Shown here: positions 1 to 64,000 of the stretch, in pieces
Position numbering within the stretch: position 1 is the stretch's first letter
Layout of the letters: each line of letters opens with the position of its first letter
NCBI GenBank assembly: GCA_964364285.1
Contig: CAYIKZ010000001.1
Span: 17,237-81,236, forward strand
Direction of reading: 5' to 3'
Length of the DNA stretch: 64,000 nucleotides
Source of the DNA: an uncultured Candidatus Saccharibacteria bacterium
GTDB lineage: Bacteria > Patescibacteriota > Doudnabacteria > UBA920 > VMFF01
Position numbers and translations under genes: made by a program
The notes under the pieces: model-generated
What the model saw: only the letters and a program-made list of their open reading frames with translations
Database searches by the model: none
What the model was told of the DNA's origin: nothing

Positions 1-9076: not shown

Positions 9077-9105
9077 TTGACAAAAAGGGGCAAATTTGTT
9101 AATAT
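9077..9105 (+). promoter_or_regulatory. sigma70-type promoter for tuf
   Basis: TTGACA-17 bp-TAATAT, followed by a structured leader of about 100 nt (hairpin GAGCT-GTAA-AGCTC). Confidence 0.6.
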
Positions 9106-9206
9106 CTTTACGCGTTATACATAATGCGTAATTTTATTTCCCCATAAAAATAATTAATTGTAATGCCCTGGAGAGCTGTAAAGCTCGGGCAGTAAAGGAA
9201 AGCACA

Positions 9207-10397
9207 ATGGCAGAAGGAAAGTTTGAACGTAATAAGGTGCACGTCAACGTCGGAACCATTGGTCACGTCGACCACGGTAAGACTACTTTGACTGCAGCTA
9301 TTACTACAGTTCTTGCCAAATCAGGCAAGGCTAAAGCTCGTGCATATGACAGCATTGATAATGCTCCAGAAGAAAAGGCACGCGGTATTACTATTAACAC
9401 CTCTCACGCAGAATACGAGTCTGACAAGAGACACTATGCTCACGTTGACTGTCCAGGTCACGCAGACTACGTAAAGAACATGATCACTGGTGCTGCTCAA
9501 ATGGACGGCGCTATCTTGGTTGTTTCTGCAACTGATGGTCCAATGCCTCAGACAAGAGAGCACATCTTGCTCGCATACCAGGTTGGTGTGCCACACATCG
9601 TTGTTTACATGAACAAGTGTGATATGGTTCAAGACAAGGAACTTTTGGATTTGGTTGAAGAAGAAATCCGTGATTTGTTGACTAAGTATCACTATGATGG
9701 AAAGAACACTCCAATCATCCGTGGTTCTGCTTTGAAAGCCTTGGAAGGTGACACCTCAGAAATGGGTGAGCCATCCATCGTAAAGCTTATTGAAGCCTTG
9801 GATACATTTATCCCAGACCCAGTCAGACAAACAGACAAGCCGTTCTTAATGCCTATTGAAGACATCTTCTCAATTGAAGGCCGCGGAACAGTTGTTACCG
9901 GTAGAATTGAGAGAGGTATGGTCAAAATTGGTGAAGAAATCGAAATCATCGGTATTCGCCCAACAAGCAAAACCACAGTTACTGGTATTGAAATGTTCAA
10001 CAAACAGTTGGACGAAGGTCAAGCTGGTGACAACGCAGGTATTTTGCTTCGTGGTACTAAGAAAGATGAAGTTGAACGTGGACAGGTTTTGGCAAAGCCA
10101 GGATCTGTTACTCCACACTCAGAGTTTGAAGGTGAAGTATACATTTTAACCAAAGAAGAAGGTGGTAGACATACCCCATTCTTCAAGGGTTACAAACCAC
10201 AGTTCTACATCAGAACAACTGACGTTACTGGTGAAGTTATTTTGCCAGAAGGTCAGGAAATGGTAATGCCTGGTGATACAGTTAAGATCAATGTTAAATT
10301 GATTACCCCTGTTGCTTTGGAAGATAAGCTCCGCTTCGCTATTCGCGAAGGTGGCCACACAGTTGGTGCAGGTGTAGTAACAAAGATCACTAAGTAA
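9207..10397 (+). CDS. tuf: elongation factor Tu
   Basis: [22 protein letters not shown] motifs. 396 aa. Confidence 0.97.
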
Positions 10398-10410
10398 TCT
10401 ATGTAATTTA

Positions 10411-10441
10411 AAGAGACCCCTTGTTTTAGGGGGTCTCTTTT
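10411..10441 (+). terminator. rho-independent terminator after tuf
   Basis: AAGAGACCCC-loop-GGGGTCTCTT plus a T-run. Confidence 0.7.
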
Positions 10442-10448
10442 AAACTCT

Positions 10449-10784
10449 ATGAACAGAGAGCATCAAACAAATTTCGAAAAAGAGCTTAATACTATGCCAG
10501 CATTGAATGCTGAGCTAACAGAGAGCGATGCAATAAACGATGCAATTGCTAATTGGGAGAAAGATAACAAAAACGAAGAATTAGCCCATGCCATTGATGT
10601 TTTGGTAGATACAGGCGCTTCCTGTGTAATGCTGAATTCGTATTTGGAGAACAAAATGAAAGATGATGATTCAGCAAGGTTTAAGTATGTAGAATTCATG
10701 GGTTTACCCTTCTTAGAGCTCATTTTAGACGAAAACAAGCAGATTGTTGGGGTTAGAAGAAAAGCCCCAAAAATTGTTTCTTAG
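10449..10784 (+). CDS. hypothetical protein (111 aa)
   Basis: ORF of host-like composition between the tuf terminator and the S10 promoter. No recognisable motif. Confidence 0.3.
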   Translation: MNREHQTNFEKELNTMPALNAELTESDAINDAIANWEKDNKNEELAHAIDVLVDTGASCVMLNSYLENKMKDDDSARFKYVEFMGLPFLELILDENKQIVGVRRKAPKIVS

Positions 10785-10801
10785 GGTATTTTCTGACCTC
10801 T

Positions 10802-10830
10802 TTGACAAAAGCAAGGCTTTAGTTTAAAAT
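10802..10830 (+). promoter_or_regulatory. sigma70-type promoter of the S10 operon
   Basis: TTGACA-17 bp-TAAAAT upstream of rpsJ. Confidence 0.55.
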
Positions 10831-10875
10831 AAGCAAGTAATTAATCAACTAATCCCGCAACTTAACACAGCAAAA

Positions 10876-11193
10876 ATGGACGCTTCTAAAAGCAAGATCA
10901 GAATAAAGATCAAAGCATACGACCACAAATTGATTGATCAGTCTGCAAAACAGATTGTAGACACCGCAAAGAGAAGCGGAGCAACTATCACCGGTCCTAT
11001 TCCTTTGCCAACTGAAAAAACCAAGTACACAGTACTTCGTTCAACTTTTGTGCACAAGGATAGCCGAGAACAGTTTGAAATGCGTGTTCATAAGAGATTA
11101 ATTGACATTACAGATCCAACACCTAAAACAGTAGATTCATTAACAAATTTGAATCTTCCAGCTGGAGTAGATGTTGAGATAAAGATGAATTAG
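10876..11193 (+). CDS. rpsJ: 30S ribosomal protein S10
   Basis: [16 protein letters not shown]... is a canonical S10. Confidence 0.95.
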
Positions 11194-11432
11194 ATTGTCG
11201 GGGCTTTAGAGCTCAAAACAAAATAGAATGAGTTGTTACAGAATAGTTCCTGGGTAAGGATAACTTCTGAACCAACAAAGTTCTAAGAGAAGATTAAAAA
11301 CTTTCCCCGCAGCTTAAAAAGCTGCATCACAACGAAAACACTTTAAAGAACCAAGACGGTTCGTTTGCCGAGAGTCAATAACTATTGATTCTTCCGGTCA
11401 AGTGGCTCGTCTTGGTTTTTTGTTTAAAAACA
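11194..11432 (+). promoter_or_regulatory. unusually long structured rpsJ-rplC spacer (candidate attenuator or autoregulatory leader)
   Basis: 240-nt gap. Hairpin GCAGCTTAAAAAGCTGC. Long-range pairing AACCAAGACG...CGTCTTGGTT followed by TTTTTTGTTT immediately before the rplC start. Confidence 0.4.
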
Positions 11433-12089
11433 ATGAAGTTCACAATAGCAAAAAAACTTAATATGTCTTCTCATTTCCTGGAATCAGGGTTAGCTATTCC
11501 CGTAACCATTTTACACGCTGGCCCTGTTATTGTTACTCAGATTAAGAGCAAAGAAAAGGATAAATACGAAGCAGTCCAGGTTGGATATGGAAAAAAGAAG
11601 AATCATTCAAAAGCATTGACCGGCCACTTTAAGGGGTTGGGCAATTTTGCTGTTTTGAAAGAGTTTAAAGTTAAAGATCTTGCTCAGTTTGAAGTTGGTA
11701 AGAAAATCGATATTGCTGATTTCCAAGTAGGCGAGATGGTCCATGTAACCGGCATTATGAAAGGCCGCGGTTTTGCTGGTGCCATAAAGAGACACGGTTT
11801 TGCTGGTATGCCTGCATCTCACGGACACGACAAGCCACGCGCTGTTGGTTCTATTGGTCAACGTTTTCCACAACACGTTCGTAAAGGTTTAAGAATGGCA
11901 GGAAGAATGGGTGGCGTTGGTGTTACTGTTAAAAACTTACAAATCGTTGATATTGATCCAAAGAGAAGCTTAATCGCTGTTAAAGGCGCTGTTCCTGGAC
12001 ACAGAAACGGTCTTGTTGAAATTGTTTCAACAGGGAAGATTAAGGATTTGGAAGTTAAGAGAACTGAAAAGAAAGAAAAGAAGAAATAG
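11433..12089 (+). CDS. rplC: 50S ribosomal protein L3
   Basis: L3 family (FKGLGNFAVLKEF..., GRGFAGAIKRHGF). Start moved to the internal ATG (MKFTIAKK) downstream of the structured spacer. Confidence 0.9.
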   Translation: MKFTIAKKLNMSSHFLESGLAIPVTILHAGPVIVTQIKSKEKDKYEAVQVGYGKKKNHSKALTGHFKGLGNFAVLKEFKVKDLAQFEVGKKIDIADFQVGEMVHVTGIMKGRGFAGAIKRHGFAGMPASHGHDKPRAVGSIGQRFPQHVRKGLRMAGRMGGVGVTVKNLQIVDIDPKRSLIAVKGAVPGHRNGLVEIVSTGKIKDLEVKRTEKKEKKK

Positions 12090-12092
12090 CAT

Positions 12093-12734
12093 ATGAAGAC
12101 TACAGTATATAACCAGAAACTAGAACAAGCAGGAGAATTGGAATTAAATCCAAAGATTTTTGAAATTACTCCTGTTGTAGAATTAATTCAGTTAGCAGTT
12201 AGAATTCAGCTTGCTAATGCCCGCCAAGGTTCTGCAAACACAAAGACTCGCGGAGAAGTTCGCGGTGGTGGAAGGAAACCATGGAAACAAAAGGGAACTG
12301 GTAATGCCAGAGCTGGATCTATTAGATCCCCAATCTGGAGACATGGTGGTATTACTTTTGGACCACGTGCAAACCGTAACCATGAATTAAAGATGAATCA
12401 GAAGCAGTGGAGAAAAGCATTGTACATGACTTTGTCTGACAAAGCTTCTGAAAACAATTTCTTAGTTTTTTCTGAATTAGAAATGAAGACCCCAAAGACT
12501 AAGGAAATGAGCGCTTGGTTAAACAAGATTTCAAAGAATATTTCAAAATCTGCAAAGAAGTTCTTAGTAGTCATTCCAAAGAATGATGAAGGAATTGTTA
12601 AATCAGCAAGAAACTTAAAGAACGTAAAGGTAATCTTTGCAAATAGCTTAAACGTTGTTGATATCATGAATTCAGACGCGGTTATTACCTCGCAAGCATC
12701 ATTACCAATAATTGAGAAGACATATTTAAAGTAA
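12093..12734 (+). CDS. rplD: 50S ribosomal protein L4
   Basis: L4 family, in operon position. Confidence 0.92.
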   Translation: MKTTVYNQKLEQAGELELNPKIFEITPVVELIQLAVRIQLANARQGSANTKTRGEVRGGGRKPWKQKGTGNARAGSIRSPIWRHGGITFGPRANRNHELKMNQKQWRKALYMTLSDKASENNFLVFSELEMKTPKTKEMSAWLNKISKNISKSAKKFLVVIPKNDEGIVKSARNLKNVKVIFANSLNVVDIMNSDAVITSQASLPIIEKTYLK

Positions 12735-12744
12735 TTTAAAAGCA

Positions 12745-13125
12745 ATGGCAATATTTGGAAAAGACAAAACTGAAAAAGAAGCAAAGAAGCCAGAAACGGC
12801 TGATTTGAAAGTGTCTGAAACCAAAGCAAAATCCAAGGAAAATACTGGTGATGCTTACAAGATTTTAGTTAAGCCTTTGGTTACAGAAAAAAGCTTCAAA
12901 GGAATGGAAAAAGGCCAGTATGTTTTTAAAGTCAACAAGAAAGCAAACAAGATTTCAGTTAGAAACGCAGTTGAAAAAGTATATGATGTTAAAGTTTTGC
13001 GCGTTAATATAATCACAGTGAAGGGTAAGATAGTAAATCGCGGAAAGATTGCGGGTAGAACATCTGATTGGAAGAAAGCAGTTGTAACATTAAAACCAGG
13101 AAACACAATTGCTCAGGCTAATTAG
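12745..13125 (+). CDS. rplW: 50S ribosomal protein L23 (with K/E-rich N-terminal extension)
   Basis: L23 core YKILVKPLVTEKS. Operon position. Confidence 0.9.
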   Translation: MAIFGKDKTEKEAKKPETADLKVSETKAKSKENTGDAYKILVKPLVTEKSFKGMEKGQYVFKVNKKANKISVRNAVEKVYDVKVLRVNIITVKGKIVNRGKIAGRTSDWKKAVVTLKPGNTIAQAN

Positions 13126-13145
13126 CCTAGAATAACTTAAGGATT

Positions 13146-13982
13146 ATGGCAGTTAAACTCTACAAACCAACTAGCAGCGGAAGAAGAATTCATTCAGTAA
13201 CTGATTACTCTGTTTTGAACAAGAGCGCAAAGACTCCAAAGAATTTGATGCTCTCAAAATCAAAGAGTGGTGGAAGAAACTTCTCCGGTAAGATTACAGT
13301 CCGTCATAGAGGTGGTGGTTTCAAGAAAATCGTTCGTATTGTTGACTACTCTCGTGCTGATAAAATGGACATACCAGCAAAGGTTTTAAGCGTTGAATAC
13401 GCACCTGGCAGATCTTCTTTCCTTTCTTTGCTTTCATACAAAGATGGAGAAAAGAGATTCATCATCACACCGCACGGCTTGAAAGTTGGTCAGACAATTA
13501 TTACTTCAGTAAAAGCAGAACCACAGTTAGGTAACAGAATGTTAATCAAGCACATTCCTGCAGGATCTTTTGTTCATGATGTTGAGCTCATTCCTGGAAA
13601 AAAGGGAGCAGTCGCAAGAAGTGCTGGCAGTTATGCAATTTTACAAACAGTTGAAGATGGTTATGCTTTACTAAAAATGCCAAGCGGAGAAATCCGTAAG
13701 GTTTCTGAAAACAGCATGGCAACAATGGGTCAGGTTTCAAACACTGATTGGATGAATGTAAGAATTGGGAAAGCAGGAAGAGTTAGATTAATGGGAAGAA
13801 GACCAACTGTCAGAGGTAAAGCAATGAACCCTGTAGACCACCCACACGGTGGAGGAGAAGGTCATAACCCAATCGGTATGAAATATCCAAAGACCCCATG
13901 GGGCAAACATGCTTTGGGTGTTAGAACCAGGGACAAGAAAAAGCCAAGCTCCAAGTTTATAGTTAAGAGAAGATACCAATAA
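13146..13982 (+). CDS. rplB: 50S ribosomal protein L2
   Basis: L2 signature ...[16 protein letters not shown]..., HPHGGGEG. Confidence 0.96.
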
Positions 13983-13983
13983 T

Positions 13984-14316
13984 ATGTCACGTTCACTTAA
14001 AAAAGGCGCATACATAGACGAAAGAATCTTGAAAAGATTAGTAGGTGCAAAACCTGGATCTAAGTTCAAGACCTGGTCTCGTGAATCAACTATTTTCCCA
14101 GAAATGGTCGGCTTTACTTTTGAAGTACATAACGGAAAAACCCATTTACCAGTCTTTGTTACAGAAAACATGGTAGGACACAAACTCGGTGAGTTTTCTC
14201 CAACACGTAAGTTCTTCAGACATGGTGGTAAGATGGCAAAAGAACAGGAAGCAGCAGCAGCTCAAGTAGAAAAAGCAAAGATGCAAGAAGTAAAAGAACC
14301 AGAGAAAAAGAAATAA
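13984..14316 (+). CDS. rpsS: 30S ribosomal protein S19 (C-terminal K/E-rich extension)
   Basis: [13 protein letters not shown]... is a canonical S19. Confidence 0.93.
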
Positions 14317-14332
14317 CTGATATTCAATATAT

Positions 14333-14911
14333 ATGGCAAAGAAGACTACAGAAAAAAAGAACATTGTTAAAACAGCTGAAGCACATGCTCGTTTTGTAAG
14401 AATTAGTCCACGCAAAGCGCGCTTGGTTACTAACCTTGTAAAAAACATGTATGCTTTGGATGCTTTAGTTCAGCTTCGTTTTGTAAGCAAGAAGGCTTCT
14501 GCAGTCATTGCCGATGTCATTAAGTCAGCAATTTCAAACGGTGCTAACAACTTTAACTTAAAAAAAGAAAGTTTGTATATTAAAACCATTACAGTAGATG
14601 GCGGACCAAAGTTAAAGCGTTATATGCCAAGAGCACAAGGACGCGCATCTGAATTAAGAAAACCTTTCAGCCATATTAATGTTCTTTTAGAAGAAAGAGA
14701 TGGTAAAGCAAAACACACTATTGCAGGACTCGGATTTGAAAAGAAAGTAAAAGCTGAAAAACCAACAGAAGCAAAAACTTCTAAAGAAGAACTATCAGAA
14801 GAGGCTAACAAGCCAGTAGTTCGTAATCAAGTTGATAAAGGGGAACAGGATATTAAGAAGAGCACTGTTACCCAAAAGCGCAGACTATTTAATAGAAAGA
14901 GCGGAGTTTAA
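14333..14911 (+). CDS. rplV: 50S ribosomal protein L22 (long C-terminal extension)
   Basis: L22 core ...ARFVRISPRKARLV.... About 80-aa extension. Confidence 0.9.
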   Translation: MAKKTTEKKNIVKTAEAHARFVRISPRKARLVTNLVKNMYALDALVQLRFVSKKASAVIADVIKSAISNGANNFNLKKESLYIKTITVDGGPKLKRYMPRAQGRASELRKPFSHINVLLEERDGKAKHTIAGLGFEKKVKAEKPTEAKTSKEELSEEANKPVVRNQVDKGEQDIKKSTVTQKRRLFNRKSGV

Positions 14912-14921
14912 TTAGAAATAT

Positions 14922-15614
14922 ATGGGACATAAAATTTCTCCAACAAGCTTTAGAATGAACATTACTGAGACTTGGAAGTCCAGATGGTTTTCCAAGACTC
15001 ACTTTGCGCAAACCTTGCGTGAAGATGTTCGGATTCGTGAATACTTAAATAATCTGTTGAAAAAAGCAGGCTTAGTTAGAATTGATATTGAGCGTTTAAA
15101 CGACGGAGGAGTTACAGTAATCATCAAATCTACAAAGCCAGGCATGATAATCGGTAAAGGCGGTAATGGTATTGAAGATTTAAAGAAGAAGCTCAAAGCA
15201 AAGATCGGCTTAAAGAAAGACGTTAAAGTAAACATTGAAGAGGTAAGAGACATCAACCTTCAAGCAGCTGTCATTGCTCAAAACATCGCAGATTCTTTAG
15301 AAAAGCGTGTCTCTTACAGAAGATTAATGAAGCAATCAATTGAACAGATCATGAATGCAGGAGCAAAGGGTGTTAAGATTGCAACTGGCGGACGCTTGGG
15401 TGGAGCTGAAATTGCTCGAACAGAATGGCTCTCTCAAGGAAAACTTCCTTTACATACTCTTAGGGCTAATATTGATTTTGCAAAAGCAACAGCATTTACA
15501 ACTTACGGAACAATTGGTGTGAAAGTTTGGATTAACAAAGGTGAAGTTTTTGAGAAAGTAAACACAGCAGAAGCACCAAGACCAGCATTTAGACCAAAGA
15601 GAGAAGTAAAGTAA
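14922..15614 (+). CDS. rpsC: 30S ribosomal protein S3
   Basis: KH and S3-C domains. [10 protein letters not shown] is an S3 start. Confidence 0.95.
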
Positions 15615-15627
15615 TTTAGATAACTAT

Positions 15628-16038
15628 ATGATGATTCCTAAAAAACTTAAACACCGCAAACATCACCGCGGTCATACCAAAGGTAAAGCAATGGCAGGAA
15701 ACGAAATTGCTTTTGGCGCGTATGCTTTAAAAGCATTTGAAAACTCTTGGGTAACAGCAAGACAGATTGAAGCTGCCAGAAGAGCTATGACTAGATACAT
15801 CCAAAGAGGCGGTAAAGTTTGGATCAGGGTTTTTTCAGACAAACCAGTTACAGTACACGGTAATGAATCTCCAATGGGTGGAGGAAAAGGTGCAGTTGAC
15901 CATTTTGTAGCAGTTGTAAAACGCGGAAAGATTTTGTTTGAGATGGATGGAGTTCCTTTAGAACTTGCAAAAGAAGCTATGCGATTGGCATCATACAAAC
16001 TGCCTATAAAGACTAAGTTCATAACTAAGAATGACTAA
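15628..16038 (+). CDS. rplP: 50S ribosomal protein L16
   Basis: [14 protein letters not shown] is the L16 signature. Confidence 0.95.
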
Positions 16039-16237
16039 TATGGATATCAAAGAATTAAAAGTAAAGAATGACGAGGAGTTGCGCAAAGACCTTTCAGCAC
16101 TTCAGGAACAAAGCAGAGAAATGCGCTTCAAGCTTAATTCAGGTGAATTAAAGAATCACAGCGAGCTTTCTAAAGTTAAGAAAACTATCGCAAGAATTCT
16201 AACAGTATTAACACAACGTTCTAAGCAATCTAAGTAA
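16031..16237 (+). CDS. rpmC: 50S ribosomal protein L29
   Basis: Small helical protein overlapping the rplP stop by 8 nt, in the conserved position. Confidence 0.85.
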
Positions 16238-16246
16238 TTTAAATAT

Positions 16247-16489
16247 ATGGATCAAGTAAAAAGAACAAAAATTGGAACAGTGACTTCAGACAAGATGGAT
16301 AAGACCGTTGTTGTTAAAGTTGACTCTTTGAAGCGCCACCCAAAATATAAGAAGAGCTACAAAGTTTCAAGCAAGTTCAAAGCACACTCAGAGAACAATG
16401 AATACCATATTGGCGACAAGGTTGAAATTGAAGAAACAAAGCCAATGTCTAAAGACAAGCATTTTAAAGTAATTAGAAAGATTAGCTAA
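16247..16489 (+). CDS. rpsQ: 30S ribosomal protein S17
   Basis: [18 protein letters not shown] is an S17 OB-fold signature. Confidence 0.92.
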
Positions 16490-16493
16490 TAAT

Positions 16494-16865
16494 ATGTTAC
16501 AAGTAAGATCATGGATAAAAATTGCGGATAACACAGGAGCAAAGATAGTTGCAGTGTTTTCAGTCAATGGCAAAAATGCTAGCCGCTATGCTCGCATAGG
16601 TGATATTATTGTTGGTTCTGTAAAAGAATCAGCTCCAAAAGGTCAAGTTAAGAAAGGCGACAAAGTCTACGCAGTTATTGTCCGTACCAGAAAAGAAGTT
16701 CGCAGAAAAGATGGATCTTACATTCGTTTTGATGACAATGCCGGTGTTTTGGTAAGCAAAGATTCAGTTGAGCCAAAAGGCACACGTATCTTTGGACCAA
16801 TTCCAAGAGAATTGAGAGATAAAGGGTTTTCTAAAATTATCAGCTTAGCACCAGAGGTAATCTAA
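16494..16865 (+). CDS. rplN: 50S ribosomal protein L14
   Basis: [17 protein letters not shown] is a canonical L14. Confidence 0.96.
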
Positions 16866-16866
16866 T

Positions 16867-17193
16867 ATGTTTACAGTCATAAAGAACACAAATTTAAAGA
16901 AAGGCGATAATGTTGCGGTTTTAGTCGGAAAAGATAAAGGCAAAACAGGCAAAGTCATTTCTGTTGATAGAAAAACCATGAGAGTAACGGTTGAAGCTAT
17001 TAACATGCACACAAGATTTGAAAAGAAACACACTGGTAAGCCTGGTCAGAAGATTATTTTTCCAGCACCAATGTCACCTTCTAAGTTAATATTGGTATGT
17101 CCAAACTGTGCTAAAGGAACAAGAATTGGCCATCAGATTTTAGAAGATGGTAAGAAGCAGAGAATCTGCAAGAAATGCAAGAAAGCAATTTAA
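16867..17193 (+). CDS. rplX: 50S ribosomal protein L24 carrying a C-terminal C4 zinc-ribbon
   Basis: KOW motif GDNVAVLVGKDKGKTGKV. C-terminus CPNC...CKKC. Confidence 0.9.
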   Translation: MFTVIKNTNLKKGDNVAVLVGKDKGKTGKVISVDRKTMRVTVEAINMHTRFEKKHTGKPGQKIIFPAPMSPSKLILVCPNCAKGTRIGHQILEDGKKQRICKKCKKAI

Positions 17194-17207
17194 GCTAAAG
17201 AATATAT

Positions 17208-17756
17208 ATGAATAGACTTAAGGAAAAATATAATAAGCAGATACGAAAAGAATTGCAGACCAAACTCGGCCTGAAAAATGTTTTAGCAGTGCCTCAGGTA
17301 AAAAAGGTTGTTGTTAATGCAGGTGTTGGTAAAACTCTGAAAGATCCAAAGCTATTAGAATCAGTCATCGCAGACTTAAGAATCATCACAGGTCAGCAAC
17401 CAGTTAAAACAATGTCTCGTAAATCAATTGCTGGTTTCAAAATTAGAGAAAATCAGGTTGTCGGAGTTGCTGTAACACTAAGAGGCGAGAGAATGTATGA
17501 TTTCATAGACAAGCTGGTTAGCATTGCTTTACCACGTGTTAGAGATTTCCGTGGTTTAAACATCAATGCTTTTGATGGACGCGGTAACTACAACATTGGT
17601 ATCAAAGAACAGACAGTATTTCCAGAAATTTCAGAAGAAGGTTTAGAGCATTCCTTTGGTTTTCAGATTACGATAGCAACAGATGCAGGTGATGACATTA
17701 AAGGTCGAGAACTTTTAAAGAGCTTGGGTTTCCCATTTGCGGAACAAGAGAAATAA
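17208..17756 (+). CDS. rplE: 50S ribosomal protein L5
   Basis: L5 family, in operon position. Confidence 0.95.
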   Translation: MNRLKEKYNKQIRKELQTKLGLKNVLAVPQVKKVVVNAGVGKTLKDPKLLESVIADLRIITGQQPVKTMSRKSIAGFKIRENQVVGVAVTLRGERMYDFIDKLVSIALPRVRDFRGLNINAFDGRGNYNIGIKEQTVFPEISEEGLEHSFGFQITIATDAGDDIKGRELLKSLGFPFAEQEK

Positions 17757-17765
17757 TTTAAATAT

Positions 17766-17960
17766 ATGGCAAAGAAATCGTTAATTGCAAAAGCATTAAG
17801 ATCAAGAACAAAGCCAAAGTATAAATCACGTGTTGTTAGACGCTGCTGGAAATGCGGCAGAAACCGTGGATATATGAGAGACTTTGATTTGTGCAGAATT
17901 TGTTTCCGTGAACTCGCTTCAAAAGGTGAGATCCCAGGTATTGTTAAGTCTTCTTGGTAA
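17766..17960 (+). CDS. rpsN: 30S ribosomal protein S14 type Z (zinc-binding, 64 aa)
   Basis: CWKCGRNRG...CRICFRE zinc-ribbon. Short form. Confidence 0.93.
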
Positions 17961-17975
17961 GATTAATTTAAATAT

Positions 17976-18368
17976 ATGTTTACAGACCCAATTTCAGACA
18001 TGTTAACTAGAATACGCAACGGAGCAGCTGCCCACAAGACAGACGTTTTGATGCCGTACTCAAAGTTAAAACACAACCTTGCAAACATCTTGGCACGCGA
18101 AGGGTACATCGCCGGAGTAGAAGTAATTGAAGGTTCTCTAAAGCAGCTTTCAGTAAAGATTAAGTATACTTCAAACGGAGAAGCGGTTGTTTCAAGTATT
18201 CAGCGCGTAAGCAAGCCTGGTCAAAGAATCTATGTTCCAATGGACAGAATTCCAAGAACCAACGGTGGTTTGGGAGTAACCATTCTTTCAACCTCTAAAG
18301 GTTTGATGACTGACAAAGAAGCTCGCAAGCAGAGATACGGCGGAGAAGTAATTTGCCAAATTTGGTAA
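17976..18368 (+). CDS. rpsH: 30S ribosomal protein S8
   Basis: DPISDMLTRIRNG is the S8 signature. Confidence 0.95.
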   Translation: MFTDPISDMLTRIRNGAAAHKTDVLMPYSKLKHNLANILAREGYIAGVEVIEGSLKQLSVKIKYTSNGEAVVSSIQRVSKPGQRIYVPMDRIPRTNGGLGVTILSTSKGLMTDKEARKQRYGGEVICQIW

Positions 18369-18386
18369 AGGAAATATTTAACACAT

Positions 18387-18938
18387 ATGTCACGTATAGG
18401 TAAAAAACCAGTTACAATTCCAAATGGCGTCAAGGCTGAATTAAAAGATCTAACCTTGAAGATTACAGGACCAAAGGGCAACTTAACAGTTGTCATTCAT
18501 CCTAAGGTTTTGGTTTCTGTTTCAGAAAATGAAATCATAGTAGATGTAGCAAACAAAGAAAACAAACTTGAAAGATCTCTTTGGGGTCTAACTAGAGCTT
18601 TGATTGCAAACGCAGTTATGGGTGTTGTTTCAGGATTTGAAAAGAAATTGGAAATAAACGGAGTTGGTTACAGAGGAACAATTGCAGGTAAGACAATTAC
18701 CTTAGCACTAGGTTTTTCCCACCCAGTTATTGTAGAAGTTCCAGAAGTTTTAACCGCTACTATAGAAAAAAACGTCATAACTATCACAGGTATTGATAAG
18801 CAGGCGGTTGGTGAATTTGCAGCTAAAGTTAGAGCTTTGAAAAAACCAGAACCATACAAAGGCAAGGGTATCAAATACTCAGACGAAATTGTCAGAAGAA
18901 AAGCTGGTAAAGTCGTTAAAGCTGTTGGTGGTAAATAA
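18387..18938 (+). CDS. rplF: 50S ribosomal protein L6
   Basis: MSRIGKKPVTIPNGV is the L6 signature. Confidence 0.95.
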   Translation: MSRIGKKPVTIPNGVKAELKDLTLKITGPKGNLTVVIHPKVLVSVSENEIIVDVANKENKLERSLWGLTRALIANAVMGVVSGFEKKLEINGVGYRGTIAGKTITLALGFSHPVIVEVPEVLTATIEKNVITITGIDKQAVGEFAAKVRALKKPEPYKGKGIKYSDEIVRRKAGKVVKAVGGK

Positions 18939-18948
18939 TTAGAAATAT

Positions 18949-19302
18949 ATGAATAGACAAGAACTAAAAATCGCAAAAAGAGTTAGAAGACACAAGCGCG
19001 TCAGAGCAAGAATGTCTGGTGACGCAAAGAGACCACGCTTGGTTGTTTTCCGTGCAAACCAACATATCTATGCTCAGATCATTGACGATGCGAGCCAAAA
19101 GACGATTGTTGCTTCTTCCTCATTAGAACTAAAAACCAAAGGAAAGAAAGCAGACCAGTCTGCTGAAGTTGGAACTGCAATTGCAAAAAAGGCTTTAGCA
19201 AAAGATATTTCAGAAGTTGTTTTTGACCGCGGTGGATTTAAATATCACGGTAGAGTAAAAGCATTAGCAGATGCTGCAAGAGCAGCAGGATTAAAGTTTT
19301 AA
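18949..19302 (+). CDS. rplR: 50S ribosomal protein L18
   Basis: L18 family ([19 protein letters not shown]). Confidence 0.93.
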
Positions 19303-19306
19303 ATAT

Positions 19307-19807
19307 ATGGCAAGAGATAACAAAAGAGAGAGATCAAATAGAGAACCAATAAAACGCGACTTTGAACAAAAGGTTGTTGAGATTAAGCGTGTTACTCGTG
19401 TTGTTGCTGGTGGTAAACGCATGCGTTTCAGAGCTCTCGTAGTTATTGGTGACAAAAAAGGAAAAGTCGGTATGGGCTTGAGAAAAGGTGTTGACGTTGC
19501 TGAATCAGTAAACAAAGCAGTTAATGCAGCAAAGAAAAATATGATCATGGTTCCTTTGATCAACGGAACAATCCCACACCAGATTAAATTAAAGTACAAA
19601 TCAAGCAGAATTATTCTTCTCCCAGCTCGTCCAGGTACTGGTATCATTGCCGGTGGTGCTTTAAGAAGCGTTTTGGATTTAGCCGGTGTTAAGAACATCT
19701 TAAGCAAAATGCTTGGTTCTTCTAACAAAGTAAACAATGTTAAAGCTGTCTTTGAAGCATTCAAGAAAATGAAAACAGCTGATCAATTAAGACAGGCAAG
19801 AAAATAA
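19307..19807 (+). CDS. rpsE: 30S ribosomal protein S5
   Basis: S5 dsRBD and C-terminal domain (VTRVVAGGKRMRFRALVVIGD). Confidence 0.95.
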   Translation: MARDNKRERSNREPIKRDFEQKVVEIKRVTRVVAGGKRMRFRALVVIGDKKGKVGMGLRKGVDVAESVNKAVNAAKKNMIMVPLINGTIPHQIKLKYKSSRIILLPARPGTGIIAGGALRSVLDLAGVKNILSKMLGSSNKVNNVKAVFEAFKKMKTADQLRQARK

Positions 19808-19811
19808 TCAT

Positions 19812-20249
19812 ATGATTAAACTACACGAACTAAAAGTATACAAGGGTTCTACAAAGCGCAGAAAGGTTGTTGGTCGCGGACTTGGTTCTGGACACGGCAC
19901 ATATTCTGGTAGAGGAGCTAAAGGACAAGGATCAAGAAAGAGCGGAAATGTTCGCCCAGGATTTGAAGGTGGACGCCAACCTTTAATTAGACAAACACCT
20001 AAACTCCGTGGTTTCAAGAGCCCACACGCTGAAGCTTTTGCGGTCAAAGTATCAAGACTTAACAAGTTTGAAAACGGAGCTAAAGTAACAATGGAATCTT
20101 TGTTTAAATTAGGAATCACTAGAGCAATAGACCAGAAAGTAAAGATTGTTTCTGGTGGTGAGTTAAAAAAGAAAGTTGAAGTATTTGTACCAGCATCTGC
20201 AACTGCAAAACAGACAATTGAAAAAGCTGGTGGCAAAGTAAACGCTTAA
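19812..20249 (+). CDS. rplO: 50S ribosomal protein L15
   Basis: L15 signature. Follows rpsE directly (no rpmD). Confidence 0.93.
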   Translation: MIKLHELKVYKGSTKRRKVVGRGLGSGHGTYSGRGAKGQGSRKSGNVRPGFEGGRQPLIRQTPKLRGFKSPHAEAFAVKVSRLNKFENGAKVTMESLFKLGITRAIDQKVKIVSGGELKKKVEVFVPASATAKQTIEKAGGKVNA

Positions 20250-20285
20250 ACATCGTTTCTTTGCTTTTTGTGATAATATATACGT

Positions 20286-21563
20286 ATGAACAAAATAGCT
20301 TTAATTTGGAAAACTAAAGACCTTCGCAACAAGATTTTGATTATGGTTGGTCTTTTGATTTTGACTCGCTTTTTAGCACACATTCCAATTCCAGGATTAA
20401 GTGCAACATCATTACAGAACTTCTTTAACCAAAATCAACTCTTTAACCTTTTAGATATTTTTTCAGGTGGTGGTCTTTCCAACCTTTCAATTGCAATGCT
20501 TGGTGTTGGACCATACATCACAGCATCGATCGTCATCCAACTTCTAACCGTAATTATTCCTTCATTTTCTGAATTACAAAAAGAGGGTGGAGAAGCAGGA
20601 AGAGCAAAGTTAGCCCAATATACAAGATATCTAACAGTTCCTTTGTCAGTATTACAAGGTTACAGCACAATCCGTCTTTTCCAATCAGCACAAGGCGGAG
20701 CAGCCATTGGCAACTTAACTTCTTTCCAGTGGTTAATTACATTGGTAGCAGTTGCTGTTGGTACGATTCTTTTGATGTGGCTTGGTGAGCTCATTACAGA
20801 ATATGGAATTGGTAATGGTATTTCTTTAATCATTTTTGCTGGTATAGTTGCAAGATTACCTCAAGCATTACAGCAAATGGTTTCCTTGTATGATCCTAGC
20901 AAGTTACCAATGATTATTGCTTTCATTGCAGCTGGTTTGTTAGTCATAGCTGCTGTGGTGTATGTAACAGAAGCACAACGAAACATTCCTGTTTCATATG
21001 CCAAGCGTATGACAGGTAACAAGACATATGGTGGAGTCAGCACTCATTTACCTTTGCGTGTTAACCAAGCTGGAGTTATCCCAATAATCTTTGCAATTTC
21101 AGTGATGTTGCTTCCTGGTTTAATCGCAAATTTCTTCTTAACAGCAAAGAGCGCCATGGTTGCAAATGCAGCTAACTACATTGTAGAAATCTTTAGAAAT
21201 CAGACTTTCTATGCAGTGCTCTACTTTGTACTAGTTCTGCTCTTCACCTTCCTTTATACAGCAATAGTTTTCAACCCAGACGAGATTTCAGAGAACATTC
21301 AAAAGAACGGTGGGTTTGTTCCTGGTTTAAGACCAGGCAGACAAACAGCAGAATACCTTTACAGAGTTTTAAACAGAATCACAGTTTTTGGAGCGGTTTT
21401 CCTTGCTTTGATTGCTGTATTACCATATGTTTTTCAAGCATATACTAACACCCAGGTATTAACTCTTGGTGGCACAAGCTTGTTAATCGTAGTTTCTGTT
21501 GTCATTGAGACCATCAAATCAATTGAAGCACAAATGGTCATGCGGGATTATGAAACTATTTAA
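20286..21563 (+). CDS. secY: preprotein translocase subunit SecY
   Basis: 10-TM SecY family. Conserved position after rplO. Confidence 0.95.
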   Translation: MNKIALIWKTKDLRNKILIMVGLLILTRFLAHIPIPGLSATSLQNFFNQNQLFNLLDIFSGGGLSNLSIAMLGVGPYITASIVIQLLTVIIPSFSELQKEGGEAGRAKLAQYTRYLTVPLSVLQGYSTIRLFQSAQGGAAIGNLTSFQWLITLVAVAVGTILLMWLGELITEYGIGNGISLIIFAGIVARLPQALQQMVSLYDPSKLPMIIAFIAAGLLVIAAVVYVTEAQRNIPVSYAKRMTGNKTYGGVSTHLPLRVNQAGVIPIIFAISVMLLPGLIANFFLTAKSAMVANAANYIVEIFRNQTFYAVLYFVLVLLFTFLYTAIVFNPDEISENIQKNGGFVPGLRPGRQTAEYLYRVLNRITVFGAVFLALIAVLPYVFQAYTNTQVLTLGGTSLLIVVSVVIETIKSIEAQMVMRDYETI

Positions 21564-21571
21564 TTTTTAAA

Positions 21572-21596
21572 CGCCGCTCGCAAGAGCGGTTTTTTA
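21572..21596 (+). terminator. rho-independent terminator after secY
   Basis: CCGCTC-GCAA-GAGCGG plus T6. Confidence 0.65.
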
Positions 21597-21597
21597 G

Positions 21598-22260
21598 ATG
21601 TATAATAACTACAACATGAACGCATCAACATATATATTCATAGGACCGCAAGGTTCAGGCAAAGGTACTCAAGCAGAATTCTTAGTTCAAAAACTCAATG
21701 CTGAGTTTGTTGAAATGGGTGGGTTGCTTAGAGAGATATCAAGCCAAGACACAGAGTTTGGTAAACATGTTAAAGGGTTAATAGACCAAGGGGTTTTACT
21801 TACCGATGATGATATTGAAAAGGTATTAACAGAGAAATTGTCCCATATTAATTCTTCAAAAATAGTTGTCTTTGATGGTGTTCCAAGAAGAATTGGTCAG
21901 GCAAACTTTTTGCTAAGGCTATTAGGAGAGATTGGCAGAAAAGATTTAGTCACTATTTATATAAGTTTGCCTAGAGAAGAAACTTTTCATCGTTTGAGTT
22001 TAAGAAGGATTTGTGAAGTTTGTACCACTCCAGCTATTTCAAATGGGGATTCAAACCAGGTTTGTGAGAAATGTGGAGGTAAACTAATAATTCGCAAAGA
22101 CGATACGGAAGAAGCAATAAACAAAAGACTTGATCAGTATGAAACAGATACTTTACCGGTTGTAGATTTCCTTAGAGACCATACTAAGTTTGTGGAAATA
22201 GACGGGGATCAGATCATTCCAAAAGTTACTTCTGATATTAACGCAGCATTAGGTATTTAA
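21598..22260 (+). CDS. adk: adenylate kinase (long form with zinc-binding LID)
   Basis: P-loop GPQGSGKGTQ. LID cysteines CEVC...CEKCGG. The true start may be the internal Met at 21616. Confidence 0.9.
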   Translation: MYNNYNMNASTYIFIGPQGSGKGTQAEFLVQKLNAEFVEMGGLLREISSQDTEFGKHVKGLIDQGVLLTDDDIEKVLTEKLSHINSSKIVVFDGVPRRIGQANFLLRLLGEIGRKDLVTIYISLPREETFHRLSLRRICEVCTTPAISNGDSNQVCEKCGGKLIIRKDDTEEAINKRLDQYETDTLPVVDFLRDHTKFVEIDGDQIIPKVTSDINAALGI

Positions 22261-22261
22261 A

Positions 22262-22879
22262 ATGAACCAACCTTTAAACATTATTCTTCTTGGTGATCCA
22301 GCAGCAGGAAAAGCAACTCAAGCAAAGTTCTTACTCAACAAACACAAACTTCTTGATTTAGACATGGGTCGAGAGATGCGTTTAATATTAAACGGAAAGG
22401 GAAGTAGTGCGGTTAGAAAAGCCTTAAAACAAACAACCAGCAAAGGAAAGTTAGCACCAACAGACATTGTTCGCGCAATACACAAACAGAAGATTCTTTC
22501 GGCTTCAAAAAACAAAGGTATTTTGCTAGATGGTACTCCTAAAATGATTGGTGAAGCAAAACTTGTTTACAAATGGATGCAGCAGGTTAAAAGAACTCCT
22601 AAAAGCACAATTGCCTTGTATTTACATATACCAGAGAAAGAAGTGTTAAAGCGTGCTAAAAACAGAATAGAATATTTTAAAGGGAAATTTTCTAAACGTC
22701 CTGATGATACAATTGATTCTTTAAAAAATAGAATTAAATATTACAGAAAAAATATTGCACAAGTTATTTCTTTCTTTAAAGGAAAATACTATTACAAAGA
22801 AATTAATGGTTTAGGAAGCAGAACAGAGGTAAAAAAGAGAATTGATAGAGTGATAACGGAGTTTTTAAAACATGCGTAA
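22262..22879 (+). CDS. second adenylate/nucleoside-monophosphate kinase paralog (short LID)
   Basis: P-loop GDPAAGKATQ. NMP-kinase fold without cysteine LID. Tandem to adk. Confidence 0.65.
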   Translation: MNQPLNIILLGDPAAGKATQAKFLLNKHKLLDLDMGREMRLILNGKGSSAVRKALKQTTSKGKLAPTDIVRAIHKQKILSASKNKGILLDGTPKMIGEAKLVYKWMQQVKRTPKSTIALYLHIPEKEVLKRAKNRIEYFKGKFSKRPDDTIDSLKNRIKYYRKNIAQVISFFKGKYYYKEINGLGSRTEVKKRIDRVITEFLKHA

Positions 22880-23621
22880 GACTCAAGAAGAAATAGACAA
22901 AATTAAAGAAGGCGGGAAGATCTTAAATCGGATTTTGTTACAAACAGCAGAGCTTGTAAGACCAGGTGTTTCAACTTGGGAACTAAATACTTTTGCAGAA
23001 CAAGAAATATTTAAAGCAGGAGGCAAACCATCTTTTAAAGGATATGGTAACAAAGGACATTTGTTTCCAGCAGGACTTTGTACTTCTGTAAATTCTGTAG
23101 TTGTTCACGGTGTTCCTTCAAAAGAAAGAATCTTGAAAGAAGGAGACATCATTGGACTTGATATTGGTATGGAGTATAAAGGTTTGTTTACAGATACAGC
23201 CATAACAGTTCCGGTTGGCAAGATTTCAGAGAAAGCCCAAAACCTTCTTTCACTTACTAAAAAAGCTCTAGCAATTGGTATTGCAGAAGCAAAGATTGGA
23301 AATAAAGTCGGAGATATTGGGGCTGCAGTACAGAAAGTTGCTGATGACAACAAATTGGGAATAATTAGAGATCTTGTTGGTCATGGAGTAGGGCATGCAG
23401 TGCATGAAGAACCGCAAGTCCCAAACTATGGTAAAAAAGGAACAGGTCCTGAACTCACAGAAGGACTGGTCATTGCAATAGAACCAATGTTTACATTAGG
23501 TACTGATGATATTTTCATTGAAGATGATGGTTGGACTGTAACTACCAAAGATGAAAGTCTGGCAGCACACTTTGAGCATACTATTGTAATTACAAAAAGC
23601 GGTCCAGAAATCCTTACTTAA
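22872..23621 (+). CDS. map: methionine aminopeptidase type I
   Basis: M24 metal ligands pattern (D...D...H...E...E). Conserved position after adk. Confidence 0.92.
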   Translation: MRKTQEEIDKIKEGGKILNRILLQTAELVRPGVSTWELNTFAEQEIFKAGGKPSFKGYGNKGHLFPAGLCTSVNSVVVHGVPSKERILKEGDIIGLDIGMEYKGLFTDTAITVPVGKISEKAQNLLSLTKKALAIGIAEAKIGNKVGDIGAAVQKVADDNKLGIIRDLVGHGVGHAVHEEPQVPNYGKKGTGPELTEGLVIAIEPMFTLGTDDIFIEDDGWTVTTKDESLAAHFEHTIVITKSGPEILT

Positions 23622-23665
23622 AACCGTGCTTAGAGTATGATAATATATAGCTGAGGAGACGGTTT

Positions 23666-24928
23666 ATGCAAGAAGAAATAAAAGAAACAATAGAATCAAA
23701 AAGCATCAAAAAGCTAGGCAATGGTCTAATTGTCTCTATTGTCTTAATTAGCGTTTTTGGAGGAGCAATTTCAGGGTTTGCTGGCGGTGTTTTTGCATCC
23801 AAAAGCAAACTCTTTGGTTTAAATTCAAAAGTAGCGGGTGTGGTTGCTCAGAATACAGAAAACAAAGCATCAACAGAACAAAAACAAGAAAATGTTCAAA
23901 GTTCACCAGATACAGTTGATGTCATAAAGAAGGCAAGTGCAGCTGTTGTTTCAGTGATTATTTCTGAAGATATTAACAAATACAATTCATTTAGCAGTCC
24001 GTTTTTCTTTGATCCGTTCTTTCAGAACCAACAACAGCAAAACACAACTCCACAATACAAAGAAACAGGAGCAGGAAGCGGTTTCTTTGTAAGTTCTGAT
24101 GGTTTGATTATGACTAACAAGCATGTTGTTGCAAGCACTACTGCTAAATTTACGGTTGTAACCTCAAATGGAAAAAGATTTGATGCAACAGTTTTAGCAC
24201 AAGACCCTTTAAGTGATCTCGCGATTATTAAGATATCAATTAAAGGCGCTACATATTTAAAACTTTCTGATTCATCTAAGATTCAGATTGGTCAGAGAGT
24301 TATAGCTATTGGTAATTCATTAGGTGAATACAGCAATACTGTTACAACAGGTATAATCTCGGGGATCGGAAGAACAATAACTGCAGGAGGTGCTGGAACC
24401 TCTGAAACATTAGAAGGAGTTATCCAAACAGACGCTGCAATCAACCCGGGGAATTCTGGTGGCCCATTGCTTAATGAGTATGGAGATGTCATTGGTATAA
24501 ATACGGCAATGGCACAGCAAGGGCAGTCTGTTGGTTTTGCAATTCCTTCAAATGATATTTCAAAAGCTTTACAGAGCTACAAAAAATACGGACGAATAGT
24601 TAAAGCATTTTTGGGTATTAGATACGCTTTAATCAATGCTCAGATCCAACAACAAAACAACTTGCCTATTGATCACGGAGCATGGATCATAACTGGAACA
24701 GATGAATATGGCAGTCCGGTTTCTGGTGTCACTCCTGGTAGCTCCGCAGAAAAAGCAGGACTTAAGGATTCTGATATAATCACAGCGGTTAATGGCGTTA
24801 AGATTGATGATACTCACAGCTTGGCAGGATTGATAAGGCAGTATAATCCAGGAGATACTGTTACACTAGATGTGATTAGAGACAAACAAAACATGAAGAT
24901 TAAGGTTGTATTAAGTGAAAGCAAATAA
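23666..24928 (+). CDS. HtrA/DegP-family serine protease with N-terminal membrane anchor and PDZ domain
   Basis: Catalytic motifs TNKHVV, D, GNSGGPL. C-terminal PDZ. Confidence 0.88.
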   Translation: MQEEIKETIESKSIKKLGNGLIVSIVLISVFGGAISGFAGGVFASKSKLFGLNSKVAGVVAQNTENKASTEQKQENVQSSPDTVDVIKKASAAVVSVIISEDINKYNSFSSPFFFDPFFQNQQQQNTTPQYKETGAGSGFFVSSDGLIMTNKHVVASTTAKFTVVTSNGKRFDATVLAQDPLSDLAIIKISIKGATYLKLSDSSKIQIGQRVIAIGNSLGEYSNTVTTGIISGIGRTITAGGAGTSETLEGVIQTDAAINPGNSGGPLLNEYGDVIGINTAMAQQGQSVGFAIPSNDISKALQSYKKYGRIVKAFLGIRYALINAQIQQQNNLPIDHGAWIITGTDEYGSPVSGVTPGSSAEKAGLKDSDIITAVNGVKIDDTHSLAGLIRQYNPGDTVTLDVIRDKQNMKIKVVLSESK

Positions 24929-25311
24929 TGTCTAGAATATTAGCAATAGATTATGGTGAAAAAAGAATGGGTTTGGCTTTAAGTGATGAAGAGCAAAAGT
25001 TTGCTTTTGAGTTTGAAATTTGGAGCCCTGAACAAATCTTCGAAGACCTTCCAAACTTACTTAAAGAAAAAGGTGTTAGCAAAATCGTCTTAGGCAATCC
25101 TTTAAATATGAGTGGAGAATCAACCAAAAAAACAGAAGAGGTTGTGGAGTTTAAGAAAAAGATAGAAGCAATGTGTGGACTTGGGGTGGAGTTGGTAGAC
25201 GAGAGATTGAGTTCAAAGATGGCTGAAAATATTTCAGGTCATAGCAAAAACATTGATTCTCTAGCTGCGCAAATATTTCTACAGAACTATCTCAACAAAC
25301 AAACTAACTAG
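24928..25311 (+). CDS. ruvX: putative pre-16S rRNA nuclease / Holliday junction resolvase-like YqgF
   Basis: ILAIDYGEKRMGLALSD is the YqgF/RuvX N-terminus. Confidence 0.8.
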   Translation: MSRILAIDYGEKRMGLALSDEEQKFAFEFEIWSPEQIFEDLPNLLKEKGVSKIVLGNPLNMSGESTKKTEEVVEFKKKIEAMCGLGVELVDERLSSKMAENISGHSKNIDSLAAQIFLQNYLNKQTN

Positions 25312-25318
25312 AAACAAA

Positions 25319-25828
25319 ATGCATCATCAATTGAAAAAGGTATTACATCCGAACAGATATTTCATATGGGCAATTTTTGCTTTGCTTTTTTCAGGTGCTG
25401 CGCTTCTTTCGTACATATATATATCTGGTTACTACTTTGACAGAGATTTTGTTTTTGCGGAGTTAAAAACAAACAAGCTTTTCTTGGATAACCAATTTAA
25501 TTACAGTGCAAGATACCCACACAACTGGCAGCTTGAAAGAGATGAAGTGGGAAATATAGTTTTTGAGAACCCGCAAAACCTTTCTGAGAGCTTCGTTGTT
25601 GTTCCACTTAAACCAAAAGATGAAAAAGCTGTTCGTAAAGCTTTGACCATTATAAAAGAGAACAACACGGCAAGGGGTGACATAAAGATTGCGATAATAA
25701 AAGGAAGGATAGACAAAGATCCTGAAATATATGACATTGCTTTAATAACCGATGGCAACAGCCTTTTCTATATCTATGGCCACTCTTCTTGGATTGATCG
25801 ATTTGTTAGAAACTTTAACATTTACTAA
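25319..25828 (+). CDS. hypothetical membrane-anchored protein
   Basis: N-terminal TM helix. No recognised domain. Confidence 0.4.
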   Translation: MHHQLKKVLHPNRYFIWAIFALLFSGAALLSYIYISGYYFDRDFVFAELKTNKLFLDNQFNYSARYPHNWQLERDEVGNIVFENPQNLSESFVVVPLKPKDEKAVRKALTIIKENNTARGDIKIAIIKGRIDKDPEIYDIALITDGNSLFYIYGHSSWIDRFVRNFNIY

Positions 25829-26814
25829 TGTCTCAATTCAGACAAAATCCAATATCTAAGCACTGGGTTTTAATTGCCCCAAATCGAAGCAAGCGTCCAG
25901 AGCAATTTGCACAAGAACCAGTGATTTCTCAAAACATGCCTGAAATTATTCCAGCTTGTGTTTTTTGTCCTGGTAATGAATCAAAGAACGATGAAATATT
26001 AAGATTTCCGAAAGGAAAAAATTGGGAGATTCGTGTCATCCCAAACAAATTTGAAGCGCTTTCAGATGTTCCTTTAACAGCTGATAGAGAGTTCTATATC
26101 TCAAGATCAGGAACAGGGGATCATGAGGTAGTTATTACAAGGAAGCATAATGAGCCAATTGCATTGCAATCAACAACAACTGTAGTTAATACTTTGAAAG
26201 TCTTGCAACAAAGATATTTAGAATTAGCAAAACATCAAAACCTTGCTTATGTTCAAATATTCTACAACCATGGTAGAGAAGCAGGGGCTTCCTTAATCCA
26301 TCCTCATTTTCAGATAATTTCAACACCATTTGTTCCTCATAATGTTCACGAAGAAATTATGGGTTGCTATCATTACTACCAAGCACACAAAAATTGTATT
26401 TATTGTGCAATAATAGAAGAGGAAAGAAAACAGAACGAACGAGTAATGTATGAAACCGAGGATTTCATCGTCCTTGCACCATATGCCTCAAGAAGCCCTT
26501 TTGAAACTTGGATTCTTCCTAGAAAACACGGTTCCAACTTTGAAGAGATTTCAGAGAAAGAAACAATTCAACTCGCGAATGTTTTAAAAATGGTTTTAGG
26601 AAGACTATATACAAAACTTTCAGATCCACCTCTTAACTTTTACATTCACACAATGCCGCTTGCACAAGCAGTTCACAGCGCGCACAAAAAAGAAACCTTC
26701 CATTGGCACCTGGTTATATTTCCAAGAATTGCCATTTGGGCTGGTTTTGAATATGCTACTGGTATACCAATTAACCCAATGTCCCCTGAAGACGCAGTAA
26801 AGTTTTTGAAATAA
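25828..26814 (+). CDS. galT: galactose-1-phosphate uridylyltransferase-family (HIT superfamily) enzyme
   Basis: CVFCPGNE zinc motif and HPHFQI active-site motif. Confidence 0.7.
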   Translation: MSQFRQNPISKHWVLIAPNRSKRPEQFAQEPVISQNMPEIIPACVFCPGNESKNDEILRFPKGKNWEIRVIPNKFEALSDVPLTADREFYISRSGTGDHEVVITRKHNEPIALQSTTTVVNTLKVLQQRYLELAKHQNLAYVQIFYNHGREAGASLIHPHFQIISTPFVPHNVHEEIMGCYHYYQAHKNCIYCAIIEEERKQNERVMYETEDFIVLAPYASRSPFETWILPRKHGSNFEEISEKETIQLANVLKMVLGRLYTKLSDPPLNFYIHTMPLAQAVHSAHKKETFHWHLVIFPRIAIWAGFEYATGIPINPMSPEDAVKFLK

Positions 26815-26815
26815 C

Positions 26816-27526
26816 ATGAAGAAACTAATAGTTGCAAATTGGAAAATGAACCCAAAGACTCTCAAAGAAGCACAGAAGCTCGTTTTAGCTGTTTCAAAAA
26901 CAAAGACACAAAACACAGTAGTAGTTTGTCCGCCTTTTGTATATCTTCCTGTTTTAAAAACAAAATTAATACTCGGGTCACAAGATATTTTTTGGCAAAG
27001 CAGTGGCCCTTTTACATCACAGATTTCAGCTGACATGCTTAAACAATTCAAAGTTAAATACGCTATAACAGGTCATTCTGAAAGACGTGCTTTGGGAGAA
27101 ACAGACAATGAGGTTAACTTAAAGGTTAAAGCAGCGATAGGGAACAAAATAATTCCAATTCTTTGCGTGGGATACGGTCTCTCAGAAGCAATGGGTGAAG
27201 AAGAAGTAATGGAGCATTTACAAAACCAACTTGAAGCAGGGTTAACAAATGTTGATCCAAAAAAAGTCGTAGTAGCATACGAACCAGCTTGGGCAATATC
27301 AAACGGAGATCCTTACAAAACAAAAGCAGTTGAAAACCCAGACCACGCTGAAAGAATTTGCATGTTCATTAGAATTAAGTTCAAAGTTTCAAAAGTTCTT
27401 TACGGTGGAAGCAGTGATGCTTCAAATGCTGAGAGCTTTTTACAACGACAAATTGATGGTTTACTTGTTGGTGGAGCAAGCTTAAGACCTGACGAGTTTA
27501 ATAAAATGATAACCATAAAAATATGA
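26816..27526 (+). CDS. tpiA: triosephosphate isomerase
   Basis: LIVANWKMN, ITGHSERR and EP(A/V)WAI motifs. Confidence 0.92.
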   Translation: MKKLIVANWKMNPKTLKEAQKLVLAVSKTKTQNTVVVCPPFVYLPVLKTKLILGSQDIFWQSSGPFTSQISADMLKQFKVKYAITGHSERRALGETDNEVNLKVKAAIGNKIIPILCVGYGLSEAMGEEEVMEHLQNQLEAGLTNVDPKKVVVAYEPAWAISNGDPYKTKAVENPDHAERICMFIRIKFKVSKVLYGGSSDASNAESFLQRQIDGLLVGGASLRPDEFNKMITIKI

Positions 27527-27963
27527 TATACATTGGATCTGATCATGGCGGGTTTAAATTAAAAGAAGATTTGAAGAAGTTTTTAAAGCGTGCTAAATGG
27601 CAGTATGTTGATGTTGGTGCAAAAAAACTTGTTAAAGATGATGACTTTACACCATATACTACAAAAGTATCAAAAGCAGTACAAAAAAATCCAGCAAAAA
27701 ACAAAGGCATTTTAATTTGTAGATCAGGACAGGGTGTTTGCATCGCAGCTAATCGTTTCAAACATGTCAGAGCAGCTCTTGCTTGGAATGAACACGCAGC
27801 TACTCATTCAAGACACGATGATGATGCTAATGTTCTTTGTCTTCCATCTGATTTCATTTCAACAGAAACAGCAGAAGATATAGTTTGGTTTTGGCTAACA
27901 ACAAAGTTCTCTTTTGAAAAGCGATTTATTAGGAGAATAAAAGAAATTAACAATCTAAAATAA
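27523..27963 (+). CDS. rpiB: ribose-5-phosphate isomerase B
   Basis: MIYIGSDHGGFKLKEDL...ICRSGQG is an RpiB/LacAB signature. Confidence 0.88.
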   Translation: MIYIGSDHGGFKLKEDLKKFLKRAKWQYVDVGAKKLVKDDDFTPYTTKVSKAVQKNPAKNKGILICRSGQGVCIAANRFKHVRAALAWNEHAATHSRHDDDANVLCLPSDFISTETAEDIVWFWLTTKFSFEKRFIRRIKEINNLK

Positions 27964-28625
27964 TGGCTATTGTAGTTCCGGCTATCCTTGAAGATGACTG
28001 GGATAATTTTAGAAATAAGTTAGGAATAATAATAAAGATCCCTGGTGTAAAACGCATCCAGGTTGATTTTTCAGATGGTCAGTTTACATCTCACAAGGAT
28101 TTACAGATATCAGAACTTGATATTTTAAATCCTGCTTTTGAATGGGAAGCACATCTCATGGTCAATGATCCACGAGCATATTTCTTTGAAGCAAAACTTG
28201 TTGGTTTCAAAACAGTTCTTTTCCATTTTGAAGCCATAAAAGACAAGAATGAGATTTTTCAACTAGCAGAAGAACTTGATGCTCTAAAATTAACTCCAGG
28301 TTTAGTAATTAACCCAGAGACAAGCATTACAGAGGTGTTGCCATATGTTGATTTTTTCAAACAAATTTCAATAATGGGGGTGCATCCTGGTGATAAAGGA
28401 CAGAAGGAGCTCCCTAACACGGCTGAGAAAGTTAGAGAATTGAGAAATGCTTACAAAAATGGTATATTAGAGGTGGATGGCGGCGTAAAAATATCGAATA
28501 TTAAGGAACTTTCCGCAGCCGGAGCAGACCTTTTGATAGCTAACTCAGCACTTTTTGATACCGGCTCAGAAGGTAACAAAACTCCTGCGGATAACTTCCA
28601 GGAACTGAGTCATGCAATTCTCTAG
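27963..28625 (+). CDS. rpe: ribulose-phosphate 3-epimerase
   Basis: AIVVPAIL, HLMV, VDGG motifs of Rpe. Confidence 0.85.
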   Translation: MAIVVPAILEDDWDNFRNKLGIIIKIPGVKRIQVDFSDGQFTSHKDLQISELDILNPAFEWEAHLMVNDPRAYFFEAKLVGFKTVLFHFEAIKDKNEIFQLAEELDALKLTPGLVINPETSITEVLPYVDFFKQISIMGVHPGDKGQKELPNTAEKVRELRNAYKNGILEVDGGVKISNIKELSAAGADLLIANSALFDTGSEGNKTPADNFQELSHAIL

Positions 28626-29409
28626 TTTTTGGCACAACATATCAGAGAGTATCAGCCGCACCAACAGACAGCTATTTGTTCTTTTACAAGCGGGGATACT
28701 TCTTTTTTTGTACGCCCTGCGTGATTTAGGAATAGCAGCAGCATTGTTTGCAGCAGGATACTTTGTTGCAAAAAAGAATCAACCAACAGGCTTGGTTTTA
28801 GAAATACTTTCATTGGTATATTTCCTGTTTTGGTTCATGAAATACAACGGCGCTTTGGGATTAGTCTATACATATCTTTCCCAGGGAGAAACAAAAATCT
28901 TAGAAATATCTTCTAAAGCTGAACGTCTTGGTTGGAAGTTCTTCTCAAATTCTTTTGGAGCTGGAGTTATCCTGTTCTTTGGACAGGTTTTACTAGCTTG
29001 TCCTTGTTTCCTTGCAAGAAGCAACTTCATTTTTAGTCCTTTCCTTTTTGTTTATGAAGACCTTGATTGGAAAAGAGCCAGAGAAAGAAGCAAAGAACTT
29101 TCAAGAGGGCTTGCCTGGTTTGTTTTAGCAAGAACCTTAGGACTTCTTTCCATCGGATACATTCTGCTTCTGGTTGCGATCGTTTTTCTGATCTCTCAAC
29201 AACTAATACTAGGTTTTGTTCTTCTGGGATTAATAATATATCTGGGGTTGGTACAAAGTAATTTCATTCGCCTGTTCTACATTGAAATGCTTGAAGCAAC
29301 AGAAGAGCAGAGAAACAGAGATATTGGTTCTCGCTTCAAAGTTTTAACAGCAGTTTCCTTAGTCATTGTTTTAATAACATACATAGTTTTTAAAGTCTTT
29401 CCTCACTAA
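28612..29409 (+). CDS. hypothetical polytopic membrane protein
   Basis: Multiple hydrophobic helices. Embedded in the PPP/glycolysis block. Confidence 0.4.
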   Translation: MQFSSFWHNISESISRTNRQLFVLLQAGILLFLYALRDLGIAAALFAAGYFVAKKNQPTGLVLEILSLVYFLFWFMKYNGALGLVYTYLSQGETKILEISSKAERLGWKFFSNSFGAGVILFFGQVLLACPCFLARSNFIFSPFLFVYEDLDWKRARERSKELSRGLAWFVLARTLGLLSIGYILLLVAIVFLISQQLILGFVLLGLIIYLGLVQSNFIRLFYIEMLEATEEQRNRDIGSRFKVLTAVSLVIVLITYIVFKVFPH

Positions 29410-29416
29410 AACAAAA

Positions 29417-30268
29417 ATGCAAAAATTAACAACACAACAACTTCAACTAAAAGCGAATGATATACGACAAGATATCATTGAAATGCTTTTAGAAGCTAAA
29501 TCCGGACATTCAGCCGGGCCTTTAGGTATGGCAGATGTTTTTGCAACCCTGTATTTTAATATTCTAAGACATGACCCGGAAAATCCAGGTTGGGTTGATA
29601 GGGACAAGCTTGTTTTGTCTTGCGGACACATTTGTCCTGTGTTTTACGCAACCCTTGCAGAAGCTGGATATTTTCCAAAAGAAGAACTTAAAACTCTTAG
29701 AAAACTTGGTACCAGATTACATGGCCATCCCCATAATTTAGCTCTTCCTGGAATTGAAAATTCTTCAGGTCCATTAGGACAAGGACTGTCTCAAGCAGTT
29801 GGTATGGCGCTAGCTTCTCGTATGGATAGAACAACAGGAAGAATCTATGCAATCTGCAGTGATGGTGAACAAGATGAAGGACAGGTTTGGGAAGCTTTGA
29901 TGTTTGCTGGAAAAAATCGTTTGCATAACCTCACTGTCATTCTAGATCGCAATAACATTCAAATAGATGGGTACACTGAAGATGTTATGCCCCTAGAACC
30001 GTTGAAGGATAAATACGAGGCTTTTAATTTTCATGTAATTGAAGTAGATGGACATAACTATCAGCAGATCATTGATGCTTGCAATGAAGCAAAAGCAATC
30101 TATGAAAAACCAACTATGATAATAGCGCATACAATTCCTGGAAAAGGTGTTGGCTTCATGGAATATGATTACAAATGGCATGGTACGCCACCAAACAAAG
30201 AACAAGGACTAAAGGCCTTAAATGATCTACGAACATTAAGAGGCATGATTCAAGGAGAACACCAATAA
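29417..30268 (+). CDS. transketolase, N-terminal (TPP pyrophosphate-binding) subunit
   Basis: SGHSAGPLGMADVFATLYF and GDGE.EG motifs. Split-type tkt. Confidence 0.88.
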   Translation: MQKLTTQQLQLKANDIRQDIIEMLLEAKSGHSAGPLGMADVFATLYFNILRHDPENPGWVDRDKLVLSCGHICPVFYATLAEAGYFPKEELKTLRKLGTRLHGHPHNLALPGIENSSGPLGQGLSQAVGMALASRMDRTTGRIYAICSDGEQDEGQVWEALMFAGKNRLHNLTVILDRNNIQIDGYTEDVMPLEPLKDKYEAFNFHVIEVDGHNYQQIIDACNEAKAIYEKPTMIIAHTIPGKGVGFMEYDYKWHGTPPNKEQGLKALNDLRTLRGMIQGEHQ

Positions 30269-31272
30269 TGCCGGAAATTAATTTAGAACCTATAAAGATT
30301 TCTGAAAAAATTGGAGCAGAAGATATAGAACAAAAAGCAACCAGAGACGGATATGGTGATGCTTTGGTTGAACTTGGTGAAAAGAACCCAAACGTTGTTG
30401 TTCTTACAGGGGATCTTTCAGAATCTACAAGAGCTCAGGCTTTCCAAAAGAAATTCCCGGAAAGATTTTTTGATGTTGGAGTTGCTGAACAAAACATGAT
30501 GGGTATTGCAGCAGGTCTTGCACTTGCTGGAAAAATTCCTTTTGTTTCTTCGTATGCAACATTTTCTCCTGGAAGAAACTGGGACCAGCTAAGAGTTAGT
30601 GTTGCTTATAGCCAAGCGAACGTAAAAATTGCGGGAGCACACACAGGTGTTTCTGTTGGTCCTGATGGCGCAACGCACCAGTCTTTGGAAGATATTGCTC
30701 TGACTAGGGTTTTGCCAGGGCTTGTTGTCATAGTTCCTTGTGACTATCTTCAAACAAAACAAGCAACCCTAGCTGCGGCAGCTTACAAAGGACCAGTATA
30801 CTTTAGATTTACAAGAGAAAAATCACCAATCATTACTTCTCCTGAAACTGGATTTGAGATTGGGAAAGCACAAGTTATGCGAGATGGTAAAGACGTTGTC
30901 GTCATTGGCTGTGGTCCTGTTTTGTACAACGCATTTCTTGCAGCGAAAGATTTAGAAAAACAAGGTATTAGTGTCATGATTGTTAACAACCATACCATAA
31001 AGCCGATTGATAACGATACAATTATCGCGGCAGCGAAAAAATGTGGCGCAGTAGTCACTTTAGAGGAACATCAAATTAGCGCAGGTGCTGGTAGTGCAGT
31101 TTGTGAAGTGCTTGCGAAAAACTATCCTGTTCCTGTTGAAATGGTTGGTATGCCTGATTCTTTCGGAGAAAGCGGTCAACCAGAAGAACTAATCAAAAAG
31201 TTTGGCATGGATTCAGAAGCTATTAAAAAAGCAATTCAAAAAGTAATACAAAGAAAGGTGAAAAATGGTTAA
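30268..31272 (+). CDS. transketolase, C-terminal (pyrimidine-binding) subunit
   Basis: Pyr and TKC domains. ATGA overlap with the N-terminal subunit gene. Confidence 0.88.
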   Translation: MPEINLEPIKISEKIGAEDIEQKATRDGYGDALVELGEKNPNVVVLTGDLSESTRAQAFQKKFPERFFDVGVAEQNMMGIAAGLALAGKIPFVSSYATFSPGRNWDQLRVSVAYSQANVKIAGAHTGVSVGPDGATHQSLEDIALTRVLPGLVVIVPCDYLQTKQATLAAAAYKGPVYFRFTREKSPIITSPETGFEIGKAQVMRDGKDVVVIGCGPVLYNAFLAAKDLEKQGISVMIVNNHTIKPIDNDTIIAAAKKCGAVVTLEEHQISAGAGSAVCEVLAKNYPVPVEMVGMPDSFGESGQPEELIKKFGMDSEAIKKAIQKVIQRKVKNG

Positions 31273-32257
31273 AGCTAAAAAAATAAAGTTTGATATTGTT
31301 TCAATAGGGGATTGTACCATTGATGCGTTTTTACATATTGAAGAAGCAGAAGTACATAATACAAAAAAAGGAAAGAAGCTAAGCTTTAGTTATGGCGACA
31401 AAATTCCTTACGAGAGTTTAACAATACTCTCAGCAGGTAATTGCAATAATATTGCGGTTGGTTCTTCTCGTTTGGGTTTGAAAGCAGGATATTATGGTAC
31501 AGTTGGCGGAGATCATAACTCACATGTCATTTTAAACAAACTTCAGAAAGAGGGTGTTAGTAGAGATTTGATGAGTATACAAAAACATGCTCAAACAAAT
31601 TTTCATGTTGTTCTTTGGTACAAAAAAGACAGAACAATACTCATAAAGCACCAGCCATACACATACCATCTTCCTTCTGGAATTAATTCAACAAATTGGG
31701 TATATCTTTCAACAGTTGGTCCAAGAGGATTAAAGCTACACACGGAAATTGTTGATTTTCTTAAAAAGAATCCAAACATCAAAATGGCTTTCAATCCAGG
31801 AACATATCAGTTGCGATTGGGCCTTTCTAAATTAAAACCTCTTTTCAAACACACAGAAATCCTTTTTGTTAACAAAGAAGAGGCTCAACTTTTAGTTGAT
31901 GGAAAAACAGATGATTTTAGAGAGCTTGCTAACAGACTGCATAAACATGGGCCTAAAACTGTTGTCATAACAAACGGGTTAAAAGGTTCTTACTGTCTCC
32001 ACGGCAATGCTTTCTACTACATGGGTATATATCCTCACACGCCATTTGAAGCGACAGGTTGTGGAGATGCGTATGCTGTTGGTTTTACATCAGCAAGAGT
32101 TCACGGACTTTCAGTACCTGAGAGTTTGCGTTGGGGCTCTAGAAACGGCGCTTCTGTAGCAACCAAGATTGGTCCTCAAGAAGGATTAGTTAAATTCTCT
32201 CAGATGCAAAAAGATTTGAAATCACACAAAAGCTTTCAAGCAAAAATAATTAAATAA
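31265..32257 (+). CDS. PfkB-family carbohydrate kinase (ribokinase-like)
   Basis: GG motif region and C-terminal ATGCGDAYAVGF (DTxGAGD-like) motif. Confidence 0.65.
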   Translation: MVKAKKIKFDIVSIGDCTIDAFLHIEEAEVHNTKKGKKLSFSYGDKIPYESLTILSAGNCNNIAVGSSRLGLKAGYYGTVGGDHNSHVILNKLQKEGVSRDLMSIQKHAQTNFHVVLWYKKDRTILIKHQPYTYHLPSGINSTNWVYLSTVGPRGLKLHTEIVDFLKKNPNIKMAFNPGTYQLRLGLSKLKPLFKHTEILFVNKEEAQLLVDGKTDDFRELANRLHKHGPKTVVITNGLKGSYCLHGNAFYYMGIYPHTPFEATGCGDAYAVGFTSARVHGLSVPESLRWGSRNGASVATKIGPQEGLVKFSQMQKDLKSHKSFQAKIIK

Positions 32258-32265
32258 CAAACAAA

Positions 32266-33288
32266 ATGGAGAAAATAAACGTTGCGATAAATGGATTTGG
32301 TAGAATCGGAAGACAGGCTTTTAAAATTGCTTTAGAAAAAAAAGAGATAGAGATTGTTGCGATAAATGATTTAACCAGTCCAGAAGTTTTGGCGCACCTT
32401 TTAAAATATGATAGCAACTACGGTATTTATAGCAAGGATGTGAGTTTTGATGAAAAACATATTATTGTTGATGGAAAAAAGATTCTTGTTCTTTCAGAAA
32501 AAGATCCAAGCATGCTTCCATGGAAAAAAATGAAAGTTGATGTTGTCATAGAATCAACAGGAAGATTTAACAGCGCAGAAACAGCGGGCGCACATATAAA
32601 AGTAGGAGCAAAAAAAGTTGTCATCTCAAGTCCTGCAAAAGATGAAGGTGAAACAAAGACCTTTGTTCTTTCAGTTAATGACAAAGACTACAATGGTGAA
32701 CCAATAATCTCAAATGCTTCTTGCACAACAAACTGTATTACTCCGGTTGCTCAGATTCTAGAAGACAAGTTTGGGATTAAGAAAATAATGATGACAACAA
32801 TTCATTCATACACAGCAGAACAAAACCTTGTTGATGGTCCTCCTCCTGGTGGACACTCGACAGATCTTCGAAGAGCAAGAGCAGCAGCACAAAACATTGT
32901 TCCAACTTCAACAGGAGCAACCATTGCAGCAACAGAAGCAATTCCAAACCTTAAAGGACTATTCCACGGTCTTTCAATACGTGTTCCAACAGCTGTTGGG
33001 TCTCTTTCAGACTTCGTTGCTTTACTAGAGAAAAAAACAACCAAAGAAGAGTTAAACCAAACCTTTATAGATGCTTCTAAAACAAGCCGTTTTAAAGGCA
33101 TTTTAAGCGTCTCTAATGCGCCTTTGGTCTCTTCTGACATAGTTGGCAATCCAAGCTCTGCAATCGTAGATTTAGGTCTTACAGAGGTCATTGATGGGGA
33201 CTTTGTGAAGGTTGTTGCTTGGTATGACAATGAATTCGGGTATTCCAACCGTTTAGTTGAAGAAGTGATCATGGTTGCGGGGAAATAA
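32266..33288 (+). CDS. gap: glyceraldehyde-3-phosphate dehydrogenase
   Basis: INGFGRIGR and SCTTNC motifs. Confidence 0.95.
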   Translation: MEKINVAINGFGRIGRQAFKIALEKKEIEIVAINDLTSPEVLAHLLKYDSNYGIYSKDVSFDEKHIIVDGKKILVLSEKDPSMLPWKKMKVDVVIESTGRFNSAETAGAHIKVGAKKVVISSPAKDEGETKTFVLSVNDKDYNGEPIISNASCTTNCITPVAQILEDKFGIKKIMMTTIHSYTAEQNLVDGPPPGGHSTDLRRARAAAQNIVPTSTGATIAATEAIPNLKGLFHGLSIRVPTAVGSLSDFVALLEKKTTKEELNQTFIDASKTSRFKGILSVSNAPLVSSDIVGNPSSAIVDLGLTEVIDGDFVKVVAWYDNEFGYSNRLVEEVIMVAGK

Positions 33289-33292
33289 CGGG

Positions 33293-34504
33293 ATGAAGTT
33301 TTTAAGCTCCCAACAGAATCTTTCGAGGAAAACCGTGCTTTTGCGGGCTGATTTAGATGCGCCCAGAGAAGGAAACAAAGTCCTTGATGATTCAAGAATT
33401 AAAGCATCTGTATCAACGATTAAGTATCTAACAGATCAGGGAGCAAAGATAGTTGTTGTTTCAAAAAACGGAAGACCAGAAGGTTGGCAAGAAGAATACA
33501 CTTTAAAACCAATCGCAGAATATCTTGCAAAGCTACTTTCTAAAAACTTTGTTTCTACAAAAGAATATTCAGATCAGTATTTTAATGAAGTAGTTTTTTT
33601 TGAAGGGGATATAATCAAAGATGGAGCTGTTGATATTGTTAAAAGACTTTCTCAAAAAAACATTGTCATTCTAGAAAACATTCGTTTCTACAAACAAGAG
33701 GAAGAACCAAGTCCAGTGTTTGCAAAATATCTTTCAAGTTTAGGAGAAATATTTGTTAACGATGCTTTTGCAATGATGCACAGAAACGAAGCATCTGTTT
33801 CACTCATCCCCAAATATTTACCAAGTTTTGCCGGTTTAAATGTTGAAAAAGAATTGAATGCTCTAAACAAACTTTTAACGCTAAAAGCAAATCCATTTAC
33901 TGTAATTATTGGTGGAGCAAAGATTTCCGACAAAATTGGTGCCATAAAAAATCTGGGGAAGAGAGCAGAGCATATTCTTGTTGGCGGTGGTCCTGCAAAT
34001 CTTTTTTTCTTAACCCAAGGTTTTGAAATTGGAGGATCTCTTTGTGAAAAAGAAGAGATTGATGTTGCAAAAGATTTAATGCGCAATTACAAGCAAAAAC
34101 TTGTTTTGCCTGTTGATGTTGTTGTTGCAAAATCAAAGGATCACAGTCAAGCACGAGTTTGTAAACCAGAACAAGTTTCAAAAGATGAAGCAATTTTAGA
34201 TATTGGACCACAAACAACTCTGCTTTTTTCAAAGATTGTTAAAGAGTCAAAAAAAATGGTTTGGAATGGACCAATGGGTTTGTTTGAAGAAAAGCAATTT
34301 TCGCACGGGACAATGAGTCTTGCCTTGATATTCGCTGCCCGCTGCAATGGTTATGCATATGGAGTTGTTGGTGGTGGTGATACACTAGATGCATTAAACA
34401 AAGCGAAAGTTTTAGACCAGATTGATTTTGTTTCAACAGCAGGGGGCGCAACATTAGATTTCCTGGCAGGTGAAAATCTTCCTGGATTGAAAGCGTTAGA
34501 ATAA
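33293..34504 (+). CDS. pgk: phosphoglycerate kinase
   Basis: PGK family (VLLRADLDAP, GGGDT-like). Confidence 0.92.
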   Translation: MKFLSSQQNLSRKTVLLRADLDAPREGNKVLDDSRIKASVSTIKYLTDQGAKIVVVSKNGRPEGWQEEYTLKPIAEYLAKLLSKNFVSTKEYSDQYFNEVVFFEGDIIKDGAVDIVKRLSQKNIVILENIRFYKQEEEPSPVFAKYLSSLGEIFVNDAFAMMHRNEASVSLIPKYLPSFAGLNVEKELNALNKLLTLKANPFTVIIGGAKISDKIGAIKNLGKRAEHILVGGGPANLFFLTQGFEIGGSLCEKEEIDVAKDLMRNYKQKLVLPVDVVVAKSKDHSQARVCKPEQVSKDEAILDIGPQTTLLFSKIVKESKKMVWNGPMGLFEEKQFSHGTMSLALIFAARCNGYAYGVVGGGDTLDALNKAKVLDQIDFVSTAGGATLDFLAGENLPGLKALE

Positions 34505-34512
34505 CGGAACAT

Positions 34513-36147
34513 ATGGAAATACCTCATTACAAAAAAATAGTTCTTCTGGTGTTGGATGGTTTTGGTGTTGCTTCTAAATCAAGAGGAAATGCCATTTCTC
34601 AAGCAAACCCAGCGCACTTAAACAACCTACTCGCAAATTATCCAGCAATAACCTTACAGGCATCAGGACCTTTGGTTGGTTTGCCTTGGGGTGAAATGGG
34701 GAACTCAGAGGTTGGACATTTAAATATCGGAGCAGGAAGAATCGTTGCTCAAGACTTGCCTCGTATTACAGCAAGCATTCAAAGTGGAGAGTTTTTTAAA
34801 AATCCAGTGTTCTCAAAAGCATGCGAGCATGTTAAGAAAAACAACTCAAAATTGCATCTTCTTGGAATGGTCAGCCCAGGTGGAGTTCATAGTTATGACG
34901 AACACCTTTATGCGCTGCTTGGTTTAGCCGCAGAGCAGGGTATTCAAAACACATATATTCACATGATTACAGATGGAAGAGACACAGAACAAAAAGTTGC
35001 TCTAGCAAGTCTTGAAAAGCTACATAACAAAGTTGCTCAGATTGGTGTTGGAAAAATTGCGACAATTTGTGGAAGATTCTATGCAATGGACAGAGGCGGG
35101 CATTGGCAGCAAACAGAAATGGCATATCAAGCAATGGTAAATGGTGTGGGAGAGAAATCAATCAGTCCAATGGAAGCAGTAGCTACAAATTATGTTAAAG
35201 GTATATTTGATGAAATGATTAAACCAACCATCATCACAGAAGGTGATAGACCTGTTGCGAAAATTGAAAATAATGATGCTGTAATATTCTTTAACTTTAG
35301 ACAAGACCGTGCAATGCAGTTAACAGTTGCTTTTGTTGCTCCTGAAAAAATGGAGATACCACAAAAACATCAACCTTTAGAAAACCTTTGCTTTGTAACA
35401 ATGACCTCATATATGCCGGATCTGAAAGCAGATGTTGCTTATGGACCAATTGAGATTGACAATGACATTGCAAGCTTAATTTCTAAAGCAGGATTAAAAC
35501 AATTCCATGCTGCAGAGAGCGAAAAGTTTGCACACGTCACATCGTTTTTCAATGGTGGAAAAATGGATCCTCTTCCAGGAGAAGAGAGAAGTATAATTTC
35601 AAGCCCTGATAACACAAGCAACTATTCAGATAGACCAGAAATGTCTGTTGCAAAACTTACTGACACCTTAGTAGATCGTATAAATCACGGGGATGATAGT
35701 TTTTATGTCGTGAACTTTGCTAATGCGGATATGGTAGGACACACTGGAAACTTAAACTCAGCAATCGACGCTATTAAAGCAATTGATGAAGAGATTGGTA
35801 AAATTGCGGCCGCAATTTTACCACTGCAAGGAGCTTTGATAATCACAGCAGATCATGGCAATGCTGAATTGATGATAAATAACAACACAGGGGAGATAAA
35901 TAAGGACCACACAACATCCCCAGTCCCCTTTGTTTTGATTGCTAATGAATTTAAAAGATCAAAACCAGAGCAGATAGACTACGACACGCTCGCTGGTCTT
36001 ATGCCAGAAGGAGCGCTTTCAGATATTGCACCAACGATTCTTGAACTCTTTGGAATACCAAAACCAGAACAGATGACAGGAATTAGCTTGATTCCTGTTT
36101 TAGAAGAAGAGATTTTGAAAAAAGTTAGTAACATGTTAGGGAGTTAA
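34513..36147 (+). CDS. gpmI: 2,3-bisphosphoglycerate-independent phosphoglycerate mutase
   Basis: iPGM motifs (LVLDGFG, SEVGHLNIGAGR, ITADHGN). Confidence 0.92.
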   Translation: MEIPHYKKIVLLVLDGFGVASKSRGNAISQANPAHLNNLLANYPAITLQASGPLVGLPWGEMGNSEVGHLNIGAGRIVAQDLPRITASIQSGEFFKNPVFSKACEHVKKNNSKLHLLGMVSPGGVHSYDEHLYALLGLAAEQGIQNTYIHMITDGRDTEQKVALASLEKLHNKVAQIGVGKIATICGRFYAMDRGGHWQQTEMAYQAMVNGVGEKSISPMEAVATNYVKGIFDEMIKPTIITEGDRPVAKIENNDAVIFFNFRQDRAMQLTVAFVAPEKMEIPQKHQPLENLCFVTMTSYMPDLKADVAYGPIEIDNDIASLISKAGLKQFHAAESEKFAHVTSFFNGGKMDPLPGEERSIISSPDNTSNYSDRPEMSVAKLTDTLVDRINHGDDSFYVVNFANADMVGHTGNLNSAIDAIKAIDEEIGKIAAAILPLQGALIITADHGNAELMINNNTGEINKDHTTSPVPFVLIANEFKRSKPEQIDYDTLAGLMPEGALSDIAPTILELFGIPKPEQMTGISLIPVLEEEILKKVSNMLGS

Positions 36148-36255
36148 GCTGGGCTCATGGTTTTAGGTATAGATTTATGTCTATGCTTGGAACTCTTAGC
36201 TCACAGAGAGCAGAGTATTTCGGTTTAGACTCGGCAACCTTGAGGAGGATTTACG

Positions 36256-36846
36256 ATGACACTCGCGGTTTCGTCTGATGTTCCGTCTTCGCACGGGTCA
36301 GTAAAGGTTTGCCATCTTGGACTGGTTCGGCATGAGGCATTGGAGCCAAGGCTTGAAGGACTCACACCGCTTCATGCCGCCGTTCTGGCTGATGCCTGTG
36401 AGGAATACCGAGACGCTTTCGACTTGCTGACGACTCGGTTCCTCGCTGAGCGCATTATCCCAGCGGCGATCGAAGACTGCAAGTTCAAGATCGTTGCTGG
36501 GTCGTCCAATCTGCAGTATGCGGATTTTCCCATCAACGAGCAGTCACTCGACGACGTGGGTCTAGCTCCAAACGGTATTCTCCGTTCGGTTCATCAGATT
36601 CTCGAGGAGTATCCGCTTGAAGCCTTTGCCTCTCCATTGACAGCGTTGCGCTACGCTGCGAGGTACCCAGAAGTTTACATGGTCGCTCCAATCAACGTGC
36701 TGTTCGCGGCCATGGGCAAGCTATGGGGCATGACCTTTCTGAATTGGCAGGGTTTGCACAAGATGATTGTGCGCCAGTTCTTCCTCGAAGCCCGGTTCGC
36801 TACTGGAGAGCGTTTCCTTGTTCTCCGACGTGGTCGTTTGCGCTGA
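36256..36846 (+). CDS. hypothetical protein (196 aa) encoded in GC-rich island C
   Basis: ATG preceded by GAGGAGGA with a 6-nt spacer. About 58% GC. Followed by hairpin terminator CCGCGTTT...AAACGCGG. No recognisable family. Confidence 0.55.
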   Translation: MTLAVSSDVPSSHGSVKVCHLGLVRHEALEPRLEGLTPLHAAVLADACEEYRDAFDLLTTRFLAERIIPAAIEDCKFKIVAGSSNLQYADFPINEQSLDDVGLAPNGILRSVHQILEEYPLEAFASPLTALRYAARYPEVYMVAPINVLFAAMGKLWGMTFLNWQGLHKMIVRQFFLEARFATGERFLVLRRGRLR

Positions 36847-36940
36847 TGTCATCAAGATTCTGGGCCTTGTGCCCGAAGCTGGAGCCGCGTTTTGTTTGTC
36901 GAAACGCGGTTCTGCCTTTTCTAAAAACAATCTTTTGTTA

Positions 36941-36949
36941 TGCTACAAT
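36941..36949 (+). promoter_or_regulatory. extended -10 promoter element for recJ
   Basis: TGcTACAAT 6 nt upstream of the recJ ATG region. Confidence 0.4.
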
Positions 36950-36955
36950 GAAAAT

Positions 36956-38626
36956 ATGAATCGCACTTGGAAACTTAAGAAACAAACAGAAAAAGACCTT
37001 TTTGCCCAGCTTTTAGCAAATCGTGGTATTTTCGGGGAAAAGGAAATATCAGCTTTTTTAAGCCCTGAGTATGATCAGTTAAATGATCCTTTTCTTTTTT
37101 TAGAAATGCGTAAAGCAGTTGACCGTATTTGGAAAGCAATTGAGAAAAAAGAAAAGATCTTGGTGTATAGCGATTATGATGCTGATGCCATAACAGCAAA
37201 CGCGGTTTTGTTTAGAATGTTTGAAGCATTAGGAGTTAATGTAGGAACATATATCCCTGATCGTTTTTCAGAAGGTTATGGTTTAAACTTGGATGCTTTT
37301 GAAAAGATAAAGGAAGGGGGAGTTAGTTTAATAATTACTGTTGACTGCGGAACTAATTCAGTAGAAGAAGCAAAGTTTTGTAAAGCAAACAACATTGATT
37401 TAATAATTACAGATCACCATGAGATAACTGGGGAAGTGCCAGATGCTTTTGCTTTGATTAATTCAAAGAATCCAAAAGAAAAATATCCATACCATGAACT
37501 TGTTGGAGTTGGTGTTGCTTTTAAGCTTGCTTGTGCTGTGCTTTCAGAAAAAGAAAAACACAATCTTACTCCTGGTTGGGAAAAATGGTTGTTAGATTTA
37601 GTAGCTATTGGAACTGTTGCTGATTGTCATTCCTTGATAGGAGAAAACAGGCTTTTGGTTAAGTTTGGTTTAAAGGTTCTTCAAAAAACTAAATGGCTTG
37701 GGTTAAGGCTTTTGTTGCAGTTTGCTGGAATGACTTCTAAAAATTTAGATACATACACCTTAGGGTTTATAATAGCTCCCCGTATTAACGCGGCTGGAAG
37801 AATAGAGCACGCGTCTTCGGCTTTTGATCTTTTGATTGCAAATGAATATTCAGAAGCAGAAGAGGCTGCTAAAAATCTTGAAGCCTTAAATACAAAAAGA
37901 CAAAAGATCACTGAGGTTGTCATTTCTGAAGCTCGTGAGCAATTGCTTTTAGTTTCAGAACGAAAAATATTGCTTGCTTCGGGAGCAAACTGGCCAAAAG
38001 GCGTTGTTGGTTTAGTTGCTGGAAAACTTACTGAAGAATTTGGCAAACCGGTTTTAGTTATGGAGCGTGGACAAACAGAGAGCACAGGTTCTGCAAGAAG
38101 CGTTGCTAACTTTAATATTGTTGAAGCATTGAAATTTTCATCAGAGCACTTAGTTAAGTTTGGAGGACACGCAGCTGCTGCTGGGTTTACGGTTAAAACC
38201 GAACATATTGGCGTGTTTTACAAAAATCTTTTAGATTTTGCGGATCAGAATTTAAATACCGAAGATCTTTCAAAGGAAATTGAGATTGAGGCAGAATTAA
38301 AAGCAGAGGATGTTAATTTAAAGAACGCTGAAATGCTTGAAGCTTTTGAACCCTTTGGTGTTGATAACCCAAAGCCTAAGCTTTTGCTTTCAGACCTTGT
38401 TATTAAAGATCAGAAATTAGTCGGCAAAGAACAGAAACATCTGCAGTTAAGCTTAGTTTCCGAAACCGGAAAACTCTTGAAAGCAATTGCTTTTGGGTTT
38501 GGAAAATCAGCACCTGATTTGCTTCCTGGGCAAAAGATTGATATTGTTTTTGAGATGATAAAGGACGAGTGGAATGGTTTAAGTAATGTTAAATTAAGAA
38601 TAATTGATTACAAAAAAAGAATATGA
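36956..38626 (+). CDS. recJ: single-stranded-DNA-specific exonuclease RecJ
   Basis: DHH motifs (SDYDADAIT, ITDHHE) and DHHA1. Start set at MNRTWKL. The upstream part of ORF 36767.. lies in the GC island and terminator. Confidence 0.85.
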   Translation: MNRTWKLKKQTEKDLFAQLLANRGIFGEKEISAFLSPEYDQLNDPFLFLEMRKAVDRIWKAIEKKEKILVYSDYDADAITANAVLFRMFEALGVNVGTYIPDRFSEGYGLNLDAFEKIKEGGVSLIITVDCGTNSVEEAKFCKANNIDLIITDHHEITGEVPDAFALINSKNPKEKYPYHELVGVGVAFKLACAVLSEKEKHNLTPGWEKWLLDLVAIGTVADCHSLIGENRLLVKFGLKVLQKTKWLGLRLLLQFAGMTSKNLDTYTLGFIIAPRINAAGRIEHASSAFDLLIANEYSEAEEAAKNLEALNTKRQKITEVVISEAREQLLLVSERKILLASGANWPKGVVGLVAGKLTEEFGKPVLVMERGQTESTGSARSVANFNIVEALKFSSEHLVKFGGHAAAAGFTVKTEHIGVFYKNLLDFADQNLNTEDLSKEIEIEAELKAEDVNLKNAEMLEAFEPFGVDNPKPKLLLSDLVIKDQKLVGKEQKHLQLSLVSETGKLLKAIAFGFGKSAPDLLPGQKIDIVFEMIKDEWNGLSNVKLRIIDYKKRI

Positions 38627-39066
38627 ACATCACAGAAGAACCAACCCATTTAGTTATATACACAGATGGTGGAGCCAGAGGTAACCCGGGTCCTGCAGGT
38701 ATTGGCGCTGTTTTTTACTTGGAAGATGAGGCAGGCAAAAGATTAGAGCTTGAAATTCTTAAAGAATACATTGGAGAACAAACTAACAACTTTGCTGAAT
38801 ACACTGCTTTGATAAAGGCGTTACAGCGAGCATCGGAAATTGGTAAGAAAGTTGTCCTCTGCTATTTAGACAGCGAACTCGTTGTTAAACAGTTAAATGG
38901 TTTGTACAAGGTTAGAGAAGAGTCTTTAAAACCATTGGTTTCAGAGATTTTTAAATTGACGCATAAGTTTACGAACGTTAGTTTTACGCACGTTCATAGA
39001 GAGAAAAACGTTTTAGCAGACAAGTTAGTTAATCAAGCTATTGACGAAGCAGTCGGAAAAGTATAA
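38623..39066 (+). CDS. rnhA: ribonuclease HI
   Basis: IYTDGGARGNPGPAGIGAV and DEDD catalytic pattern. Confidence 0.88.
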   Translation: MNITEEPTHLVIYTDGGARGNPGPAGIGAVFYLEDEAGKRLELEILKEYIGEQTNNFAEYTALIKALQRASEIGKKVVLCYLDSELVVKQLNGLYKVREESLKPLVSEIFKLTHKFTNVSFTHVHREKNVLADKLVNQAIDEAVGKV

Positions 39067-39192
39067 TATTATTCCATTATGATTTCTAATCAATTACAAG
39101 CAGTAAATAACGGAATGCCAAAGTTTTGGTATAACTTTACATACTCCAGGGTTGTTTCGCTGCGGTAATTTTCTAATTCCTTTTTAAAAGAT

Positions 39193-39216
39193 TATCCCAG
39201 CGAGCCAACGCTGGGA
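39193..39216 (+). terminator. terminator/attenuator hairpin upstream of the island D gene
   Basis: ATCCCAGCG-AGCCAA-CGCTGGGAT plus T-run (TTTTTGTTTTT). Confidence 0.5.
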
Positions 39217-39277
39217 TTTTTGTTTTTGGTTCGGCGCACTTGGGACGCAATCTCAAGACCCAATTGGAGGATTGACA

Positions 39278-39682
39278 ATGCTTTCACGTAGCGAAGAAGG
39301 GCAGCTTGGTCGTTTCTGGGGCGTGGTGTTCACCCACATCGATGAGCTTGGGGTCATGTATCGTAACCGCAGGGGCAAGGATCGTCGGCACTACAGTGAT
39401 TTTGACGTATACGAGAGCGTAGAGTTTCCTTGCGGTTGCAAGCCGCGGTCTGGTCAGAGCAGGCGCTTCCGTCTTTACGAAGACGGTGCGCTGGTCCATC
39501 ACGGATGCTCGGTGGTTTTCGTAGGTCATGACAAGGAGGGGAAGCTCAAGCAGTCGATGCTTCAGAGGGCGATCTGGACCAAGAGGTCAATCGTTTTACA
39601 GCGCGTAACAAAGCCTAGCAAGCCATCACCGCGTGTTCCGCTCTACGGACCTTACGGAAGTCCGTACTTCGTGCGTCGTTGA
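39278..39682 (+). CDS. hypothetical protein (134 aa) encoded in GC-rich island D
   Basis: GGAGG 7 nt upstream of the ATG. About 57% GC. Possible Cys/His cluster (CGC...HHGC). Confidence 0.5.
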   Translation: MLSRSEEGQLGRFWGVVFTHIDELGVMYRNRRGKDRRHYSDFDVYESVEFPCGCKPRSGQSRRFRLYEDGALVHHGCSVVFVGHDKEGKLKQSMLQRAIWTKRSIVLQRVTKPSKPSPRVPLYGPYGSPYFVRR

Positions 39683-39700
39683 AGCACAGAACAAACAACA

Positions 39701-39740
39701 ATGGTCTTAAGTCTCCCTTAGTCGGGAACTTAAGACCTTG
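39701..39740. terminator. bidirectional terminator between island D and the convergent PEGA-domain gene
   Basis: 10-bp stem GGTCTTAAGT/ACTTAAGACC flanked by A/T-rich runs. Confidence 0.55.
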
Positions 39741-39744
39741 TTTG

Positions 39745-41082
39745 TTATCTAACCTTTAATAAACTAACTGTCTCGTTGTTTAACAAGAAAATTGTTTTTG
39801 CGTCAGAATCAATGTAGAATTTAGCTTCTTTGTTTAATTCTGCAAAAGTATAATTGTTTTGATAGTCCCTGGTGTCTAATTCAATGGCTTGTAAGTGGTT
39901 GTCATTTTTGAAAAATACCCAACCAACTTGGCTGTTTCCTGAAATGTTTGATATTTCTTTAAGTGATCTTGTAATTAGTTTTGTTTCTCTGCTAGCCATG
40001 TTGTATCTGTCTATCTCATTTCCAGTGTTAAAGAAAACATCTTCATTGTTTTCAATCTGAACTTCTTCAACGTGTTCAACGATTTTTTCAAGCTCGTCAT
40101 TTAAAACATACAACGTCTTGTTTCCTAAAACAAAGAGTTGGTTGTTTTCCGTTAGATATATTTGTGCATCAACAAACGGAGGAATATTTTCAAGCAAAAT
40201 TGTTTCAGTGTAGTTTGGCATGCTTGCATGAGCCAATGATCTTCTGATACCCAGAAGAGATTCTGCGAGTTTGATATAATATATTCCAGAAGAGTTTACT
40301 TCAAATGCCAGCACGTTATCCACTACAACCTCTTTTTCGTTTTTGTTCCAATCAAGAATATATATTGAACCTTCTAGAAGCTGATACAGTTTGTTGTCTG
40401 GTGAGAACTTAAAGGTATTTTCTGATGCTTGGAATGATGTTTTTGATGAAAAAGCAGCTTGTTTTGTGGTTAATTCAGTAATATCTGTTAGCGTATTGTT
40501 TCTAGTATCTAAAACAAAGTTGTTAACCCCACTGTTTATTAAAAAGAAGTTTTCATCAGGACTTGAAAGGATTTTTCCTGCTTTGATGTTCTCTTTAAAA
40601 TTAACAGAGGTTTGTTTTTCAGGACTACTGATATCTGCAAAACTTATTTTATCTTGTTGAAGGTAGGCAATTCTTTTTTCTCCAGCAAAGAAATCTAAAG
40701 CATTTTCAGAGAGCGTTTGCTTTTCTGCGTTTGAGTAGAAAAGAAAAAGGTTGTCCGTACTTTCAAAGTTCCAAGTAACAAACTGTGATCTGACAGTTAA
40801 ACGTTTGTTCCAGTCAAAGTACCCTTGTTTTTTGATGCTTAGTTCATAATTACCTGGTTCTAAGAATCTAATGTTTTGGTTTGTTGTGCCGTGTGTTGAA
40901 CCATTAATTGTTATGCCAGCGTTCTTTGGCTCTGTCTTGATGCCTAAGATTCCGGTTTTAACAAAACGGCCATTTTTAAAGTCGTACTTTTTGCCACTGA
41001 CAAAAAGTACAATAAAAGGGGTTAAGATTATGAAAGCGAGGATTCCGCTAGCAATTAAAGAGTACCTTGGACGTGATTTCAT
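39745..41082 (-). CDS. membrane-anchored PEGA-domain protein
   Basis: N-terminal TM. PEGA-like segment GITINGSTHGTTNQNIRFLEPGNYELSIKKQGYFDWNKRLTV. Long N/S/T-rich extracytoplasmic region. Confidence 0.55.
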   Translation of the reverse strand: MKSRPRYSLIASGILAFIILTPFIVLFVSGKKYDFKNGRFVKTGILGIKTEPKNAGITINGSTHGTTNQNIRFLEPGNYELSIKKQGYFDWNKRLTVRSQFVTWNFESTDNLFLFYSNAEKQTLSENALDFFAGEKRIAYLQQDKISFADISSPEKQTSVNFKENIKAGKILSSPDENFFLINSGVNNFVLDTRNNTLTDITELTTKQAAFSSKTSFQASENTFKFSPDNKLYQLLEGSIYILDWNKNEKEVVVDNVLAFEVNSSGIYYIKLAESLLGIRRSLAHASMPNYTETILLENIPPFVDAQIYLTENNQLFVLGNKTLYVLNDELEKIVEHVEEVQIENNEDVFFNTGNEIDRYNMASRETKLITRSLKEISNISGNSQVGWVFFKNDNHLQAIELDTRDYQNNYTFAELNKEAKFYIDSDAKTIFLLNNETVSLLKVR

Positions 41083-41133
41083 AACAGTATTTTACTATGA
41101 TATAATAGCGAAGTCTAATCATTATATTATCCT

Positions 41134-42387
41134 ATGGCGATATACAAAATAACCGGGGGCAAAGAGCTTTCCGGAACAGTTACTGTAGGTGGTTCTAAGA
41201 ACGCAATTTTGCCGGCAATGTGTGCCACACTTTTGGCCGAAGAAATTTGTATCATTAGAAATGTTCCTGAAATATCCGATGTATATAATTTAAAGAGCAT
41301 ACTTGAAAATCTGGGAGCAAAGGTTACTTTTGAAGACCATGTTTTAACGATTGATAATTCAAAAGTAGATTCTTACAAACCAGAACCAGAGTTGGTAGCA
41401 AAGCTTCGTGGTTCAATTTTGTTGCTTGGTCCCTTGTTAGCACGTTTTGGAAAAGTAGTAATGCCAATTCCCGGAGGAGATTTAATCGGTAAAAGGCCGA
41501 TAGACGCGCACTTAGTTGCATTGGAAATGCTAGGTGCAAACGCCAAGATAAATGGAAATTTAGAAGTCTCTACAAAAAAACTTGTAGGAACAAACATTAT
41601 AATGGTTGAGTTAAGCGTTACTGCAACAGAAAACGCGATTATGGCAGCAGTTACAGCAGAGGGTAGTACAGTAATTCATTTGGCTGCAACCGAAGGACAC
41701 GTGCAATCTCTATGTCACATGTTGAATTCAATGGGAGCAATGATTTCGGGAATCGGAACGCATGATCTGGTTATTGCTGGTGTTAAAAAACTACACGGGA
41801 CTGACTTTAAGATTATTTATGACAATGAAGTTGCTTGTAGTTTCATAAATCTTGCAGCTGCAACAAAGAGCGAGTTAACCATTCAAAATGTTCAGCCAGA
41901 GTTTTTAGCTGCTGCTTTCATTCAGTTTATGCAGATGAATGTTAATTTTGAAGTTGGTGATACTTGGGTTAAGGTTTTGAAACCAAAAGAACCATACACA
42001 GCTTTTAAGATTACTTCTAACATATATCCAGGGTTGATGAGTGATTACATTCCTCCTTTTGCGGTTTTGGCAACACAGGCTCAAGGAACAACTCAGTTGC
42101 ATGAATGGATGTATGAAGGAAGACTAGGATATATTCACGAACTTTCAAAGATGGGCGCTAAAGCACACATCATAGATCAGCACCGCGCGGAGATTACTGG
42201 ACCAACTGAACTTTCAGGAACAAATGTTAGCTCTCTTGATGTTAGAAGCGGAATGGTTTTAGTCATTTCAGCATTGGTAGCAAAAGGACAAAGCACATTG
42301 CATGAGATTCAGCATATTGAAAGAGGATATGAAGATATTGTTAACAAACTTAAAGCAATTGGAGCGGATATAGAAAGAGTGGAATAG
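41134..42387 (+). CDS. murA: UDP-N-acetylglucosamine 1-carboxyvinyltransferase
   Basis: EPSP-synthase fold. GGSKNAILP motif and catalytic Cys region. Confidence 0.92.
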   Translation: MAIYKITGGKELSGTVTVGGSKNAILPAMCATLLAEEICIIRNVPEISDVYNLKSILENLGAKVTFEDHVLTIDNSKVDSYKPEPELVAKLRGSILLLGPLLARFGKVVMPIPGGDLIGKRPIDAHLVALEMLGANAKINGNLEVSTKKLVGTNIIMVELSVTATENAIMAAVTAEGSTVIHLAATEGHVQSLCHMLNSMGAMISGIGTHDLVIAGVKKLHGTDFKIIYDNEVACSFINLAAATKSELTIQNVQPEFLAAAFIQFMQMNVNFEVGDTWVKVLKPKEPYTAFKITSNIYPGLMSDYIPPFAVLATQAQGTTQLHEWMYEGRLGYIHELSKMGAKAHIIDQHRAEITGPTELSGTNVSSLDVRSGMVLVISALVAKGQSTLHEIQHIERGYEDIVNKLKAIGADIERVE

Positions 42388-42388
42388 T

Positions 42389-43396
42389 ATGTTTTCTAAA
42401 AAAATCGGAATTGATCTAGGCACAGCAAATACACTGGTATATCTTCCTAAAAAAGGAATCATTTTAAACGAGCCAACAGTTGTTGCGATTACTCTTGACG
42501 ACAACCGTGTTTTAGCGGTTGGTTCAGAAGCAAAAGAAATGCTTGGTAGAACTCCTGAAACAATTGTTGCATCTCGTCCAATGAGAGACGGTGTCATTGC
42601 TGATTACAGAGTTACTGAAGCAATGCTTCGATATTTCATAAACAAAGCATTGGGTAATGTTCATTTTTTCAGACCAGAAGTTATGATTTCAGTTCCTGGA
42701 GGAATTACTTCAACTGAAAGAAGAGCTGTCATAGATGCGGCAAAAGCAGCTGGTGCTAAAGAAGCCTATGTCATTAAAGAAACAGTTGCAGCAGCAATTG
42801 GCGCTGGTATTCCCATTGCTTCGGCAACAGGAAACCTAATTATTGATATTGGGGGTGGTACAACAGATGTCGCTGTGTTGTCCTTGGGTGGTATTGTTAC
42901 GTCAACTTCAGTGCGTGTTGCTGGTAACAAGATGGATCAAGCGATTATTGATTATGTAAGAAGAAAACATGGCTTAGCTATTGGTGACAGGACGGCGGAA
43001 GAGATAAAGATAAACATAGGATCAGCAACGCTTGTTGATGAAGAAGAGTCAATGGAGGTTAAAGGGAGAGATATGATTCAAGGGTTACCAAGAAGTATCA
43101 GTATTTCAACTAATGAGGTTGTCGAAGCAATTCAAGATGAATTAAGGGAAATAATAAGAGCAGTTAGAACAGTGCTTCAAGAAACTCCGCCAGAGCTTGC
43201 TTCTGATATTATTGATAAAGGGATGGTTTTAACCGGTGGCTCTTCTTTACTTAGAAACATAGATAAAATGATTTCCCAAGCAGTAGGTGTTCCGGCATAT
43301 GTAGCTGAAGACGCAATCCTTTGTGTTGCTAAAGGAACTGGTATTGCTTTAGACAACCTTGAGAGCTACAAGAAGAGTATTTTAAGCGCAAGATAA
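42389..43396 (+). CDS. mreB: rod-shape actin homolog MreB
   Basis: IGIDLGTANTLVY and DIGGGTTD actin-fold motifs. Confidence 0.9.
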   Translation: MFSKKIGIDLGTANTLVYLPKKGIILNEPTVVAITLDDNRVLAVGSEAKEMLGRTPETIVASRPMRDGVIADYRVTEAMLRYFINKALGNVHFFRPEVMISVPGGITSTERRAVIDAAKAAGAKEAYVIKETVAAAIGAGIPIASATGNLIIDIGGGTTDVAVLSLGGIVTSTSVRVAGNKMDQAIIDYVRRKHGLAIGDRTAEEIKINIGSATLVDEEESMEVKGRDMIQGLPRSISISTNEVVEAIQDELREIIRAVRTVLQETPPELASDIIDKGMVLTGGSSLLRNIDKMISQAVGVPAYVAEDAILCVAKGTGIALDNLESYKKSILSAR

Positions 43397-43478
43397 CGAA
43401 AAAAGAAGAGGTTTCCTAGTGTTGAAAAAATCGTTTTTTAATGATATGGTATATATAGTGATTTAACGAATAAACAAT

Positions 43479-43799
43479 ATGAATTTTCCTTTATTCCAAA
43501 AAAGAATAGATCAAGATGTTGTTCTCGCTCTGAGATGGAAACTACCTGAATCTTTGGAAGTAGATTTGCAAGGAGCTGAAGAGGGTGGTTTTGTTGTTTC
43601 TGTTAAAACTTTGCCAGGATGTTTTACACAAGCAGAAAATGAAAAAGAACTATTTGAAATGGTTAACAATGCAGTTCTAACATATTTACAGATACCAAAA
43701 GAGTACCAGCCGTACATGCCTTCTTTTTTCCCAAAGAACGAGGAATTAAGAAAAGCTATGCAAGCGCAAAAAGGTGTTTTGACTCTTGAAAGGGCGTAG
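43479..43799 (+). CDS. HicB-like antitoxin-domain protein
   Basis: FVVSVKTLPGCFTQAENEKELFEMVNNAVLTYLQ matches the HicB/UPF0150 N-terminal domain. Confidence 0.55.
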   Translation: MNFPLFQKRIDQDVVLALRWKLPESLEVDLQGAEEGGFVVSVKTLPGCFTQAENEKELFEMVNNAVLTYLQIPKEYQPYMPSFFPKNEELRKAMQAQKGVLTLERA

Positions 43800-43801
43800 C
43801 G

Positions 43802-44035
43802 ATGGGGAGGTTCTATTTCTCAATTAAAACCTCTAAATTAATCCGAGCTTTAAAGAAGCTCGGATTTACGATTGAGCATGGTAGTAAACATGATCTTGCG
43901 TATTTAAAGAATGGACCTAAAACTACTATTCCAAGATCCAATACCTTGAAGAAAGGAACTTCTGAGAGTATTTGTGAGTTTGTAGTAAAAGAAGCGGGTA
44001 TTTCAGAGGATAAACTTTTGGGTCTGCTGAGATAA
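43802..44035 (+). CDS. HicA-like mRNA interferase toxin
   Basis: LIRALKKLGFTIEHGSKHDLAYLKNGPKTTIPRSNTLKKGT matches the HicA/YcfA pattern (G.H..........t.vP.H..l..gt). Starts 3 nt after the hicB-like stop. Confidence 0.55.
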   Translation: MGRFYFSIKTSKLIRALKKLGFTIEHGSKHDLAYLKNGPKTTIPRSNTLKKGTSESICEFVVKEAGISEDKLLGLLR

Positions 44036-44044
44036 TATACAAAC

Positions 44045-44791
44045 GTGGTATACTCTAAGTATATGTGGAGCGTTAAAGGATACGAAAATCAAAAGCTTTT
44101 TTTAGACAATGCGTTTGTAAACAACAAGCTTGCGCATGCCTATCTTTTTACTGGTTCTGACAGAGAAACAAAAAAACAACTCGCTATTGAATTCGCAACA
44201 ATGATCCTAGGAGTTTCAGAGGAAGAGAAAGAACGTATAAACCCTGACCTCATAGTTATAGATCAAAGCAAAATGAAGATTGAGGAGATGAGAGCTTTAA
44301 TCTCTGAGCTTTCATTAAAACCTTTTAGATATCAAAAAAAGGTAGCCATAATTCAAAACTTTGAGGATGTAACAGATGAAGCAGCAAGCAGTATTTTAAA
44401 GACTCTCGAAGAGCCAAACAATAGTTCGCTAATTATACTTCTTTCAAGAAATCAGAAGTCGCTATTACCAACAATTGTTTCTAGATGTCAAAGTATATAT
44501 TTTAATATTCCAAAGCAGAAGATAGTAAACGAAAACGCAGAATCCTTGAAAGAAATATTTAAACTCCCGGTTGCTCAGAGAATTCTGAGCATAAAAGGAT
44601 ACGCTGAAAAAGAAACAGAAGAATTACAATCTTTGTTTGAGGATTGGATTAGTGTAGAACGAGAGAGTCTTCTTTCCGGAGACGCTGGAAAATACTTAAA
44701 CCTTCAGGTTTTGCTTGATTCTTTGGTTGGTTTAAAACAAAATTTAAACAAAAAATTAATATTAGAACGTTTGTTTTTAACTTTAAAATAA
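44045..44791 (+). CDS. holB: DNA polymerase III delta-prime subunit-like AAA+ protein
   Basis: AHAYLFTGSD (Walker-A-like delta-prime signature) and SRC motif. Confidence 0.6.
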   Translation: MVYSKYMWSVKGYENQKLFLDNAFVNNKLAHAYLFTGSDRETKKQLAIEFATMILGVSEEEKERINPDLIVIDQSKMKIEEMRALISELSLKPFRYQKKVAIIQNFEDVTDEAASSILKTLEEPNNSSLIILLSRNQKSLLPTIVSRCQSIYFNIPKQKIVNENAESLKEIFKLPVAQRILSIKGYAEKETEELQSLFEDWISVERESLLSGDAGKYLNLQVLLDSLVGLKQNLNKKLILERLFLTLK

Positions 44792-45829
44792 ATGAAAAAA
44801 AATATAATACTTTTTTCCGCAATCTTTTTTCTCTCAGCCAGCTGTGGCATTTTTGGCAATAGCGGTATCTTAGGAACAATGAAGTCAACTGACGGAGGCA
44901 GTTCTTGGCAACAAAGCAATGCAACTGATAAAACAACGGTTAATATTGCTGGACTTTCAGTCGCGGAGATGGGTTTTGAACCAGGCAACCACGAGGTTAT
45001 ATATTTAGCTTCTGTTAACAGCGGTCTTTGGAAATCAAGTGATAGCGCGAGAAAATGGAAGCAAATCCTTTCAAAAATAACCGCTTACGACTATTTTGTT
45101 GATCCTTCAAACACGCAGATTATTTTTGTTACTGGAATATATGGTGACCACGGTAGAATTATTCGTTCAAGGGACGGTGGTGTTACTTGGGAGGAGGTAT
45201 ACAGCGAAGCAAGCGTTAGTAACTCTGTAAATACAATCACTGCAAATCCGACAAACTCAAGAGAGATTTTTGCCGCACTCAATTCAGGCGTTTTAATTAA
45301 AAGCATAGACGGTGGAGATAGCTGGTTGGTGGTTAATGATTTTAATAATCAAATCTTGAAAGTAAGGTATATAAATAAAACAATATATGTCTTAACTAGA
45401 GCAAAAGGTTTGTACAAGAGTTTAGACAACGGTGCAAAGTGGACAAGCATAACAGACTCTTTGACTGGTTTAGGTGGAATTTCTAGTTATGTATCAAGAA
45501 CAGTTGAACAATTCTACAAAATATCCATTGATGACCAAAGCGCAGGAGTTATTTACCTAACAACCAATTCTGGGCTGTACAAAACAACTGATGATGGTAA
45601 GAATTGGCAGTTACAAAAACTGCCTGTTGAAAGCAGTGCTCCAAGAGCAATTGCTTCAACCCGAGGTGGTATGTTAGCATATACCAGCATCGGTAACACG
45701 ATTTTTAAAACGCTTGATGGTGGAAAGAGTTGGCAAACACAGTCCTTAGCAACAACAAATGTAATCAACAAGATAATTATTGATCCGTTGTTACCCCAGG
45801 TTACTTATGCTGGATTTATTGAACCATAA
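44792..45829 (+). CDS. lipoprotein with six BNR/Asp-box (S-x-D-G-G-x-x-W) repeats
   Basis: Lipobox LSASCG. Repeats STDGGSSW, SRDGGVTW, SIDGGDSW, SLDNGAKW, TTDDGKNW, TLDGGKSW. Confidence 0.65.
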   Translation: MKKNIILFSAIFFLSASCGIFGNSGILGTMKSTDGGSSWQQSNATDKTTVNIAGLSVAEMGFEPGNHEVIYLASVNSGLWKSSDSARKWKQILSKITAYDYFVDPSNTQIIFVTGIYGDHGRIIRSRDGGVTWEEVYSEASVSNSVNTITANPTNSREIFAALNSGVLIKSIDGGDSWLVVNDFNNQILKVRYINKTIYVLTRAKGLYKSLDNGAKWTSITDSLTGLGGISSYVSRTVEQFYKISIDDQSAGVIYLTTNSGLYKTTDDGKNWQLQKLPVESSAPRAIASTRGGMLAYTSIGNTIFKTLDGGKSWQTQSLATTNVINKIIIDPLLPQVTYAGFIEP

Positions 45830-45838
45830 AGGAAAATT

Positions 45839-46375
45839 ATGAATAACGAAAAATTTGATAAAGCAATAGAACACTTTAAACAAGAGCTCGGTGGTTTAAG
45901 AACTGGCAGGGCAAATCCTGCCTTGGTTGATAATGTAATGGTTGATTCATATGGTAGCAAAATGCCACTTGCTCACGTTGCATCAATTAGCATTCCAGAT
46001 GCAAAAACAATCGCCATTCAACCTTGGGACAAATCAAACATTGGTCCAATTGAAAAAGCGATCCAGGTTGCAAACATTGGTTTAAATCCAGTCAATGATG
46101 GAATCTTAATTCGTTTAAGTATTCCTTCGATGACTGAAGAGCGAAGAAAAGAAATGGTTAAACTCTTAGGACAGATTTCTGAGAAAGCAAAGATTGCAAT
46201 TAGAAATGCTCGTGAAGAAATTCTTAAGGAATATAAAAAACAACAGGACGAAGAGAACTTAACTGAAGATGATCTTGCAGGAATGAAAAAAGACCTTCAA
46301 GAGGTTGTTGATAAATACAATGAACAGGTGAAGGAAATTACCGTTGCAAAAGAAAAAGAAATAATGACAATATAG
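45839..46375 (+). CDS. frr: ribosome recycling factor
   Basis: RRF family throughout (…LRTGRANPALVDNVMVD…). Confidence 0.9.
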   Translation: MNNEKFDKAIEHFKQELGGLRTGRANPALVDNVMVDSYGSKMPLAHVASISIPDAKTIAIQPWDKSNIGPIEKAIQVANIGLNPVNDGILIRLSIPSMTEERRKEMVKLLGQISEKAKIAIRNAREEILKEYKKQQDEENLTEDDLAGMKKDLQEVVDKYNEQVKEITVAKEKEIMTI

Positions 46376-46379
46376 TTTA

Positions 46380-47462
46380 ATGATTGCTGTAATAATCTTT
46401 GTAATAATTTTGGGTTTGCTCGTGCTAGTGCACGAGTTTGGTCATTTCATAGTTGCTAAAAAAAGTGGCATGCTTGTTGAAGAGTTTGGTATTGGCTTTC
46501 CACCAAGACTTTTTAGCTTTCAAAAAGGGGAAACAAAGTATTCAATAAACCTCATCCCCCTTGGTGGTTTTGTAAAGATATTAGGAGAGAACAACAAAGA
46601 AGGCGAAAATCCAAGAAGTTTCATTAACAAATCTTTTTTCTCCCGCTTCTCAACATTAGTTGCAGGAGTTTTAATGAACTTTGTTTTGGCTTGGGTTTTG
46701 TTTTCAATCGGGTTTGGTATCGGTCTCCCCACAGTTATTCAAAGCGGAGAAGCATTGCCAAAATATGGAACGCTTCGTTCAGAAGCTGTAACTATCTTAG
46801 AGGTTGCACCTAACTCACCAGCAGAAAAAGCAGGGATAATGGCAGGTGATAACATACTCGGTGCAGATGAGTTTGTTTTAACAGGTCAGGGCGATACGTC
46901 TCTTGATCAGTTCATTGGGTATGTCAAATCAAAAGCCGGAACAGACGTTCAGATGCATGTACGCAGAGGAAGTGAAGAATTGTATTTAACAATCAACCCA
47001 AGGTTAAATCCACCACCAGAAGAAGGAGCTATTGGTATTGCTTTAGGCAATGTTGGTAAGCTTTCTTTTCCTTGGTATCTAGCTCCGGTAATGGGTCTTA
47101 AAGCAACAGGTAATGTTATTTCAGGAACAGCCAGTGCTTTTTGGAACTTAATTGCGCATGGCGATGGGCTTTCTTCAGTAGGTGGTCCTGTTAAGATCGC
47201 TTCTTTAACAGGTCAGGTCTCAAAACTTGGTTTTGCATATATTTTGCAGTTTGCAGCATTCCTTTCTGTTAACCTTGGTATTTTGAATATAATTCCGTTT
47301 CCAGCACTTGATGGTGGAAGAGTTTTGTTTCTGATCATTGAAAAGATACGTGGTAAAAGAAATAACGAAACATTTGAGCAATACGCTAATGCTATTGGTT
47401 TTGGGTTGTTAATAATGCTAATCCTTGTAATTACAGCGCGGGATATTAAAGGGTTGTTTTAA
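46380..47462 (+). CDS. rseP: RseP-type site-2 protease (M50 with PDZ)
   Basis: HEFGHF zinc motif in TM1, PDZ (LEVAPNSPAEKAGIMAGD), LDGG motif. Confidence 0.85.
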   Translation: MIAVIIFVIILGLLVLVHEFGHFIVAKKSGMLVEEFGIGFPPRLFSFQKGETKYSINLIPLGGFVKILGENNKEGENPRSFINKSFFSRFSTLVAGVLMNFVLAWVLFSIGFGIGLPTVIQSGEALPKYGTLRSEAVTILEVAPNSPAEKAGIMAGDNILGADEFVLTGQGDTSLDQFIGYVKSKAGTDVQMHVRRGSEELYLTINPRLNPPPEEGAIGIALGNVGKLSFPWYLAPVMGLKATGNVISGTASAFWNLIAHGDGLSSVGGPVKIASLTGQVSKLGFAYILQFAAFLSVNLGILNIIPFPALDGGRVLFLIIEKIRGKRNNETFEQYANAIGFGLLIMLILVITARDIKGLF

Positions 47463-47465
47463 AAA

Positions 47466-47488
47466 CTCCCCAACTGGGGAGTTTTTTT
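47466..47488. terminator. bidirectional terminator shared by convergent rseP and proS
   Basis: A5-CTCCCC-AACT-GGGGAG-T7. Confidence 0.7.
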
Positions 47489-48959
47489 AATATGTTTTTG
47501 CAAAGATTATTCTTTTCTTGGATTCACCAGAACATTTAATGCATTTTCCGGTTTCTTCTTTTTGATCAAGAGGGATGCAGCGAGTAGTTGCTTGTAGTTC
47601 GTCGTTGATTTCTTTTTCACAAGTTTCGCTTCCACACCAGTGGCTGTAAACAAACCCAGAGTTTTCTTTTTCCTGGAAGTGCTTTTTAAACTCATCCCAG
47701 TTATCAATTTCATATGAGTTTTCTTCTCTGAACTTTTTTGCTTTTGAAAAGAGATCAGTTTGTATTTGATTTAACAGGGTATTAACTTTTTCTTTAAGTT
47801 CAGAGGAAGCAACTGTGAGCTTTTTCATGGTGTCTCTTCTTGCAATAGTGACGGTATTGTTTTCAAGGTCTTTTGGACCAAGCTCGATTCTTAAAGGAAT
47901 GCCTTTCTTTTCCCACTCATTAAATTTAGATCCTGGAGTTTCGTAATCTCTTTGATCTAAGAGAATGTTTTCATCAAGAGACCTTAGTTCTTCCTGTATT
48001 GTTTTTGCAACCTCAAGAACTTTCTTAGCTTCTTCTTCATTCTTGTAAATTGGGATGATAACTATTTTAACAGGGGCAATCTTTGGGGGAACGATTAATC
48101 CAGCATCATCGCTGTGTGCCATGATTAAAGCACCAATCATTCTTGTTGATACGCCCCAACTTGTTTGCCAGACGTATTTTTCTTTGCCGTCTTTGTCTGT
48201 AAATTTAACTTCAAAAGCTTTGGCAAAGTTTTGTCCGAGGTTGTGAGATGTTCCTGTTTGTAATGCTTTTCCATCTTGCATCATTGATTCAATGCTGTAG
48301 GTCCTTAAAGCACCAGCGAATTTTTCAGATTCAGTCTTAAGGCCAGAGATTACAGGAATAGCTAGATAGTTTTCAACAAAATCTTTGTAAACACCGAGCA
48401 TTTTTTTTGTTTCTTCTTCAGCATCCTCTTCTGTTGCATGTGCTGTGTGTCCTTCTTGCCAAAGGAATTCAGTTGTTCTCAAAAAAGGCCTTGTTCTCAT
48501 TTCCCATCTAACAACGTTTGCCCACTGGTTAATTAGAAGAGGGAGGTCTCTCCAAGAGTGAATCCATCTAGAAAAAGTATCATACATTATTGTTTCAGAG
48601 GTTGGTCTAACAATTAGTTCTTCAGAAAGTTTTGATTCTGGATCAACAATGACTCCTTCAGGAGAATCTTTAAGTCGATGGTGGGTTACAATGGCGCACT
48701 CTTTAGCAAAACCTTGAATATGCTTTGCTTCTTTTGTTAGTAGTGACTTTGGAATGAAGAGAGGGAAGTAAGCATTTTTGTGCCCCGTGTCTTTTATCAT
48801 TTTGTCTAAAACCTTTTGAAAGCTTTCCCAGATTGAATATCCATATGGCTTTATGACCATGCTTCCTTTAGTTACAGAGTTTTCAGCTAGCTCTGCGACA
48901 TCAATTATGTCTAAGTACCATTGAGAATAATTTTGGTTTCTTGTTGTTATCTTTTTCAT
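47487..48959 (-). CDS. proS: prolyl-tRNA synthetase, archaeal/eukaryotic type
   Basis: N-terminal YSQWYLDII...KPYGYSIWE, class II motifs, C-terminal zinc-binding domain ending ...AKTY. Start set at MKKITTR. Confidence 0.85.
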   Translation of the reverse strand: MKKITTRNQNYSQWYLDIIDVAELAENSVTKGSMVIKPYGYSIWESFQKVLDKMIKDTGHKNAYFPLFIPKSLLTKEAKHIQGFAKECAIVTHHRLKDSPEGVIVDPESKLSEELIVRPTSETIMYDTFSRWIHSWRDLPLLINQWANVVRWEMRTRPFLRTTEFLWQEGHTAHATEEDAEEETKKMLGVYKDFVENYLAIPVISGLKTESEKFAGALRTYSIESMMQDGKALQTGTSHNLGQNFAKAFEVKFTDKDGKEKYVWQTSWGVSTRMIGALIMAHSDDAGLIVPPKIAPVKIVIIPIYKNEEEAKKVLEVAKTIQEELRSLDENILLDQRDYETPGSKFNEWEKKGIPLRIELGPKDLENNTVTIARRDTMKKLTVASSELKEKVNTLLNQIQTDLFSKAKKFREENSYEIDNWDEFKKHFQEKENSGFVYSHWCGSETCEKEINDELQATTRCIPLDQKEETGKCIKCSGESKKRIIFAKTY

Positions 48960-49023
48960 ATTGCAATTATACCGAAAATATGGGTTTTGCAAAAGCCGGT
49001 TATTCAGTTAAAATATATTAGTT

Positions 49024-50082
49024 ATGGCAATTTTAGACTCATTTTTCGCAAAATTCAGCAAAGACATAGGGATTGATTTAGGGACAGCAAACACTCTGGT
49101 CTATGTAAAAGGCAAGGGTATTGTTATCAATGAGCCCTCTGTTGTTGCGTTAAACATCAAAACCAAGCAAATCCTGGCTATTGGCAATGAAGCCAAAAGA
49201 ATGGTTGGTAGAACCCCGCCTCATATAGTCGCTTCAAGGCCTTTAGTTGATGGTGTGGTCTCTGATTTTGAGATAACTGAGCAGATGCTTAGGTATTTCA
49301 TAAACAAGGTTCATCAACAGACATATTCTTTCTTAAGACGCCCAAGAGTGGTTATCGGTATCCCATCTGGTGTTACTGAGGTTGAAAAACGTGCTGTTCA
49401 GGACGCTGCTTTAAACGCTGGTGCTAGAATGGCATTTTTGATAGAAGAACCAATGGCAGCAGCAATTGGAAGTCGTTTACCTGTTCAGGATGCTGCTGGA
49501 TCAATGATTGTAGATATTGGTGGAGGAACATCGGAAATTGCTGTTATCTCTCTTGGCGGCGTGGTTATCTCTAAATCCTTGCGTATGGCAGGAGACAAGA
49601 TGAATGAATCAATCATTGAATACGCAAGAGACAACTTTAACTTACTTTTGGGAGAAAGAACAGCAGAGGACGTTAAGATTAAAATAGGTTCAGCCTATCC
49701 TTTGGAACAACCTTTGGAAACTTCAATGCGCGGACGTGATTTAGTAACAGGACTTCCAAAAGAAGTTTTTGTAAATGATACTCAGATCAGGGAAGCATTA
49801 GCTCCATCAGTTAGAGCAATTGTTAATAACATCAAAGCTGCGGTTGAAGAAACACCTCCTGAGTTGGTTGCAGATTTAATGCAAAAAGGAATCACGCTTG
49901 CTGGCGGAGGCGCTTTGCTTAGAGGACTAGATCGTTTAATAGCAGAGATTACTGAAATACCCGTGCATGTTGCAGATGACCCTTTGACCTCTGTTTGCCG
50001 GGGTTGTGGTGTTGTCGTAGAAGACCTTGAAACACTAAAAGATATATTAGTTAATACAACCTTTGAAAGAATTCCGAGATAG
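49024..50082 (+). CDS. second MreB-family actin homolog
   Basis: IGIDLGTANTLVY and DIGGGTSE motifs. Paralogous to mreB at 42389. Confidence 0.85.
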   Translation: MAILDSFFAKFSKDIGIDLGTANTLVYVKGKGIVINEPSVVALNIKTKQILAIGNEAKRMVGRTPPHIVASRPLVDGVVSDFEITEQMLRYFINKVHQQTYSFLRRPRVVIGIPSGVTEVEKRAVQDAALNAGARMAFLIEEPMAAAIGSRLPVQDAAGSMIVDIGGGTSEIAVISLGGVVISKSLRMAGDKMNESIIEYARDNFNLLLGERTAEDVKIKIGSAYPLEQPLETSMRGRDLVTGLPKEVFVNDTQIREALAPSVRAIVNNIKAAVEETPPELVADLMQKGITLAGGGALLRGLDRLIAEITEIPVHVADDPLTSVCRGCGVVVEDLETLKDILVNTTFERIPR

Positions 50083-50727
50083 TTAGAATATTTTCTTTAG
50101 GTCATCAAGCTTGCTTATTGTTTTCCAGGCAAGCTTTTTAATTTGTGAGTTTTTAAAAGTAATACCGTTTTTGGTTTTTGAAAACAAAGACCTGTCATTA
50201 TCACCGTCTCCAACAGGTGCGCAATGGTCAGCTGTAATTTTTAAATCTTTGCAAAGTTTTTCAAGCATCAGTAGTTTTGCTTCTGGATCATCTGCGATTG
50301 TATCTATTTTTCTTAATTTAGACTTAGAATCAAAAATAAACGTGTTATTTGCTAAAGCCATTTTTTTTGGAATGCCTAACTCTTTTGCAACAGTTTCTAC
50401 CAGCAGGTTTATTGATCCAGTGATTATCCCAATGTGGTATCCTTTGCTTTGTAAGTATTTAATTGTTTCTTTTGCGCCCTTCTTGTATTTGTATTTTTTA
50501 AGTACAGAAATAACCTCTTTTTTAGAAGGTTGAGAGTTTTTTAAGTACAAACGGAGTAGTCGTTGAATCCAGGAAACATATGGAAGTTTTCCCTTGAGAT
50601 AGTCAGAGACCATGTTTTTGTCCTGTTCTTTGGTGACACCAAAGGCAAAATTCAATCTCTGCCAAGAACTGTTCTTTATGAGTGTTTTATCTAGGTCAAA
50701 GACTATGAGTCTGATTTTTGATTTCAT
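50083..50727 (-). CDS. HAD-superfamily phosphatase (SerB-like, subfamily IB)
   Basis: FDLDKTL motif I and GDGDNDR motif IV. Confidence 0.65.
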   Translation of the reverse strand: MKSKIRLIVFDLDKTLIKNSSWQRLNFAFGVTKEQDKNMVSDYLKGKLPYVSWIQRLLRLYLKNSQPSKKEVISVLKKYKYKKGAKETIKYLQSKGYHIGIITGSINLLVETVAKELGIPKKMALANNTFIFDSKSKLRKIDTIADDPEAKLLMLEKLCKDLKITADHCAPVGDGDNDRSLFSKTKNGITFKNSQIKKLAWKTISKLDDLKKIF

Positions 50728-50758
50728 GCTAATATTATATCATTAAAGGAGCAGAACT

Positions 50759-51553
50759 ATGCGCTCAAACAGACAATTAGGTGTTTTTTCTTTACTCATA
50801 TTTTTAGGTCTTGTTTTGCTTGTATTAAGCATTAATGGGCTTTCTAGACCTTTGCAGAGCACTGGCGTTCAACCAAGTCGTCCTTTGGTATATATATTTT
50901 CTGGAATTGGTAATTCATTCAAAAGCTTTTTCTCATATTTCTCATCAGTTAATTCTGTAAACAAAAAGAACGCAGAGCTTAGCGAACAGGCTAGAAAATT
51001 ACAGCAAGAAAACGTTGCTTTGCAACAATACAGACTTGAGAATGAAAAACTAAAAGATGAATTGGAATACAGACAAAAAACAGCGCATAATTTAGTTTCA
51101 GCAACAGTTTTAGGAAAAGACCCAAGCGGTTTTAGCCAGAGCTTGGTTTTAAATATTGGCAGTGGTTCAGGGATTAAAGTTGGTGCAGCCGTTCTTTCAC
51201 AAGGGTATTTGATAGGGAAGATTGTTAGTGTTGATAGCTTTACATCTAAAGTTTTATTAGTTACTGATCCACAAAGCACGATTGATGCTCAAATTAGTGC
51301 AACAGGAGATAACGGGATTGTTCGCGGTTCTTATGGTTCTGGGATGATTATTGAAAATCTTTCTCAAAGCGCTGTGGTTAACAACAATGACCGAGTTATG
51401 ACAGCAGGATTAAGTTCCGAGATTCCAAAAGGTTTGTTAATTGGTAACATTGGTCAGCTACAGTCTCAAAAAAGCGACCTCTTACAAAAAGCTACAGTGA
51501 TTTCAGGTGTTGATTTAAAGAACTTAGAATTTGTTTCAATCATAAAGGAGTAG
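50759..51553 (+). CDS. mreC: rod shape-determining protein MreC
   Basis: N-terminal TM plus coiled coil (LQQENVALQQYRLENEKLKDELE) and C-terminal beta domain. Confidence 0.7.
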   Translation: MRSNRQLGVFSLLIFLGLVLLVLSINGLSRPLQSTGVQPSRPLVYIFSGIGNSFKSFFSYFSSVNSVNKKNAELSEQARKLQQENVALQQYRLENEKLKDELEYRQKTAHNLVSATVLGKDPSGFSQSLVLNIGSGSGIKVGAAVLSQGYLIGKIVSVDSFTSKVLLVTDPQSTIDAQISATGDNGIVRGSYGSGMIIENLSQSAVVNNNDRVMTAGLSSEIPKGLLIGNIGQLQSQKSDLLQKATVISGVDLKNLEFVSIIKE

Positions 51554-51554
51554 C

Positions 51555-52076
51555 ATGGCAAAGGTTGTCATATATACAATCGTAGTAATTCTTTTGCTTT
51601 CTTTAAGCATTGTTTTTCCAAAGATAGGTGCTTCAGCTCCGAGTTTTTTGTTTTTGTTGGCAGTTGTTTATGCTTTTAGGAAAGATGATTCTGATTATCT
51701 TTGGTTAGCGTTCTTTTCAGGATTAGCTCTTGATTTGTATACCAATACTTTTTTGGGGATATTCGCGCTTTCTTTTTTAATTGTTGCTTTCATTATTAAT
51801 TACACTACTAGAACATTTTTCAGCTCTGATTTAAGTTTTGTATATATTGGTGTGGTTGTTACTTTAGCATATTTATTAGTCGTTGGTTTGGTGTATATTC
51901 TTAACTCAATTGCTTCTCGTTTTGGTACATCACTGCCGATCTCAGGAGAATATCTAACGGTTAAGATTTGGTTGGATTTGTTTTTAAACCTAGTATTTGT
52001 TGCACCAATGTATTTTCTCTCGTTATTTAATGATAGGATAATTAATTACTACTCAAAAGATGAAGGATCCTTTTAG
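51555..52076 (+). CDS. mreD: rod shape-determining protein MreD-like membrane protein
   Basis: Small polytopic membrane protein between mreC and the PBP2 gene. Confidence 0.5.
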   Translation: MAKVVIYTIVVILLLSLSIVFPKIGASAPSFLFLLAVVYAFRKDDSDYLWLAFFSGLALDLYTNTFLGIFALSFLIVAFIINYTTRTFFSSDLSFVYIGVVVTLAYLLVVGLVYILNSIASRFGTSLPISGEYLTVKIWLDLFLNLVFVAPMYFLSLFNDRIINYYSKDEGSF

Positions 52077-53982
52077 CGTTTACAATTCAAATTTTGAGAA
52101 GAAAGCCCATCGCCCAAAGCTTGATTGGGAAGAGGGTGCTTTGTTTCAGGCAAGCGAACCCGATGATTATTATGAAGGGCAGAATGAAGATTCTAGGATT
52201 ACTTTCTATGTAGGCATAGTTGTTGTTGTTTTTCTTGTTCTTTTTGGACGTTTAATAGTTTTACAAATTGCTCAAGGAGAACACTTTAGAACTCTTGCTG
52301 ATCAGAATCGTTTAAGAGTTCAAGAAATTCTTGCTCCAAGAGGTATTATCTATGATTCACAGGGAAAACAGTTGGTTGAAAATGTTCCAAGTTTTGAGTT
52401 AGTTGTAACACCAGCGGATTTACCAAAAGAATATCAGCCAAGCATTCGAACGCTCGCTGATTTAATGGGTTTTGAAGCAGATCCTTTGATTGAAGAAATA
52501 CAAAAAAAGAGCTCAACATCATATCAGCCAATTAGTGTAATGCAGAATCTTCCTAAAGACTACGCGCTTTTGTTTGAATCAAAAGCAAGTCAGTTCCTTG
52601 GTTTTGCAATAGAACATAATCCAATACGACAGTATCCCGATGCTTTAGTTTTTTCTCATCTCTTAGGTTACACAGGAAAAATTACAGATCAAGAACTTTC
52701 AAACCAAGAAGATGGTGAATATGCATACAATGACTATATCGGTAAAACTGGTATTGAGGCAGAATATGAAAAATATCTCCGTGGTGTTTCAGGAAAAAAA
52801 CAAGTTGAAGTTGATGCTAAAGGAAACTTAAAATCCTTGCATGGACAGATTGATCCTGAACCAGGTGATTCTTTAATATTGAACATTGATTCAGAATTAC
52901 AAAAAGAACTTTACAAAAATATTGTTGCGCACAATGGAAACAAAAAAGCAGCAGCAATAGCTCTTGATCCGCAAAACGGTAAAGTTTTGGCTTTAGTTTC
53001 TTTACCTGGTTTTGATAATAATCTGTTTTCACAAGGAATTTCTCAGAAAGACTATCTAAAATTAACCACTGATCCAAAAAAACCTCTTTTCAACAGAGCC
53101 ATCTCAGGAACATATCCTCCTGGTTCTACAATTAAACCCGTGATTGCTTCAGCAGCATTGCAAGAAGGAGTAGTTGATGAAAAAACTGTCATCTATGACA
53201 ATGGTGATTTGGTTTATGGTGGTTTCCACTTCCGTGGTTGGAAAGAAGACGGTTTAGGTCCAATGACTGTTAGAAGTGCAATTGCAATGTCTTCAGATAT
53301 ATATTTCTATACAGTTGGTGGAGGACAGTCAGCCTTAAATATCGCAGGACTTGGTCCTGAAAGACTTGCTAAATATGACAAGCTTTTTGGAATGGGTTCT
53401 CCTCTTGGAATTGATTTACCTTCAGAAGCAGCTGGTTTGGTTGCTGATCCATATTGGAAAAAGAACCATTTTGATACAAAGGAAATGCAGATTTGGTACC
53501 CAGGAGACACCTATCACGTCTCTATTGGACAAGGGGATATGTTAGCAACACCATTGCAGGTTGCTATGTGGACTTCTGTGGTTGCAAATGGCGGTACCTT
53601 GTATCGACCGTATATTCTTGATAGAGTTACAGATGTTGAAAACAAAGTGATTTTTGAAAAGAAACAAGAAGTCATTCGTTCAGATTTCATTGATGCTAAA
53701 AACATTGAAATTGTTAGAGAAGGTATGCGCATGACAGTAACTCAAGGAACCGCAAGGAGTTTAAGTACTTTGCCTGTAACTGTAGCTGGGAAGACTGGAA
53801 CCGCGCAATTTGATTCTGCAAATCCTGCTGCAACACACGCTTGGTTTACAGCTTTCGCGCCTTACGAAAATCCAAGAATCGTTATTACAGTTTTAATTGA
53901 AGCTGGAGGTGAGGGTTCATCCGCTGCTTCCCCCGTTGTTAAAGAAACATTATTATGGTGGGCAGAGCATAGAAACAAATGA
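52060..53982 (+). CDS. mrdA: penicillin-binding protein 2 (elongasome transpeptidase)
   Basis: STIKP (SxxK), SSD (SxN-like) and KTGTAQ motifs. N-terminal TM. Confidence 0.85.
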   Translation: MKDPFSVYNSNFEKKAHRPKLDWEEGALFQASEPDDYYEGQNEDSRITFYVGIVVVVFLVLFGRLIVLQIAQGEHFRTLADQNRLRVQEILAPRGIIYDSQGKQLVENVPSFELVVTPADLPKEYQPSIRTLADLMGFEADPLIEEIQKKSSTSYQPISVMQNLPKDYALLFESKASQFLGFAIEHNPIRQYPDALVFSHLLGYTGKITDQELSNQEDGEYAYNDYIGKTGIEAEYEKYLRGVSGKKQVEVDAKGNLKSLHGQIDPEPGDSLILNIDSELQKELYKNIVAHNGNKKAAAIALDPQNGKVLALVSLPGFDNNLFSQGISQKDYLKLTTDPKKPLFNRAISGTYPPGSTIKPVIASAALQEGVVDEKTVIYDNGDLVYGGFHFRGWKEDGLGPMTVRSAIAMSSDIYFYTVGGGQSALNIAGLGPERLAKYDKLFGMGSPLGIDLPSEAAGLVADPYWKKNHFDTKEMQIWYPGDTYHVSIGQGDMLATPLQVAMWTSVVANGGTLYRPYILDRVTDVENKVIFEKKQEVIRSDFIDAKNIEIVREGMRMTVTQGTARSLSTLPVTVAGKTGTAQFDSANPAATHAWFTAFAPYENPRIVITVLIEAGGEGSSAASPVVKETLLWWAEHRNK

Positions 53983-54812
53983 TTATAGATGGAAGAAAAA
54001 TAGCAAGGGAAATATTAGATCAACTTAAAACAGAAGTTGCGTCTTTAGATTTTAAACCAAAACTAATTGATGTTTTCGTTGGTTCTGATCCAGTTATAGA
54101 ATCATACGTAAATATTAAAGCTAAAAGAGCTTTTGAAACTGGTATTGATTTTGAGATCAAGAAATACCCTCAAGATGTTTTAGAGGAGACTTTGGTTGCT
54201 GATATTAAAAAAATGAACAGCGTAGAAAACATTTGCGGTCTCATTGTTCAATTGCCTCTCCCAAAACATCTAGACAAACAAGCAGTTATGAATGCAATTA
54301 ATCCAGATATTGATGTTGATATGATAACCTCAGTTAGTTTGGGAGAACTTTTTACAGGGCAGCAAAAAATTATGCCAGCAACAGCTTCCGCAATTTTGAG
54401 GATGCTCCAAGAGTTAAATATTGATCTTAGAGGCAAACATGTTTTAGTTGTTGGAGCAGGAGACTTAGTTGGTAAACCAGTTACTTTCTTGTTAATGCAA
54501 ACAGGAGCAACAGTTACAGTTGCAAATCAATCAACTCAAGACCTTTCAAGTCTTTGTCTTTCTGCTGACATCATAATAAGTGGAACAGGGGTTCCTGGTT
54601 TGATTAAGCCTTCAATGGTTAGAGCAGAAAGTATTGTCATTGATGCAGGTACCGCAGAATCAAACAGTGGTATTTCAGGAGATGTTGATTTTGAGGGTAT
54701 CAAAGATAAGGTTTTTGCTGTTTCTCCAGTTCCAGGTGGAGTTGGACCAGTTACAGTAGCCATGCTTTTAAGCAATGTAGTTGCTGTTGCCAAAAGACGA
54801 ACAGCTAATTGA
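53979..54812 (+). CDS. folD: bifunctional methylenetetrahydrofolate dehydrogenase/cyclohydrolase
   Basis: FolD family (IIDGRKIA..., GxGxxVG Rossmann, PVPGGVGP). Confidence 0.88.
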   Translation: MIIDGRKIAREILDQLKTEVASLDFKPKLIDVFVGSDPVIESYVNIKAKRAFETGIDFEIKKYPQDVLEETLVADIKKMNSVENICGLIVQLPLPKHLDKQAVMNAINPDIDVDMITSVSLGELFTGQQKIMPATASAILRMLQELNIDLRGKHVLVVGAGDLVGKPVTFLLMQTGATVTVANQSTQDLSSLCLSADIIISGTGVPGLIKPSMVRAESIVIDAGTAESNSGISGDVDFEGIKDKVFAVSPVPGGVGPVTVAMLLSNVVAVAKRRTAN

Positions 54813-54837
54813 CAATAGCCGCAAAATCGCATAATAT
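54809..54837 (+). promoter_or_regulatory. sigma70-type promoter for greA
   Basis: TTGACA-17 bp-TAATAT overlapping the folD 3' end. Confidence 0.5.
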
Positions 54838-54892
54838 AATCCCAGCGCAAAAGCCGTAAAGCCCCCGCGCTTTTATATTTAAAATTACGAAA

Positions 54893-55372
54893 ATGAGCCA
54901 AAGAAAATTCTTGTTAACCCCAGAAGGGTTGGAAAAACTAAATGAAGAATTAAAGGTTTTGATAAATGAGAAACGCAAGGAAGTAATTGAACGTATTCAA
55001 GAAGCAGTTGCCCACGGAGATCTTTCTGAGAACGCAGATTATGCACAAGCAAAGGAAGAACAGTCTTTCATTGAAGGACGAATACAGGAAATTGAGGACA
55101 TGATTAAGAATGCTGAGATCATTGATACGCACGGCAAGCACAACACAGTCATGGTAGGTTCTACTGCAACAGTTTTGGTCTATGATGACAAGGAACAAAA
55201 AAGTGAGAGAAAATATACCATTGTTGGTGCTAACGAAGCAAACCCTGCTGAAGGCAAGATCTCGAATGAATCCTTAGTTGGAAAAGCATTGCTTGGACGA
55301 AAGGCTTCAGAAAAGATTAAGGTTGCTACTCCTGCCGGAGAAATGACCTACGAAATTACACATATCGAATAG
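54893..55372 (+). CDS. greA: transcription elongation factor GreA
   Basis: N-terminal coiled-coil with conserved DLSENADY, and C-terminal FKBP-like domain. Confidence 0.9.
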   Translation: MSQRKFLLTPEGLEKLNEELKVLINEKRKEVIERIQEAVAHGDLSENADYAQAKEEQSFIEGRIQEIEDMIKNAEIIDTHGKHNTVMVGSTATVLVYDDKEQKSERKYTIVGANEANPAEGKISNESLVGKALLGRKASEKIKVATPAGEMTYEITHIE

Positions 55373-55376
55373 TCTA

Positions 55377-55400
55377 AACCCCCGAGAGCTCGGGGGTTTT
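55377..55400 (+). terminator. rho-independent terminator after greA
   Basis: CCCCCGAG-AG-CTCGGGGG plus T-run. Confidence 0.7.
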
Positions 55401-55455
55401 AATTTTGCCCAAAAACCTTTAAATTGGTATAATTTGAAAGTATTAAATCAACAAA

Positions 55456-56910
55456 ATGTCTGAAAGAATTGAAGATATAATCGAGTTTAGAAAGAGAAAA
55501 CTAGCTGCATTAAAAGCTGCTGGGATTGATCCATATCCTTCATCAACAAAAAGAGACCATACCAACCAGGAAGCACTGGATAACTTTGATGCGCTAGCTG
55601 AAACAAAGAAAGAAATTACTGTTGTTGGAAGAATTAGAAGTTTAAGAACACAAGGTAAGATTACCTTTGCACACATTGAAGATGGAACAACAAAAATCCA
55701 GTTGTTTTTTAAGGCTGACAATCTTGCAGAGAAATTTGTTTTACTTGAGAATTTTGATCTGGGAGATTTCATTGAAGCAACAGGAGTTTTGTTTAAAACC
55801 AAGACTGAAGAAAAAACTTTGGATGTTTCAGATTTCAAAATGCTTGCAAAATCATTAAGACCTCTTCCTTCTGAACACTATGGTCTTTCTGACATGGAAA
55901 TAAGGTTGCGCCAAAGATACCTAGATCTTTTAATGAACCCTGAAGCAAGAGAAATGTTTGTTAAGAAGTCTAAGTTTTGGGCAGCAACTCAAAAGTTTTT
56001 AGTTGATCAAGGATTTTTACAGGTTGAAGCTCCAGTTTTAGAATCAATTCCTGGAGGTGCTGAAGCAGAGCCATTTATCACTCATCATAATGCGCTTGAT
56101 CGTGATTTTTACTTGCGTATTTCTTTAGAGCTTCCTTTAAAGAAGTTAATTGTTGGTGGGTATGAAAAAGTTTTTGAGATTGGAAGAATATTTAGAAACG
56201 AGGGAATTTCAACAACACATCTTCAAGACTATACTCAGATGGAGTTTTATTGGGCTTACGCTGATTTTGAAATGCTGAAAAAGTTTTTACAGCAAATGTA
56301 CCAGTACATCATCCAAGAAACATTTGGAACCTTGAAAATTGTTTCAGAAGGACACGAGGTTGACTGGAGCGGTGACTGGGAAGATGTCGACTATTTTCTA
56401 ACCTTCAAAAAACACACAGGCTTAGATCTAGAAACAGCAACAGATGAAGACCTGGAAGCATATGCGAAAAAGAATAAGATTAAATTTGGAGAGTTTGCGG
56501 GACGTGGTCGTTTAATAGACCTCATATTTAAGAAAATCCGTGCAGAGTTAGGTTTGAACAAACCAGTTTTTTTGGTTAACCAACCATTAGAATTAGAGCC
56601 ACTTGCTAAAAGAGATCCTAAGAATCCAAAGGTTGTTCAGAGGTTGCAGGTCTTAGCATATGGCACTGAACTCGGTAAAGGCTTTGGTGAATTAAATGAC
56701 CCAATAGATCAAAGATCAAGATTTGAAGATCAAATGAAACTTCGAGAAAAAGGGGATACTGAAGCACAAATGATTGATGAAGACTACCTCCAAGCAATGG
56801 AATATGGAATGCCGCCTTTAGCAGGATTTGGTATGTCTGAAAGACTATTTGCTGTTTTGTATGACAAGTCAGTTCGCGAGACAGTCATTTTCCCACCAAT
56901 GAAGGATTAA
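55456..56910 (+). CDS. lysS: lysyl-tRNA synthetase, class II
   Basis: N-terminal OB anticodon-binding domain and class II motifs 1-3. Confidence 0.92.
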   Translation: MSERIEDIIEFRKRKLAALKAAGIDPYPSSTKRDHTNQEALDNFDALAETKKEITVVGRIRSLRTQGKITFAHIEDGTTKIQLFFKADNLAEKFVLLENFDLGDFIEATGVLFKTKTEEKTLDVSDFKMLAKSLRPLPSEHYGLSDMEIRLRQRYLDLLMNPEAREMFVKKSKFWAATQKFLVDQGFLQVEAPVLESIPGGAEAEPFITHHNALDRDFYLRISLELPLKKLIVGGYEKVFEIGRIFRNEGISTTHLQDYTQMEFYWAYADFEMLKKFLQQMYQYIIQETFGTLKIVSEGHEVDWSGDWEDVDYFLTFKKHTGLDLETATDEDLEAYAKKNKIKFGEFAGRGRLIDLIFKKIRAELGLNKPVFLVNQPLELEPLAKRDPKNPKVVQRLQVLAYGTELGKGFGELNDPIDQRSRFEDQMKLREKGDTEAQMIDEDYLQAMEYGMPPLAGFGMSERLFAVLYDKSVRETVIFPPMKD

Positions 56911-56913
56911 TAT

Positions 56914-57354
56914 ATGGCAGCGCAAAAGCAACTCGTTATTGTTTGTGCAATAATTACGAATGAGAATGGAGAGGTGCTTTTAACAAAGCGTAATGATCCA
57001 GGAACTAGCTGGCATGAAAAGCTAGAGTTTCCTGGAGGAAAAATAGACTTTGGTGAAGATCCTGAAGTGGCTGTTGTCAGGGAAGCTAAGGAAGAATCTG
57101 GATTTGATGTAGAGGTCGTCAGACTGTTACCAAAGATATACTCCAGTTATTATCCGGCTGAACCAAATGATAAAGAGTTTCCTGATACAGAATTACAAAT
57201 CATCATAATTTCGTACCATTGTAAGATTATTGGAGGAGAGTTTAAACCTGATGATCGAGAAGTACTTTCTGGCGCTTTCTACAAAAGAGACAATATTGAT
57301 TATACAAATGCTTTGCGATACTGCAAAGAGATAATTGAGCTGTTAGATAAATAA
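56914..57354 (+). CDS. NUDIX hydrolase
   Basis: Nudix box GGKIDFGEDPEVAVVREAKEESG. Confidence 0.75.
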   Translation: MAAQKQLVIVCAIITNENGEVLLTKRNDPGTSWHEKLEFPGGKIDFGEDPEVAVVREAKEESGFDVEVVRLLPKIYSSYYPAEPNDKEFPDTELQIIIISYHCKIIGGEFKPDDREVLSGAFYKRDNIDYTNALRYCKEIIELLDK

Positions 57355-57364
57355 AGGGAAAAAC

Positions 57365-58645
57365 ATGTTAGACATAAAATACATCAGAGAAAATCCGGAT
57401 TTAATAAAGAAAACCGTTGCTGACAAAAAAGGCAAGGTTAACATTGATCGTCTTTTGGAAGTTGATGAACAGCGCAGAAAATTAAGAACAGAAATAGAAA
57501 ACTTAAACCAGGAAAAAAACATTGCTGCAAAAGATAAAGATGTTAAAAGAGGAAAGCTGGTTAAAGAAAACCTTGTTTCCTTAGAAGAAAAGTTTGCGGT
57601 TTTAGATGCTGAATATACTGAGTTAATGTATGCAGTACCAAATATTCCATCTGCTAATACACCAGTTGGTCCTGATGAGTCTGCAAATACAGTAATTTCT
57701 AAACATGGTGATGTTCCAGATTTTTCGTTTAAACCAAAAGAACATTGGCAACTTGGTAAAGAGTTAGGGATTATTGATACAGAAACAGCAGCTGAAGTGA
57801 CTGGTGCTCGTTTTGCATACTTAAAAGGAGACATGGCTCTTTTAGAGTTTGCTGTGATTCAATTAGTACTTAGTATTTTGACTGATGAAACTATCATTGC
57901 AAAAGTTGCTAAAAAAGCAGGTTTAAATATTTCAACAAAGCCTTTTGTTCCTGTATTGCCCCCAGTAATGATTAAACCAGAGGTAATGCAAAGAATGGGA
58001 CGTTTAGAGCCAAAAGAAGAAAGATATTACATTCCAAGTGATGATTTGTATTTGGTTGGAAGCGCAGAACATACTCTTGGTCCAATTCACATGGATCAAA
58101 CAATCCCAGAAGATGAGTTGCCAATTAGGTACATTGGTTTTTCAACAGCTTTCAGAAGAGAGGCTGGTTCATACGGCAAGGATATGAAAGGAATTTTAAG
58201 AGTGCATCAGTTTGATAAGCTGGAGATGGAAACATATACAACCGCTGAAAACGGAACTGATGAACAGTTGTTAATAGTTGCTTTACAAGAGCATATTAAT
58301 CAGTGCTTAGAATTGCCATATCAAGTAGTGGAGATTAGCACAGGAGATATGGGTGCTCCTGACTATCGCCAGATAGATATTGAAACATGGCTTCCAGGAC
58401 AAGATCGTTACAGAGAAACCCACACTTCTGATTACATGACTGATTTTCAATCAAGAAGATTAAACATCAAAGTAAAAAGAAAAGACGGTAAAACAGAGTT
58501 GGTGTATATGAACGATGCGACTGCTGCAGCCGGAAGAACTTTAATCGCAATTTTAGAAAATTATCAACAAGAAGACGGCACAATCGTAATTCCAGAAGCA
58601 TTGCAGCCTTTCATGTTTGGCAAAAAGAAAATTACAAAAGCTTAG
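57365..58645 (+). CDS. serS: seryl-tRNA synthetase
   Basis: N-terminal coiled-coil arm plus class II core (motif 2 FRRE, motif 3 GxGxGxxR-like). Confidence 0.92.
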   Translation: MLDIKYIRENPDLIKKTVADKKGKVNIDRLLEVDEQRRKLRTEIENLNQEKNIAAKDKDVKRGKLVKENLVSLEEKFAVLDAEYTELMYAVPNIPSANTPVGPDESANTVISKHGDVPDFSFKPKEHWQLGKELGIIDTETAAEVTGARFAYLKGDMALLEFAVIQLVLSILTDETIIAKVAKKAGLNISTKPFVPVLPPVMIKPEVMQRMGRLEPKEERYYIPSDDLYLVGSAEHTLGPIHMDQTIPEDELPIRYIGFSTAFRREAGSYGKDMKGILRVHQFDKLEMETYTTAENGTDEQLLIVALQEHINQCLELPYQVVEISTGDMGAPDYRQIDIETWLPGQDRYRETHTSDYMTDFQSRRLNIKVKRKDGKTELVYMNDATAAAGRTLIAILENYQQEDGTIVIPEALQPFMFGKKKITKA

Positions 58646-58664
58646 TTTTAAAAGCAAATACATA

Positions 58665-59591
58665 ATGGACACAAAACGCTTTAATCAACCGGAATACAAA
58701 AGCCAGATTCAAGGCGCTCGTAAATACAAGAGAGAAGTGCATAAAGCGCCAGAAGAACCTTTAAAAAAACTCTTGTACTATTTAGGTCTTGATACTTGGC
58801 AGCGTAAAACAATAGCTTCATTGATTTTTGTTTTTTTTGTATATTGCATATATTTTGCTCCTTTTTTGAAACTAAACAGCATTGAAATATCAGGAACAGA
58901 TCAACAAGCAGCTTCCAAGATCGAAGAGAACTTTAATGAATACATACAGAAATACAGAGTAGGAATCTTTCCTAGAAAAAACATTTTCTTTTTTGGCACA
59001 CGTTCTTTTACAGACTATCTTCTAGAAAACAATTATCAGGTTGCAGCAGTCATAGAAATTAAAAGAAAACCTTTGCATAAGGTTGTGGTAGAAATAAATC
59101 AGAGAATACCGGAGTTTGTTTTAGAACAGGGTTTGAATAACTATGTGTTAAATTCAGATTCAACTATTGGTAGTAGTATCACATCAGAACAGATCCTCTC
59201 AGATTTCAAGGCATTCAAAAAAGTTAAAGACAGTGCAGAAGAAGTAGTTAATCCTGGTGAAAAGTTTCTTAATACTCAAAAAAATGATTTTTTACAGTAT
59301 TTAAATGATAACATTGAAAAGAAAATGTCTCTGCCTATTGAATCATTTGAGGTTCCAGGCAGAGCCTCTGATCAGTTAATAGTTCATCTGAAAAAAGGCT
59401 TTGTTGGATACTTTAATTCAACCGCAGACCCAAAAATCTTCCTTGATCGTTTCTATACCCTTTGGATTCAACTAACACCGGATCAACAAAATCGTTTAGC
59501 ATATTTTGATCTGCGTTTTGAAAAAAATGCCTATGCTTGTTTTAAAGGGGATAAGTGCGCTAGTTCAAATATTAATTTAGAATCTAATTAA
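58665..59591 (+). CDS. FtsQ/DivIB-like cell-division protein (TM plus POTRA)
   Basis: Single TM followed by a POTRA-like segment (LNSIEISGTDQ...). Start set at the internal ATG because the upstream part overlaps serS. Confidence 0.45.
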   Translation: MDTKRFNQPEYKSQIQGARKYKREVHKAPEEPLKKLLYYLGLDTWQRKTIASLIFVFFVYCIYFAPFLKLNSIEISGTDQQAASKIEENFNEYIQKYRVGIFPRKNIFFFGTRSFTDYLLENNYQVAAVIEIKRKPLHKVVVEINQRIPEFVLEQGLNNYVLNSDSTIGSSITSEQILSDFKAFKKVKDSAEEVVNPGEKFLNTQKNDFLQYLNDNIEKKMSLPIESFEVPGRASDQLIVHLKKGFVGYFNSTADPKIFLDRFYTLWIQLTPDQQNRLAYFDLRFEKNAYACFKGDKCASSNINLESN

Positions 59592-59597
59592 TTAAAA

Positions 59598-64000: not shown

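Follow-up and report, generated by a model that had tools for sequence, protein, structure and literature searches.

Two high-GC ORFs in the 64-kb stretch of DNA analyzed here (the window) are each preceded by one copy of a homologous segment of ~110 nt. On balance, we consider it reasonably probable that this segment is a transcribed, cis-acting leader of the variable-protein mRNAs of diversity-generating retroelements (DGRs), possibly bistable, which sets the translation and/or the stability of these messages. The window belongs to a Patescibacteria chromosome of low GC (38%) in which short islands reach 52–53%, and the two ORFs belong to the islands referred to here as C and E. Judged from their homologues, both are variable-protein (target) genes of DGRs. 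The leaders of C and E are homologous, share a conserved core, and fold in a strand-specific manner around a long hairpin that covaries. The core takes part in two pairings that compete with one another.

The leader of island E (5′ UTR; 60632–60747, + strand) scores 109.5 bits with covariance model R1 (E = 6.6e-23), and that of island C (36148–36255, +) scores 91.5 bits (E = 8.8e-19); both fold. Further copies in the window were not detected with R1, islands A and D are without the leader, and the antisense matches of the model are mirror images of the hairpin. Alignment of leaders C and E gave a mean column identity of 74%, with the likeness extending back into the promoter region. A sequence-only reading of the window had reported a common motif in both leaders, with GGGCT about 40 nt ahead of it and GGAGGA and an ATG behind it, and exact searches bore this out. 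The motif reads ACTCTTAGCTCAC-AGA-GAGCAGAGTAT in C (36192–36218, +) and ACTCTTAGCTCAC-CAAC-GAGCAGAGTAT in E (60674–60701, +), where it holds an invariant central strand, CUUAGCUCA, together with the downstream partner of that strand. Across the whole window, zero-mismatch copies of the 13-mer ACTCTTAGCTCAC are found only at 36192–36204 and 60674–60686, and those of the 11-mer GAGCAGAGTAT only at 36208–36218 and 60691–60701. GGGCT stands 41 nt before the motif in C (36151) and 39 nt before it in E (60635). GGAGGA, the ribosome-binding site (SD), lies at 36244–36249 in C and 60734–60739 in E, followed by the start codons at 36256 and 60748, respectively. Two details of that reading required correction. 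The core present in both islands comprises 24 identical positions (13 + 11) rather than 27, in two halves separated by 3 (C) or 4 (E) variable bases. The loops do differ as had been stated, but with a GCTC/GAGC stem the C loop is ACAGA (ACCAAC in E) and not ACAGAGA.

Outside the window, at least seven other Patescibacteria assemblies have the same leader in the corresponding place (compared loci carry L numbers below). A 21-base version of the motif was searched against 596 Gb of species-representative genomes and returned five matches, all of them in Patescibacteria MAGs and upstream of homologous high-GC ORFs. The corresponding scan of metagenomes returned six matches, four of the same kind and two (L006 and L010) that are copies of one unrelated AT-rich sequence; the flanks of these two are without homology and they were set aside as chance. 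No match was returned from viral contigs. Apart from the two AT-rich copies, both the genome and the metagenome scans thus match only homologous loci, and chance is excluded as the origin of the motif. Among the loci, L002 represents locus C in a sister genome, on a contig that also has L005, a variant of E. Two more, L017 and L018, were reached via homologues of the E protein and so independently of the motif. Both carry the invariant CTTAGCTCA, the 3′ half of their leader reads GAGCTTAGCCAT, and they occupy the same syntenic site as E (serS ... pyrH, a small ORF, the E gene, then PMT_2). With Rfam 15, only a tRNA-Leu passes the gathering scores in the whole window, and neither leader has a meaningful match at E values up to 10.

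In E and in seven other loci, the leader lies on the sense strand between a promoter and the SD and start codon. The promoter of island E is of the sigma-70 type (60591–60619, +; TTGACA, 17-nt spacer, TATGAT) and agrees with the consensus at 11 of 12 positions in a promoter scan, and TTGACA/TAnnnT promoters are found at equal distance in L001, L003, L004, L005, L007, L017, and L018. The C copy has no such promoter. No consensus promoter was found for it in the promoter scan, and the leader begins right after the gpmI stop codon (36145–36147). As a side observation, gpmI is nine codons longer in the window than in L007 (window 36113–36147) and overruns the C-gene terminator and promoter of L003 and L007; only a degenerate TTGAAA...TAGGGA is left upstream of C. 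Read-through from gpmI may account for expression of the C gene. Terminator-like sites were not found inside either leader; the sequence directly after the small hairpin is AUCC or AUUUCGG.

Although the RecJ proteins of these genomes are only 57–59% identical to one another, CTTAGCTCA is invariant in the nine distinct leaders of our alignment (A3); seven of the nine were found with the motif itself, so the apparent conservation of the core is inflated. Compared with the sister genome, the window is 91.4% identical in the E leader and 91–96% identical in the flanking genes, while the E ORF has 60–65% nucleotide and 56% amino-acid identity over its whole length. When 60748–61389 of the window is compared with 2737–3378 of L005, the break falls exactly at the start codon, and the N-terminal domain is the most divergent part. 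The region after the E ORF differs by indels. Either an allele replacement or a very fast evolution of the whole gene would be the cause of this divergence. The C leader is 100% identical in the sister genome, and the C island overall is 99–100% identical. Together with the homology of the two leaders, their constraint had been anticipated from the sequence, and both hold.

RNAalifold was run on A3 and predicts a series of hairpins without a multi-helix junction: a helix P1 (UGGGCU:AGCUCA), a 16-pair hairpin P2, a short hairpin P3, and a four-pair helix P4 between AUCC and GGAU of the SD. In the E leader, P1 pairs GUGGGCUA (60633–60640) with UAGCUCAC (60679–60686) and encloses P2 (60643–60676); a downstream strand, GAGCAGAGUAU, follows at 60691–60701 and P3 (AUCCUUCAGGGGAU) at 60701–60714. 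In the C leader, P1 pairs UGGGCU (36150–36155) with AGCUCA (36198–36203), P2 occupies 36159–36194, and the downstream strand GAGCAGAGUAU occupies 36208–36218. Of these elements, P2 has six pairs with compensatory changes on both sides and about 91–93% of its cells paired. Its covariation score is 0.349, against 0.240 in shuffled alignments, and none of 500 shuffles reaches 0.349; once the partners are slid against each other, pairing drops to 31–51%. P1 never varies and is therefore neither supported nor contradicted by covariation, and the SD helix P4 has no compensatory change. Mean fold energies are −27.0 kcal/mol for the sense strand and −15.4 kcal/mol for the antisense strand, a gap that is due to the many G-U pairs. 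Such strand-specific folding speaks for an element that acts as RNA, not one that acts as DNA.

The earlier proposal of a conserved structural module is upheld in that P2 covaries and folding favors the sense strand. The helix that it had singled out, a small hairpin formed by the two halves of the motif, is not the helix backed by covariation, a place that belongs to the long hairpin P2. The covariation score observed for the small hairpin is reached in 209 of 500 shuffles. In L017 and L018, its outer helix is broken or re-registered, and the hairpin exists in a different register only, where one new G-C pair arises through a U-to-G change and an inserted C. The small hairpin and P1 both use AGCUC and consequently cannot coexist; the two compete for the invariant strand CUUAGCUCA. 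In constrained folding, the P1 form ranges from 0.4 kcal/mol less stable to 8.4 kcal/mol more stable than the hairpin form, and the gap is 1.2 kcal/mol or less in four of the nine leaders. In L017 and L018, both competing helices lengthen together.

On the 3′ side of the leader, the 5′ arm of P3 resembles an anti-SD (AUCCUUC versus GGAGGAU). Inspection turned up no persuasive pairing between the downstream strand GAGCAGAGUA and the SD or the start region, nor a clear one that would link the switch to the SD. Pairing of the leader in trans with the 5′ part of the template-repeat (TR) RNA was also evaluated in L001, L004, and L012, with duplex energies no better than those of shuffles (p = 0.17, 0.62, and 0.16, respectively). 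Short words shared by the leader and the TR 5′ region (GGCUAAG and GCAGAGUAU) were treated as coincidence.

More distant leaders of the E family have another sequence and the same outline, namely a strong promoter, 110–140 nt with a long hairpin, and GGAGGATG(CT)GACG..ATG. Several of these leaders offer the 3′ strand of the basal helix an alternative partner, which lies just downstream and is a repeat of the 5′ strand. One example is AUUGAG / CUCAAU / AUUGAG in L024 and L025. Another, read by eye, is UGCGGC / GUCGCA / UGCGGC in L012; L026 and L020 have analogous CG-rich strands. L013 has no third strand. A shuffle test of the three strands, which were assigned manually, gave a combined Fisher p = 2.6e-5, driven by L026 and L020, with most single p values above 0.05 and L012 mis-specified. 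The recurrence of this three-strand plan is suggestive of a leader in which both pairings matter, i.e., one with two states.

The assignment of C and E to DGRs comes from their homologues, where the adenine signature of pairs of template and variable repeats (TR/VR), Avd, and the reverse transcriptase (RT) mark both as DGR variable-protein genes. The E ORF (60748–61389, +; 213 aa, with an in-frame ATG also at 60739) has 52 homologues, all unnamed Patescibacteria proteins, and a VR-like segment at roughly 61260–61380. In its predicted model, the VR is carried by a C-terminal fold that is C-type-lectin-like. The C ORF (36256–36846, +; 196 aa) represents a second family of DGR variable proteins. 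It occupies the interval from gpmI to recJ, where the homologues in L003 and L007 are found too. Alignment A5 of the C family has FASPLTALRYA in common and a variable C-terminus. The ORFs of C, E, and D have no Pfam, NCBIfam, or PHROGs family. In L012, which holds an E homologue, bAvd and RVT_1 genes lie downstream of the target, and the last 130 nt of the target (VR, 3497–3626) are repeated 478 nt downstream (TR, 3975–4104) with 82% identity; 21 of the 23 TR–VR mismatches fall at TR adenines. The motif-bearing locus L004, with a target of the C family, has a TR of 86% identity and 15 of 16 mismatches at TR adenines, and in L001, which is motif-bearing with a third type of target, the count is 17 of 18; Avd and RT are adjacent in both. 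For L027, 21 of 27 TR–VR mismatches are at TR adenines.

A GC-rich hairpin also follows the targets. A 16-bp inverted repeat with a TTCG loop lies downstream of the E VR (61413–61448, +), with homologous hairpins behind the target genes of L005, L012, and L001. A 15-bp hairpin lies downstream of ORF C (36880–36914, +) and is kept in L003 and L007. Each may be a DGR target hairpin or a terminator. The proposal that islands C and E are copies of one element type can therefore be retained in the sense that both are DGR variable-protein genes with their own promoter or leader and a 3′ GC-rich hairpin. The paralogy of the ORFs that it implied is not demonstrable, as the C and E proteins have no detectable similarity to one another (BLASTP E = 1.2; hhalign probability 27%).

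RT and Avd are absent from the window by tblastn, and neither a TR nor any other repeat of the 3′ end of either ORF was found within its 64 kb. In the sister genome, a DGR RT (MEK7651721.1; P0060/P0175), 72% identical to the RT of L004, is encoded by the contig that also has E′ (MEK7651628.1) and C (MEK7651652.1), ~69 genes beyond C as judged from accession order. With no RT, Avd, or TR in the window and the sister RT far from C, genes C and E appear to be remote targets or orphan (former) targets; a TR for them would be sited beyond the window, close to the RT. In the VR of E, some non-adenine positions depart from the family pattern.

The unusual composition of the islands extends over the whole target ORFs and not over the VR alone. 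Such ORFs (window 36256–36846, 60748–61389, 39272–39682, and 2415–2759; L001 5224–5850; L004 3118–3693; L012 3001–3627) are 52–59% GC and adenine-poor on the sense strand, with third-codon A at 0.07–0.17 as compared to 0.37–0.39 in three host genes (gpmI, serS, and pyrH). In composition, RT and avd from these cassettes are host-like. Horizontal transfer was considered as a source of the high GC and rejected, given the host-like RT and avd and the synteny of the islands across genomes. The composition suggests a gene-wide loss or avoidance of adenine in target ORFs. Two more islands are likewise high in GC and poor in adenine: island D (39176–39745; an ORF of 136 aa, +) and island A (2304–2791; an ORF of 114 aa, −). 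The ORF of A has no NCBIfam or PHROGs family, the two collections scanned for it. Island D, which like A is without the leader, shares only the SD/start context GGAGGATTGACAATG and has its own 7-bp hairpin and 3′ terminator. Both A and D may be further DGR-related genes.

Several other features of these cassettes were recorded. The stop-codon context of E, CACTAGCTCACGG (61384–61396), repeats an 8-mer of the leader core, TAGCTCAC, and the 5′ strand GUGGGCUA could in principle pair with either the leader core or this stop-codon site. The homologues of E have only TAGCT or TAGTT at the stop context, and the repeat may be a coincidence. In three cassettes, avd is on the strand opposite to target, TR, and RT and lies between TR and RT (L001 4411–4788, L004 2257–2631, L012 4102–4539), so a transcript running from TR towards RT would be antisense to avd. 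Shortly before the RT start, these three cassettes have a homopolymer of G8 to G11, which falls within the 5′ end of the opposed avd (L001 4422–4430, L004 2256–2264, L012 4491–4498), and a G tract is likewise present at the 5′ end of avd in L025 (2235–2245, at the contig end). This tract is a candidate slipped-strand on/off switch of the retroelement. Lastly, ~220 nt between the target terminator and the TR are conserved in cassettes that are distant from one another (L001 2880–3097 and L004 4985–5230, both reverse-complemented; L012 3745–3974; L027 925–1135), with their own −10 box, GCGGCyAAGGCUUCAG, CAGAGUrUUU...AGAUACUYGG, and UAUUGGCGG..CCCAAAUAAAAUACA. This region probably represents the structured 5′ portion of the DGR template RNA.

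In the mechanism we envisage for the leader, P1 (UGGGCU:AGCUCA) would close the long AU-rich hairpin P2 in one state. In the other, the strand GAGCAGAGUAU would displace the 5′ strand and form the small hairpin with the central strand CUUAGCUCA. The third hairpin, with its anti-SD-like 5′ arm and SD-mimic arm, and the weak SD helix could then affect translation. RNase III might also cleave the long P2 duplex, upon which the central strand would refold onto its downstream partner as a 5′-terminal hairpin. In this manner, dispersed targets of one retroelement would come under common control. That the two states interconvert, that a trigger drives them, and that the outcome is regulatory is what we infer. 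A stronger version is possible, if doubtful. A dedicated bistable DGR RNA switch would tie dispersed target genes (here C and E, which are tens of kb away from the RT) to a single signal or to a factor encoded by the retroelement, and the retroelement would shape the whole target transcript past the leader and not the VR alone. Gene-wide adenine depletion and the divergence of the E ORF from its start codon onward would mean the latter.

Four other explanations of the leader were weighed. Closest to the sequence-only reading is the view that the small hairpin (ACUCU-UA-GCUC-loop-GAGC-AGAGU) is itself the functional unit, for example as a site of protein binding or RNase processing. C and E carry this hairpin in identical form; it folds on its own at −10.1 to −10.4 kcal/mol, and is the minimum-energy form in the C leader of the window and in L004; a hairpin at this place is kept in L017 and L018. 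We nonetheless regard it as unlikely, given the covariation result and the broken outer helix in L017/L018 described above, a z-score of only −1.3 for the isolated C hairpin, and the preference of RNAalifold for P1, which draws on the same AGCUC and is transcribed first. An element acting at the level of DNA, whether a 5′ homology arm or recombination site for the swapping of cassettes or a repressor operator, seems quite unlikely. The core is an inverted repeat, and an E ORF of 60–65% identity between flanks of 91–96%, with its break at the junction of leader and ORF, does look like allele replacement. Strand-specific, G-U-rich folding and a P2 covariation that keeps RNA pairing are at odds with this, and the leader element lies ~50–80 nt downstream of the promoter and not over it. 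Both C and E are at fixed syntenic sites in several genomes, the window holds no other leader copies, and no repeat pair, of recombinase type or otherwise, bounds the islands; the DNA recombination site suggested earlier is accordingly not upheld. The other two roles named there, processing site and regulatory hairpin, may apply.

Neither the absence of an Rfam match at E = 10, nor the lack of a multi-helix junction, nor the narrow distribution of the leader is what would be expected of a metabolite or ion riboswitch or an RNA thermometer. Leader architecture and sequence also turn over fast between sub-clades of one gene family, unlike ligand pockets. This reading, to which the mutually exclusive helices, the anti-SD-like arm, and the weak SD helix would lend the layout of an expression platform, is very unlikely in our estimation. 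Least probable, and by our judgment highly improbable, is a neutral relic of gene duplication with no function of its own. C and E might stem from one duplicated target, and fast-evolving ORFs could make a leader of ordinary rate stand out. A relic of this kind is difficult to square with a core that is invariant across lineages with recJ at 57–59%, with the compensatory changes in P2, or with an E leader that is conserved like the neighboring coding genes.

The preferred reading, a transcribed and possibly bistable leader, has counterparts among known RNAs. Bacterial mRNA leaders with mutually exclusive helices include attenuators, riboswitch expression platforms, and thermometers that sequester the SD. 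Like these, the leader has a central strand with one possible partner on either side, beyond which come an anti-SD-like arm and the SD, in a position between promoter and start codon; it differs in having no terminator after the alternative hairpin, no aptamer-like junction, and no Rfam match. Long hairpins in 5′ leaders that are processed by RNase III change mRNA stability or translation. P2, a duplex of 16–24 bp, mostly AU and G-U, near the 5′ end, is of RNase III size, and the likeness is a structural analogy only. Integron attC-like sites do not fit, as the leader element is 5′ of the ORF and within the transcribed leader, with no matching repeat at the 3′ boundary or elsewhere in the window.

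Among DGRs, those of CPR bacteria are cellular "clade 2" elements with targets that lack recognizable domains (PMC8144416). Such targets are, like C and E, small and cytoplasmic-looking, without a Pfam or transmembrane domain, and with a C-terminal VR on a C-type-lectin-like fold (PMC8144416). They are further alike in the adenine-specific TR/VR mismatches (here in homologues), the GC-rich hairpin after the VR, and an RT elsewhere in the genome (here in that of the sister). The present finding differs from them in that it concerns a 5′ leader and not the VR, in a window without RT, Avd, or TR. Conserved non-coding structures on DGR targets are also represented by the IMH and the GC-rich hairpin/cruciform downstream of the VR (PMC3240598, PMC5758913). 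Those elements are 3′ of the VR and act on DNA in retrohoming, whereas the leader is 5′ of the ORF, ~600 nt from the VR, folds only on the sense strand, and has the look of an mRNA element. DGRs and CPR targets are thus already known, while a conserved structured leader on DGR targets is absent from Rfam 15. In the titles and abstracts of the literature searched, and in the DGR papers as far as they were queried, no leader on DGR targets is described.

DGRs are very common in Patescibacteria, and the function and expression of their small, domain-less targets are hardly known (PMC8144416). The assignment of C and E to this class explains the puzzling high-GC islands of a low-GC genome as DGR target genes. 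A leader common to unrelated target families gives an entry point into how DGR targets are regulated, and a defined RNA for which a protein or ligand partner can be sought. It also provides a signature in sequence and structure for remote or orphan DGR targets that are missed by TR/VR searches. If the bistable switch holds true, DGR target genes would have their first associated RNA regulatory element.

Follow-up and report, generated by a model that had tools for sequence, protein, structure and literature searches.

The approximately 780-bp block at positions 36148-36927, between gpmI and recJ, carries a real gene of a diversity-generating retroelement (DGR) variable-protein family. The block, here called island C, is an unusual member of a known DGR target family and not something new. 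The window referred to throughout is the whole stretch of DNA that was analysed, 64,000 nucleotides in length, and the other neighbours of the block in it are glycolysis genes, recJ and rnhA. Our preferred reading, to which we give a probability of about 0.65, is that island C is a stranded DGR variable-protein gene that is no longer diversified. As such it would be expressed, probably together with gpmI, as a constrained, fast-evolving protein of a binding type. The main rival, that a DGR outside the window still acts on it as a remote target, is considered improbable.

The features of the block and its surroundings are collected in Table 1. An earlier note on this DNA had placed a leader starting with GGGCT four nucleotides after the gpmI TAA, followed by a strong Shine-Dalgarno sequence, an ORF of 196 aa and a hairpin terminator ahead of the recJ extended -10. 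Direct reading of the sequence confirmed these positions: TGGGCT occupies 36150-36155, and GGGCT thus starts 4 nt past the gpmI stop. The terminator was also confirmed, as a hairpin with a T-rich tail. Its sequence is also conserved where family members occupy different sites, and homologous terminators (GAACCGCGTTTCG...) are found in L018, L019 and L010. The right edge of the insertion falls at approximately 36927, just 5' of the recJ extended -10, in the alignment with the L020 junction and L019.

Table 1. Coordinates of island C, its flanking genes and the second leader-bearing island in the window.
Feature	Position	Strand	Evidence or remarks
gpmI	34513-36147	+	iPGM_N, E 1.9e-76; TAA stop 36145-36147
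Degraded extended -10 remnant TAGTAACAT	36126-36134	+	aligns with TGGTATATT / TGGCATATT of L019, L013, L010
Structured leader (5' UTR)	36150-36255	+	alignments; covariance model 89 bits, E 1e-21
Leader helix 1, long hairpin	36159-36194	+	arms 36159-36173 and 36180-36194; also predicted from the single sequence
Palindrome CTCTTAGCTC-N5-GAGCAGAG	36195-36215	+	near-invariant in all 9 leaders
Shine-Dalgarno GAGGAGGA	36242-36249	+	6 nt 5' of the ATG at 36256; GGAGGA invariant in all leaders
ORF, 196 aa, DGR variable-protein family	36256-36846	+	dN/dS, AF2 model, profile matches
C-terminal alpha/beta domain, aa 76-190	36481-36828	+	family motif FASPLTALRYA...RFLV
VR-equivalent region	36712-36828	+	aligns with the L011 VR of known TR; static, drifted
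Small 3' UTR hairpin GGGC-cttgt-GCCC	36862-36874	+	position conserved with relatives
Intrinsic terminator	36880-36914	+	predicted; 15 pairs, T-rich tail
recJ extended -10 TGCTACAAT	36941-36949	+	alignment with the empty L020 junction and L019
recJ	36956-38626		DHH, DHHA1 and RecJ_OB domains
Second leader-bearing GC-rich island	60634-61450	+	ORF 60748-61389; leader 101 bits; different family

The nearest relative with the same gene is annotated as Candidatus Doudnabacteria. Compared with its L007 orthologue, the island ORF has a dN/dS of 0.195 and a dS of 0.87; the corresponding values for recJ are 0.034 and 0.70. The substitutions that separate the two ORFs number 25, 22 and 54 at codon positions 1, 2 and 3, and the sole indel is an in-frame change of 6 nt. 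The dN/dS, the third-position bias and the in-frame indel together indicate that the gene is translated and under purifying selection. The non-synonymous rate of the island ORF is approximately 7 times that of recJ, and identity to the L007 orthologue is 95.5% for RecJ and 71% for the island protein. Because its dS is similar to that of recJ, the island gene is about as old as its flanks, which fits co-inheritance.

The protein had initially been described as unrecognisable. Pfam, PHROGs and PADLOC gave no match for the 196-aa protein, and the ankyrin repeat that headed the Pfam list (E 0.16) was dismissed as a chance match. A single-sequence search returned the protein itself and one close relative (L007) only, falsely suggesting an orphan. 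However, translated ORFs located behind other leaders share the motif FASPLTALRYA...RFLVV, and a profile built from the protein together with three of its relatives matched 15 proteins in 5.8 billion, P0003-P0015 among them (E 2.7e-90 for P0003 and 9e-15 for P0013). An exhaustive HMMER search recovered 2,822 representatives at E <= 1e-3, 843 of these at E <= 1e-10, which share a C-terminal domain of approximately 125 aa. Homologues are found at 26-32% protein identity, and all relatives are Patescibacteria. The description as unrecognisable is therefore withdrawn, since the profile and exhaustive searches find a Patescibacteria family that includes verified DGR targets. The homology search proposed in the earlier note thus did reveal a recognisable family, but one with no functional link to gpmI or recJ, and the family is located at different genomic sites in different genomes. 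Given the E-values, the shared leader and the shared 3' UTR, a spurious alignment to P0003 and P0013 appears unlikely.

Some proteins of 300-500 aa contain the domain of approximately 125 aa two or three times in tandem, and in one case (P0157) it is fused to an AAA_5 ATPase. Scans of the relatives found no Pfam or PHROGs model for the domain, and the cluster annotation of the relatives is only "hypothetical protein". In an AlphaFold (AF2) model of the 196-aa protein (pLDDT 81.5, pTM 0.70), the N-terminus is disordered, residues 38-75 form a long helix and residues 78-190 a compact alpha/beta domain. The C-terminal domain is possibly C-type-lectin-like. Structures have been solved for C-type-lectin-fold DGR variable proteins, including Mtd, TvpA, and archaeal and Thermus proteins (PMC2408619, PMC5006420, PMC6328139). 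A sequence search of solved structures was empty, as were Foldseek searches of PDB and BFVD.

Four of the loci recovered are canonical diversity-generating retroelements (for general background on these elements, PMC5758913). L011 carries P0003, the best profile hit, behind the same leader; its VR and TR align over 115 nt at 86%, 15 of the 16 mismatches are at TR adenines, and a 363-aa RT lies downstream. In L020 the target is P0013, with the same leader and N-terminal 50 aa, a VR-TR pair of 133 nt at 85% whose mismatches are all at TR adenines, and an RVT_1 gene downstream; AAC codons are abundant in this TR. L008 has a 211-aa protein with the same leader, a VR-TR pair of 99 nt at 82% (17/18 mismatches at TR adenines) and a downstream RT of 332 aa. 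The fourth locus, L022, carries P0183, a member of the family of the second window island, with a VR-TR pair of 130 nt at 82% and bAvd and RVT_1 downstream.

A DGR clade restricted to the Patescibacteria, clade 2, was described by Roux et al. 2021 (PMC8144416); its targets are typically devoid of any recognisable conserved domain, transmembrane or other. The family fits this description. Like the clade 2 targets, the island C protein is small and lacks a transmembrane segment, a signal peptide and any Pfam domain, and its C-terminal domain is the one that bears the VR in its relatives. It differs from them in that no TR or RT was found within 64 kb, in its static VR, in its decayed cis elements and in the probable lack of a promoter of its own.

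Sensitive blastn of 36148-36920 against the 64-kb window returned the self match only and no TR-like repeat. No RT or RVT_1 was found among the ten large window ORFs of unclear function that were scanned, and no TR was found in the 7-12 kb around the gpmI-recJ copies of L010, L013/L016 and L019. The VR region has one differing residue at most among the four sequence variants of the 90% cluster. The window is from a Patescibacteria genome of groundwater, and identical contigs were found in Hainich aquifer assemblies, by a look-up that is biased against variants because it was based on exact protein identity. The island ORF is 99.0% identical in L009 (JBBTQQ01), a MAG that is approximately 95.6% identical overall. 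The protein differs from L007 and P0164 along its entire length, and the differences of the ORF from L007 include third-position changes. At the positions where the L011 TR has AAC, the codons of the window are CTG, TGG, AAG, ATT, CGC, TTC, GCT and GGA, and the residues at templated positions include Met, Gln, Lys and Glu. These codons are not NNC, and are thus unlike the pattern left by adenine mutagenesis. The VR end that encodes RFLV is conserved and the small 3' UTR hairpin has been kept; the hairpin that follows the stop in relatives is degraded.

These observations bear on whether island C could be a live remote target, the C-terminal codons of which are rewritten in trans by a DGR elsewhere in the genome. 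The family consists of DGR targets, and DGRs can serve non-adjacent or remote targets, as in the example of the Treponema DGR (Wu et al. 2018; PMC5758913). Island C resembles these in being a gene of the target type with no RT found near it in the 64-kb window; it also retains the 3' UTR hairpin and the conserved RFLV-encoding end, and the other leader-bearing island of the window differs strongly between close strains. However, remote targets are defined by A-to-N-only differences from the TR, and the codon pattern of island C, not NNC at templated positions and including Met, Gln, Lys and Glu, opposes recent templating. A static VR region is seen in the public assemblies and in strains at 95.6% identity, the post-stop hairpin is degraded, and the differences from L007 extend over the whole ORF, third positions included. 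We therefore consider active diversification in trans to be improbable, and prefer the stranded, undiversified copy. The direct view is of the 64-kb window, from which we infer a loss of diversification across the genome. Because identity to the verified targets is only 26-29%, shared ancestry is no proof that island C was ever diversified.

The leader, approximately 105 nt long, is a real, conserved, structured element. It was proposed previously that the island C leader has a homologous second copy in the window, and this was borne out: it aligns with 60634-60750, upstream of the second GC-rich ORF, and the covariance model gives 89 and 101 bits for the two leaders, with no more than 20 bits for the rest of the window. 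A generic repeat finder overlooked this homology because of indels. Pattern scans located it in several further Patescibacteria genomes and metagenomes, DGR target genes included. In all of these cases it is located 5' of a GC-rich ORF of 190-215 aa in AT-rich surroundings. One metagenome match, L017, was judged to be due to chance, as neither a GC island nor a leader is present there. The leader pattern was absent from the viral contigs scanned. Rfam gave no match at gathering thresholds in the whole window and only chance-level matches (E > 3) in 36100-36950, none inside the leader.

An alignment of nine distinct leader sequences supports the long hairpin, helix 1. It has 14 pairs, with 96.8% of cells paired and 6 compensatory pairs across the 9 leaders; this covariation was matched by 0 of 500 shuffles, and slid controls collapse. 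The palindrome that follows has a spacer of N5 or N6 across the leaders, 4 of its 7 pairs never vary and none covaries. This element is either a second leader helix or a DNA binding site, as a palindrome without covariation fits an RNA hairpin and a protein-binding DNA palindrome equally. Most leaders have a third, variable hairpin, which is not recognisable in island C. In L021 the leader has a long 5' hairpin of a different sequence. In the literature searched, no description was found of a structured leader common to different target families.

The promoter and terminator that precede the leader in relatives have decayed in the window. Between gpmI and the leader, L010, L013 and L019 carry a terminator hairpin followed by an extended -10 (TGGTATATT). 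The terminator hairpin is deleted in the window, and the -10 remnant TAGTAACAT is now within a 9-codon extension at the 3' end of gpmI. The original stop has been lost, so that the window gpmI encodes 544 aa, compared to 535 aa in relatives, and the extension reads into the former intergenic terminator/promoter region. A promoter scan found no sigma-70-like promoter in 35900-37100. The proposal that the island has no promoter of its own is thus probably correct, the scan being empty, the hairpin deleted and the -10 decayed. Island C is probably co-transcribed with gpmI by read-through, which is reasonable to infer from the deleted hairpin and the degraded -10. On the 3' side, the post-stop hairpin of relatives (L018-L021; GGACGTTTCGTC in L019) has decayed in the window to GGTCGTTTGCGC, which is translated as the tail GRLR of the island ORF.

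The interpretation of the block as an insertion is upheld by L020, in which gpmI and recJ are 29 nt apart with no island between them and the DGR is located after rnhA. The GpmI and RecJ proteins of L020 are 72% and 63% identical to those of the window. The suggestion that relatives would lack the island at this junction was borne out in part: the site is empty in L020 but occupied in L007, L009, L010, L013 and L019. The empty L020 junction indicates that the gpmI-recJ site is occupied only in the clade of the window and these five. The family member of L018 has a methyltransferase gene on one side and rplU on the other. Another, in L021 (2598-3374), has no TR and is located directly 3' of a 258-aa gene with a weak match to Y1_Tnp (IS200-like transposase).

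The composition of the block differs sharply from its flanks. GC content is 0.53-0.57 across 36200-36900 and 0.35-0.42 in the flanks, GC3 is 0.59 in the island ORF versus 0.29 in gpmI and 0.26 in recJ, and A content is 18% versus 33-35% in these two genes. The same contrast is present inside the four canonical DGRs (L008, L011, L020, L022), in which the target ORFs have a GC content of 0.53-0.61. The TR is at 0.53-0.55 in the three of these loci that were measured, and the neighbouring RT genes, together with the Avd gene of L022, are at a host-like 0.34-0.38. Because of this shared contrast, high GC is a trait of the DGR target genes and not a mark of foreign origin. In these elements it spans the whole target ORF and not the VR alone. 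Keeping adenines out of the non-variable TR/VR positions could be a cause of the GC content of the VR, but not that of the whole ORF. Three more GC-rich ORFs are present in the window, at 2415-2759 (-), 6066-6356 (-) and 39272-39682 (+), with GC 0.52-0.59 and GC3 0.61-0.68. They have no Pfam, PHROG or PADLOC match, and hhalign found no relation to the island C family. The ORF at 39272-39682 comes after rnhA, the site of the DGR in L020, and a weak leader-model match (39156-39280, 18 bits, E 0.02) lies upstream of it.

The earlier note had called the GC-rich block an island, and a recent gene from a GC-rich donor (a genomic island or moron) unrelated to DGRs would account for a GC of 0.55 between flanks of 0.36-0.39, with a GC3 of 0.59 against 0.26-0.29. 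It would also account for the absence of the block from the L020 gpmI-recJ junction and for the window and L009 being closer to each other in the ORF than in its flanks. The canonical DGRs, with their host-like RT and Avd genes, contradict the compositional argument. In addition, the relatives are all Patescibacteria and the leader was not found in viral contigs. The dS against L007, similar to that of recJ, makes the gene as old as its flanks and not ameliorated, and there are no mobility genes or flanking repeats at the island. A foreign origin is thus very unlikely.

In AT-rich genomes, a GC-rich island often turns out to be a structured RNA. That the block, GC-rich in an AT-rich genome and headed by a structured leader, is a non-coding RNA with a fortuitous ORF is nevertheless scarcely credible given the dN/dS of 0.195, third-position excess and in-frame 6-nt indel against L007, the confident protein model, the protein homologues at 26-32% identity and the lack of an Rfam match. 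Other candidates were dropped: an integron cassette (no intI, attC or cassette array), an IS200/IS605-type hairpin-ended element (no TnpA/TnpB here and only the weak Y1_Tnp neighbour in L021), and a retron or type III toxin-antitoxin RNA (no RT and no tandem repeats).

With island C read as a stranded DGR target, the following history can be proposed. The family module is made up of a promoter, the structured leader, an ORF of approximately 190 aa, small hairpins in the 3' UTR and a terminator. In the product of the ORF the N-terminus is disordered, a long helix comes next, and the C-terminal domain is of a ligand-binding type. Complete elements also have a TR and an RT downstream, which use adenine-specific mutagenic retrohoming to rewrite the VR, the last 35-45 codons. 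The window lineage has the target module alone at its gpmI-recJ junction. In island C, the terminator upstream, the promoter and the hairpin after the stop would then have disappeared, and ordinary substitution would have made the VR codons drift. Today it would be an ordinary gene, fast-evolving yet constrained, presumably expressed by read-through from gpmI with a strong Shine-Dalgarno sequence and its own terminator. The product is predicted to be a soluble binding protein of fixed specificity.

Strain comparisons suggest that alleles of these genes are exchanged. Identity to L019 is 89-90% for the flanking proteins and only 26% for the island protein. Identity to L009 (JBBTQQ01) is 100% in the leader and 99.0% in the ORF, versus 95.8% in gpmI and 93.2% in recJ; the greater conservation of the island than of its flanks hints at recent recombination or a sweep. 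The second island belongs to a family of 52 Patescibacteria proteins, of which P0183 (L022) is a canonical DGR target. Against JBBTQQ01 (L012), its ORF has a nucleotide identity of approximately 50-75%, while the leader, terminator and flanks are at 88-94%, a pattern that appears to imply whole-ORF allele replacement between conserved ends. P0013/P0014 (L020) and P0004/P0008 (L010/L019) have a nearly identical leader and N-terminal ~50 aa and differ in the middle and C-terminal parts, which would indicate modular recombination within DGR target genes. The identity patterns of L019, JBBTQQ01 and the sister island suggest that alleles may be exchanged by recombination in or near the conserved ends.

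A broader interpretation is that these conserved ends, the leader with its palindrome, the 3' hairpins and the terminator, make Patescibacteria DGR targets portable and exchangeable cassettes, with a GC-richness that is selected or mechanistically imposed. We regard this as speculative and rather unlikely. Similar to phage morons and integron cassettes, island C is a small module in which one gene comes with 5' and 3' elements of its own, modules of this kind occupy varied sites, and the sister island resembles them in its whole-ORF replacement between conserved ends. Island C differs from both in that it has no prophage context, integrase, attC-like site by intI or cassette array. Were the cassette interpretation true, the ends could be a new cis-regulatory RNA or protein-binding element. 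They could also be recombination anchors for whole-ORF swapping, seeding solo copies, and the GC-richness of targets beside AT-rich RT genes would be selected or mechanistically imposed. The strict contrast in composition between target/TR and RT genes is another feature for which no description was found in the literature searched.

A DGR-family gene stranded without its retroelement can thus present itself as a GC-rich "orphan island" within an ultra-small genome that is AT-rich. Such stranded targets are missed by DGR pipelines that start from the RT and are easily mistaken for foreign DNA. In the stranded reading preferred here, island C offers a concrete case for the fate of a hypervariable binding protein after diversification stops: purifying selection has been kept, with non-synonymous evolution at approximately 7 times the recJ rate.

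Follow-up and report, generated by a model that had tools for sequence, protein, structure and literature searches.

A GC-rich orphan gene of a Doudnabacteria-like CPR lineage preceded by a putative attenuator-type leader

Is a short GC-rich segment in an otherwise GC-poor stretch of a CPR genome a recent acquisition, or a resident gene with its own means of control? In the stretch of 64,000 nt analysed here (hereafter the window; GC about 38%), island D, from about 39226 to 39743, has a GC content of 54-56% and carries on the plus strand, at 39278..39682, an ORF of 134 aa (stop codon 39680-39682) with 55% GC as compared to 38% for the window. An earlier note on this DNA had considered the ORF a gene of foreign composition, preceded by a hairpin in an arrangement resembling a transcription attenuator and encoding a putative metal-binding protein. 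With slightly better than even confidence, we consider island D to be a regulatory unit that is resident in a Doudnabacteria-like CPR lineage, inherited vertically and provided with an attenuator-type leader.

The coding nature of the ORF is evident from its pattern of change. The dN/dS ratio is 0.17 versus the orthologous locus L001 and 0.15 versus the 97% strain L004 (about 0.16, purifying selection), the alignment gaps of 15, 3 and 6 nt are all multiples of three and substitutions fall mostly at third codon positions; such a dN/dS ratio, together with the invariant putative ligands described below, implies that the ORF is expressed and under selection. The first search recovered a copy at 99% (Hainich groundwater, same population) and, in an assembly of Candidatus Doudnabacteria, a homologue at 55%, and a HMMER scan of 1.84 billion representatives plus two profile searches delineated a family of about ten proteins of 113-140 aa, all from Patescibacteria. 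Profile scans of genomes and metagenomes gave only the 97%-identical Hainich strain, and the diverged loci were obtained by exact-protein look-ups.

In nine distinct loci the homologue occupies the same slot between rnhA and a PEGA-domain gene, in the same orientation. The gene order GAPDH-PGK-iPGM-recJ-rnhA-ORF-PEGA(-)-murA-mreB is shared by L001, L006, L007 and L008, the contigs of which are long enough for context, and is consistent with the partial contigs L009, L011, L012 and L013, in which rnhA-like and PEGA-like fragments flank the ORF. The nine loci span MurA identities of 67-97%, and the ORF product is consistently the more diverged protein, with 58% identity (MurA 97%) between the window and L001, 41% (MurA 82%) between L006 and L008 and 0.23-0.37 (MurA 0.67-0.72) in deep pairs. 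As the ORF and its neighbours diverge concordantly, vertical descent with a raised amino-acid substitution rate fits these data; dN of the ORF is about 4-70 times that of the adjoining genes, and its dS exceeds that of the neighbours as well. At the nucleotide level, window and L001 are 92% identical over the 175 nt after rnhA, 93.5% over the 3' spacer, 59% over the ORF, 83-92% over the flanking genes and 98% over the PEGA-murA spacer. Given that further spacers are well conserved too, a high identity of the leader is not remarkable in itself; the features common to all nine leaders, described below, are more specific.

The unusual composition of the ORF is itself a constant of the locus. Its GC content is 50-60% in all nine orthologous loci, a GC3 of 0.59-0.70 and strongly atypical codon usage recur in every lineage, and in the five loci with codon positions tabulated its GC3 is 0.61-0.70 versus 0.24-0.52 in the neighbours (0.61 in the window ORF); the codon-usage index of the window ORF lies 10 SD below that of 30 long genes, and AGA, the favourite Arg codon of the genome, is not used for any of its 17 Arg residues. 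A structured mRNA as the cause of the GC content was discarded, as the fold z-scores are inconsistent, from +0.65 in the window to -3.7 in L008. Comparison of islands A-E by blastn-short and tblastx found nothing related to island D. As a separate observation, islands C and E share a motif, which is the only real element common among islands A-E.

Two readings of the compositional signal compete with residence. Recent horizontal acquisition, as suggested by the composition, would account for the GC content of 55% versus 38%, the GC3 of 0.61 versus 0.26-0.34 and a codon index that falls short of the genome mean by 10 SD; the elevated dS and the fact that the adjoining island C truly is an insertion/deletion difference between close relatives also speak in its favour. 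It is contradicted by the identical slot and orientation in nine loci across the full range of MurA divergence and by a divergence of the ORF that matches its neighbours, while homologues are confined to the CPR lineage among the 5.8 billion and 1.84 billion proteins searched. Searches found no phage or plasmid matches to the ORF, and no flanking repeats, tRNA genes or mobility genes were found around island D. With a shared syntenic slot in all relatives, divergence concordant with the neighbours and a dN/dS of about 0.16, the foreign label does not hold and a recent acquisition is very improbable; an ancient transfer into the ancestor of the clade may have taken place, which would leave the persistence of the composition unaccounted for. 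GC-rich intergenic blocks within AT-rich genomes are frequently structured RNAs, and a structured non-coding RNA with a fortuitous ORF could be invoked since some orthologues fold better than shuffled sequences (L008, z = -3.7; L006, z = -3.2). The window copy with z = +0.65 does not, the Rfam scans are without a match (gathering threshold over the whole window, only a tRNA elsewhere; E-value mode over 38950-39850, sub-threshold noise only), and the low dN/dS of 0.16, third-position changes, in-frame indels, invariant residues and a Shine-Dalgarno sequence in all loci are features of a protein-coding gene, which leaves this reading with hardly any probability at all.

The protein encoded by the ORF is, as far as sequence comparison can tell, a member of a new small, fast-evolving and lineage-restricted CCHC protein family without detectable relatives. 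Among 11 sequences of 24-57% identity, F13, D41, C52, C54, R65, H74, G76 and C77 are invariant and G33, P51, G53, G70 and Y126 nearly so. The pI is 9.4-10.1 across members, with 10.1 for the window protein. An AlphaFold2 model built on the 11-sequence alignment (pLDDT 78, pTM 0.67) predicts a small sheet between an N-terminal and a second helix, followed by a basic tail that is disordered, whereby a beta-hairpin of residues 63-74 bears H74 and C77 beside the loop with C52 and C54. Pfam searches gave no family at E values up to 10 for ten of the 11 members and one weak match of a single member to the unrelated SoFic-like_C (E = 0.15); NCBIfam, PADLOC (defence-system models) and PDB sequence searches with the protein had no match, and no structural match to the predicted fold was found in PDB or BFVD.

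The suggestion of metal binding, derived by the earlier note from the motif C52-G-C54 ... H74-H75-G-C77 of the window protein, is borne out by the invariance of C52, C54, H74 and C77 at such low overall identity; these residues behave as metal ligands, and zinc binding is a supported prediction. Comparison with zinc-binding profiles, to which the same note had pointed, matched no curated zinc-finger profile or fold. The protein resembles CCHC/treble-clef-type small zinc modules in having four Cys/His ligands (a CxC knuckle plus HxxC) arranged around a predicted beta-hairpin in a basic protein, but the spacing CxC-x19-HxxC fits no Pfam zinc-finger profile. A likeness to the PARP-type CxxC…HxxC and SWIM CxC…CxH patterns is presumed here from the motif patterns only. 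From the ligand pattern and the charge and composition, the product is most likely a zinc-stabilised nucleic-acid- or ribosome-binding factor. It may instead be a growth-arresting toxin, a distant relative of ParE/RelE kept nearly silent by the attenuator and by rare codons, to which we assign a small chance.

How the gene could be transcribed is indicated by the region immediately upstream. A promoter scan calls a -35 box TTGACG at 39041..39046 on the plus strand, within the last codons of rnhA (…A-I-D-E…), and, at a distance of 17 nt, a -10 box TAATAT at 39064..39069 overlapping the rnhA stop codon TAA, with TATAAT at 39062-67 as an alternative. The pattern TTGAC[AGC]-17-TA[AG][AGT]AT is found in nine out of nine loci. 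In seven of them the -35 box consists of the Ile-Asp codons of rnhA and the -10 box holds the rnhA stop codon; in L006 and L013 a separate TTGACA-17-TAATAT has been rebuilt downstream of the rnhA stop. This sigma-70-type promoter at the rnhA stop is the predicted promoter of the leader. The earlier note had instead placed an extended -10 at TGGTATAAC (39127-39135); these nucleotides are conserved codons (TGG-TAT-AAC, W-Y-N) of a short upstream ORF and are absent from other clades, and the candidate was rejected, with the conserved promoter located 60-90 nt further upstream.

This upstream ORF (uORF), which the earlier note had missed, extends over 39079..39168 on the plus strand with 29 codons plus TAA (MISNQLQAVNNGMPKFWYNFTYSRVVSLR), and each of the nine loci has an open ATG-initiated frame of 26-29 codons in the corresponding position. 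Between the end of the -10 box and the uORF ATG lie 6 nt in seven of the nine loci and 9 nt in the other two, the window and L001; with this geometry, transcription would start at the AUG or 2-3 nt ahead of it, so that the uORF appears to be effectively leaderless; a Shine-Dalgarno sequence before it was not found. An indel of one codon keeps the frame (L006 versus L013), stop codons are exchanged between TAA and TAG (L007 versus L011; L008 versus L012), and synonymous changes occur, among others between L006 and L013. The peptide is conserved within subclades, with little conservation of its N-terminal half. Directly 5' of the segment that is discussed below as an anti-terminator arm lies an aromatic patch of the form KFWYxFT, WYFT or KFT; the window clade has the cluster FWYxFTY and L007 and L011 have WYFT, while the leader peptides of L006, L008, L012 and L013 possess merely two to four scattered F/Y. 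No single amino acid is uniformly enriched across the leader peptides of the clades, and a poly-Cys tract is absent (no Cys in the window peptide, 0-2 in the others). In the 3' part of the uORF, peptide and RNA constraint are inseparable.

Downstream of the uORF, at 39194..39227 on the plus strand, follows an intrinsic terminator with a perfect 9-bp stem and a 6-nt loop, ATCCCAGCG-AGCCAA-CGCTGGGAT (39194-39217), and the U-run TTTTGTTTTT (39218-39227), with a hairpin energy of -15.3 kcal/mol. The number of terminator-like sites in the region is not above that of shuffles (3 versus 1.3 +/- 1.1 expected); the leader hairpin can nevertheless be regarded as real because hairpin and U-run are kept in nine out of nine orthologous loci with compensatory changes, such as CAGCG/CGCTG to CGACG/CGTCG in L008. 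Between terminator and ORF, aligned sequences of the window clade only share a small 5'-UTR hairpin (CUUGGG…CUCAAG, 39239..39257, plus strand) with compensated variants in L001 (CUUGGG/CCCAAG) and L009 (CUUAGGG/CCCUAAG), followed by the Shine-Dalgarno sequence GGAGG at 39266..39270 (plus strand), 7 nt before the main ATG and present as GGAGG or GGGGG in all loci. Hairpin, U-run, GGAGG and the ATG at 39278, like the other sequence features listed in the earlier note, are confirmed at the positions given there. Minimum-free-energy folds revealed no consistent case of Shine-Dalgarno occlusion across loci. In the 24-50 nt between U-run and Shine-Dalgarno sequence, no second promoter fits in any locus; this lack of promoter room makes the main ORF dependent on the leader.

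The other end of the unit is formed by an unstranded, bidirectional intrinsic terminator at 39690..39746, shared with the convergent PEGA-domain gene (stop codon 39745-47). Its hairpin GGTCTTAAGT/ACTTAAGACC at 39703-39739, with 10 bp, an inner 4-bp extension and A-rich and T-rich flanks, has a folding energy of -28.2 kcal/mol (z = -5.8) and corresponds to the 10-bp-stem bidirectional terminator of the earlier note; as the PEGA stop adjoins it, the hairpin is placed for action both ways. Hairpins flanked by A/T tracts are present at the equivalent site in L001, L006 and L008, and in L007 the hairpin is long and lacks a clear T run.

A competitor of the leader terminator was found on folding the leader, which lends substance to the attenuator resemblance: a hairpin with an alternative competing structure lies between promoter and ORF, and the uORF supplies a possible mechanism. 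In the fold of 39136-39228, segment A, the 3' part of the uORF at 39145..39164 (plus strand), is complementary to the entire terminator including its loop and pairs with its 5' arm, loop and 3' arm in a long hairpin of 28 bp (39145-39215; -32.7 kcal/mol, z = -5.66), which makes it a predicted anti-terminator arm. In eight of nine loci, no other part of the entire fetched locus (up to 13 kb) is as good a duplex partner for the terminator as segment A. Counted with a gap-free centre-registered script, since MAFFT shifted the register of segment A/terminator constructs, 82% of cells in seven distinct sequences are canonical pairs in register versus 29-45% after a shift of 1-3 nt; pairing is common to all seven at 12 of the 20 positions, with many double-sided changes between clades. 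Pair 8:13, opposite the terminator loop, occurs as U-A, U-G, C-G and G-C across clades, and such covariation of loop positions with an upstream segment argues that the pairing matters. Part of the covariation between segment A and terminator is automatic because the terminator is a palindrome, and the covariation statistics are thin because they derive from about nine loci in four subclades only. Where the 3' half of segment A meets the terminator 5' arm, a stretch of seven contiguous pairs is canonical in every sequence; between the 5' half and the terminator 3' arm, all seven sequences carry the mismatch 6:15, which weakens the closing helix of the long hairpin relative to the short terminator.

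In models in which a ribosome footprint masks the leader codon by codon, segment A keeps the terminator 5' arm as long as no ribosome is present or the P-site has not yet reached codon 12-19; at that codon the fold flips from the long hairpin to the terminator in seven of nine loci, insensitive to the footprint size assumed, and from the switch codon onward the modelled probability of the short terminator is about 0.95. Up to the stop codon this modelled state is retained in L012 and the window clade; at the final one to three positions L007, L011 and L006 revert to the long hairpin. For L008 and L013 the models give the short terminator as the thermodynamically dominant fold throughout. A clean state, in which the 5' arm is sequestered while the 3' arm stays free, arises at one or two codon positions in L007, L011 and L006 only, and at equilibrium never in the window clade. 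The long hairpin ends 1 nt before the U-run since the terminator 3' arm pairs with the 5' half of segment A; abutting the U-run, it could terminate too, which would leave no read-through state. We argue that the mismatch 6:15, together with a closing helix of 4-5 bp, would make the long form the poorer terminator.

From these elements a switch can be proposed as follows. The promoter would fire a transcript beginning at, or 2-3 nt before, the AUG of a leaderless 29-codon uORF, with the terminator 26 nt past the uORF stop, the Shine-Dalgarno sequence and the 134-aa ORF about 40 nt further and the bidirectional terminator closing the unit. With segment A unmasked, either for want of uORF translation or because the ribosome stays upstream of about codon 18, it would capture the emerging terminator 5' arm into the long, mismatch-containing hairpin; a ribosome on the last 11 codons or on the stop codon would mask segment A and let the 9-bp terminator form. 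Efficient uORF translation would consequently lead to termination and an OFF state of the gene, and slowed, stalled or absent translation to read-through and an ON state, with the K-F-W-Y-x-F-T cluster just upstream of segment A as the likeliest stall site. This OFF/ON logic, including which fold allows read-through, and the translation of the uORF are the most likely reading of the folding models, and the leader arrangement most likely ties expression of the 134-aa gene to ribosome activity.

The same elements can be read differently. With a constitutive leader terminator, promoter, uORF and terminator could form an autonomous gene for a peptide of 26-29 aa and/or a stable small RNA of about 150 nt; the long hairpin might then serve RNA stability, processing or shut-off of peptide translation, and the 134-aa ORF be expressed solely through basal read-through. 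The U-run directly adjoins either of the competing hairpins, the terminator 3' arm has a conserved partner in the 5' half of segment A that a pure anti-terminator does not require, and the peptide is maintained within subclades, with synonymous substitutions between L006 and L013; all of this fits an autonomous unit. A precedent, as outlined for Sinorhizobium, is the attenuator-derived small RNA rnTrpL, which acts in trans as does the leader peptide peTrpL (PMC6614838, PMC7298713). On the other hand, the main ORF, with no other promoter, depends on the leader, and purifying selection on a conserved gene presupposes that it can be expressed; the conserved mismatch 6:15 weakens the closing helix of the long hairpin relative to the short terminator, and the N-terminal half of the peptide is ill conserved. 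We consider an autonomous unit possible yet unlikely for each of its parts, be it the independent peptide or RNA gene, the alternative role of the long hairpin or the expression of the ORF by basal read-through.

There is a slim chance that the hairpin is the mere terminator of recJ-rnhA, with uORF and pairing incidental and the island ORF silent or spuriously transcribed, a case that the earlier note itself had raised against its proposal. The hairpin lies 128 nt past the rnhA stop with no terminator between, and intergenic regions of the lineage are generally conserved, as the PEGA-murA spacer of window and L001 illustrates. An incidental uORF and a silent ORF are at odds with a promoter of fixed uORF spacing in nine out of nine loci that was rebuilt in L006 and L013, with an upstream frame open in all loci, with segment A ranking first as partner of the terminator in eight of nine and with a dN/dS of 0.16 and invariant ligands in the ORF. 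One half of that objection stands, as the hairpin can end recJ-rnhA transcripts too, which can be compatible with an attenuator as well as with an autonomous unit; the other half, an untranscribed island gene, is unlikely because of the dedicated conserved promoter.

The ribosome-dependent switch proposed here shares with trpL, pheL and hisL of enterobacteria and with antibiotic-responsive uORF attenuators detected by Term-seq the order of promoter, short leader ORF and terminator, and, in our models, a leader-ORF segment that can pair with the terminator 5' arm so that the ribosome position selects the fold. In contrast to trpL-type attenuators, only three segments interact and a '1:2' pause hairpin is missing, as a consequence of which absent translation would give the non-terminator fold and not super-attenuation. 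Furthermore, the alternative fold also pairs with the terminator 3' arm and abuts the U-run, the leader ORF has neither a run of one regulatory codon nor a Shine-Dalgarno sequence and is seemingly leaderless, and the regulated gene encodes an orphan, predicted zinc protein instead of a biosynthetic or resistance function. In mycobacteria, leaderless short ORFs have been described as attenuators, among them the polycysteine 'Cys ribulon', the elements of which sense Cys via poly-Cys and unmask a downstream ribosome-binding site, hence control translation (10.1101/834739). They have in common with the leader proposed for island D a short ORF at the very 5' end of the transcript as sensor for downstream genes; unlike them, island D is without a Cys tract, the structure competing in it is an intrinsic terminator, and its Shine-Dalgarno sequence is not evidently sequestered. 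On these grounds the element is proposed, with odds that we judge a little above even, to be a new variant of leader-peptide attenuation controlling the new CCHC family.

A strong compositional island signal can therefore last at a vertically inherited locus, and as the anomaly persists there, GC and codon anomalies alone are unreliable for calling horizontal transfer in these genomes. A more speculative view, to which we attach a low probability, is that the GC-rich, codon-deoptimised composition of this gene, which the unrelated orphan islands A, C and E of the genome share, is actively maintained and not a relic of transfer. If true, this CPR lineage would hold small lineage-specific genes in a separate 'codon dialect', either through selection for rare-codon, translation-state-dependent expression, here coupled to a ribosome-sensing leaderless uORF, or through recurrent allele exchange or biased gene conversion across ultra-conserved flanks, and composition would be the badge of a regulatory or evolutionary gene class, not of foreign origin. 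To our knowledge, almost nothing is known about gene regulation in the mostly uncultivated CPR/Patescibacteria. The combination of a conserved promoter, a predicted leaderless uORF and a terminator provides a concrete, testable cis-regulatory element in this group and suggests that classical ribosome-mediated attenuation may work in reduced CPR genomes.

Four GC-rich single-ORF islands of the window, A (2330-2950), C (36114-36932), D (39226-39743, carrying the zinc-type ORF downstream of rnhA) and E (60670-61515), are mutually unrelated and of 50-55% GC, and their aberrant codon-usage index is nearly equal at 0.37-0.43, as compared with 0.70 +/- 0.03 for 30 long genes. No match to Pfam or PADLOC was obtained for any of the four. 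The ORF of island C (54% GC) is an orphan of 196 aa. For island A, alternative candidate coding ORFs are located at 2379-2864 on the forward and 2415-2759 on the reverse strand.

Island C, situated between the genes for iPGM and RecJ, is found in the relatives of at least 97% identity, L003 and L004, and is missing from the corresponding loci L001, L006, L007 and L008, where the gap between the two genes is only 20-66 nt. This distribution argues that island C is a recent gain or loss, in contrast to the anciently syntenic island D. Another variable segment of approximately 640 bp (43407-44046), located between mreB and the gene for the DNA polymerase III delta' subunit, consists of a small ORF and a gene with a HicA toxin domain; shared with L003 but missing from L001 and L004, it is, judged by this occurrence, best described as a strain-variable toxin-antitoxin insertion.

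In the window's lineage, conservation is generally higher in intergenic regions than at synonymous sites. The PEGA gene and murA are separated by a divergent spacer of 51 nt (41083-41133) that is 98% identical to that of L001, with 83-88% identity for the coding sequences on either side. A second small hairpin is present at 39239-39257, between the island D terminator and the Shine-Dalgarno sequence; it is seen in the window's subclade only, and its equivalents show a compensated change, CUUGGG/CCCAAG in L001 and CUUAGGG/CCCUAAG in L009.

The orphan islands C and E have in common the exact 5' boundary motif ACTCTTAGCTCAC-N5/6-GAGCAGAGTAT, at 36192-36218 and 60674-60701 respectively. The motif occurs twice with none expected from shuffled sequences and is capable of folding into a small hairpin; GGAGGA and the ATG of the respective ORF (36256-36846 and 60739-61389) follow 40-65 nt downstream. 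A strong terminator hairpin closes each island at its 3' end (36880-36914 in C and 61414-61447 in E). Upstream of island C, a 23-codon ORF starting with ATG, MVLGIDLCLCLELLAHREQSISV (36157-36228), was read from the sequence, beginning 9 nt past the iPGM stop codon; its likeness to the upstream ORF of island D is superficial. As the frame in which this ORF reads the motif differs, again by reading of the sequence, from the corresponding frame in island E, the motif is probably one at the level of RNA rather than of a peptide. The motif may mark a cassette-like element or a leader common to both islands.
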